From the IMG/VR virus record IMGVR_UViG_2693429700_000007: 15,853 nt of DNA; one strand, given 5' to 3'. A program made the translations under genes and the position numbers. How positions within the stretch are numbered: the first letter of the stretch is position 1; every line of letters begins with the position of its first letter. Origin of the DNA: a virus (Duplodnaviria; Heunggongvirae; Uroviricota; Caudoviricetes). Under the pieces are notes generated by a model. The model saw nothing but the letters and a program-made list of their open reading frames with translations. It did not search any database and had not been told where the DNA came from. This document shows, piece after piece, positions 1 through 15,853 of this stretch.

Positions 1-292
1 CCCGGCAGACCAGCCACCACGGCAAATCACTCTGCACCTGCAGCCGCCGGTCGGCCTCACTCAGCCAGGGCAGACCACCGGGGTGGCTGTGGACCAGCGC
101 CACAATCTCACCGTGCAGTGTTGCCTGCAGCCAGTCCTCCGGCGACATCCGGAAATAATCTTCCGGCTCACCGGAGATATTCACGCAGGGGAAATATCTT
201 TCCCCCTCCGACGTTCTCACCACGAAGCCGCACGACTCCGCTGGCGCACATCGCCGGGCGTGCGCCAGAATCGCTGATTCTGTCTCTGTCAT
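1..292 (-). CDS. K: Tail tip assembly protein K, N-terminal part (partial; runs off the left edge of the window)
   Basis: My own translation of the minus strand from the ATG at 292-290 (5 nt after the L stop) gives MTETESAILAHARRCAPAESCGFVVRTSEGERYFPCVNISGEPEDYFRMSPEDWLQATLHGEIVALVHSHPGGLPWLSEADRRLQ..., which contains a JAMM/MPN-like H-S-H-x7-S-x2-D motif as expected for lambda gpK. Position directly after L matches lambda gene order. No obvious Shine-Dalgarno, so the exact start is uncertain. Confidence 0.6.
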   Translation of the reverse strand, partial: MTETESAILAHARRCAPAESCGFVVRTSEGERYFPCVNISGEPEDYFRMSPEDWLQATLHGEIVALVHSHPGGLPWLSEADRRLQVQSDLPWWLVCR

Positions 293-297
293 GGGAT

Positions 298-996
298 TTA
301 CTGCGAAAGTTTGTTAATGGAAAGGAAGCCGCCAAAGTTGCCGACGTTATTGCGAAACTTACAGCCACTCAGGCATTTGCTACATTTATCCTTCGTGATA
401 TCGGACGTCGGCTGGTCATATTCATCCGCGACAGCCGGACCATTATAACCGCACTCATCACCGCGATAGGTCCAGGTGCAGGTGTTGGCCAGCATGATGC
501 GCCCCGGAAAAACGGCACCATCCGTTTCCGTCGGTGTGGACAACACAAAGGAGGCACTGACCGCGCTCAGTTCGCTGCACTGCTCAATGCGCCAGCGGCT
601 GATCACCTCCTGCTCCGGATCGGCGTCACTGTTTCCGTTGACGAAGTTCACCGCATCCAGAAAACGGGCGTAAACCTTACGCCTGACCACCGTTCCGCCG
701 ACCAGACTTTGCAGGTCTTCCGCCATCCCGGTGACCATGCCGTGCAGGTTAGAGACTTTCAGCGTTGGTCTTGCACTGGCTCCTTTGCCGTTCATCTCAA
801 AGCCGCTTCCCTGAATAGGGTACGCCTGATACTGTCGCCCCTGCCAGGTGACTGACTCACCTTTTTCGTTCTGCTCATTACAGAAAAAATAACGCTCGCC
901 ACCGACTTCGGTCAGATCGACTTCCCAGAGCACGACCAGTGCGGATTGCTCCGCTTTTGTACACTCATTCAGTGTTTCCTGTTGTATATCCTGCAT
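298..996 (-). CDS. L: Minor tail protein L (lambda gpL-like)
   Basis: 232-aa ORF with ATG start at 996-994 overlapping the M stop (ATGA). The translation (MQDIQQETLNECTKAEQSALVVLWEVDLTEVGGERYFFCNEQNEKGE...CSKCLSGCKFRNNVGNFGGFLSINKLSQ) matches lambda gpL as I recall it along its whole length, including the C-terminal Cys cluster. Confidence 0.9.
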   Translation of the reverse strand: MQDIQQETLNECTKAEQSALVVLWEVDLTEVGGERYFFCNEQNEKGESVTWQGRQYQAYPIQGSGFEMNGKGASARPTLKVSNLHGMVTGMAEDLQSLVGGTVVRRKVYARFLDAVNFVNGNSDADPEQEVISRWRIEQCSELSAVSASFVLSTPTETDGAVFPGRIMLANTCTWTYRGDECGYNGPAVADEYDQPTSDITKDKCSKCLSGCKFRNNVGNFGGFLSINKLSQ

Positions 997-1337
997 CAGT
1001 GAGTGACCTCTTCAAAGGTACAGTTAAAATCGGTATACATGGCATTATCCGAAGTACTCCACTCCCTGCAGACAACCCTGACAGTCCTGTTGTGTTTTGG
1101 CGGGCGCCACAAAAAAGCACGCATCCCGGCATGACGGGATAAAAAACTGTCCAGCGCGGCGCGGGAATATTCATCTGTGACACGAAATACCGGTTTAAAG
1201 GTTTTCAGATCCGCATTCAGACCACCAGCCCGTCGCTGTTCATATCCGTCACCGAACTTTACTGTAATAACAGATGGCTTTCGTGTCGTCTCCATCCCCT
1301 CGCGGGGGATCCAGTTAAAAACTTCAGACTCAGGCAC
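996..1337 (-). CDS. M: Minor tail protein M (lambda gpM-like)
   Basis: The ORF track reading frame 996..1382 opens with TTG. The likely start is GTG at 1337-1335, 7 nt after a GGAGGA Shine-Dalgarno and overlapping the tape-measure stop. Translation from there (MPESEVFNWIPREGMETTRKPSVITVKFGDGYEQRRAGGLNADLKTF...) aligns with lambda gpM (FRWKVKPGMD...VRFGDGYSQRAPAGLNANLKTY) from memory. An alternative ATG lies at 1295. Confidence 0.75.
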   Translation of the reverse strand: MPESEVFNWIPREGMETTRKPSVITVKFGDGYEQRRAGGLNADLKTFKPVFRVTDEYSRAALDSFLSRHAGMRAFLWRPPKHNRTVRVVCREWSTSDNAMYTDFNCTFEEVTH

Positions 1338-4300
1338 TGCATAATCCTCCGTCCCGACGTGATGACTGCATAATTGACACAACCCTGCTGTCGATCAGAT
1401 CCACCAGCCCCCTAGCTGACTGCGTATCTATCTCGCCATTGCTCCCTTTATTCTGAATACTGATGTGATACACGGGAGAATAAACAAATCCCCCGCCACC
1501 ATTCACATTGCCAATGGCTCTGACCCCAAGAGAGCCGTCCGCTGCCCGTGTCAGTGGCATGATAGCTTCAGGCCCGGCCTCGCCCATCAGCCCGGCACCT
1601 TTCGCAAAAGCAAAATACGTCGGTGTATCCACAATAGTGTTACTGTAAGCACTCAGATTTGCCGATGTGTAAACACCACCTTTTGCGTTTGCCACTGCAC
1701 CGGAAAGCCAGTCGCCGACCGTACCAAGCCATCCTCCGGCACCGGACATGCTTTTGGAAAGTGACTTCAGCCCGTTAACGATGGCAGCGTTCATCAGAAT
1801 TTTTGAAACTTCCTGGAGGATTGAACTCCCCCAGTTTCGCCAGTCCACAACATTTCCGGCCAGTGCATCGGAAATATTTGATACCAGCCCGTCCATAGTG
1901 GAAACGACAGCATCTGCCGCCTGCGAAGCATAATCGGTGGCACTGTCTGCCCAGTTCGTCAGCCCCTCCTGGAGTCCGGCATTCCAGTCACTGCGTAAAG
2001 CATCAGCCTTTGCATAATAATCCTGCTGATCGCTGAGACGCTCTTCCAGATATTTTTCATTCAGCGATTTTTCCTGTTTCCACAGGGCTTCTTCAATTTC
2101 TCCGGCCTGATACTGTCTCAGCAGCTCGTTATTTTTCTGCTCAAACGCCTGCCGGATACTCCACATTTCCTGGAGTCGTTCACGCATCCGTGAGCCTTCA
2201 CCATATCCCAGCAACTGCGCGTCGTCAGATGCCCGGGCGCTGGCATTACTGTCCGCCAGACTGCTTTCATACGCGGCAAGCTGCTCACGAATCTTTTTCT
2301 GGTCGATGAGTGCCGCATTCTGTAAAAGCGTTTTTTTCTGCGCTTCTGACAGGGTTGATAATTCGCCCTGACTGACCTGATATTTCATCTTAGCCAGTTC
2401 AGTATTCTGACCTGCCAGTGCTATTTGTTCTTTTTGCTGTTTAATCAGCCGTTTATAAATATCTTCTGTTTTTTCCGCTTCGGTCTTTTTATGCGCTTTG
2501 GGTTTATTTGCCTGGTTATTTCGCCAGGCATCCAGTGAGTTATTGATATAATTCTGTCTGGCTGTCTGATACGCCTCTCCCACAAAGCCGAGATCATCCG
2601 CAGCATAACCCAGTCGGGCACGCTCACGGGCTTCCCCCTTCAGGCGGGACAGAGCCAGTTCGCGCTCGCTGTTATTCAGTGCGGTCTGCTGTTTATCATC
2701 CAGGGTGGCCTGTGGCAGCCGTAACGGTACATTCACCAGCCCCTGTCGCTGCTGAAGTAATTCATTACCAAGCCCGAGAAGGCGATTAAACTCGGTATGC
2801 TGCCCATTCATGATCAACATGGACTGATACGCTTTGTTTTGTTCCGCTGCCTGTTGACGGAACAACGCAACCCGCCGCTCCTCCAGCCCGGCAAGCACAT
2901 CCTGAATGGATTGCGCTTTGCCCTGCATTTGAGTGAGGCGAGACTGTTCAACTGCCAGTTGATTTGTTGCTTCTGCAAGCCCTTCTGTGACAGTTTTTAC
3001 CGACGTCATGTGGTTAATCATAAAACCGTTATCGGTTGTCCAGCCCGGGTTTGCCAGCACATACTGATAGCCAGCAATTTTTTCCTGTAAGGATTTAATC
3101 TTACTTTTCTGCTCGTCAATTAACCTGTTCTGCTCCTTCAGTGCCTGCCGCGTCTTTTCCTCATTATCTGACGCTTCAGGAAGCGACATTGCCGACGTTT
3201 TCTGGCGAATTTCGTCGATTGTTGCGGCATACTGGCGTGCAGATTCTCTGGCCTGCTCCTGATTCTGATACATCGTGTACCAGGCCGTCGCCCCCAGCAT
3301 GACGAGTCCCGGCACACCACCAACCAAACCCAGCGCACCACTTAACAGACGACTCCCCACTGACGTGACAGTATTCAGCGTTGTCTGTGCCGCTGTTCTG
3401 GCCGTAATATTACGGGTAAGTGACGCCTGGGCAGCTGTCAGCTTCGCTTCTGCGGCTGCCTGCCTTTCGGTACCGCGAGCAGCAACAACCGCCTGTTGCG
3501 CACGATAAACCGCCGCACGCGCCCTGGCGGTTGCTATCTGTGTCCCCCGAAGTTGCGCTTCAGCAAGAGCCACTTCGTTTCTGGCTGCAGTAATTAATCC
3601 GGCAGTTGCAGATCCAGCAGAAGACGCCATATTGCCAAAATATCGGGCTACCCCGACGGCAACCAGAGCACCGGCAGCGGTTGCCACAGTGTCAATATTG
3701 CCTGCAATACCATTCAGCACACCAGAGAGCGTCTTTGTCACTCCGCTTGCCTCGTTCGCACCACCAACCCAGGCCATAAAGGCGTTTTCAACTTTGGTTG
3801 CAGAGGATGAAACCGTATCAGGCATTGCTGCATATTCATCACGCAACGCCCCAAGCTGACTAATCAGTGCAGGGACAACCTTATCGGCAGTCAGTTTTCC
3901 GTTATCCGCCATGGCCTTCAGATCCTTACGGGCAACACCCATTCCCGCAGCCAGCGCACGAATAACACGATCGCCGTTCTCATTCACAGAGTTAAATTCT
4001 TCACCACGCAGCACTCCCTGCGCCAGTGCCTGACTGAACTGCGTGATCACCGAACTGGCTTCTGCTGTACTGGCACCGGATAATTTCAGGCCCGTGGAGA
4101 TCGCCTCGGTGACTTTCAGTACCTCCTCAGAACTGTAGCCATACTCCCGCATGGAAGCTGCAGAACGGGCAAAAAGGCTGGCGTTATCAGAAAACGCCGT
4201 CCCCGTTCTCTGGCTGATCGCCATTAATTCACGCTGTGATGTCTGAAAATCATCACTGGACTGTGAGGCCTGCTTCAGACGGGCATTTACTGAATTCCAC

Positions 4301-4575
4301 TCATCGGCGAGAGAAATAAGATGACCGGTAGCAAAAGCCCCGGCAAATGCCCCCGCCATATTCAGTGCCGAAGATTTAGCTGTATTTATCTGATCCGTCA
4401 CTTCTGCCAGTGCACGCCGCATTTCACGGGATGCAGCAGCGGACTGCCGGCCTCCGTTCTGCATGGTACGGTAGTAATCCTGCCCCATACGCGAAGCCCG
4501 GGAGATCTCTGACTGGAATGACCGGGAATTTGCCGAGATTTTAATAATCAGTTCACGTAATGTCGCCACACTCAT
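1330..4575 (-). CDS. H: Tail tape measure protein
   Basis: 1081-aa ORF, Ala/Gln-rich with long predicted coiled-coil stretches and a Gly-rich hydrophobic central segment. It sits between the G/GT chaperone pair and gpM, the canonical tape-measure position. ATG at 4575-4573 with GGAG immediately upstream. Confidence 0.9.
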   Translation of the reverse strand: MSVATLRELIIKISANSRSFQSEISRASRMGQDYYRTMQNGGRQSAAASREMRRALAEVTDQINTAKSSALNMAGAFAGAFATGHLISLADEWNSVNARLKQASQSSDDFQTSQRELMAISQRTGTAFSDNASLFARSAASMREYGYSSEEVLKVTEAISTGLKLSGASTAEASSVITQFSQALAQGVLRGEEFNSVNENGDRVIRALAAGMGVARKDLKAMADNGKLTADKVVPALISQLGALRDEYAAMPDTVSSSATKVENAFMAWVGGANEASGVTKTLSGVLNGIAGNIDTVATAAGALVAVGVARYFGNMASSAGSATAGLITAARNEVALAEAQLRGTQIATARARAAVYRAQQAVVAARGTERQAAAEAKLTAAQASLTRNITARTAAQTTLNTVTSVGSRLLSGALGLVGGVPGLVMLGATAWYTMYQNQEQARESARQYAATIDEIRQKTSAMSLPEASDNEEKTRQALKEQNRLIDEQKSKIKSLQEKIAGYQYVLANPGWTTDNGFMINHMTSVKTVTEGLAEATNQLAVEQSRLTQMQGKAQSIQDVLAGLEERRVALFRQQAAEQNKAYQSMLIMNGQHTEFNRLLGLGNELLQQRQGLVNVPLRLPQATLDDKQQTALNNSERELALSRLKGEARERARLGYAADDLGFVGEAYQTARQNYINNSLDAWRNNQANKPKAHKKTEAEKTEDIYKRLIKQQKEQIALAGQNTELAKMKYQVSQGELSTLSEAQKKTLLQNAALIDQKKIREQLAAYESSLADSNASARASDDAQLLGYGEGSRMRERLQEMWSIRQAFEQKNNELLRQYQAGEIEEALWKQEKSLNEKYLEERLSDQQDYYAKADALRSDWNAGLQEGLTNWADSATDYASQAADAVVSTMDGLVSNISDALAGNVVDWRNWGSSILQEVSKILMNAAIVNGLKSLSKSMSGAGGWLGTVGDWLSGAVANAKGGVYTSANLSAYSNTIVDTPTYFAFAKGAGLMGEAGPEAIMPLTRAADGSLGVRAIGNVNGGGGFVYSPVYHISIQNKGSNGEIDTQSARGLVDLIDSRVVSIMQSSRRDGGLCSA

Positions 4576-4585
4576 TCTCCGGACG

Positions 4586-4606
4586 AAAAAAACCGCCGAA
4601 GCGGTT
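4586..4606 (-). terminator. Hairpin plus U-tract (intrinsic-terminator-like) immediately upstream of the tape measure start
   Basis: Minus strand reads AACCGC-UUCG-GCGGUU followed by UUUUU, then CGUCCGGAGA-AUG. That is a 6-bp stem with a UUCG tetraloop and a T-tract, lying between the T-frame stop (4615) and the tape-measure ATG (4575). Confidence 0.45.
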
Positions 4607-4614
4607 ATGTTGAC

Positions 4615-4926
4615 TCACTGAGACACTATTAAAAGCGCGTTTTCCAGTCCGGCAAATGGATCTGAGGCGCCTTCTGTCTGCTCTTGTTCCCACTGAAGAA
4701 GCGCATCATTCAGTGGTACTTTGACACCCTGCGCACCGTAAACCGCAGAAACTATCTGGGCAGCCCGGATATCAGCCCGCTCATCACCCAGCGGGCTGAA
4801 CCTGTCAAATTCTGCCCACATCATGATTTCTGATGCGGACATTTCCCGGCGTAACTCTGACAATGTGCGCCCCATCCTGAGCGCCAGCATCATCAGAAAA
4901 CGCATCCCCGGAAGCGCTACTTTTTT
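4615..4926 (-). CDS. T-like segment of the tail assembly chaperone, expressed only as a G-T fusion by -1 frameshifting (no independent start assumed)
   Basis: The open frame 4615..4905 (...MRFLMMLALRMGRTLSELRREMSASEIMMWAEF...) is in the -1 frame relative to the upstream G-like ORF and begins right at the slippery heptamer. This is the conserved G/GT arrangement of tailed phages. Confidence 0.7.
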   Translation of the reverse strand, partial: KKVALPGMRFLMMLALRMGRTLSELRREMSASEIMMWAEFDRFSPLGDERADIRAAQIVSAVYGAQGVKVPLNDALLQWEQEQTEGASDPFAGLENALLIVSQ

Positions 4927-5288
4927 TTAACCTCGCCGGCATCACTGATCAGTTCCAGAGACTGCCGAAGAAGCCGCGCATGCACCGGGCCATACACGGC
5001 AATCACCTGTTCACGATCATCCTCTGAAAATACAGGTTGCAGTCCGGTATCACACAGAACATCAATGAACAGTTCAACATCTGCCTCCAGATTTCGGCGG
5101 GCGCGCTCCGCAACGGATAACAGTGTCTCATCATCTTTTGCTTTAACGATCTCCTGCCAGCGCAACCAGGCTTCTGCAGAAGGTTCCCGTAATACAACCG
5201 TTGCCCCTTCCCATTCAGGCACATCAACGGTTTTATGGCGAAACCCCGACATCGTTGCCAGTGCCAGATTACGGATATTTTTAGTCAT
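4917..5288 (-). CDS. Tail assembly chaperone (lambda gpG-like)
   Basis: ORF ending ...DAGEVKKK* at the slippery site, placed between the major tail gene and the tape measure gene. Preferred start is ATG at 5288-5286, preceded by a GAGGA Shine-Dalgarno. An alternative ATG at 5303 overlaps the major tail stop but has no Shine-Dalgarno. Confidence 0.75.
   Translation of the reverse strand: MTKNIRNLALATMSGFRHKTVDVPEWEGATVVLREPSAEAWLRWQEIVKAKDDETLLSVAERARRNLEADVELFIDVLCDTGLQPVFSEDDREQVIAVYGPVHARLLRQSLELISDAGEVKKK
4920..4926 (-). other. Programmed -1 ribosomal frameshift slippery heptamer A_AAA_AAG
   Basis: Minus strand reads GGC GAG GUU AAA AAA AAG UAG in the G frame. A AAA AAG is a canonical X_XXY_YYZ slip site 1 codon before the G stop, and the -1 frame continues as V-A-L-P-G-M-R-F-L-M-M, which is the T-like ORF. 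Frames checked by hand. Confidence 0.8.
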
Positions 5289-5302
5289 CACATCTATCCT
5301 CA

Positions 5303-6007
5303 TTAACTGACGGTAACAGTGCAGGAAGTGGAGGTCACCTTGCTAACCGGGCTTGCTGAATCAGAAATCTCGCAGGTATACGCACCGGCATCACCGGATA
5401 CTGCGGATGCCTTACTGAACGTTGCCGCCGTCTGTCCGGAAACAGGAGAACCACCTTTCTTCCAGACATAAGAATAAGGCGGCACACCACCGGCAGCCTC
5501 AACCACCATTTCGAGTTTCGCTCCGGCAGAAACCTGCAGCGTGCTGTTTAAATCGACCTTCACTTTCAGTGGCTCTGTCGTCAGTACAGGTTTACCTTTC
5601 AGGCGCAGGGAAAACGTTGCAGCCACAACTCCATTGGTTCCTGCAGACCAGGTATGCTGACGCACCTCTGCCATAAAGGTAAATCCGTTGCCTGACGGAA
5701 AAATAACTTTAAAGCCATACGTGGTGTCATTGTCATAGGCACTGCGCAACGCGTTCTGGGCAGCATTCAGATAAAAGTTGCCTGACATGGAAATCTCTGA
5801 CGCGGCACCAAGACCGTTAATATTTTCCTGCTCAACAGAACACAGCGTGGTGACATCAATATCCTGTTTCTGCCCGGCGGTAAACTGAACCTCTTTAATC
5901 GTACAGCTCAGTTCAAGAAAACTGGCAGAACTCAGCGTTTCTGCCGTTACCGGTGCAGACGAGATCATGACTTTGGTCTGCTGAGAACGTTCAAAATTAG
6001 AGGACAT
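5303..6007 (-). CDS. Major tail protein with C-terminal Ig-like domain
   Basis: 234-aa ORF, ATG at 6007-6005 with AGGAGA 6 nt upstream. The C-terminal ~80 aa (…GGVPPYSYVWKKGGSPVSGQTAATF…AGAYTCEISDSASPV…) looks like an Ig-like fold, as in lambda gpV. Sits directly upstream of the G/GT chaperones. Confidence 0.75.
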   Translation of the reverse strand: MSSNFERSQQTKVMISSAPVTAETLSSASFLELSCTIKEVQFTAGQKQDIDVTTLCSVEQENINGLGAASEISMSGNFYLNAAQNALRSAYDNDTTYGFKVIFPSGNGFTFMAEVRQHTWSAGTNGVVAATFSLRLKGKPVLTTEPLKVKVDLNSTLQVSAGAKLEMVVEAAGGVPPYSYVWKKGGSPVSGQTAATFSKASAVSGDAGAYTCEISDSASPVSKVTSTSCTVTVS

Positions 6008-6020
6008 ACTCGTCTCCTGA

Positions 6021-6046
6021 AAATAAAAAAACCCGCCAGCGGCGGG
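6021..6046 (-). terminator. Strong intrinsic-terminator-like hairpin plus U8 tract between the DUF3168-like gene and the major tail gene
   Basis: Minus strand reads CCCGCC-GCU-GGCGGG followed by UUUUUUUUAUUUU, then CAGGAGACGAGU-AUG. The stem is 6-7 bp, all G:C, and is followed immediately by the major tail Shine-Dalgarno and start. Confidence 0.6.
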
Positions 6047-6067
6047 TGGGTAAAATCATTAACGACC

Positions 6068-6412
6068 TCAGGCTATTACCTGAAATTCAAGCGTGGCTCT
6101 GCTCAGACGGGAATCAGGATCATAACCCTGCGTTTTAGAAATAACGGAGGGTGCCAGTTGCCTTACCGCATCAAGCGCCTGCTCACGGATATCATCTGCG
6201 TCATCAGGTACTGTCGCCCAGACATCGATCTGCACGGTAATTCTGGATTCAGCCTGACCATCAAGCACATCAGATGCCGTGTCAGACACCACAGAAAACA
6301 CCAGCCACGGCGGAGATACCGCAGGCTTTCCCTCCGTCAGCAGGACCACATAAGGATAAACCTGTCCTCCGGCCAGTTGAGACAGCAGGGAATACAGTGT
6401 GGCCTCTCTCAT
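6068..6412 (-). CDS. Tail terminator / tail completion protein (DUF3168-like; family call tentative)
   Basis: 114-aa ORF, ATG at 6412-6410 overlapping the upstream stop (ATGA). It is the last small gene before the major tail protein, the expected position of a tail terminator in HK97-like clusters. Family is assigned by position and size only. Confidence 0.5.
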   Translation of the reverse strand: MREATLYSLLSQLAGGQVYPYVVLLTEGKPAVSPPWLVFSVVSDTASDVLDGQAESRITVQIDVWATVPDDADDIREQALDAVRQLAPSVISKTQGYDPDSRLSRATLEFQVIA

Positions 6413-6855
6413 TTACTTAAGACCTCATCAATAGCCTGATTCATTCGCTGTATGGCAATCTGTGCTGCCAGTTCCTCTGTCGTATCGAAAGCCGGGCGAA
6501 TGAACGGATGCGCGGGCATGTTTATCGTTCCCAGCTCCACAAAGCGCCAGTAAAACGCATTTCGGGGATCACTGGCTTTCATGCTGTTATCACTGTTTCC
6601 GGTTCGCAGGTTCCGTCCGCGAATGTGGACACCCGAGATAATTTCCCCCCGACGCTTTGAACGCTGAGTGAGAACAACCACATTTTTTTTCAGTTTTCCG
6701 GTTCGCTCCGGCGCACGTTCAACAACAGCATCCCGCATAACTTCAGCACCGGCACGGGTGGCATCGCGCAGTACCTTATTATTTTCTGCCCTGCTGAGCG
6801 TCTCCAGATCCCGTGCAATATCCGCCAGACCTGAAAAATCAAGACTGAAATCCAT
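6409..6855 (-). CDS. HK97 gp10-family head-tail joining (neck) protein
   Basis: ATG at 6855-6853 overlaps the upstream TGA (the track ORF opens with GTG at 6858). The motif ...NMPAHPFIRPA... and ~148-aa size fit my recollection of the HK97 gp10-like family. Translationally coupled to neighbours on both sides. Confidence 0.55.
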   Translation of the reverse strand: MDFSLDFSGLADIARDLETLSRAENNKVLRDATRAGAEVMRDAVVERAPERTGKLKKNVVVLTQRSKRRGEIISGVHIRGRNLRTGNSDNSMKASDPRNAFYWRFVELGTINMPAHPFIRPAFDTTEELAAQIAIQRMNQAIDEVLSK

Positions 6856-7193
6856 CACACATTCCCCTTCTGAGAACAGAGTATCTCAAGCCGGGTGGCA
6901 CGGGCATCCGGTATCGGCGGACCGTCTATACTCAGAATCGCGCCTTTGAATGCACCAGTCAGCACTTTCAGACATGAAGTTGCTGTCACATCTCGCCGGA
7001 ATCTCATCCAGACCCTCACTGTAGCCTGAGCAGTTTCTGCGCCTCCGGATATTCTCTCCCTGCCACTGATCCCCTTAACTTCTGCCCATATGGTTGCCCC
7101 CTCCGTCATTGTTTCCACAGGGTGCCCTGATGGAGACCGAACGGTGGTGGCATTCAGAATAACCACACGATCACGTAATCTTCCTGCCTGCAT
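6855..7193 (-). CDS. Head closure / head-tail joining protein
   Basis: 112-aa ORF, ATG at 7193-7191 with AGGAGG 5 nt upstream. N-terminus ...RLRDRVVIL... and its place as the second gene after the connector fit a head-closure protein. Confidence 0.55.
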   Translation of the reverse strand: MQAGRLRDRVVILNATTVRSPSGHPVETMTEGATIWAEVKGISGRERISGGAETAQATVRVWMRFRRDVTATSCLKVLTGAFKGAILSIDGPPIPDARATRLEILCSQKGNV

Positions 7194-7201
7194 GAATCCT
7201 C

Positions 7202-7507
7202 CTATGTTCCGGGATGAAACCGATACATCCGCAGTCCGGTATAGAAAAAATCAGGCACTGCATCCTGCATTTCCCTGTTCTCGTACCAGTAGCCAACCAG
7301 TTGCATAAGACGCAGCTTTATCAGAGGTGTTATTACAAGCCCGGTCGTATCCTGCTCAGAAACAGTTTCATCGTAAAGCGTCCGGTTTAAAAACTTTTCA
7401 GCCTCTTCCCTGGCAGCAGCCAGATACATCATAAGAAGAGAATTCTCCTGTTCATTGTCATCATCAATCCGGCACTGAACACGAAGCTCTTCCAGAGTGG
7501 GCATCAT
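7202..7507 (-). CDS. Head-tail connector (adaptor) protein, gp6-like
   Basis: 101-aa ORF with tandem ATG start. N-terminus ...PTLEELRVQCRIDDDNEQENSLLMMYLAAAREEAEKFLNRTLY... matches the pattern I recall for gp6-like connector proteins. Lies downstream of the capsid gene. Confidence 0.6.
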   Translation of the reverse strand: MMPTLEELRVQCRIDDDNEQENSLLMMYLAAAREEAEKFLNRTLYDETVSEQDTTGLVITPLIKLRLMQLVGYWYENREMQDAVPDFFYTGLRMYRFHPGT

Positions 7508-7518
7508 TTGGGCAACCT

Positions 7519-7707
7519 CTATGAATGCTGTTTTTTAGACTTATCAGCCCCCCGCGCAACAGGTGTTCTCTTATCAGAGACAATCCCAGCTGCAGTGGCA
7601 ATTTCGCGTACCCGTTCGGGTAATTCTTTATCTTCATACTCACCGGCCCGAATAATCTCAACACGCATACCGTCCGGTGACCATTTCAGATCTTGTTTCA
7701 GGATCAT
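7519..7707 (-). CDS. Small hypothetical protein (62 aa) between the capsid and connector genes
   Basis: ATG at 7707-7705 with AGGTGA ~9 nt upstream; ends 12 nt before the connector start. Charged and hydrophilic (…KELPERVREIATAAGIVSDKRTPVARGADKSKKQHS). Function unknown. Confidence 0.5.
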   Translation of the reverse strand: MILKQDLKWSPDGMRVEIIRAGEYEDKELPERVREIATAAGIVSDKRTPVARGADKSKKQHS

Positions 7708-7729
7708 GATTCTTTCACCTGTCAGAACA

Positions 7730-7749
7730 GGGGCGCACTTCTGCGCCCC
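7730..7749 (-). other. Perfect 8-bp G:C-rich hairpin just downstream of the major capsid gene
   Basis: GGGGCGCA-cttc-TGCGCCCC (8-bp stem, 4-nt loop) lies 9 nt after the capsid stop. There is no clean U-tract after it on the coding (minus) strand, so it is more likely an RNA-stability or attenuation element than a full terminator. Confidence 0.5.
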
Positions 7750-7757
7750 CTGAATGA

Positions 7758-8963
7758 TTACGCCGCTGCAATCTTCAGCAGTTTGATGGCCTGCGAATCG
7801 ACCAGCATGCCGCCGGTGCGCTTGGTGGTATAAAAACCGACAAACGGTTTATTGGTGTACGGGTCACGCAGAATGCGGGTACCGATACGGTCAACGATGG
7901 TGTAACCCCGTTTGAAGTTACCAAATGCAATGGCTTTCGCATCAGCGGCAATATCCGGCATCTGTTCGTTTTCAGCGATACCGTAACCCGCCAGAGAGGA
8001 CGGCTGCCCCAGCTCCAGCCCCGGACGCCACAGATAGTTACCCTCGGTGTCTTTCAGCAGACGAATGGCAAACAGGCTGTTGTTGTTCATCATGAACTTC
8101 GCGCCGGTGCGGTGTGCCTTACGCAGCGTGTAAATCAGTTTGATAATAGCATCTGCAGTCACCGTCGTCGCTTCGCCGGATACAATATGCTGAAGTTTGC
8201 CGAACGCCCGGACCTTGTCGGTTTCATCAGTGGATTCATACGCCAGGAACCCTTTCGGCTTCTTGGTACCATCGCCGGTGGTAAAGGCAATTTCTTCCTG
8301 TTCGGCAAATTCGGTTGCCAGCTCGCTGTTGATCCAGGCCTCCACGTTGAAAAAGGCATCATCCAGCATTTTCTGGGTGGCCTGCGGGTTACCGTAGATT
8401 TCCCCCATGAAAGGTTCAATCAGCCCCAGTCTGGAAGTGGCAGTCTGGGAGCGCGCGTCAGTCTCGCCAACCCATCCGGAAGCCGTACCGCCCAGATTCA
8501 CCAGTTTTTTGTAGTCGGAACCGCCAACGGTGATCACCGTGGCTTCCTGGCGCATCACCACTTCATCTTTCAGCAGGTTAAGAATGTTGCGATCCAGCGC
8601 TTCCGGCACGGCATAGCCACCGTCTTCATCGGTGCCCACCTGTAATGCCTTACGCTCCAGATCGCGCAGACCATCTTCACGGCCTTTACGCAGGAAGCCC
8701 ACAAACGCTTCTTTATGCTCGGTGGCCAGTTTATTCTGCGCACCACCTGCCGGACGTTTCAGCTCAAGCAGCTCTTTTTCAAGATCGCTTTTGAGGTTTT
8801 CCAGCTCGCTGAGTTTCCCGTTCAGGGTTTCCACCTGCCCGGCAAGTTTGCCTTTTTCCTGCTCAATCGCATCCACGCGCTTGTCGTTCTTTGCTTTGAA
8901 GTCGTCAAACTTCTGCTGCAGCTCCTGCGCGACCTGTTCGACATCTTTAATATCAACCGCCAT
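7758..8963 (-). CDS. Major capsid protein, HK97 family, with N-terminal delta (scaffolding) domain
   Basis: 401-aa ORF, ATG at 8963-8961 with AGGAGA 7 nt upstream. The N-terminal ~100 aa are Lys/Glu-rich and predicted coiled coil (…KLAGQVETLNGKLSELENLKSDLEKELLELK…), as in the HK97 gp5 delta domain. Follows directly after the prohead protease. Confidence 0.85.
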   Translation of the reverse strand: MAVDIKDVEQVAQELQQKFDDFKAKNDKRVDAIEQEKGKLAGQVETLNGKLSELENLKSDLEKELLELKRPAGGAQNKLATEHKEAFVGFLRKGREDGLRDLERKALQVGTDEDGGYAVPEALDRNILNLLKDEVVMRQEATVITVGGSDYKKLVNLGGTASGWVGETDARSQTATSRLGLIEPFMGEIYGNPQATQKMLDDAFFNVEAWINSELATEFAEQEEIAFTTGDGTKKPKGFLAYESTDETDKVRAFGKLQHIVSGEATTVTADAIIKLIYTLRKAHRTGAKFMMNNNSLFAIRLLKDTEGNYLWRPGLELGQPSSLAGYGIAENEQMPDIAADAKAIAFGNFKRGYTIVDRIGTRILRDPYTNKPFVGFYTTKRTGGMLVDSQAIKLLKIAAA

Positions 8964-8977
8964 CGTATTTCTCCTGA

Positions 8978-9628
8978 TTAGAAGTTCAGATTTTTCAGTG
9001 CATTCAGTGCAGAGCCCACATCCTCAGCGTCGCGCAGGGACAGTGCGCCATAGCCCCCGGCCATGAATGCTTTGGCCTGGGAACGGGAGAGTCCGACATC
9101 ACGCAGGACTCTTTCAATTTTTTTCTGTTCGGGGATTTCCCCGCGGGCCAGTGCGTTCTTGACGTCGCTGATCCGCGCCTCGTCGTTAGACGGGAACGTC
9201 ACCAGGCTGACTTCCCAGAGGTCGATTTCTTTCAGCAGAAAGGCTTCTTTGCTCCGGTCGTATTCCCAATCTTTCAGGACGTACCCAATAGAAAGGCCGG
9301 TTAACGAACCGGCCTTCATGTGTGCATGTGCGCGTTTTGCGAGGGGATCATCATCAATAAGCAACCGTCCCCTGACGTAAAGCCCGACATCGTCTTCCTT
9401 CATTTCGGTGTAAACACCGATGGGTTCATCCATGCGGTGCTGCCAGAGCAGCGCAGGTAACGCTTTTCTGTCACTCCACGCCCGCAGGGAAGCAGCAAAT
9501 GCCCCGGACATCACCACATCATCGTGACTGTCCTTTACACCAAAGACGGAGCCATACCCTTCAAACTCACCTGAGTCACTGACAGATTTCAGACTCAGCG
9601 GTACATCAAGACGTTGTTTCGTCTGCAT
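8978..9628 (-). CDS. Prohead maturation protease, HK97 family
   Basis: Contains …SVFGVKDSHDDVVMSGAF… and …GLSIGY…, consistent with the His/Ser catalytic residues of HK97-type prohead proteases. Preferred start is ATG at 9628 with an AAGGA Shine-Dalgarno; the first ATG at 9664 has none. The gene overlaps the 3' end of the portal gene. Confidence 0.75.
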   Translation of the reverse strand: MQTKQRLDVPLSLKSVSDSGEFEGYGSVFGVKDSHDDVVMSGAFAASLRAWSDRKALPALLWQHRMDEPIGVYTEMKEDDVGLYVRGRLLIDDDPLAKRAHAHMKAGSLTGLSIGYVLKDWEYDRSKEAFLLKEIDLWEVSLVTFPSNDEARISDVKNALARGEIPEQKKIERVLRDVGLSRSQAKAFMAGGYGALSLRDAEDVGSALNALKNLNF

Positions 9629-10847
9629 TGGCGTTATCCTTCTGCTTACCGGCTTTACTGCCATCGGAGGGTTTCGTGGTCATGTTCATCGGTGTGAGAT
9701 AGACATCCCCACCGGGACGCGGATTCATATCTTCCAGGTCGCGGCAGTCATTGGGAGAGTAAATTCCCCAGTTGATCCCGGTGGCGTAGGCTTCAAAACG
9801 GGACTTCATATCCCCGCGCAGTAACGCCCCGGCGTTAAATTTGGCGTAATAAACGCCCTGCTTACTTTTTCGTACCAGTCCGGTGTTGATCCGCTGTTCG
9901 ATGCGGGTCAGATACGGCACCAGTGAATAGTTGATAAATCCCAGCCCCAGCTCTTCGATATTGTTGAAGGTGGCGCGATCGGTGTTCTGCACCATGTGCA
10001 ACGGCACCCGGAACAGACGACAGATTTCTTCAAGCTGAAACTTGCGGGTTTCCAGGAACTGGCTGTCCTCAGCGTTCAGCGCCATCGACTTCCAGTCCAG
10101 CCCCATCTCAAGGATCATCGGGCGGTGAGCATTGCCAAGCCCGGTGTGACGCTCCTCAAAATCTTTCTTCAGGCGCTCATAAGCCTGATCCGACAGCGTC
10201 TGTTCTGTACGCAACACACCGGACGTCACCGCACCATTGCTGAACAGTCTGGCCCCGTGCTCTTCGGTCGCTGCTGCCAGCGATATTGCCTCGCGGGCAT
10301 AGGCGACGGGATTCAGTCCCACCAGACCGTCCAGCGTCAGCGTGCGCACATGCCAGATATCTTCCTGGCTCAGTACATCCGTGGAACCGTCCGGGAATGT
10401 AACCTGATAGACCGGCTCCCAGCGACTGTTAAGCTTCGGTACCACACAACCGGGATCGACGGGCAGCAGTTCAGCCACTTCGCCAAATGCTTTCACTTTG
10501 TAGGCGTAAAAGTTTCCCTTCAGGCACAGACAGGTGACCACCAGCTCCCAGAACTCCTGCGGCGTCATATAGCCATTGGGATGCATGGAGATCAGCTTAT
10601 GCAGACGTTCGCCGGTGGCCCTCTGTTTCAGGCTGCCGTTCAGGTGATACAGATTGCAGGGCAACATCCCGACCGACTCTGCCAGCACTCTGACGCAGGA
10701 AAAAACCGCCGTCAGTCGCATGGCTCGCTGACTGCTGATCTGCTTTCCGGTATAGGTGTCGTAAGACAACCCGATGGCATCCGCCAGCTCTGCTGGCGTG
10801 GTCACCGGCGCGTCACTTTTTCGTTGAAATAATCCCGAAAAGAACAC
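9606..10847 (-). CDS. Portal protein (HK97 family)
   Basis: 413-aa ORF lying between terminase large subunit and prohead protease. GTG start at 10847-10845 overlaps the stop of the preceding small ORF (TAGTG). Size and position are typical of HK97-type portals. Confidence 0.8.
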   Translation of the reverse strand: MFFSGLFQRKSDAPVTTPAELADAIGLSYDTYTGKQISSQRAMRLTAVFSCVRVLAESVGMLPCNLYHLNGSLKQRATGERLHKLISMHPNGYMTPQEFWELVVTCLCLKGNFYAYKVKAFGEVAELLPVDPGCVVPKLNSRWEPVYQVTFPDGSTDVLSQEDIWHVRTLTLDGLVGLNPVAYAREAISLAAATEEHGARLFSNGAVTSGVLRTEQTLSDQAYERLKKDFEERHTGLGNAHRPMILEMGLDWKSMALNAEDSQFLETRKFQLEEICRLFRVPLHMVQNTDRATFNNIEELGLGFINYSLVPYLTRIEQRINTGLVRKSKQGVYYAKFNAGALLRGDMKSRFEAYATGINWGIYSPNDCRDLEDMNPRPGGDVYLTPMNMTTKPSDGSKAGKQKDNANADETTS

Positions 10848-11029
10848 TATTTACCTCCGCCGACAGACGGCTGTGTACGGTCGAGATATCGCGCCACCAG
10901 CCACGACCAGAACAGGCACAGCACCCCGGCAACAACAAAACCCGCCGGGGGATAAATCAGCCAGGCACCATACGCCAGCAAAAGCGCACCCAGCACGCCC
11001 ACCAGTGGCGCGAGAATTATCAGAAACAT
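10847..11029 (-). CDS. Small two-TMD membrane protein (60 aa) inserted between terminase large subunit and portal
   Basis: ATG at 11029-11027 with GAGG 7 nt upstream; stop overlaps the portal start. Sequence [60 protein letters not shown] shows two hydrophobic helices and a short polar/charged C-terminal tail. Confidence 0.55.
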
Positions 11030-11040
11030 AATGACCTCGG

Positions 11041-12798
11041 TTAAAGCGAGCGGATGCCCACGCTGACCAGATGTTCAGACAGATCCGGCTCCGGTTCACC
11101 ACCATTGACCAGCATCCGGCTCATCGCTGTAAACATCGCAACAGGGCCGTCGATTTTGGCTTCCGGCGTGGATTTATTCGGGAAGATATTGTCGTTTTTG
11201 TCCGGTTTTACCGTAACGTTAGACATCATCCAGTTCATGACCGGATGATTGCTGTGATGGAAACGTCCGGCATAGACCAGTGATTCCGTTTCCTTCATGG
11301 CCTCTGACAGATTGCGAACCGTCTGCGGAACCTCCACCAGCGGTATCCCTTCTTCAGCCAGTGCCAGGCTGAACTGCATCGCGCTCCACGGGTCAAATCC
11401 CAGTTCCCTGAGGTTTTCACCACCAATCCATTCCAGTAAGTCACTTTTTATCTGAGCATGATCGATAACATCACCATCCGTCAGAATCAGCTTATCCATC
11501 TCCGCCCACTTCCGGTAAAGTTCTGCCTGCTGCCGCGAGCATCGTTCCAGCCGTCCTTCCGGGAGCCAGAATTTAAAATCGGCATGAACATGCCCGTTAT
11601 CCGTTCGCCAGAGTTTTGCCGCCGCACAGATATCAATCTTATGAGCAAGGTCAACGCCGACCCACATGGGATACGTTTTCAGCTCATGTCGTGGGGCAAT
11701 GTATTCGCATTTCTCCCACTTAATCATGTCCATCCAGGCAGACTCGGCAGTGACCCACACATTCATGTGTTTGGTAAAAAAATTCACCCGCGCTGAAACC
11801 TGTTCCTTCGCTTTTTTCGCCAGACGACGCAGATCATCCCAGCGTTTACAGATGCCCAGGCCCGGATTCGCTTTCTGCCAGACCGTTTCATCAAACGGAT
11901 CATCTCCCTCATCGAGCGTGTAAATAATCGCAAAGTAGGAGTCGTCTTTTACCGCGCCCTCCACGTCACTGTTATAGCCTCGCAATACCTTGATGGCGTA
12001 ATCGCGTTGCTCGTAACAAATCCCTTCCTTGTTAAAGCCCGCCGTGGTGATACCAAATAACAGGGACTGCAGACGGGCACCGGTTGCCGTTTCCAGAACG
12101 TCCCACACGTCGCGGGTTTTATGTGCATGCAGCTCATCAATAATGGCGCAGTGGATGTTCAGACCGTCCAGGTTGTTTGCATCCGAGGAAAGCGGTTCAA
12201 ATTTTGATGCGCTCTGCTCCTGGTAAATCGCCAGCTTGTTGAAATCAAACAACCGCCCGAGTGTCGACCGGGCTTTTCTGACCATATTTTTGGCGTCTTC
12301 AAACACGATTCTGGCCTGGTCACGCGTGGTTGCGGCTGAATACACCTCAGCACCGCCTTCACCATCTGCCCCCGTCATATAAAGACCGATACCCGATGAC
12401 AGGGTTGATTTTGCGTTTTTACGGGCGACTTCGTTGTACGCCGTCCGGAACCGGCGCACCATCACCGGGCGTCCGCTGCCATCGCTGCGCATGACAACTT
12501 CCCCGGTCTCTTCATTCACCAGCGGAATGACAAAACCAAAAATATTAATGAGGATAAATACATGCCAGTCCATCAACTCAATGGGCTGGCCTGCCAGCGC
12601 CCCTTTTACATGAGGCACAAATTTATAGAAATTCAGGATGTGTTGTGCACGGGGTTCACTGAAATAAATCCCCCGCTCTTCGCCGTACTTCAGATCATCA
12701 AGAAAACGCTGGCAGGCCAGACGGACAAATTCGCCAGCGACAATTTCTCCTGCAACAACACGTTCGGCGTAGCGGATCCCGTCAGCCACTTTTGCCAT
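11041..12798 (-). CDS. Terminase large subunit
   Basis: 585-aa ORF, ATG at 12798-12796 overlapping the small-subunit stop (ATGA). Size, position upstream of portal and overall sequence character fit a terminase ATPase/nuclease. Confidence 0.85.
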
Positions 12799-13280
12799 CA
12801 GTCTCTCGCTTTTAAAAGCTCCGCCAGCGGATCAACATCATCCGGTCCGGTGGTATTTACTTTCGCCCGGCTTGCCGGTGACATACCAAACTCTGCAAGC
12901 ATCGCCCGGATCCGCTTCCAGGCATCCGCTTTCATTGCCGCCGCGGGGTGCGCCTTAATCAGTACATCACCACTCTGCGTTTCCGTGCGATAGGTATACC
13001 CCTCAACATCCAGTGTTTCGCAGTGATGCCGATATTCGGTGTAGGCTTCCACCAGTAACTCGAGCGCACGCGCATCAAGCTGAGAAATGATCCCTTCCGC
13101 ATTCAGCTCTTCCGCCATTCGCCTGAACCAGTACTTCCCCTGTGCCCCTAAATGCTGCGGAATTTTAGGAAGACCTTTTTCATCCTTTTTAGCGGTTTTT
13201 TTGGGGTCTTTAACGGGGCGCTTTGAGGGGTTGCCTCGTATCAAATGCAGGCGTGGCGGGGTTTTCGGGGGTCCTGACAT
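12798..13280 (-). CDS. Terminase small subunit (P27-like family)
   Basis: 160-aa ORF, ATG at 13280-13278. Basic N-terminus MSGPPKTPPRLHLIRGNPSKRPVKDPKK... is typical of P27/HK97 gp1-type small terminase subunits. Lies immediately upstream of the large subunit. Confidence 0.75.
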   Translation of the reverse strand: MSGPPKTPPRLHLIRGNPSKRPVKDPKKTAKKDEKGLPKIPQHLGAQGKYWFRRMAEELNAEGIISQLDARALELLVEAYTEYRHHCETLDVEGYTYRTETQSGDVLIKAHPAAAMKADAWKRIRAMLAEFGMSPASRAKVNTTGPDDVDPLAELLKARD

Positions 13281-13426
13281 AATCGGTCTTACCTATCAAT
13301 CGTTTGTTCACATTTCCAAAAAAGTTTTCGAACCTGCGGCGATGCGAGGAAAGGTCAGGCGGCGGTCCTGAGCAGCCTGGGTTGCAGAGATTTGACCCGC
13401 CCCTCCCCCACAGATGAGAACAGTTA
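13281..13426. other. Candidate cos region (intergenic, between HNH and terminase small subunit)
   Basis: 146-bp non-coding gap at the position where HK97-like phages carry cos. It contains the G+C-rich motif AGGTCAGGCGGCGGTCCTGAGC (13353-13374), which resembles the lambda cosN core GGGCGGCGACCT. Exact cut sites cannot be determined from sequence. Confidence 0.3.
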
Positions 13427-13777
13427 TCAGTTGATGCGTTCGCGCGCTGTTTTTGCTTTATGGCAGGACCAGCACAGACTCTGCAGGTTACTGTCTGCAT
13501 CCGTGCCACCATGAGCTTTCGGAATGATGTGGTCCACAGTTCTGGCTTCAACGGCTCTCCCATTGCGCAGGCAGTTCTGACACAGATGATTATCACGCTT
13601 CAGTATGCGCGCACGTATGGTATCCCATTTCGAACCATATCCACGCTGGTGGCGGCTCAGTCCGCGTTGATGCTGTACCCATCCTTCGCCACGATGTGTA
13701 TCACAGTAACCAGAACTGTCTGTGGTTGTATCTGCACATCCACGCTTACGACAGGCGCGTGGGATTCGTGATGGCAT
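13427..13777 (-). CDS. HNH endonuclease (terminase-associated, HK97 gp74-like)
   Basis: 116-aa ORF, ATG at 13777-13775. Cys-rich with a clear HNH motif: …VDHIIPKAHGGTDADSNLQSLCWSCHKAK…. Its position directly upstream of cos and terS matches the HNH proteins that assist HK97-type terminases. Confidence 0.85.
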   Translation of the reverse strand: MPSRIPRACRKRGCADTTTDSSGYCDTHRGEGWVQHQRGLSRHQRGYGSKWDTIRARILKRDNHLCQNCLRNGRAVEARTVDHIIPKAHGGTDADSNLQSLCWSCHKAKTARERIN

Positions 13778-13797
13778 GGAATTTCGTTCTCCGGCTA

Positions 13798-14094
13798 TTA
13801 AAGCGCTTGTCCCTCAGGGAGGATACAGATCACCCCCAACCCCGCAGCCACGGCGTACTGATTATGTTCATCGACAAGATTTATTGTGCTATCAAGTAAC
13901 TCACGACAGTGGCTTACATTCGTTTCAATGCTCAACACCAGTGAATAAGCACTATTCAACTCCTGACCTGATAAGAACGGAGAATCAGCAGAAACAATTT
14001 CCGATTTTATTTTTCGCAGAGCGCAAAGATTTTCTTCAATGCATTTTCTCAGGACAACGCAACGCCCAATCGCCTCATAGTTTTGCTCAGACAT
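13798..14094 (-). CDS. Hypothetical protein (98 aa), moron-like gene between Rz/Rz1 and HNH
   Basis: The track ORF opens with TTG at 14112. The likely start is ATG at 14094-14092 with AGGTGGG upstream. Translation MSEQNYEAIGRCVVLRKCIEENLCALRKIKSEIVSADSPFLSGQELNSAYSLVLSIETNV... has no signal peptide or TMD. The region looks lower in G+C than its flanks by eye. Confidence 0.5.
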   Translation of the reverse strand: MSEQNYEAIGRCVVLRKCIEENLCALRKIKSEIVSADSPFLSGQELNSAYSLVLSIETNVSHCRELLDSTINLVDEHNQYAVAAGLGVICILPEGQAL

Positions 14095-14119
14095 TTCACC
14101 CACCTGTTTCAAAAGTACT

Positions 14120-14584
14120 CTACTTAATGCACTGATCGCGGATATATTCCTGCAATCCCCTGATCATTTTTTCGCTGGTTGCAGCTCGCTCTCTGAGGAT
14201 GAAATAATCCCGTTGAGCGGAGTCAGTAAGTCCGGGGCTGGCTGCATCATCCACGCCGGAGGAGGCGGTGGCTTCACGCACGGCTGGACAGACTGCTCTG
14301 ATGCGCAACCGACGACGACCAGCGGCAATATCATCACGCAGAGCATCATTTTCAGCTTTCGCATCAGCTAATTCCTTTGAATATTTTGCATCGAGTGCAG
14401 CAACGTCACGCTGGCGCACCTGCATATCAGTAATGATCGCCTCTGCCAGTTTCAGCTCTCTGGCATTGTCATCGCGTTGTGTTTTGTAGGTAATGGCGTT
14501 ATCGCGGTAATGCTCTGTTGCCAGCCACAGAGCACTACAGACCATCAGCAGGACAATAATCACGCCATACAGAATTCGGTTCAT
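14120..14584 (-). CDS. Rz: i-spanin Rz
   Basis: Start ATG at 14584-14582 (MNRILYGVIIVLLMVCSALWLATEHYRDNAITYKTQRDDNARELKLAEAIITDMQ...), 1 nt after the upstream ORF stop (TGAAATG), with GGTGG Shine-Dalgarno. Closely resembles lambda Rz from memory, with an N-terminal TMD and coiled-coil periplasmic domain. The track ORF extends 17 codons further upstream, which I judge spurious. Confidence 0.85.
   Translation of the reverse strand: MNRILYGVIIVLLMVCSALWLATEHYRDNAITYKTQRDDNARELKLAEAIITDMQVRQRDVAALDAKYSKELADAKAENDALRDDIAAGRRRLRIRAVCPAVREATASSGVDDAASPGLTDSAQRDYFILRERAATSEKMIRGLQEYIRDQCIK
14164..14364 (-). CDS. Rz1: o-spanin Rz1 (lipoprotein, embedded in the +1 frame of Rz)
   Basis: MRKLKMMLCVMILPLVVVGCASEQSVQPCVKPPPPPAWMMQPAPDLLTPLNGIISS... 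has a lipobox (LVVVGC) and a Pro-rich stretch, and closely resembles lambda Rz1 from memory. Entirely nested within Rz. Confidence 0.85.
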   Translation of the reverse strand: MRKLKMMLCVMILPLVVVGCASEQSVQPCVKPPPPPAWMMQPAPDLLTPLNGIISSSESELQPAKK

Positions 14585-14585
14585 T

Positions 14586-14723
14586 TCACCACCAGCGTAT
14601 CTGACCGATGAAATAACCGGAGCCCATAACCACAAACACCAGCCAGATAAGGATGAACTTCCAGATGGATAATTTTTCAGCCATCACTCGAATCTCCAGA
14701 ATCAGTTTGCTAAAATCAAACAC
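14586..14723 (-). CDS. Small single-TMD membrane protein (45 aa from GTG; 32 aa if from the internal ATG at 14684) between the endolysin and Rz
   Basis: GTG at 14723-14721 with a strong AAAGGAGAAAAC Shine-Dalgarno. Translation MFDFSKLILEIRVMAEKLSIWKFILIWLVFVVMGSGYFIGQIRWW* has one hydrophobic helix, and its stop is 1 nt from the Rz ATG. The track's 64-aa version would run through the upstream hairpin and is less likely. Confidence 0.5.
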   Translation of the reverse strand: MFDFSKLILEIRVMAEKLSIWKFILIWLVFVVMGSGYFIGQIRWW

Positions 14724-14756
14724 GTTTTCTCCTTTAGCTTTCCCATGGGCAGAAAA

Positions 14757-14800
14757 CAAAACCCCGCTTGCTGCCAACAAACGGGGTTTTTGCTTTTATT
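14757..14800. terminator. Hairpin with flanking T-tracts (possible bidirectional intrinsic terminator) inside the lysis cassette
   Basis: Plus strand reads AAAACCCCG-(15-nt loop with internal TTG/CAA pairing)-CGGGGTTTT followed by TGCTTTTATT. On the minus strand the same stem is followed by GUUUUCUG, then the Shine-Dalgarno of the small ORF. The T-tract is better on the plus strand. Confidence 0.45.
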
Positions 14801-14880
14801 CACTTACCTTTTGCCAGTTTGCAGAATATCGTGCTATCCGCTTGTGTGAGCAAACGGCATTTTTCAGCAAAATATTCTGC

Positions 14881-15414
14881 TTATCTGTCGATCCCCCAGC
14901 ACACCAGCGCACTCTCCTGGTCACGACGAATAACCTGACCGTAACAGTTATTTGAACGAATGCGGCAATCACGGCCACCGTCCTTAATCCACCAGCGAAT
15001 CGCCTCGCATGCGCCTTTGCGATCACCGGCATTCAGCCGCTTATAAAACGTCGACGGGAAACACTTACCGGGGCCAATGTTATAGGGACAAAATGACGCA
15101 ATACCTGCTTTTTGTGGTTCGGTCAGTGGTACTTTTATATTGCGATCCACCCATGCCAGCGCCTTATCACGTTCAATAGCGTTAACCTGGTCGCATTTTT
15201 CCTTCGACAGCTTCATTCCCGGTATGACGGGCTTACCATCCACCATTGTGGCACCACGACAGATGGTCCATATGCCAGAACCATCACGGTATGCCGTTGT
15301 GTGGTTACCTTCTTTTTCATCCAGAAACTGGTCAAGTATTTGAGGAGCAGACGCGCCTGCAGCAATCAGCGCCAGAACGGCAGCTGACAGGCCGTATTTG
15401 ATTTTTGCGTTCAT
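14881..15414 (-). CDS. R: Endolysin, T4-lysozyme-like (GH24), probable SAR (signal-anchor-release) type
   Basis: 177-aa ORF, ATG at 15414-15412. Catalytic spacing E-x8-D-x5-T is present (EGNHTTAYRDGSGIWT). The N-terminus YGLSAAVLALIAAGASAPQIL is a weakly hydrophobic Gly/Ala-rich segment typical of SAR domains. It resembles phage 21 R and E. coli prophage Rrr-type lysozymes from memory. No clear Shine-Dalgarno. Confidence 0.85.
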   Translation of the reverse strand: MNAKIKYGLSAAVLALIAAGASAPQILDQFLDEKEGNHTTAYRDGSGIWTICRGATMVDGKPVIPGMKLSKEKCDQVNAIERDKALAWVDRNIKVPLTEPQKAGIASFCPYNIGPGKCFPSTFYKRLNAGDRKGACEAIRWWIKDGGRDCRIRSNNCYGQVIRRDQESALVCWGIDR

Positions 15415-15477
15415 GGATATTTATCAGAATTTACCGGTTTCTGCCCATGGACAGGTTTATCTGTTCCGGTCAGTGGC

Positions 15478-15716
15478 TTAAGGTTGCGATTCCGGAGGAG
15501 TCTTCAGAGAACAAGTAATTCTTCCCGGTAGCTTTCCTTTGTAGGTTACCCACACATTCTGCGCCTCAAAAATTATGGGGCGTTTTTCTGGCGACGGCTC
15601 ATCCCATTCACATAACCTGGCAGCAACATCCAGAAATACCTGTCTGATTCTCCTTCTGGCTGCTGCCTCATAAAACTCCAGCGCGGCACCTTCAACACGG
15701 TCCAGCGAGATGTCCA
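15478..15716 (-). pseudogene. 5'-truncated ORF upstream of the endolysin, interrupted by the IS insertion (possible DUF1327/YdfR-like gene remnant)
   Basis: The 79-codon frame ends in TAA at 15478 and its apparent ATG overlaps the first base of the IS inverted repeat (15717), so the native N-terminus lies beyond the IS. Hydrophilic, so not a holin. The family suggestion comes only from recalled gene order in E. coli Qin-like prophages. Confidence 0.4.
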
Positions 15717-15853
15717 TGAACCGCCCCGGAAATCCTGGAGACTAAACTCCCTGAGAAAGAGGTAAACAGGATGACTAAAAATACTCGTTTTTCCCCCGAA
15801 GTCCGTCAGCGGGCGATTCGTATGGTTCTGGAAAGTCAGGATGAATATGACTC
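15717..15853 (+). mobile_element. Left end of an IS3-family insertion sequence (IS629/IS1203-like), partial
   Basis: Sequence from 15717 (TGAACCGCCCCGGAAATCCTGGAGACTAAACTCCCTGAGAAAGAGGTAAACAGG-ATG) matches the left inverted repeat and leader of IS629 as I recall it. It is followed by the start of orfA; the element continues beyond the window. Confidence 0.75.
15771..15853 (+). CDS. IS3-family transposase OrfA, N-terminal fragment (partial, runs off the right edge of the window)
   Basis: ATG at 15771 preceded by GAGG; translation MTKNTRFSPEVRQRAIRMVLESQDEYD... is the characteristic N-terminus (HTH region) of IS629/IS1203 OrfA. Confidence 0.75.
   Translation, partial: MTKNTRFSPEVRQRAIRMVLESQDEYD

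Follow-up and report, generated by a model that had tools for sequence, protein, structure and literature searches.

The window analysed here, a stretch of viral DNA of 15,853 nucleotides, carries a short open reading frame (ORF) on the minus strand between the genes for the terminase large subunit (terL) and the portal protein (Table 1). An earlier sequence-only reading had named these neighbours as terL and an HK97-fold portal, and matches to phrog_9 and phrog_12 confirm both names. The ORF opens with an ATG at 11029 and encodes a product of 60 residues. A spacer of only 11 nt separates it from terL, whose TAA stop lies at 11043-11041, and this spacer holds a GAGG (11038-11035) located 5 nt ahead of the ATG. 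At the other end, the TAG stop (10849-10847) and the GTG start of the portal gene have base 10847 in common, and the same one-base overlap is annotated by PGAP as well as in the SfII and P27 records. The GGAGG of the portal gene is encoded within the small ORF, 6 nt ahead of the GTG. Both the Shine-Dalgarno sequence and the stop overlapping the portal GTG, as described in the sequence-only reading, can thus be read directly from the sequence. The GC content of the small ORF is 59%, compared with 52% for the window, a difference for which a peptide rich in Gly, Ala, Pro, Trp and Leu would alone account.

Table 1. Features of the terL-portal junction and of its surroundings in the window.
Feature	Position	Strand	Basis or remark
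Portal protein gene (HK97 fold, P27 type)	9606..10847	-	phrog_12, E = 7e-145
TAGTG stop/start overlap, small ORF to portal	10845..10849	-	One base in common
Small membrane protein gene (phrog_502; orthologue of phiP27 L37, SfII_03, ST64B Sb3)	10847..11029	-	ORF list, translation
Weakly basic, variable C-terminal tail, codons 47-60 (14 residues), predicted cytoplasmic	10850..10891	-	
GGAGG Shine-Dalgarno of the portal gene	10854..10858	-	Encoded by small-ORF Gly codons 58-59
Predicted transmembrane helix 2, codons 31-46 (16 residues)	10892..10939	-	Hydropathy; AF2 helix 27-52
YPPAG turn, codons 26-30, centre of the most conserved motif (12 residues)	10940..10954	-	
Predicted transmembrane helix 1, codons 2-25 (24 residues)	10955..11026	-	Hydropathy; AF2 helix 2-25
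GAGG Shine-Dalgarno of the small ORF	11035..11038	-	Within the 11-nt terL/ORF spacer; read from sequence
Terminase large subunit gene	11041..12798	-	phrog_9, E = 5e-190
Endolysin gene	14881-15414		Rz, HNH, terS and terL lie between it and the small ORF

A promoter scan revealed no usable promoter for the small ORF, since the sole sigma-70-like match has its -10 hexamer within the ORF. Scanning of the minus strand for terminators found none at either end of the small ORF and none inside it. A terminator has been annotated within SfII_03; the minus-strand scan of the window ORF gave no counterpart. We conclude that the small ORF is a gene of the late operon without a usable promoter of its own, which is translated just ahead of the portal gene.

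The first 46 residues of the product are uncharged, and its only charges (R47, D50, R51 and K60) are all located in the tail. Kyte-Doolittle analysis shows two hydrophobic stretches with YPPAG (residues 26-30) between them, where the means over 19 residues reach 2.7 in the first transmembrane domain (TMD1). An AlphaFold2 (AF2) model contains two helices, comprising residues 2-25 and 27-52, with a mean pLDDT of 74.5. The ORF, its hydropathy and the AF2 model therefore agree with the earlier description of a small protein with two TMDs between terL and the portal gene. The predicted topology is N-in/C-in, with the five-residue YPPAG turn as the only part on the periplasmic side. Given that charges occur solely in the tail and that alphaproteobacterial members of the family have an Arg-rich extension at the N-terminus, both termini are expected in the cytoplasm, where portals and proheads are found.

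The protein matches the phrog_502 profile with E = 1.6e-27, residues 1-55 aligning with profile positions 3-57 of 58. It shares 90-98% amino-acid identity with phiP27 L37, SfII_03, ST64B Sb3 and E. coli WP_000478567 (97-98% for the first three), and its DNA is 97-98% identical to the annotated copies in phi467 and vB_EcoM-606R7. Clustering of the homologues at 90% identity gave 163 groups, almost all with proteins of about 60 aa, and for the family as a whole clustering at 50% identity gave at least 397. Searches of Pfam and NCBIfam with the window protein and nine diverse family members gave no significant match, and a sequence search of the PDB with the family profile gave zero matches. A Foldseek comparison of the AF2 model with the PDB returned only hairpins of V-ATPase subunit e at E values near 7, and for a hairpin of 60 residues such matches carry no information. 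Homology to characterised assembly factors was thus found in none of the Pfam, NCBIfam, PDB profile and Foldseek searches, and a full-text literature search revealed no paper on the function of the small ORF. Tandem-duplicated family members exist, and directly downstream of those, too, lies a portal homologue. The alphaproteobacterial members carry the Arg-rich N-terminal extension as an addition to the common form. Fusions of the hairpin to a portal were absent among the 150 profile matches listed, every one of which is at most 122 aa long.

Within the family alignment, the columns of the motif centred on YPPAG are invariant or nearly so. The tail is the most variable region except for its terminal Gly-Gly, as G58 and G59 are invariant. 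The 12-residue core motif is kept in loci from Alphaproteobacteria and Ruminococcaceae although the codons have changed for more than half of the identical residues (9-14 of 15-23). Variable sites of the small ORF are distributed over the three codon positions as 33/21/45. Pairwise dN/dS values lie between 0.2 and 0.6 (0.24-0.32 at a dS of about 1), several-fold above those of the portal gene (0.04-0.1). Taken together, these comparisons indicate that the peptide encoded by the small ORF is under purifying selection. A chance ORF, as well as the antisense ORF on the plus strand (10873..11031), was rejected on the grounds of the codon-position pattern, the dN/dS values and the size of the family. 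The ORF at this junction is a genuine gene encoding a predicted two-helix membrane protein.

The sequence-only reading regarded the gene as inserted into a junction that is normally gene-free. We found that this holds for HK97, in which terL and portal abut, and for HK97-type portals, where none of 80 loci has a transmembrane ORF at the terL-portal junction, but not for P27-type and SfV-type modules. In a portal-based survey of IMG/VR, the small ORF lies upstream of the P27-type portal in all of the 78 informative loci. SfV-type modules have a distant, unannotated homologue at the same position; an automatic hydropathy threshold recovered the ORF in 68 of 80 such loci, and all four of the misses that were inspected also have it. 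In the genomes of SfIV, SfV and PY54 the small ORF is unannotated. Orthologues are thus routine at this junction, and the idea of an insertion had to be abandoned.

The order terL-small ORF-portal is found in loci from Enterobacterales, Pseudaeromonas, Reyranella, Shinella, Rhizobium and Ruminococcaceae MAGs, with a stop/start overlap of one and sometimes four bases; relatives from Alphaproteobacteria, Aeromonadales and Ruminococcaceae MAGs thus share this arrangement. In nearly all related loci the junction of ORF and portal reads TGATG, TAATG or TAGTG, and purine-rich strings resembling a Shine-Dalgarno sequence occur at the position of the portal's ribosome-binding signal. In total, position and overlap were confirmed for 36 genome loci, 78 viral loci and five distant members; the neighbours of weak profile matches carry the Pfam domains TerL_ATPase and Phage_portal. 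One exception is an alphaproteobacterial MAG locus (L034): downstream of its family member lie two unknown ORFs and a protease, and a portal was not detected.

The 3' end of terL and the small ORF are separated by a mosaic joint. Identical blocks of ORF plus portal occur behind two types of terL, one sharing about 99% and the other about 36% identity with that of the window. Locus comparison therefore indicates that the small ORF remains linked to the portal even where the type of terL upstream changes. In P27 and in locus L092, the DNA encoding the transmembrane part and the initial ~150 nt of the portal gene are 90-96% identical to the window, whereas the body of the portal gene is 63-85% identical; the synonymous divergence is about 0.09 for the ORF versus 0.76-0.84 for the portal.

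Based on these data, the small ORF is almost certainly a late gene for a small predicted inner-membrane hairpin, which forms a fixed and vertically co-inherited part of the P27-/SfV-type terL-portal module and is not an insertion. What the hairpin does is a matter of graded probability. The explanation that we favour, albeit tentatively and as possible rather than probable, is that a late inner-membrane hairpin is made in step with the portal and acts in portal or prohead assembly. The hairpin would insert into the inner membrane and, together with the cognate portal, take part in an early stage of head assembly. For instance, the portal ring might be nucleated or tethered at the membrane by the hairpin, which might alternatively hold the translating mRNA of the head genes there. 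The conserved position and overlap, the linkage to the portal, the distribution by portal type, the selection on the peptide, the lack of an own promoter and the predicted cytoplasmic location of both termini are in line with such a role. A precedent for head assembly at this site exists, as in T4 the head is built on the inner membrane, to which a connector chaperone anchors it (reviewed in PMC3185693). However, adjacency and co-inheritance are equally expected from simple linkage, and coupling to the portal together with co-inheritance is only suggestive of a role in the formation or incorporation of the portal ring. Moreover, HK97 lacks the gene, the dN/dS of the ORF is above that of the portal, and L034 has a family member without a detectable portal. 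The HK97 portal is 31% identical to that of the window and is as similar to it as the SfV or Ruminococcaceae portals are. Since HK97 does without the gene despite an equally similar portal, the protein is not generally needed for the assembly of HK97-fold heads.

An unlikely but more serious competitor is an accessory membrane protein, which would act on the envelope in superinfection exclusion or another host-membrane function and which became fixed at the module boundary, being adjacent to the portal by linkage only. Morons possess their own promoter and terminator and are present sporadically. HK97 gp15 is a membrane-protein moron within the structural operon that blocks DNA entry. PHROGs assigns phrog_502 to the category "moron, auxiliary metabolic gene and host takeover", the HK97 lineage manages without the ORF, and both its location exactly at the mosaic joint and its weaker constraint compared with the portal fit an accessory gene. 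The sequence-only reading had likewise considered a moron, but gene layout and distribution speak against it: the scans revealed neither a usable promoter nor a flanking terminator, the gene is squeezed between an 11-nt spacer and a one-base overlap, and its presence is not sporadic but extends to 78/78 P27-type loci and to essentially all loci in two portal lineages. Furthermore, phages whose hosts differ greatly in their envelopes share the same motif, only about five residues are predicted to be exposed to the periplasm, and PADLOC has no family for the window protein, for the alphaproteobacterial form or for the SfV form. For ST64B, a transcriptome study shows only a global derepression of the prophage in a dam mutant.

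It is also conceivable, at a distinctly low probability, that translation of the ORF matters more than its product. As a leader, the ORF would bring ribosomes to the portal start and thereby set the level of portal protein or take the mRNA to the membrane, with little or no function for the peptide itself. The portal Shine-Dalgarno sequence encoded by the last Gly codons, the almost universal one-base overlap and the high identity of the transmembrane-coding DNA and portal start in P27 and L092, which hints at nucleotide-level constraint or exchange, would all suit such an arrangement. A mere coupling ORF, however, would not retain the 12-residue motif and two helices in different phyla despite altered codons, and it would not persist in tandem-duplicated form either. 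In HK97, moreover, terL is coupled directly to the portal with no small ORF in between.

Least of all do we expect a lysis-related protein, i.e. a class II holin, a pinholin or an antiholin-like hairpin for membrane permeabilisation or lysis timing, a reading suggested by the small size, the two TMDs, the predicted N-in/C-in topology, the basic C-terminal tail, the late expression and the fact that no holin is visible within the window. The last observation is correct, but as an argument it fails, because an IS3-family element interrupts a YdfR-like gene at about 15717 and moves the position of the holin past the window edge. Close relatives with the small ORF (phi467 and the E. coli prophage NZ_CP099721) have a class II holin, YdfR and then a lysozyme, and a holin/lysin/Rz/Rz1 cassette is reported in the SfIV paper. 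No holin family of Pfam, PHROGs or NCBIfam matches the protein, and hhalign gave a probability of 9% against the class II holin of a related prophage. In addition, about 4 kb separate the small ORF from the lysis cassette, and in all relatives its position is linked to that of the portal; its TMD1 is strongly hydrophobic (mean Kyte-Doolittle value 2.7) and not SAR-like, and the N-terminus (MFLI, or MIML in relatives) offers no dual start of the Met-Lys-Met type, as no basic residue lies between Met codons.

For the window, our results are mainly a correction, since the gene turns out not to be an unusual insertion or a holin in disguise. Of wider use to phage biologists may be a portal-tied hairpin that occurs across distant phyla, has no Pfam family and is often unannotated or mislabelled "W". 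Even more tentatively, and rather doubtful when taken as a whole, we consider that a large, phylum-spanning family of two-helix proteins, for which no Pfam model exists, is coupled to and co-inherited with particular lineages of HK97-fold portals and serves a membrane-associated step of head assembly. If the family does act with the portal, a membrane step such as nucleation, tethering or mRNA targeting would be widespread in HK97-like phages and would have been overlooked. One possible reason for the oversight is that the gene happens to be missing from HK97, the model phage.

Comparison with known systems places the small ORF among established genes. It has been annotated since the phiP27 record, is grouped as phrog_502 and is a routine component of P27- and SfV-type head modules. 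phiP27 L37, SfII_03, ST64B Sb3 and WP_000478567 belong to the same family and have the same length of 60 aa, the same position between terL and portal and the same one-base overlap. From these, the window ORF shows no substantive difference, so that it represents another copy.

Class II holins and pinholins (S21 68, as well as WP_000839572 in a related prophage) are similar in size, number of TMDs, predicted topology, basic tail and late expression, but the window ORF has no sequence relationship to them, lies outside the lysis cassette, coexists with a canonical holin in relatives and is always linked to the portal gene. Morons of the HK97 gp15 type are likewise small membrane proteins whose genes lie in the late structural operon of a temperate HK97-like phage, whereas the window ORF has no usable promoter or flanking terminator of its own and is universal in its portal lineages. 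The gene for the head-tail adaptor gpW of lambda (68 aa) is likewise small, lies between terL (A) and portal (B) and has overlapping stop and start codons. However, gpW is charged and soluble and lacks hydrophobic helices, while the window protein has 46 consecutive uncharged residues. Some GenBank records label the present ORF "head-tail joining protein W". We rejected this label on the basis of an hhalign probability of 0.7%, the lack of a match to any head-tail PHROG and the contrast between a hydrophobic protein and the charged, soluble gpW. The membrane-bound connector chaperone of T4 (gp40; PMC3185693 speaks only of a "connector chaperon protein") would resemble the hairpin in its proposed role, which is to place portal and head assembly at the inner membrane or to initiate it there. 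To our knowledge, the T4 factor is not a hairpin of 60 aa translationally coupled to the portal, and the likeness may be regarded as a functional analogy only.

Every gene of the window lies on the minus strand, and the portal gene is followed by those for the prohead protease and the major capsid protein. The sequence-only reading described the ORF between terL and portal as encoding two transmembrane domains (TMD) and a tail, with a Shine-Dalgarno (SD) sequence and a stop codon overlapping the portal start; sequence, hydropathy and AlphaFold2 bear this out in every detail, while its interpretation as an inserted holin or moron gene did not hold. The two hydrophobic stretches are split by YPPAG, residues 1-46 are uncharged, and the only charged residues (R47, D50, R51 and K60) all lie in the tail. 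AlphaFold2 (24-sequence alignment) places helices at 2-25 and 27-52 with a mean pLDDT of 74.5, and on the basis of the positive-inside rule the protein is predicted to be N-in/C-in with a very short periplasmic turn.

Features of the window around the small ORF and in the lysis region
Feature	Coordinates	Strand	Remarks
Portal	9606..10847	-	HK97 fold, phrog_12, E = 7e-145; directly downstream of small ORF
Small ORF	10847..11029	-	ATG start, 60 aa, TAG stop 10849-10847
Portal SD GGAGG	10858-10854	-	six nt before GTG; encoded by small ORF Gly codons 58-59
Small ORF SD GAGG	11038-11035	-	five nt before ATG
terL	11041..12798	-	phrog_9, E = 5e-190; directly upstream of small ORF; TAA stop 11043-11041
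Small terminase, P27-family	12798-13280	-	just downstream of HNH endonuclease gene
HNH endonuclease gene	13427-13777	-	just upstream of small terminase
Rz gene	14120-14635	-	lysis region
Endolysin	14881-15414	-	N-terminus MNAKIKYGLSAAVLALIAAGASAPQILDQ
YdfR-like gene	15478..15717	-	YdfR family; upstream of endolysin; cut to 79 codons

An HNH endonuclease next to a P27-family small terminase is the typical arrangement of HK97-like cos packaging modules. In the lysis region, the endolysin N-terminus is hydrophobic and resembles a signal-anchor-release domain of the Stx-phage R type, and about 245 nt between endolysin and Rz are without an assigned gene.

The small ORF is a real gene. Its protein matches phrog_502 ("membrane protein", E = 1.6e-27), and a large protein collection holds 163 clusters at 90% identity, nearly all of about 60 aa, from Escherichia, Shigella, Salmonella, Citrobacter, Klebsiella, Enterobacter, Yersinia and Hafnia. 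Pairwise dN/dS (Nei-Gojobori) against the window copy is 0.2-0.6, with 0.24-0.32 at dS ~1, and 0.04-0.1 for the adjacent portal; variable sites of the ORF are distributed 33/21/45 over codon positions 1/2/3.

The gene had been regarded as inserted into a junction that is normally gene-free. This expectation is right for HK97 proper, where terL and portal abut, and no transmembrane ORF was found at the junction in 80 HK97-type portal loci; in the P27 lineage, to which the window portal belongs, and in the SfV lineage, however, the ORF is routine. We surveyed the 80 IMG/VR loci nearest to the window portal, chosen by portal similarity only and blind to the ORF, and left out two without upstream sequence. 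All 78 informative loci carry the ORF or a divergent counterpart, which speaks against an insertion: in 76 the end of a profile-positive ORF coincides exactly with the portal start, and in the other two (portal ~60% identical, high GC) a divergent two-TMD ORF reaches one base into the portal ATG. Among SfV-type portal loci, 68 of 80 pass an automatic hydropathy threshold, and all four inspected misses also carry the small ORF. SfV itself (NC_003444) has an unannotated 53-aa two-TMD ORF between terL and portal (2289..2450, MKSLIADVIGLAGFGLLTCGVYLQFGMAPALILSGALLLVGALAMARRGTRAA), whose ATG overlaps the terL stop and which the family profile recovers with E = 5.8e-7. For SfV the portal start is annotated at GTG 2392, which lies within this ORF but out of frame with it; GTG 2440 agrees better with the conserved portal N-terminus. 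Unannotated homologues are also present in the terL-portal gap of Yersinia phage PY54 (AJ564013, 2302-2491) and in Shigella phage SfIV (KC814930, 2376-2483). The small ORF is the rule in the P27 and SfV lineages.

The ORF travels with the portal, since two unrelated types of terL, ~99% or ~36% identical to the window terL in amino acids, precede the same ORF-plus-portal blocks in different phages and prophages, and sliding identity places a mosaic joint just upstream of the ORF (window ~11030-11100). In megablast against phage genomes, vB_EcoM-606R7 and Stx phage phi467 match the whole terL-ORF-portal stretch at 97-98%; for ORF plus portal alone, identity is 96-97% in SfI, SfII, SfIV, ST64B and 118970_sal3 and 84% in phiP27, and the terL part matches another set of phages. 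According to the SfIV paper, SfV shares >90% terL identity with SfII and SfIV; the SfV portal differs from theirs. Compared with phiP27 (L043) and a further locus, L092, the transmembrane-coding part of the ORF and the initial ~150 nt of the portal (window 10700-11029) are 90-96% identical in DNA and the portal remainder 63-85%, with dS of ~0.09 for the ORF and 0.76-0.84 for the portal. This could reflect a recent recombination patch or nucleotide-level constraint at the module boundary. E. coli/Shigella-type ORF-plus-portal sequence at 92-95% identity also occurs in a "Bacillota bacterium" MAG contig (L007) and in the 1764-bp "Enterococcus phage Efm 3-10" (OR844959), which seems more likely to stem from contamination or mis-binning than from a Gram-positive host.

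The family reaches much further. Among 1.84 billion representatives, a profile search found 397 matches at E <= 1e-3, 28 of them at <= 1e-10; all of the 150 matches listed are <=122 aa and share a core that begins with G and ends with Y-I-x-x-G. A motif scan with one genome per species yielded 36 loci from Enterobacterales, Pseudaeromonas, Lysobacterales, Alphaproteobacteria (Reyranella, Shinella, Rhizobium) and Ruminococcaceae MAGs. A terL homologue lies upstream in 25 and a portal homologue downstream in 32 of these, never in reversed order; most others are remnants or cut by contig ends. In a six-frame profile search each locus had exactly one family member, always at the terL-portal junction, and even the weak matches P0211 and P0148 are flanked by Pfam TerL_ATPase/TerL_nuclease and Phage_portal genes. 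Some high-GC relatives (proteins P0159, P0174 and P0180; loci L286 and L287) have two hairpin copies fused in tandem (102-122 aa), again with a portal homologue directly downstream. The sole exception to synteny is an alphaproteobacterial MAG locus (L034, JBGOXX010000014, 534-2553), in which the family member follows a replication-initiator fragment and precedes two unassigned ORFs and an HK97-type prohead protease, with no detectable terL or portal. It could be a satellite-like or decayed element.

Taken together, the small ORF belongs to the late operon and encodes a conserved hydrophobic hairpin; its translation comes immediately before that of the cognate portal, with which the gene is co-inherited. 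We infer that the hairpin would insert into the inner membrane with both ends cytoplasmic and work alongside the portal at an early stage of head assembly, perhaps by tethering or nucleating the portal ring or by drawing the head-gene mRNA to the membrane during its translation. We favour this role only tentatively. Several objections can be raised: HK97 lacks the gene although its portal, 31% identical to the window portal, is as similar as those of SfV or the Ruminococcaceae loci; constraint on the ORF is weaker than on the portal; and L034 has a family member without a detectable portal.

An accessory or exclusion membrane protein that became fixed at the module boundary is a less likely, though still sizeable, alternative. 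Defence models (PADLOC) did not match the protein. The moron proposed from the sequence does not fit: the only sigma-70-like match near the ORF has its -10 hexamer inside it and is not a usable promoter, no flanking minus-strand terminator was found, and within its lineages the gene occurs universally, not sporadically. The GC content of the ORF, 59% against 52% for the window, could come from its Gly/Ala/Pro/Trp-rich peptide.

The ORF is closely coupled to the portal. Its stop overlaps the portal GTG by one base (10847), G58 and G59 do not vary across the family alignment, and where the window has GGAGG related loci have purine-rich strings, after which comes TGATG, TAATG or TAGTG. Conservation of the C-terminal Gly-Gly-(Asp/Glu/Lys) thus largely reflects a nucleotide constraint set by the portal SD, and coupled translation is long established in this gene order. 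In distant loci over half of those core residues that are identical are encoded by different codons, with differences concentrated at third positions, so that selection is on the peptide. A coupling or leader ORF with an incidental peptide is an improbable alternative.

A lysis-related hairpin is very improbable, as phi467 and one E. coli prophage (~96-97% DNA identity over terL-ORF-portal) carry a class II holin, YdfR, lysozyme and Rz in addition to the 60-aa ORF, and the protein matched no holin family in Pfam or PHROGs. Alignment with a relative's class II holin (hhalign) gave 9% probability. The apparent lack of a holin, cited in favour of this reading, has another cause: from ~15717 to its end (15853) the window corresponds to the end of an IS3-family (IS1203-like) element that other E. 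coli prophages carry at this position, so that the holin position, just beyond YdfR in intact relatives, falls outside. The SfIV paper reports a cassette of holin, lysin, Rz and Rz1 for that phage. The remaining probability falls to some other function.

Being 97-98% identical to annotated proteins and part of a catalogued PHROG, the small ORF is already known as a gene of unassigned function and is ordinary for this phage group. The phiP27 record lists it as L37, "putative integral membrane protein", the SfII record as SfII_03, and those of phi467 and RefSeq E. coli as "hypothetical protein". No Pfam model matched the family and no solved structure was found. The literature searched appears to contain no description of how broad the family is, of how strictly it is linked and coupled to particular portal lineages across phyla, or of its absence from the HK97 lineage.

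For the proposed action in portal assembly, a membrane step has precedent in T4: a review (PMC3185693) records that head assembly in this phage takes place on the inner membrane, with a connector chaperone as anchor. Four records (ON470580, ON470584, ON470603 and PQ793804; megablast matches H1, H12, H19 and H21) label the gene "head-tail joining protein W". This label is probably positional and wrong, since a small membrane protein without sequence relationship to lambda gpW is encoded. Lambda W occupies an analogous position, but it is charged and soluble, unlike the hydrophobic hairpin described here.

Follow-up and report, generated by a model that had tools for sequence, protein, structure and literature searches.

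The window, by which we mean the whole analysed stretch of 15,853 nucleotides, carries on its minus strand the late region of an HK97-like lambdoid E. coli prophage, and the open reading frame considered here (ORF98, 98 aa) lies within this region at 13798..14094 (minus strand; ATG at 14094, TAA at 13798-13800), which confirms the position and length proposed in the initial annotation. Read in the direction of the late genes, the minus strand encodes a truncated DUF1327 gene (15478-15717), a lysozyme (14881-15414), a membrane ORF of 32 aa (14586-14684) and the Rz i-spanin (14120..14584), which is the last lysis gene and forms the upstream flank of the slot; the lipoprotein gene Rz1 is embedded in Rz (14164-14364). 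ORF98 is followed on the same strand by a zinc-ribbon HNH endonuclease of 116 aa (13427..13777), a packaging-associated nuclease upstream of TerS and TerL, then by a P27-family TerS (12798-13280), TerL (11041-12798), the portal (9606-10847), the protease (8978-9664), the major capsid protein (7758-8963) and, further down, the tail genes, also on the minus strand. The flanks are thus as first described, with Rz/Rz1 upstream and the packaging genes downstream, the HNH gene coming directly after ORF98. A non-coding gap of 146 nt separates the HNH gene from TerS (13281-13426), and this is the place of cos in HK97-type genomes. The spacers on either side of ORF98 are short: 25 nt lie between the Rz stop and the ORF98 ATG (14095..14119, minus strand; the upstream edge of the insert), and 20 nt between the ORF98 stop and the HNH ATG (13778..13797, minus strand), the latter spacer carrying the HNH ribosome-binding site (RBS) GGAGAA. 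The 20-nt spacing is common to most E. coli relatives, and in other subfamilies the gene overlaps the HNH start by 13-32 nt.

Some features farther upstream in the window were recorded as well. The DUF1327 ORF is considered N-terminally truncated because only profile positions 38-92 were matched, and an IS-like ORF on the plus strand starts at 15772 (MTKNTRFSPEVRQRAIRMVLESQ...), which resembles orfA of IS3-family transposases; the arrangement (window 15478-15853) suggests that the late region was interrupted 5' of the lysis genes by an inserted IS element. Inside the late operon, a terminator-like hairpin (14758-14790, minus strand; 15 pairs and then GTTTTCTG) is located in the 196 nt that separate the lysozyme gene from the 32-aa ORF/Rz. 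The 32-aa ORF (MAEKLSIWKFILIWLVFVVMGSGYFIGQIRWW) is hydrophobic and stops 1 nt short of the start codon of Rz; four related loci (L002, L017-L019) share it with 91-100% conservation, and in KFu019 an ORF of 37 aa is annotated at the same position.

ORF98 is a genuine protein-coding gene that is conserved and under purifying selection. Its RBS (14097..14106, minus strand) reads CAGGTGGGTG, with the Shine-Dalgarno sequence AGGTGGGTG located 5-12 nt 5' of the ATG, and both start and RBS are conserved among the homologues. The sense frame is open in all 14 of the 14 homologues, whereas the antisense frames contain stops in most of them, and the pairwise dN/dS values range from 0.12 to 0.5 (mostly about 0.3, compared with about 0.1 for the neighbouring HNH gene). 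The identical protein is recorded in E. coli and in three IMG/VR contigs. In PHROGs v4, ORF98 matched phrog_4827 (E 2.9e-30, 105.6 bits) with its residues 1-91 on positions 1-91 of the 96 positions of the profile. Two other gene models were discarded: the TTG start at 14112 (104 aa), annotated in one NCBI record, because every homologue starts at MSE(Q/R)NYE, and an antisense ORF of 137 aa (13722-14135, plus strand), the open frame of which is not conserved.

The base composition of ORF98 is atypical for the window. Its G+C content of 0.441 (0.523 for the window) is the lowest of the 21 genes and falls at the 2.2nd percentile among all 297-nt windows, and the global G+C minimum of the window (0.40) begins at 13855, within the gene. 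The synonymous codon log-odds of ORF98 are -0.036, compared with 0.01-0.19 in other genes, and its codon use is the second most atypical in the window. The stretch had been noted at the outset as looking richer in A+T than its surroundings, and this impression was borne out, the gene being distinguishable from its flanks in G+C and in codons.

Sequence features and predicted fold of the ORF98 protein

With a pI of 4.7 and a net charge of about -6, the ORF98 protein is acidic, and the same is true of almost all members of its family; the HNH endonuclease encoded downstream is basic (pI 9.9, charge +11). Inspection of the ORF98 sequence revealed neither a membrane segment nor a signal peptide or lipobox, and its maximum Kyte-Doolittle(19) value is 1.44, in agreement with the cytoplasmic type of protein that had been proposed. 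AlphaFold, when supplied with 45 sequences, predicted a helix (residues 3-35), a beta-hairpin (40-47), a second helix (50-84) and a flexible tail of 14 residues (pLDDT 92.1); with 11 sequences the model was a plain two-helix hairpin (pLDDT 84.7). The invariant or near-invariant residues are located at the start of helix 1 (N5, Y6, I9, G10, R11 and C12) and at the end of helix 2 (E76, N78, A81 and A84), and to judge from the antiparallel topology of the model they would meet at the open end of the hairpin.

ORF98 found no match in Pfam (E <= 1), NCBIfam or PADLOC-DB 2.0 (E <= 10), the 18 aligned family members had no Pfam match at E <= 10, and a sequence profile search of the PDB returned chance matches only (E >= 0.09). 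There was no informative fold match for ORF98, and the fold is generic. The initial statement that the protein could be placed in no family therefore holds for Pfam, NCBIfam and PADLOC and does not hold for PHROGs, in which phrog_4827 was matched; this family is present there without a function, has no Pfam or NCBIfam model and contains no characterised member. The helix/beta-hairpin/helix model shares its coiled-coil topology with the prefoldin beta subunit, which is a structural analogue only; neither ORF98 nor the 18 members matched the prefoldin models of Pfam.

The interval between Rz and the HNH gene in related prophages

The content of the slot was surveyed in 80 IMG/VR loci that were picked by HNH similarity (88-99% identical to the HNH of the window), 75 of which were informative. 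The slot was empty in 34 of the 75 loci (about 45%), and here 42-43 nt separate the HNH ATG from the end of the last lysis gene, which is Rz or, in an M15-peptidase cassette, a spanin-type lipoprotein. Other loci contained YfbU together with an 88-aa ORF (15 of 75), a 66-aa ORF with a GNAT gene (6 of 75), ORFs of 66 and 79 aa (5 of 75), iss/bor (2 of 75) or ORF98 (7 of 75). The 62/66-aa and 79-aa ORFs were also among the slot contents of sibling E. coli prophages, and such prophages carry iss/bor between Rz and the HNH gene on the strand opposite to the late genes. Because the slot is empty in 34 of the 75 loci, ORF98 is additional DNA that separates two genes which are neighbours in relatives. 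The variable contents of the Rz-HNH interval, iss/bor included, therefore identify it as a cargo-exchange site and literally as the bor/iss site; the comparison with the position of bor in lambda, made from the sequence at the beginning, thus proved apt.

ORF98 DNA was detected in 32 of 5426 complete E. coli genomes, and 16 of these 32 occurrences are a 170-nt remnant; the one remnant inspected adjoins intact HNH, TerS and TerL genes. About 840 E. coli records match an HNH-Rz query at 90% identity or more, and in the 11 of them listed the match is to the HNH gene. When the loci were ranked by HNH identity, those with and those without ORF98 were interspersed: the HNH of the window is 96-97% identical to the HNHs of ORF98-negative loci and 87-92% identical to those of other ORF98-positive loci. 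With its presence in 7 of 75 loci and 32 of 5426 genomes, half of the latter being remnants, ORF98 is therefore optional inserted cargo, and it is optional in this phage lineage. A core lysis or packaging gene would be present wherever its module is; ORF98 is absent from most loci with the same HNH-TerS-TerL genes, in combination with either lysis cassette.

Ten other slot proteins (including the 98-aa ORF of ESC818, the 66-, 62-, 79- and 88-aa ORFs, GNAT and YfbU; iss was not included) were compared with the ORF98 family profile, and none was significant. The 88-aa ORF that accompanies YfbU (L038:3035-3301, WP_001100260.1) ends in ...YEHNKAGW, which recalls the EHNxYA motif of ORF98; its similarity to the ORF98 profile was not significant (E 0.15 in the 11-sequence test). 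The 42-nt spacer of the empty junctions (L094:2459-2500 and 24 similar loci) contains CTTTATCGTGGTAAACATTTCGCAGGGTATG, in which, by eye, the codons for LYRGKHFAGYG in the 66-aa slot gene can be recognised. If this reading is right, the empty junctions arose when earlier cargo was deleted.

In two Yersinia prophage loci (L045:1551-1835 and L046:1566-1847) the lysis-to-HNH interval contains a gene of 93-94 aa with the Acb2_Tad1_hairpin domain (PF24729). The members of this family are anti-CBASS/anti-Thoeris nucleotide sponges, and if the Yersinia hairpin genes are such sponges, the slot is used by known anti-defence genes. The Acb2/Tad1 protein is of hairpin type, with about 94 aa, and resembles ORF98 in size and in its location in the lysis-to-HNH interval, but kinship was rejected (hhalign probability 0.1% against the member from the Yersinia prophage; the 18 ORF98-family members without Pfam match). 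The early suggestion of a role in host fitness, defence or anti-defence thus gained no direct support, as PADLOC yielded no match and the Acb2/Tad1 hairpin is unrelated.

The phrog_4827 family and its genomic neighbours

The profile search retrieved 51 clusters (90% identity), all of them hypothetical and none with a Pfam domain, from Escherichia, Citrobacter, Cronobacter, Klebsiella, Enterobacter, Salmonella, Serratia and Yersinia, and more distant members of the ORF98 family came from Xenorhabdus, Morganella and Halomonadaceae. The match of ORF98 to phrog_4827 extends over the full length of the profile, so that this is its own family, and a Serratia relative also matches the profile. An exhaustive search of 1.8 billion representatives found nothing beyond the small ORF98 family (two of its hits, P0019 and P0021 with 1279-1395 aa, were put down to the composition of helical repeats and discarded), and no homologue was detected in 50,697 deposited phage genomes (megablast with ORF98 DNA; tblastn with ORF98, P0015 and P0014). 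The longer members P0018, P0031 and P0047 showed no informative extra domain in a Pfam search. In the literature, we found no paper on the ORF98 family or on the three-gene cluster associated with it (see below).

The most constant neighbour of the family in Enterobacterales is the HNH gene, and this persistent coupling had escaped mention in the initial annotation. In 34 of the 39 fetched loci the HNH start lies within -32 to +29 nt of the ORF98-family gene on the same strand; among the remaining five, one has an insertion of about 300 nt before the HNH gene and four have no HNH gene nearby. The coupling holds in loci in which TerL and portal are only 30-38% identical (TerL 34-38%) and the lysis cassette is of another type. 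In the longer members, the C-terminal motif [HY]A[TA]EN[AT] corresponds to the HNH start MPPRTP read in another frame (in part by eye), and the overlap with the HNH start is therefore conserved. The link to HNH is strong only within Enterobacterales, and co-inheritance could explain it.

The arrangement recalls the Group 4 partners of Xu & Gupta 2013 (PMC3592412), which like ORF98 are small ORFs directly upstream of a zinc-ribbon HNH gene by cos, TerS and TerL. Those partners, however, have CxxC, CxxxC or HxxC zinc-ribbon motifs (PMC3592412), whereas ORF98 has a single invariant Cys and is predicted to form a helical hairpin; this Cys is C12, and the family conserves no motif of paired Cys/His residues.

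In prophage loci of Serratia, Yersinia, Cronobacter and Salmonella, and in L010 and L035, the family gene is preceded by a cluster of three genes, which encode an MptE-like protein (phrog_4603, 'alpha-2,3-sialyltransferase'), a protein of about 290 aa (phrog_6804) and a Methyltransf_23 protein (phrog_6564). The cluster lies between the lysis genes and the family gene (L041:1971-4004, L043:1952-3981, L045:1959-4004, L047:1974-3991 and L010:2932-4991). The ATG of the family gene overlaps the methyltransferase stop by 4 nt in Serratia and Yersinia, and a gap of about 10-20 nt is found in Cronobacter and Salmonella. The cluster looks like a glycan or other modification module.

Other contexts were seen in distant members. 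In Morganella morganii a member of 101 aa (L016:5001-5306; MTEKNYEAIGRC...) is located between the major capsid and head-tail connector genes and not beside an HNH gene. Four distant members (L011:3761-5291, L012:3901-5291, L013:3873-5291 and L014:2972-4461) directly follow antirepressor-like genes with Bro-N, P22_AR_N or KilA-N N-terminal domains, and the neighbours in Halomonadaceae (Bro-N or P22_AR_N) appear by eye to share a C-terminal region; antirepressor-like genes are thus another recurrent neighbour, besides the HNH gene. With these contexts in Morganella and Halomonadaceae, the family therefore moves from one inter-module gap to another.

Expression and probable nature of ORF98

A moron in the strict sense is an autonomous insert (the Hendrix/Juhala definition). 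ORF98 is co-oriented with the late operon, its start only 25 nt 3' of Rz and its stop 20 nt 5' of the HNH ATG. A simple consensus scan detected no sigma-70-like site in 13200-15853 (2.7 expected by chance) and no terminator-like site in 13200-14750 or in the 20-nt ORF98-HNH spacer, and the spacer between Rz and ORF98 is too short to hold a promoter. Neither a promoter nor a terminator of its own was thus found for ORF98; the RBS is the only expression signal of its own that the window copy has, and the gene layout is most economically read as expression with the late transcript. The designation as a moron, which the initial annotation had introduced, consequently stands in part: ORF98 is inserted, optional, rare, low in G+C and atypical in its codons, its composition differs from that of the flanks, and it is an extra gene between two genes adjacent in related phages, as the definition is also quoted in PMC3252337. 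The autonomy is what it lacks, given the strand shared with the late genes, the tight spacing and the failure to find promoter- or terminator-like sites.

In six ORF98 loci in which the upstream neighbour is not Rz (L004:3900-4003, L005, L008, L020, L021 and L028), the gene is preceded by a conserved leader of about 85 nt, in which TGCGATAAT (extended -10-like) comes after a strong extended hairpin (-40 kcal/mol, z -4.3). The leader may serve the cassette as a promoter or as an RNA element. The window copy and KFu019 do not have it, and similarity to the leader loci begins about 20 nt before the ATG.

ORF98 shares the Rz-HNH interval with lambda bor and E. coli iss, and both are optional cargo. 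Bor/iss, however, is a unit of its own on the opposite strand and encodes a lipoprotein, whereas ORF98 is on the strand of the late operon, no promoter or terminator signal was found for it, and its sequence is unrelated. The Pfam search (E <= 1) showed no homology of ORF98 to Bor/Iss, and its sequence has no signal peptide, lipobox or hydrophobic N-terminus.

Several explanations were weighed. It is extremely improbable that ORF98 is a non-functional chance or decayed ORF in filler DNA; although Pfam and NCBIfam contain no matching family, the window holds many chance ORFs of comparable length and fragments make up 16 of the 32 E. coli occurrences, the reading is already contradicted by the conservation data, i.e., a frame open in 14 of 14 homologues with dN/dS below 0.5, a conserved start and RBS, a PHROG match at E 3e-30, an AF2 pLDDT of 92 and invariant residues that are kept down to 26% identity. 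A classical bor-like moron would be expressed from the repressed prophage and provide host fitness, superinfection exclusion or anti-phage defence. [quoted passage not shown] Because of the late-gene strand, the tight spacing and the missing export signals (signal peptide, lipobox and membrane segment), however, a bor-like role in lysogenic conversion is less likely, and as no promoter- or terminator-like site was found at the window copy, only 25 nt from Rz, and PADLOC gave no match, we regard it as improbable. ORF98 might also be the last survivor of a four-gene modification operon (MptE-like/sialyltransferase-like, phrog_6804, Methyltransf_23 and then the ORF98-family gene), in which it would have been a regulatory or scaffolding subunit that is now an orphan in E. 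coli and perhaps decaying. In Serratia, Yersinia, Cronobacter, Salmonella, L010 and L035 the three genes do precede the family gene, in the first two of these with a 4-nt overlap between the methyltransferase stop and the ATG of the family gene, the longer members constitute most of the 51 clusters, and half of the E. coli copies are remnants; yet the E. coli and MHKPNYEH subfamilies lack the three genes and are nevertheless under purifying selection (dN/dS about 0.3), and the members from Morganella, Xenorhabdus and Halomonadaceae lack them too, which leaves this origin very improbable.

The chief competing explanation sees in ORF98 a dedicated partner for the HNH endonuclease, a non-essential modulator in the form of an acidic adaptor, chaperone or inhibitor. 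Translational coupling would let it be produced immediately ahead of the basic nuclease, whose nicking it would tune or hold back until the terminase-cos complex has assembled. The adjacency (-32 to +29 nt in 34 of 39 loci) is kept while ORF98 identity falls from 100% to about 28%, spans Xenorhabdus, Serratia, Yersinia, Cronobacter and Citrobacter, and survives where TerL and portal are only 30-38% identical; the overlap with the HNH start MPPRTP is conserved in the longer members, and the charges are complementary (-6 for ORF98, +11 for HNH). On the other hand, most close HNH homologues have no ORF98, the HNH of the window is nearer to those of ORF98-negative loci (96-97%) than to those of ORF98-positive ones (87-92%), ORF98 has decayed beside an intact HNH gene, and the members in Morganella and Halomonadaceae are not beside HNH. 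Furthermore, in vitro the HK97 system does not require such a factor (PMC9410871), phage HNH nickases are reported to be non-toxic in E. coli (PMC3592412), and adjacency within one order is explicable by co-inheritance, so that a dedicated partnership appears possible but rather unlikely. A bolder proposal for the whole phrog_4827 family names it either a regulator of HNH-assisted cos cleavage or else a late-expressed anti-defence protein, and the two taken jointly are unlikely. In the regulator version, an acidic prefoldin-like oligomer, translationally coupled to HNH, would hold the nuclease or deliver it to the terminase; in the anti-defence version, the protein would shield packaging proteins from host sensors, and the data leave the latter version about equally unconstrained.

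On balance, we consider it probable that ORF98 is a dispensable, late-expressed, protein-binding cargo gene at the junction between the lysis genes and HNH-TerS-TerL of an HK97-like E. coli prophage with a P27-type terminase. Its DNA would have been inserted as optional cargo between the lysis cassette and the packaging module, and in lytic growth its transcription would be that of the late operon, in which it stands between Rz and HNH, and not that of an independently expressed lysogenic-conversion gene. The product would be a small acidic cytoplasmic protein with a helix/beta-hairpin/helix fold, which most likely acts by binding another macromolecule, probably as an oligomer, and it may bind through the conserved patch that the beginning of helix 1 would form together with the end of helix 2; it is the predicted fold and the conservation pattern that suggest a protein binder. 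Packaging and cos cleavage of HK97 in vitro need only TerL, TerS, gp74 and proheads (PMC9410871), and because HK97 has been reconstituted without such a factor and most relatives are without the gene, ORF98 is not part of the core lysis or packaging machinery. Counting against simple cargo is the closeness of the HNH start (-32 to +29 nt) in 34 of 39 loci, which makes a functional tie possible, and against expression from the late transcript only, the possible promoter motif TGCGATAAT in the leader of the six other loci.

ORF98 is an ordinary kind of phage cargo gene and not a new kind of system, and it adds to the familiar class of optional small genes at the module junctions of temperate phages. 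Its context shows that cargo is frequently exchanged between Rz and HNH in HK97-like E. coli prophages, with at least six alternative contents. The only element that might surprise specialists is the start/stop overlap of phrog_4827 with the packaging HNH gene, conserved across Enterobacterales; if this coupling is functional, the family would provide a new component for the poorly understood HNH-terminase step of cos cleavage.

What the first reader, a model, noticed from the sequence alone, without database searches (positions are those of the whole stretch)
14586..14723. Unassigned small single-TMD protein gene wedged between the SAR endolysin and Rz
Canonical lambdoid lysis cassettes run holin, endolysin, Rz/Rz1 with no gene between endolysin and Rz. 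Here a 32-45 codon ORF with a strong Shine-Dalgarno (AAAGGAGAAAAC), one hydrophobic helix and a stop 1 nt from the Rz ATG occupies that slot. SAR endolysins depend on membrane depolarisation for release, so a small membrane protein co-expressed right after one could be a lysis-timing factor, an antiholin-like or pinholin-like element, or an unrelated membrane moron. It may also be the remnant of a larger deleted gene, since the flanking 245-bp gap carries repeats and a hairpin.
Basis: partly seen in the sequence, partly recalled or inferred. Interest (0 to 1): 0.55.

Follow-up and report, generated by a model that had tools for sequence, protein, structure and literature searches.

The report
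Mobile small membrane-peptide cassette before Rz
The small gene between the endolysin and Rz is real: it is a 45-residue membrane peptide carried on a roughly 230-base cassette found in many phage late operons (and, in a distant form, in CRISPR operons), whose sequence suggests a toxic peptide kept in check by its own antisense RNA, although its function is untested.

Summary
The ORF runs 14723-14586 on the minus strand, with a GTG start, a GGAG Shine-Dalgarno 5 nt upstream, one transmembrane helix, and a stop 1 nt before the Rz ATG.

- **It is a real gene.** It belongs to PHROG 6632 (function unknown) and is annotated 'hypothetical' in some E. coli and Stx-phage records. Codons 15-43 show saturated synonymous change with conserved residues.
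- **It is not tied to SAR endolysins or to lysis.** The ORF, a hairpin about 30 nt upstream and a structured leader travel together. This unit sits between three endolysin types and several kinds of downstream spanin-position gene, in baseplate and tail operons of Salmonella, E. coli, Yersinia and Pseudomonas phages, and upstream of holins.
- **An antisense promoter is likely.** Codons 3-5 and 12 never vary synonymously. On the opposite strand they spell T.G...-17 nt-TGnTAAnAT, aimed at the two-way terminator hairpin. This predicts a 75-nt antisense RNA covering the SD and start codon.
- **Distant CRISPR-linked homologues lack both hairpin and motif.** They sit between cas3 and cas5 of type I-C CRISPR operons, under a CRISPR-repeat-like repressor RNA. 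That position is known for toxins.

Best reading: a type-I-toxin-like, RNA-gated membrane peptide riding the late operon. No expression or toxicity data exist.

The parts
14586..14723 (-). 45-codon ORF (GTG start, TGA stop), a single-pass membrane peptide of family PHROG 6632
   Evidence: Protein-level purifying selection in codons 15-43. Homologues across Enterobacterales and Pseudomonas.
14682..14684 (-). Internal ATG (Met14), nearly invariant across the family, with GGAG 9 nt upstream. Possible second start giving a 32-aa form.
   Evidence: Met14 and Glu10 (always GAG) are invariant in 12 lineages and nearly so in 27 sequences. Many gene callers call the 32-aa form. Use as a start is inferred, not shown.
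14724..14757 (-). Leader with the Shine-Dalgarno (GGAG at 14732-14729). It is predicted to pair with the U-rich stretch after the hairpin, sequestering the SD.
   Evidence: Fold of the gene strand. A helix in the same place in 12 of 13 relatives, kept through sequence changes such as CTTG/CAAG versus CATG/CATG. Conserved leader blocks.
14758..14790 (.). G+C-rich hairpin flanked by an A-tract on one side and a T-tract on the other, so a two-way intrinsic terminator. It forms the 5' boundary of the mobile unit.
   Evidence: Present about 30 nt upstream of the ORF in every phage context. The core CCCCG/CGGGG is conserved, with one covarying pair (AU 5, GC 4, CG 4).
14688..14716 (+). Putative antisense sigma-70 promoter inside codons 3-12: TCGAAT (14688-14693), a 17-nt spacer, then TG (14708-14709) c TAAAAT (14711-14716)
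   Evidence: Zero synonymous change at codons 3, 4, 5 and 12 in 12 lineages. The motif is kept in 21 hairpin-bearing lineages, including hosts of 57-62% G+C and copies whose amino acids changed. It is absent in the 2 lineages without the hairpin. Not detected by the stricter consensus scan. Activity is inferred.
14723..14797 (+). Predicted antisense RNA of about 75 nt, complementary to the start codon, SD and leader, ending at the hairpin plus U-tract
   Evidence: Inferred from the promoter and terminator positions. Folds into a 5' helix plus terminator, -23.2 kcal/mol, z -2.7. No Rfam family matches. No transcript data.
14120..14584 (-). Rz (inner-membrane spanin). Its ATG is 1 nt after the small ORF's stop, and its SD-like GGTGG is formed by the peptide's two Trp codons.
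   Evidence: The same stop-N-ATG junction occurs with Rz, a DUF2570 gene and a baseplate gene in other loci.
14164..14364 (-). Rz1 (outer-membrane lipoprotein spanin) embedded in Rz
   Evidence: Pfam Rz1 at 6e-18, PHROG 3198.
14881..15414 (-). Endolysin of the SAR (signal-anchor-release) lysozyme type. Upstream neighbour of the cassette.
   Evidence: Pfam Phage_lysozyme, PHROG 7. 98% identical to an E. albertii prophage endolysin that is followed directly by Rz.
14801..14880 (-). Spacer of about 80 nt after the endolysin stop, with a 15-nt inverted repeat. It is shared with cassettes that carry an antirepressor instead, so it is not part of the mobile unit.

Best explanation
The ORF is a real gene for a 45-residue single-pass inner-membrane peptide. 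It is the payload of a self-contained cassette of about 230 nt: a two-way terminator hairpin, a structured leader, then the ORF. The cassette inserts between genes of phage late operons.

I propose that it works like a type I toxin-antitoxin module without a toxin promoter of its own.

1. The peptide is membrane-damaging, and its synthesis is deliberately restrained. The start codon is weak (GTG or TTG) in all but two lineages, the Shine-Dalgarno is folded into a leader helix, and the hairpin limits stray read-through from upstream.
2. A promoter hidden in codons 3-12 on the opposite strand makes an antisense RNA of about 75 nt. This RNA covers the start codon and Shine-Dalgarno and ends at the same hairpin.
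3. In a lysogen the antisense RNA and the hairpin keep the peptide off.
4. When the late operon fires (in a lambdoid phage, through antiterminated polymerase), sense RNA outruns the antisense RNA and the peptide is made alongside the endolysin and spanins.
5. There it would depolarise or perturb the membrane. This would help trigger a pinholin/SAR-endolysin system but is not specific to one.
6. The peptide's last codons (TGG TGG TGA) provide a ribosome-binding site for the next gene, so the insertion does not silence Rz.

**Shown here:** coding selection, cassette mobility, hairpin linkage, site-specific synonymous constraint, and the joint presence or absence of hairpin and promoter motif.

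**Inferred:** promoter activity, the antisense RNA, toxicity, and timing.
For: **Coding**
- Conserved residues carry free third positions: F23 TTC/TTT 6:6; G36, A34 and G40 with 3-4 codons each.
- In codons 15-43, pS is 0.55-0.97 against pN 0.12-0.50.
- The family has 115 clusters at 90% identity and 91 representatives at 50% identity. All are small, and none has a named function.

**Insertion and mobility**
- Endolysin abuts Rz in relatives.
- Empty baseplate sites exist in Klebsiella and E. coli phages, against a 240-nt insert in SEN34.
- Contexts with three endolysin types, and in baseplate, tail and pre-holin positions.
- Sequence upstream of the hairpin's A-tract is unrelated between contexts.

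**Antisense unit**
- Codons 3, 4, 5, 10 and 12 show no synonymous change in 12 lineages.
- Synonymous diversity is 0.21 in codons 3-13 against 0.56 in codons 15-43, column-permutation p about 0.007.
- The invariant third positions fall at promoter positions -8, -11, -14 and -35. The variable ones fall in the spacer.
- The motif TGnTAAnAT, 17 nt from T.G..., is kept in 21 lineages, including Pseudomonas-type copies at 57-60% G+C. It is also kept where DFSK became EFIK or DFIK.
- The A-tract needed only for antisense termination is conserved.
- Two CRISPR-linked lineages lack both hairpin and motif and use other codons (TTC TCC, GAA, CGC/CGG).

**Restraint on translation**
- GTG or TTG start in all but two cassette lineages (L269 and L272 start with ATG).
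- SD-sequestering helix.

**Toxin nature (indirect)**
- Homologues (hhalign probability 96.7%, E 3e-10) sit between cas3 and cas5.
- Their promoter is targeted by a degenerate-repeat RNA with a TTC PAM, matching 15/20 and 17/20.
- That layout is described for CRISPR-repressed toxins and abortive systems (PMC8501985, PMC9458426, preprint 10.1101/2024.12.27.630466).

**Precedent**
- hokW-sokW, a type I pair in Stx prophage Sp5, is induced with the prophage and doubles phage release (PMC8621323).
Against: - No transcript, ribosome-profiling or toxicity data were available for any member.
- The -35 element is weak (TCGAAT, 3 of 6), and the consensus scan reports no promoter here.
- No Rfam family matches.
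- The Hfq-bound sRNA list for E. coli O157 Sakai has nothing at this site. However, the two Sakai prophages inspected carry a different insert, so this is uninformative.
- Unlike canonical type I systems, no promoter for the toxin mRNA was found. The 30-35 nt between hairpin and SD cannot hold one.
- In the window the hairpin is stronger on the gene strand (15 pairs with G-U) than on the antisense strand.
- Leader-helix energies do not consistently favour one strand.
- A working sense terminator would be polar on essential baseplate genes in phages without antitermination, so the hairpin's role on the gene strand is unclear.
- Part of the N-terminal conservation is protein-level, because the CRISPR-linked copies keep DFSKLL.EL.LM with different codons.
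- The link from CRISPR context to toxicity is by analogy only.
Confidence: 0.5

Rival explanations
1. Prophage-expressed moron. The peptide is made in the lysogen and benefits the host or prophage, for example by blocking DNA entry of superinfecting phages (as with HK97 gp15) or altering envelope physiology. The hairpin only insulates it from neighbouring transcription.
For: The distribution is classic for a moron: the gene sits between genes that are adjacent in related phages, in tail and lysis operons. It is a small inner-membrane protein. It is retained in very many E. coli prophages, including this one, whose lysis cassette is interrupted by an IS element.
Against: No promoter was found on the gene strand. 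Sequences upstream of the hairpin are not conserved between contexts, and the hairpin-to-SD interval is too short for one. The terminator is upstream rather than downstream of the gene. The weak start codon and sequestered SD argue for restrained, not constitutive, expression. No match to defence-system models.
Confidence: 0.2
2. Dedicated lysis-timing factor of the pinholin/SAR-endolysin cassette (antiholin-like, pinholin-like or endolysin-release factor).
For: In Enterobacterales the commonest position is endolysin-cassette-spanin, translationally coupled to the following gene. Two possible starts (GTG and the invariant Met14 with its own GGAG) recall holin/antiholin dual starts. A second, unrelated small single-TMD ORF occupies the same slot in antirepressor-type cassettes.
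Against: The same cassette follows non-SAR endolysin types (M15 peptidase, GH19). It also sits in baseplate, tail and pre-holin positions far from lysis genes. A distant branch is in cas operons. Many close relatives of this endolysin-Rz pair lack it.
Confidence: 0.12
3. Addiction or abortive-infection module. A stable sense RNA and a labile antisense RNA make loss of the prophage, or shut-off by an invading phage, lethal.
For: The architecture is that of a type I pair. The CRISPR-linked relatives look like addiction guards of Cascade. Per the discussion of PMC8621323, a hok-sok system reduced T4 plating.
Against: This needs toxin mRNA in the lysogen, but the cassette has no sense promoter and carries a terminator in front. 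Insertion in the middle of late operons is an odd place for a maintenance module.
Confidence: 0.12
4. The ORF is not functional as a protein. Either the RNA element alone matters, or the ORF only delivers ribosomes to Rz, or it is a decayed remnant.
For: The 5' third is constrained at the DNA level. The 3' end supplies the SD for the next gene. Several annotation pipelines skip the ORF.
Against: There is a strong protein-level signature in the TMD. Length stays within about 41-57 aa and the frame is kept from Pseudomonas to Escherichia, with a conserved helix pattern. Broken copies are rare.
Confidence: 0.04

Closest known systems
Type I toxin-antitoxin pairs with membrane-peptide toxins, especially hokW-sokW of Stx2 prophage Sp5 (PMC8621323), and Hok/Sok, Ldr/Rdl and ZorO/OrzO in general
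   Same: A hydrophobic single-TMD peptide under 60 aa. Translation is restrained by leader structure. A short antisense RNA with its own promoter and terminator is predicted to overlap the translation start. It is carried on a prophage. HokW is induced with the prophage and aids phage release.
   Different: No sequence similarity. No promoter for the toxin mRNA, because the ORF rides the host operon. The antisense promoter lies inside the toxin's own first 12 codons. The cassette is only about 230 nt and is translationally coupled to the next gene. Neither the antisense RNA nor toxicity has been shown.
Phage morons (the HK97/HK022 concept; for example HK97 gp15, lambda bor and lom)
   Same: Extra DNA between genes that are adjacent in related phages, located in late operons. 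The payload is often a membrane protein.
   Different: Canonical morons have a promoter in front and a terminator behind, and are expressed in the lysogen. Here the terminator is in front, no sense promoter is seen, and the only promoter-like signal points the other way.
CRISPR-repressed toxin modules (CreTA; PMC8501985, PMC9458426, PMC10097628) and CRISPR-supervised cargo between cas3 and cas5c of type I-C systems (preprint 10.1101/2024.12.27.630466)
   Same: Distant homologues of this peptide occupy the cas3-cas5c gap. A degenerate repeat and a partly matching TTC-flanked target lie over their promoter. The logic is the same: a harmful product held off by an RNA.
   Different: This applies to a distant branch, not to the window's gene. 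The CreT toxins in the CreTA papers retrieved here are RNAs, not membrane peptides. The repressor is a Cascade guide acting on transcription, not an antisense RNA acting on translation.
Holin/antiholin dual-start genes (lambda S105/S107, phage 21 S68/S71)
   Same: A small membrane protein in a lysis cassette with two candidate starts, differing by a charged N-terminal extension.
   Different: One TMD rather than two or three. The extension is 13 residues. The family is not confined to lysis cassettes. A class II holin family gene is annotated upstream of the endolysin in related prophages.
ECs_1966/ECs_5741-type 48-aa ORF of antirepressor-containing lysis cassettes in E. coli O157 Sakai
   Same: A single-TMD ORF immediately upstream of Rz in the same slot. 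It occurs in tandem with a member of this family in phage phiSTEC1589.
   Different: Unrelated sequence. No upstream hairpin of its own was seen. Function also unknown.

Membership tests
PHROG 6632 (phage protein family of unknown function) | Full-length match to the 45-position profile | tested here: met
   E 1e-26, residues 1-45 matched to profile positions 1-45.
Type I toxin-antitoxin system | Small hydrophobic toxin ORF (under about 60 aa, one TMD) that is truly protein-coding | tested here: met
   45 aa with one TMD. Purifying selection in codons 15-43.
Type I toxin-antitoxin system | Antisense RNA gene with its own promoter and terminator overlapping the toxin mRNA | tested here: inconclusive
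   A promoter-like T.G...-17-TGnTAAnAT with synonymous-site constraint, plus a two-way terminator. The two are present or absent together. No transcript data, and the consensus scan is negative.
Type I toxin-antitoxin system | Independent promoter for the toxin mRNA | tested here: not met
   No promoter-like site on the gene strand. Sequence upstream of the hairpin is not conserved across contexts.
Type I toxin-antitoxin system | Toxicity of the peptide, neutralised by the RNA | not testable with these tools
   Requires expression experiments.
Phage moron | Insertion between genes that are adjacent in related phages | tested here: met
   Endolysin abuts Rz in relatives. The baseplate genes overlap in empty-site phages, against a 240-nt insert in SEN34.
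Phage moron | Own promoter upstream and terminator downstream of the gene | tested here: not met
   The terminator is upstream. The stop codon is 1-22 nt from the next gene's start in most phage loci, including all lysis-cassette and baseplate copies. No sense promoter.
Phage moron | Expression from the repressed prophage | not testable with these tools
   No transcriptome available for a cassette-bearing lysogen.
Holin / antiholin / pinholin | Consistent linkage to endolysin genes across the family | tested here: not met
   Members lie in baseplate, tail and pre-holin positions, and a distant branch in cas operons.
Holin / antiholin / pinholin | Dual translational starts giving two isoforms | tested here: inconclusive
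   A GTG/TTG start, plus a nearly invariant Met14 preceded by an invariant GAG that forms GGAG or GAGG 8-9 nt upstream. Use of the second start is unknown.
Holin / antiholin / pinholin | Required for, or able to modulate, endolysin release | not testable with these tools
   Needs lysis assays.
CreTA-type CRISPR-repressed toxin | Degenerate CRISPR repeat plus a spacer-like guide partly matching a PAM-flanked site at the gene's promoter, next to Cascade genes | tested here: not met
   Not met for the window's gene, which has no cas genes and no repeat. Met for distant homologues L274 and L276: GGATTGAAAC handle, 15/20 and 17/20 matches, TTC PAM. A TTGAAA-17-TAGAAT promoter was found in L274 only.

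The most novel reading that the evidence does not exclude
This peptide family is a previously unrecognised class of membrane toxin kept silent by RNA in two different ways.

- In phages it travels as a cassette of about 230 nt that carries its own antisense-RNA gene, with the promoter written into the toxin's first 12 codons and a two-way terminator. The cassette can drop into any late operon without polarity.
- In type I-C CRISPR loci the same peptide has been recruited as a protein CreT-like toxin repressed by a Cascade guide.

In this prophage it would act as an RNA-timed membrane-depolarising trigger made together with the SAR endolysin and spanins.
Probability: 0.3. Interest if true: 0.8.

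Novelty: new variant of a known kind. Interest (0 to 1): 0.62.

Why it matters
The cassette is present in about 40% of complete E. coli genomes and in many Shiga-toxin phages, including H-19B. It sits inside the operon that releases toxin and virions, yet it has no assigned function and is often left unannotated.

If the peptide is an RNA-gated membrane toxin, three things follow:
- It is an overlooked component of lysis timing, and therefore of Stx release.
- It shows how a toxin gene can carry its antitoxin promoter inside its own coding sequence.
- It links phage cassettes and CRISPR guard modules through one shared effector.

The predictions are cheap to test with one Northern blot, one promoter fusion with synonymous mutations, and one induction experiment.

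Tried and rejected
- **Rfam.** Scans at gathering and at permissive thresholds found nothing. The only hint was a sub-threshold match to the OhsC antitoxin RNA (22.9 bits against a cut-off of 50, E 0.36), driven by the terminator. I rejected it.
- **Protein libraries.** Pfam, NCBIfam, PADLOC and PDB sequence searches gave no family for the peptide.
- **Known prophage sRNAs.** AgvB/AsxR-type and Pas sRNAs lie upstream of the holin or downstream of stx, not here. Hfq-bound peaks EcOnc11 and EcOnc12 looked promising by spacing. In Sakai Sp10, EcOnc11 maps just downstream of Rz (EcOnc12 in Sp9 was not mapped), and Sp10 and Sp15 carry an antirepressor insert instead of this cassette.
- **Leader helix strand test.** I asked whether the helix favours one strand. 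Pseudomonas-type copies favour the antisense strand through G-U pairs, while enteric copies slightly favour the gene strand. Inconclusive.
- **RNAalifold.** It recovered only the terminator stem, because the leader aligns poorly.
- **Target-site duplications.** Filled versus empty baseplate sites showed none that is consistent. A CAGAC repeat in SEN34 is absent in the E. coli copy.
- **Extended ORF.** The 64-aa form from TTG 14780 was rejected.
- **Remnant hypothesis.** Rejected on the narrow length range of complete copies.
- **Structure prediction.** Not run. A single helix would add nothing.
Full report
**Observation.**
All genes in this part of the window are on the minus strand.
- The endolysin (15414-14881) is a phage lysozyme with a Gly/Ala-rich N-terminal helix typical of signal-anchor-release enzymes.
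- Rz starts at 14584, with Rz1 embedded at 14364-14164.
- Between them lie 296 nt that contain the reported ORF. It has a GTG at 14723, GGAG five bases upstream, 45 codons, one hydrophobic helix, and a TGA at 14588-14586 one base before the Rz ATG. An in-frame ATG at 14684 gives the 32-residue version.
- A terminator-like hairpin sits at 14758-14790, and a second inverted repeat at 14821-14835/14866-14880.

**Is it a gene?**
- The peptide matches PHROG 6632, a 45-position family of unknown function, end to end (E 1e-26).
- It has no match in Pfam, NCBIfam, PADLOC or the PDB.
- The region occurs in 2048 of 5426 complete E. coli genomes and in 323 phage records, including H-19B and many Stx1/Stx2 phages.
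- Some records annotate it as 'hypothetical' or 'putative bacteriophage protein', one calls it 'HAD family hydrolase', and many do not annotate it at all.
- Profile searches found 115 clusters at 90% identity and 91 representatives at 50% identity. They come from Escherichia, Salmonella, Citrobacter, Enterobacter, Klebsiella, Yersinia, Serratia, Providencia, Pseudomonas and metagenomes. All are small proteins.
- In 12 lineages below 93% DNA identity, conserved residues of the helix carry freely varying third positions (F23 TTC/TTT 6:6; A34, G36 and G40 with three or four codons each). Against relatives, codons 15-43 give pS 0.55-0.97 and pN 0.12-0.50.

The frame is therefore translated and under protein-level selection. 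The 64-codon extension through the hairpin is not conserved, and Pseudomonas-type copies have a stop directly before the start. The closest proteins and the closest endolysin are from Escherichia albertii, so the window is probably from that species.

**It is an insertion, and a mobile one.**
In 80 endolysin loci from different species, the peptide is present only in one Escherichia locus. Where an Rz relative is detectable, it usually begins within about 15 nt of the endolysin stop. In K-12 Qin the two genes overlap.

The same ORF turns up in quite different places:

| Position | Phage or locus |
|---|---|
| After an M15-peptidase endolysin; before Rz or a DUF2570 gene | E. coli |
| After a GH19 endolysin | Enterobacter |
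| Between baseplate spike and wedge genes | Salmonella phage SEN34; E. coli prophages |
| In tail-tip operons | Pseudomonas aeruginosa and Yersinia prophages |
| Upstream of the holins | One contig |

- Relatives of SEN34 have the two baseplate genes overlapping, whereas SEN34 has a 240-nt insert.
- In every phage context the hairpin lies about 30 nt upstream of the ORF, preceded by an A-tract. Sequence further upstream is unrelated between contexts.
- The unit is therefore hairpin, leader and ORF, about 230 nt. The 80 nt directly after the endolysin stop is not part of it, because antirepressor-type cassettes share that stretch.
- The unit's 3' end in the enteric copies (CGN TGG TGG TGA) gives an SD-like GGTGG for whatever gene follows. 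Several junctions are stop-N-ATG.

**A second signal inside the first 12 codons.**
Synonymous variation is not uniform.
- Codons 3, 4, 5, 10 and 12 (GAT NTT AGC ... GAG ... CGA) never change in the 12 lineages, including Pseudomonas-type copies from loci of 57-60% G+C.
- Synonymous diversity is 0.21 for codons 3-13 and 0.56 for codons 15-43 (column permutation p about 0.007).
- Read on the opposite strand, these bases form TCGnnn, 17 nt, TGc TAAnAT. That is an extended -10 promoter with a weak -35.
- The invariant third positions correspond to -8, -11, -14 and -35. The variable third positions fall in the spacer and other low-information positions. The one exception, GAG, is discussed below.
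- The pattern is site-by-site rather than block-wise, so recent recombination does not explain it.
- Twenty-one hairpin-bearing lineages keep the motif. These include copies in which the amino acids changed (DFSK to EFIK or DFIK) while the critical bases stayed.

Transcription from this promoter would start at about the GTG. It would run across the Shine-Dalgarno and leader and stop at the hairpin, whose conserved upstream A-tract supplies the U-tail needed only in that direction. The predicted RNA is about 75 nt (14723-14797, + strand). It folds into a 5' helix and the terminator (-23.2 kcal/mol, z -2.7).

On the gene strand, the leader is predicted to pair the Shine-Dalgarno with the U-rich stretch after the hairpin. 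A helix in that position is kept in 12 of 13 relatives through sequence changes.

The start codon is GTG or TTG in all but two cassette lineages, which use ATG. Met14 is nearly invariant, and the invariant GAG of codon 10 forms GGAG or GAGG 8-9 nt upstream of it. A shorter isoform, which the antisense RNA would not cover, is therefore possible.

**A natural control, and a hint to function.**
- Distant but clear homologues (hhalign probability 96.7%, E 3e-10) lie between cas3 and cas5 of type I-C CRISPR operons on three contigs.
- They start with ATG and have no nearby hairpin. They use other codons at exactly the constrained sites (TTC TCC, GAA, CGC/CGG), and the antisense motif is gone. Hairpin and motif are thus present together or absent together.
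- Upstream of these copies, on the other strand, is a degenerate I-C repeat ending GGATTGAAAC, followed by a spacer-like stretch. That stretch matches (15/20 and 17/20) a TTC-flanked site just upstream of the ORF. In L274 this site overlaps the ORF's own promoter, TTGAAA-17-TAGAAT.
- This is the arrangement described for CRISPR-repressed toxins and for CRISPR-supervised abortive systems in the cas3-cas5c gap (PMC8501985, PMC9458426, PMC10097628; preprints 10.1101/2024.12.27.630466 and 10.1101/2024.10.29.618823).
- By analogy, the peptide is something a cell must keep off.

**Mechanism proposed.**
I read the cassette as a type-I-toxin-like module that lacks a toxin promoter and instead rides the host operon.
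1. In the lysogen, the hairpin and the antisense RNA prevent synthesis.
2. When the late operon is transcribed, sense RNA exceeds antisense RNA, and the membrane peptide is made with the endolysin and spanins.
3. A membrane-perturbing peptide at that time would favour triggering of a pinholin/SAR-endolysin system. The effect is generic, which fits the cassette's presence in tail and baseplate operons.

The hokW-sokW pair of prophage Sp5 is a precedent. It is induced with the prophage and doubles phage release (PMC8621323).

Shown here are coding selection, mobility, hairpin linkage, site-specific synonymous constraint and the co-occurrence control. Promoter activity, the RNA, toxicity and timing are inferred.

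**Weak points.**
- The -35 is poor, and the consensus scan finds no promoter.
- No Rfam family matches.
- The Hfq-bound sRNA catalogue of O157 Sakai has nothing here. However, the Sakai prophages checked carry a different insert, so it says nothing either way.
- In the window the hairpin is stronger on the gene strand.
- A working sense terminator would be polar in phages without antitermination.
- No toxin promoter exists, so the module is not a canonical type I system.

**Rivals.**
- A lysogen-expressed moron (exclusion or host fitness) fits the distribution. It does not fit the missing promoter, the upstream terminator and the restrained start.
- A dedicated SAR-endolysin timing factor fits the commonest enteric position and the two starts. 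It does not fit the non-SAR endolysins, the non-lysis positions or the cas branch.
- An addiction or abortive module fits the architecture, but it needs toxin mRNA in the lysogen.
- A non-protein role is contradicted by the selection signature.

**Novelty.**
The gene's existence is on record, but only as an unnamed hypothetical. I found no paper on it in the library searched. The cassette structure, its mobility across operons and hosts, the promoter-in-codons signal and the CRISPR-linked branch appear not to have been described. It is best filed as a new variant of known kinds (type I toxin-antitoxin and moron), pending experiments.

Noticed in passing
L274 2240-2662; L276 1300-1653; L277 1-239: Distant homologues of the peptide sit between cas3 and cas5d/cas5c of type I-C CRISPR operons. 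A degenerate repeat (ending GGATTGAAAC) and a spacer-like guide match a TTC-flanked site just upstream of the small gene (over its promoter in L274). This looks like a CreTA-like module with a protein toxin. At least five more representatives carry the same QPGYRF-type motif (P0142, P0149, P0156, P0178, P0179).
   Followed up: partly
L260 5625-5771 (Sakai ECs_1966); L261 1749-1895 (ECs_5741); L091 about 2137-2270: A second, unrelated 48-aa single-TMD ORF lies directly upstream of Rz in lysis cassettes that carry an antirepressor. In phage phiSTEC1589 it follows a member of the present family in tandem. The endolysin-Rz junction seems to collect small membrane ORFs.
   Followed up: partly
window 15478-15853: An IS3-family transposase orfA begins at 15772 (+). 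A DUF1327/YdfR-like gene (15717-15478, -) matches its family only from position 38, so it is truncated at the N-terminus. No holin gene lies between it and the endolysin, so the lysis cassette appears interrupted and the prophage may be defective.
   Followed up: partly
window 14801-14880: A 15-nt inverted repeat (14821-14835/14866-14880), with a nested stem, lies just after the endolysin stop. It is conserved in antirepressor-type cassettes and in Salmonella phages. Function unknown.
   Followed up: no
window 14586-14600 and equivalent sites in L172, L173, L266: The peptide's C-terminal codons TGG TGG TGA form an SD-like GGTGG for the next gene at a stop-N-ATG junction, whatever that gene is (Rz, a DUF2570 gene, a baseplate wedge protein). 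In SEN34 the insert instead brings an AAGGAGG of its own.
   Followed up: partly
L003 1680-1817: RefSeq names one copy of this 45-aa peptide 'HAD family hydrolase' (WP_192825475.1), which is clearly a mis-annotation. Gene callers also often report only the 32-aa form from the internal ATG.
   Followed up: no
window 13427-13777 and 11041-13280: An HNH endonuclease gene sits next to the small and large terminase genes. By my recollection this is the usual arrangement of HK97-like cos packaging modules. Between it and Rz lies a 104-aa ORF (13798-14112) of PHROG 4827, function unknown.
   Followed up: no
L269 3001-3144; L270; L271: A divergent member (MGEFIKTLKELLAM..., ATG start) keeps the hairpin and the antisense TGATAAACT motif. 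It lies next to genes with no phage-related Pfam hit (lactate/malate dehydrogenase, HpcH/HpaI aldolase), so it may sit outside a prophage.
   Followed up: no

Follow-up and report, generated by a model that had tools for sequence, protein, structure and literature searches.

What has become of the lysis functions of a lambdoid Escherichia coli prophage when the gene upstream of its endolysin runs directly into an insertion sequence (IS) and no holin gene can be seen nearby? The question is raised by a 15,853 bp stretch of prophage DNA (the window) in which the endolysin and spanin genes lie near the right-hand end, bordered by a 79-codon ORF and 137 bp of IS. A sequence-only reading proposed that the element had truncated this ORF and could have separated the lysis genes from their holin and late promoter, leaving the prophage lysis-defective, or alternatively that outward-reading IS sequences may now drive or polarise expression of the endolysin gene.

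The window and its boundaries

Look-up of the 79 amino acid product (deposited as CTT75436.1, “putative prophage protein [Escherichia coli]”) revealed that the window is the entire contig CYAS01000086.1 of a draft E. coli assembly, GCA_001283645.1. Both contig ends look like repeat boundaries of the type at which short-read assemblies break. The right-hand end lies 137 bp inside a multicopy IS, and the left-hand end (window positions 1–300) lies in a lambdoid tail gene K (encoding a C40 family peptidase) that adjoins the gene for minor tail protein L, a segment found at a median of two and a maximum of 13 places per E. coli genome. Tail gene K is cut by the contig end; the other genes called in the window for packaging, heads and tails are of the expected lengths.

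Between these boundaries lies a prophage late module of the HNH–TerS–TerL–portal–S78 protease–capsid type, with no stx gene visible in the window. The HNH endonuclease gene (13427–13777, minus strand) is immediately upstream of terS and terL, an arrangement typical of HK97-like cos-packaging phages. A search of a phage collection returned no identical phage; the best match covered 60% of the query at 93.5% identity. The terL region is interrupted in two close relatives of the prophage (L017:11031–14645 and L018:12230–14645): terL is called at 397 amino acids only in the former and no terL product is called in the latter, and the region is followed directly by genes for an integrase, AlpA-type regulators and a Bro-N protein. 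This suggests that the terL region of these related prophages houses an integrative element.

The lysis cassette

Endolysin, Rz and embedded Rz1, the components of a lambdoid lysis cassette, are all present and intact. The endolysin gene R (14881–15414, minus strand) encodes a 177 amino acid phage lysozyme (PF00959, 87 bits; phrog_7, endolysin), identical copies of which are found on 222 contigs. R begins 63 nt downstream of the stop codon of the truncated gene (ydfR, see below) and, having its own start at this distance, is not translationally coupled to it. The 154 amino acid i-spanin Rz is encoded at 14120–14584 on the minus strand (phrog_13, Rz-like spanin, 231 bits; PF03245) and the 66 amino acid o-spanin Rz1 is encoded within Rz in a different frame, at 14164–14364 (minus strand; PF06085, 64.8 bits; phrog_3198).

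Two further minus-strand features separate R from Rz. A terminator-like hairpin with a U-run occupies positions 14758–14790, beyond the R stop codon and ahead of the next ORF, with a folding energy of −23.9 kcal/mol (z-score −4.4). The ORF itself, of 45 codons (14586–14723), belongs to a PHROG of unknown function (phrog_6632), has no Pfam match and includes a hydrophobic stretch that, judged by eye, would form a single membrane-spanning segment. It is called likewise in relatives L016–L018.

The insertion element

The rightmost 137 bp of the window (15717–15853, plus strand) are 100% identical to the left end of 1310 bp elements annotated as “IS3-like element IS1203 family transposase” and comprise a 25 nt terminal inverted repeat, a leader and the start of orfA, at which point the contig end cuts the element. 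As ISfinder treats IS1203 as an isoform of IS629, the IS3-family, IS629-like identity proposed earlier is borne out. Only the left end of the element, about 10% of the whole, lies within the contig.

The terminal inverted repeat TGAACCGCCCCGGAAATCCTGGAGA (15717–15741) matches the left end of full copies at every position, begins 5'-TG as is the case in the IS3 family and in IS629/IS1203, and matches the complement of the right end, TGAACCGCCCCGGGTTTCCTGGAGA, at 22 of 25 positions. Reading from 15717, the plus strand continues TGAACCGCCCCGGAAATCCTGGAGACTAAACTCCCTGAGAAAGAGGTAAACAGG and then ATG ACT AAA AAT ACT CGT… up to the window end, with the orfA start codon at 15771 (plus strand), about 55 nt from the left end, and 27 codons of orfA present. 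The peptide encoded by these codons scores 19.7 bits (E 0.001) against the helix-turn-helix profile HTH_Tnp_1 (PF01527), too short to reach the cutoff of 24.1 bits, and the nucleotide sequence of the orfA start is 100% identical to annotated IS1203 orfA starts. The terminus TGAACCGCCCCGG, the leader and the start of orfA are all shared with IS1203/IS629 of E. coli and Shigella. Full-length comparator copies are 1310 bp in length, have the ends TGAACCGCCCCGG…CCGGGGCGGTTCA and carry orfA and orfB annotated with a programmed frameshift; in three of these (L004–L006), in which the frameshift is −1 and the transposase is of the DDE (rve) type, the left ends are identical over the 137 bp. The element is abundant: the IS end seen in the window was matched in 3613 of 5426 complete E. 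coli genomes, at a median of three and a maximum of 50 places per genome.

The position of the terminus was defined by aligning six independent junctions, namely that in the window and those of five further copies (in espY2, in a prophage intergenic region, close to iss, upstream of a holin gene in O157:H7 and within a holin gene in strain AHB12). The flanking sequences show no relationship, and from T15717 onwards all six become identical, beginning with TGAACCGCCCCGG, exactly where the left end had been placed. In this orientation the transposase gene reads away from the lysis genes and is antisense to late transcription.

ydfR as the disrupted gene

The 79-codon ORF immediately upstream of R (15478–15717, minus strand) was not recognised for what it is in the sequence-only reading. 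Its product matches DUF1327 (PF07041; 71.4 bits against a cutoff of 25) at profile positions 38–92 of 93 and phrog_406 (E 3.6e-42) at positions 38–113 of 114, and is 96% identical to the C-terminal part of its closest full-length relative, a 116 amino acid YdfR protein (P0001). The ORF therefore corresponds to the C-terminal two-thirds of a ydfR gene, and a full-length version (about 103–116 amino acids) with its native start was not found in the window. When the window was compared with six loci that encode P0001 and have an intact ydfR, nucleotide identities of 96–99.7% were seen and homology ended in all six cases at exactly window position 15716, equivalent to nucleotide 113 of ydfR. The remnant proper (15478–15716, minus strand) represents native nucleotides 113–351; the missing 112 nt amount to 37 codons plus one nucleotide, placing the insertion after the first base of codon 38 (Leu). 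The claim that the gene has lost its 5' end is thus upheld.

The apparent start codon of the 79-codon ORF is an artefact of the junction and not a native start, a point that had also gone unrecognised. The native sequence reads …TTT GAC CTG GAC ATC… and the window …GGCGGTTCA TG GAC ATC…: the complement of the terminal IS base, T15717, replaces the C of the native CTG and so creates an ATG. A G-rich stretch of IS origin, GGGGCGG, precedes this ATG. With this as a weak candidate ribosome-binding site, a truncated YdfR lacking residues 1–37 might be translated, were the region to be transcribed.

YdfR is also encoded by the Qin prophage of E. coli K-12, where the gene belongs to the same family (DUF1327, PF07041) and likewise sits between holin and lysozyme genes; the K-12 protein is 103 amino acids in length, compared to 116 for the intact allele in the close relatives (P0001). 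The first 72 residues of K-12 YdfR mediate its binding to the catalytic N-terminal half of RNase E, and the protein may also bind RNA (PMC13232886). By comparison, the copy in the window has lost residues 1–37, or about half of the RNase E interaction region. This non-structural accessory gene is the only one disrupted in the window, and is presumably inactivated.

These coincident boundaries also bear on whether there is an IS at this position at all. The contig ends in a repeat, where misjoins do occur, and the junction could in principle be an assembly chimera. The switch from prophage to IS falls, however, on a canonical IS terminus (TG…), at the very base where six independent copies begin, and coincides with the point at which the match to six intact ydfR loci stops. 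Such agreement with the end of the element is not what a random misjoin would produce, and we regard the probability of a chimera as very low.

The missing holin and the far side of the insertion

Pfam and PHROGs searches revealed no holin within the window, in line with what had been reported. Of four small ORFs lacking other identification, none has a Pfam match, and the two scanned against PHROGs matched families of unknown function only. The 45 amino acid ORF between R and Rz was considered as the missing holin and rejected: it matches no holin family, and intact relatives have it alongside a genuine class II holin.

The organisation of those relatives, taken here as the six contigs encoding P0001, is informative (with the 79 amino acid remnant as the query, related loci of no more than 88% identity were recovered). 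All six share the order class II holin (71 amino acids, PF04971), a 4 bp gap, ydfR (116 amino acids), a 63 bp gap and lysozyme (177 amino acids). Upstream, a gene for a Q-type antiterminator is called in five; the 45 amino acid ORF followed by Rz is called in three (L016–L018), and an HNH endonuclease and TerS are found further downstream in four, followed by terminase, portal, protease and capsid in loci that reach far enough. Since the holin gene lies 4 bp upstream of ydfR in all six, it is expected some 1.4 kb to the right, beyond the IS, and because the contig ends within a multicopy element it does not appear in the window. The absence of the holin, accurate as a description of the window, does not therefore stand as a biological feature: it reflects a repeat-induced break 137 bp into the IS in what is a whole draft contig, rather than a demonstrated loss. 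Judging by the relatives, what follows the window end on the right would be the remaining 1.17 kb or so of IS and, after roughly another 120 nt, the holin gene.

The explanation that we consider probable is that a 1310 bp IS1203/IS629 copy transposed into codon 38 of ydfR, a small accessory gene that this lambdoid E. coli prophage has in its late operon between the class II holin and endolysin genes, the holin lying beyond the IS, ydfR inactivated and late transcription crossing the element. Short-read assembly would have been unable to bridge the multicopy IS, so that the contig stops 137 bp inside it, and the rest of the IS, the second copy of CCA, the first 112–115 nt of ydfR and the holin gene most probably lie elsewhere in the assembly, on a different contig. 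CCA (15714–15716 on the plus strand; TGG in the orientation of the gene) is the predicted target-site duplication, by analogy with full-length comparator copies, seven out of seven of which are flanked by 3 bp direct duplications (AAG, CTG, GTC, AAG, AGC, GCC and GTA). On the plus strand the far junction is predicted to consist of the IS right end, …CCCGGGGCGGTTCA, followed by CCAGGTCAAAAATTTC… leading into the 5' end of ydfR and the holin gene.

Two fully assembled loci illustrate what such an arrangement would look like. In L021 the order is holin, ydfR', IS, 'ydfR, lysozyme, with the IS at codon 28 of ydfR and both halves of the gene retained; in L022, where the IS sits towards the 3' end of ydfR, holin and ydfR' are followed by the IS and lysozyme, without a call for a remnant gene. 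The two loci represent simple insertions with 3 bp duplications, and in each the IS has the same orientation as in the window.

Searches for the far side of the junction in the present case identified no counterpart. The exact 44 nt junction is absent from the GTDB species-representative genomes, and megablast with positions 15300–15853 gave no contiguous match across the junction in the 5426 complete E. coli genomes, the high-coverage places found (in O157:H7 and AHB12, for example) being joined pieces with the IS at another position. The exact insertion site was thus matched in neither collection. The partner contig was likewise not found when the predicted fusion peptide, encoded by ydfR codons 1–38 joined to the IS right end, was searched against a collection of 5.8 billion proteins; other junctions only were recovered (P0149, P0165, P0168 and P0240).

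With the right side of the IS outside the contig and the partner junction not found in these searches, the element could instead mark a rearrangement, an adjacent deletion or IS–IS recombination that removed or relocated the 5' end of ydfR, the holin gene and the Q/late-promoter region, in which case the holin would truly be gone. Small structural polymorphisms in O157 genomes have reportedly been attributed to IS elements (Ooka et al. 2009, cited in PMC4587872). The seven fully assembled comparators are nevertheless all 1310 bp simple insertions with 3 bp duplications, four of them in or beside this same S–ydfR segment (S being the holin gene), and the other prophage genes in the window are of full length, with 98–99.7% identity to those of intact relatives. 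Given the uniformity of the comparators in particular, we consider a rearrangement decidedly unlikely.

Consequences for late transcription and lysis

If the IS is a simple insertion in ydfR, does it nevertheless uncouple R, Rz and Rz1, together with the packaging and head genes downstream, from the late promoter and the holin? A polar insertion of this kind would leave the prophage lysis-defective or non-productive. Some 1.3 kb of foreign DNA would lie between the expected holin gene and R, and we found no outward promoter that could compensate. In addition, the fused ydfR' reading frame would stop 78 codons into the IS, leaving about 1.07 kb of late-strand RNA untranslated as a substrate for Rho. 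This untranslated RNA could allow Rho-dependent polarity if antitermination were incomplete, and is the sole sequence-based argument for polarity.

Several observations point in the opposite direction. Lambdoid late transcription is Q-antiterminated and resists both intrinsic and Rho-dependent terminators. The cassette already contains a strong native hairpin terminator between R and Rz, and expression of Rz and the morphogenesis genes must therefore already require terminator read-through. In a full IS copy the antisense strand showed no convincing intrinsic terminator, and R, as noted above, has its own start. YdfR is not known to have a role in lysis, and loss of ydfR consequently gives no reason to expect a lysis defect.

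A precedent for read-through comes from Stx2a phages. Yin et al. (2015) induced cultures with ciprofloxacin, filtered the supernatants and, from the DNase-protected particles they contained, closed 22 Stx2a phage genomes; in 13 of the 22 IS629 splits an ORF downstream of stx2 (PMC4587872). Particles of phages carrying IS629 at this location are thus released after induction (PMC4587872), a precedent that we count irrespective of IS629 orientation. Given the gene order Q–stx–nanS-p–S, a location downstream of stx2 would be upstream of the holin gene. Copies of the IS3-family element IS1203/IS629 are, moreover, common in the region between Q and S (PMC10462455).

Taking the two sets of observations together, a polar effect seems unlikely. 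That the prophage is lysis-defective, as had been suggested, is speculative and unsupported: R, Rz and Rz1 are intact, a native terminator hairpin is already present in the operon and IS629-bearing Stx2a phages are released. On the simple-insertion model, Q-antiterminated late transcription would still cross the IS, and lysis would be reduced little or not at all.

The alternative suggestion, that the ydfR remnant and R are now transcribed from a promoter in outward-reading sequences at the left end of the IS, fared no better. Nothing in the sequence speaks for it beyond the junction ATG with its preceding GGGGCGG. No sigma-70-like sites were found in positions 14000–15853 on either strand or in the full IS copy, leaving neither the IRL end nor the relevant strand of the full copy with a promoter-like site. 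In IS3-family elements such as IS911, IS2 and IS3 it is the right end, not the left, that carries an outward-facing −35 sequence, and here the right end faces away from R. It is very improbable, then, that the IS drives R.

Other insertions in and near the holin–ydfR segment

Independent 1310 bp IS629/IS1203 insertions were seen elsewhere at L021:5086–6395, L022:5290–6599, L001:3964–5273 and L003:4987–6296. As in the window, ydfR itself is the target in some other strains (L021, L022, P0168 and P0240), whilst in others the element lies within the holin gene (L001) or, in O157:H7, about 265 bp upstream of it (L003). Five of these six insertions (L001, L003, L021, L022 and P0168) share the orientation seen in the window, with the transposase antisense to the lysis genes, and that in P0240 has the opposite orientation; the count takes strains as found, uncorrected for clonal copies or for the high copy numbers of IS and target. 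The resemblance extends to EHEC, where the same element splits small phage ORFs in the late operon, in the Q–S–R region of Stx2a and other lambdoid prophages (PMC4587872, PMC10462455). The case described here differs from the EHEC Stx2a-phage insertions in its site, codon 38 of ydfR, and in its setting, a prophage with an HNH–TerS–TerL–portal–S78 protease–capsid module and no visible stx.

Might the holin–ydfR–endolysin segment then be a recurrent, orientation-biased landing site for IS629/IS1203, with insertions favoured in lysogens for dampening or uncoupling the expression of holin and endolysin, or because the host benefits from losing an RNase E-binding YdfR? At least six independent junctions were seen besides that in the window, and in five the transposase runs antisense to late transcription. 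We regard the idea as a long shot: a hotspot or an orientation bias is possible, but what we report is several independent hits on the S–ydfR segment, mostly in one orientation, and we do not claim a hotspot. If the idea were true, the dampened expression of holin and endolysin that resulted from such insertions would be a form of prophage domestication.

Implications

The insertion described here is an ordinary one, of a well-documented kind. The deposited 79 amino acid “putative prophage protein” is a truncated ydfR product with an artefactual start, a correction of little import beyond annotation, and the apparent lack of a holin is the result of a contig breaking at a repeat. For the inducibility of the prophage, the relevant points are that R, Rz, Rz1 and the packaging, head and tail genes (tail gene K excepted) have their expected lengths and that only ydfR is disrupted. 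The extent to which an IS exerts polarity in a Q-antiterminated operon is an empirical matter, and one for which precedents of read-through already exist.
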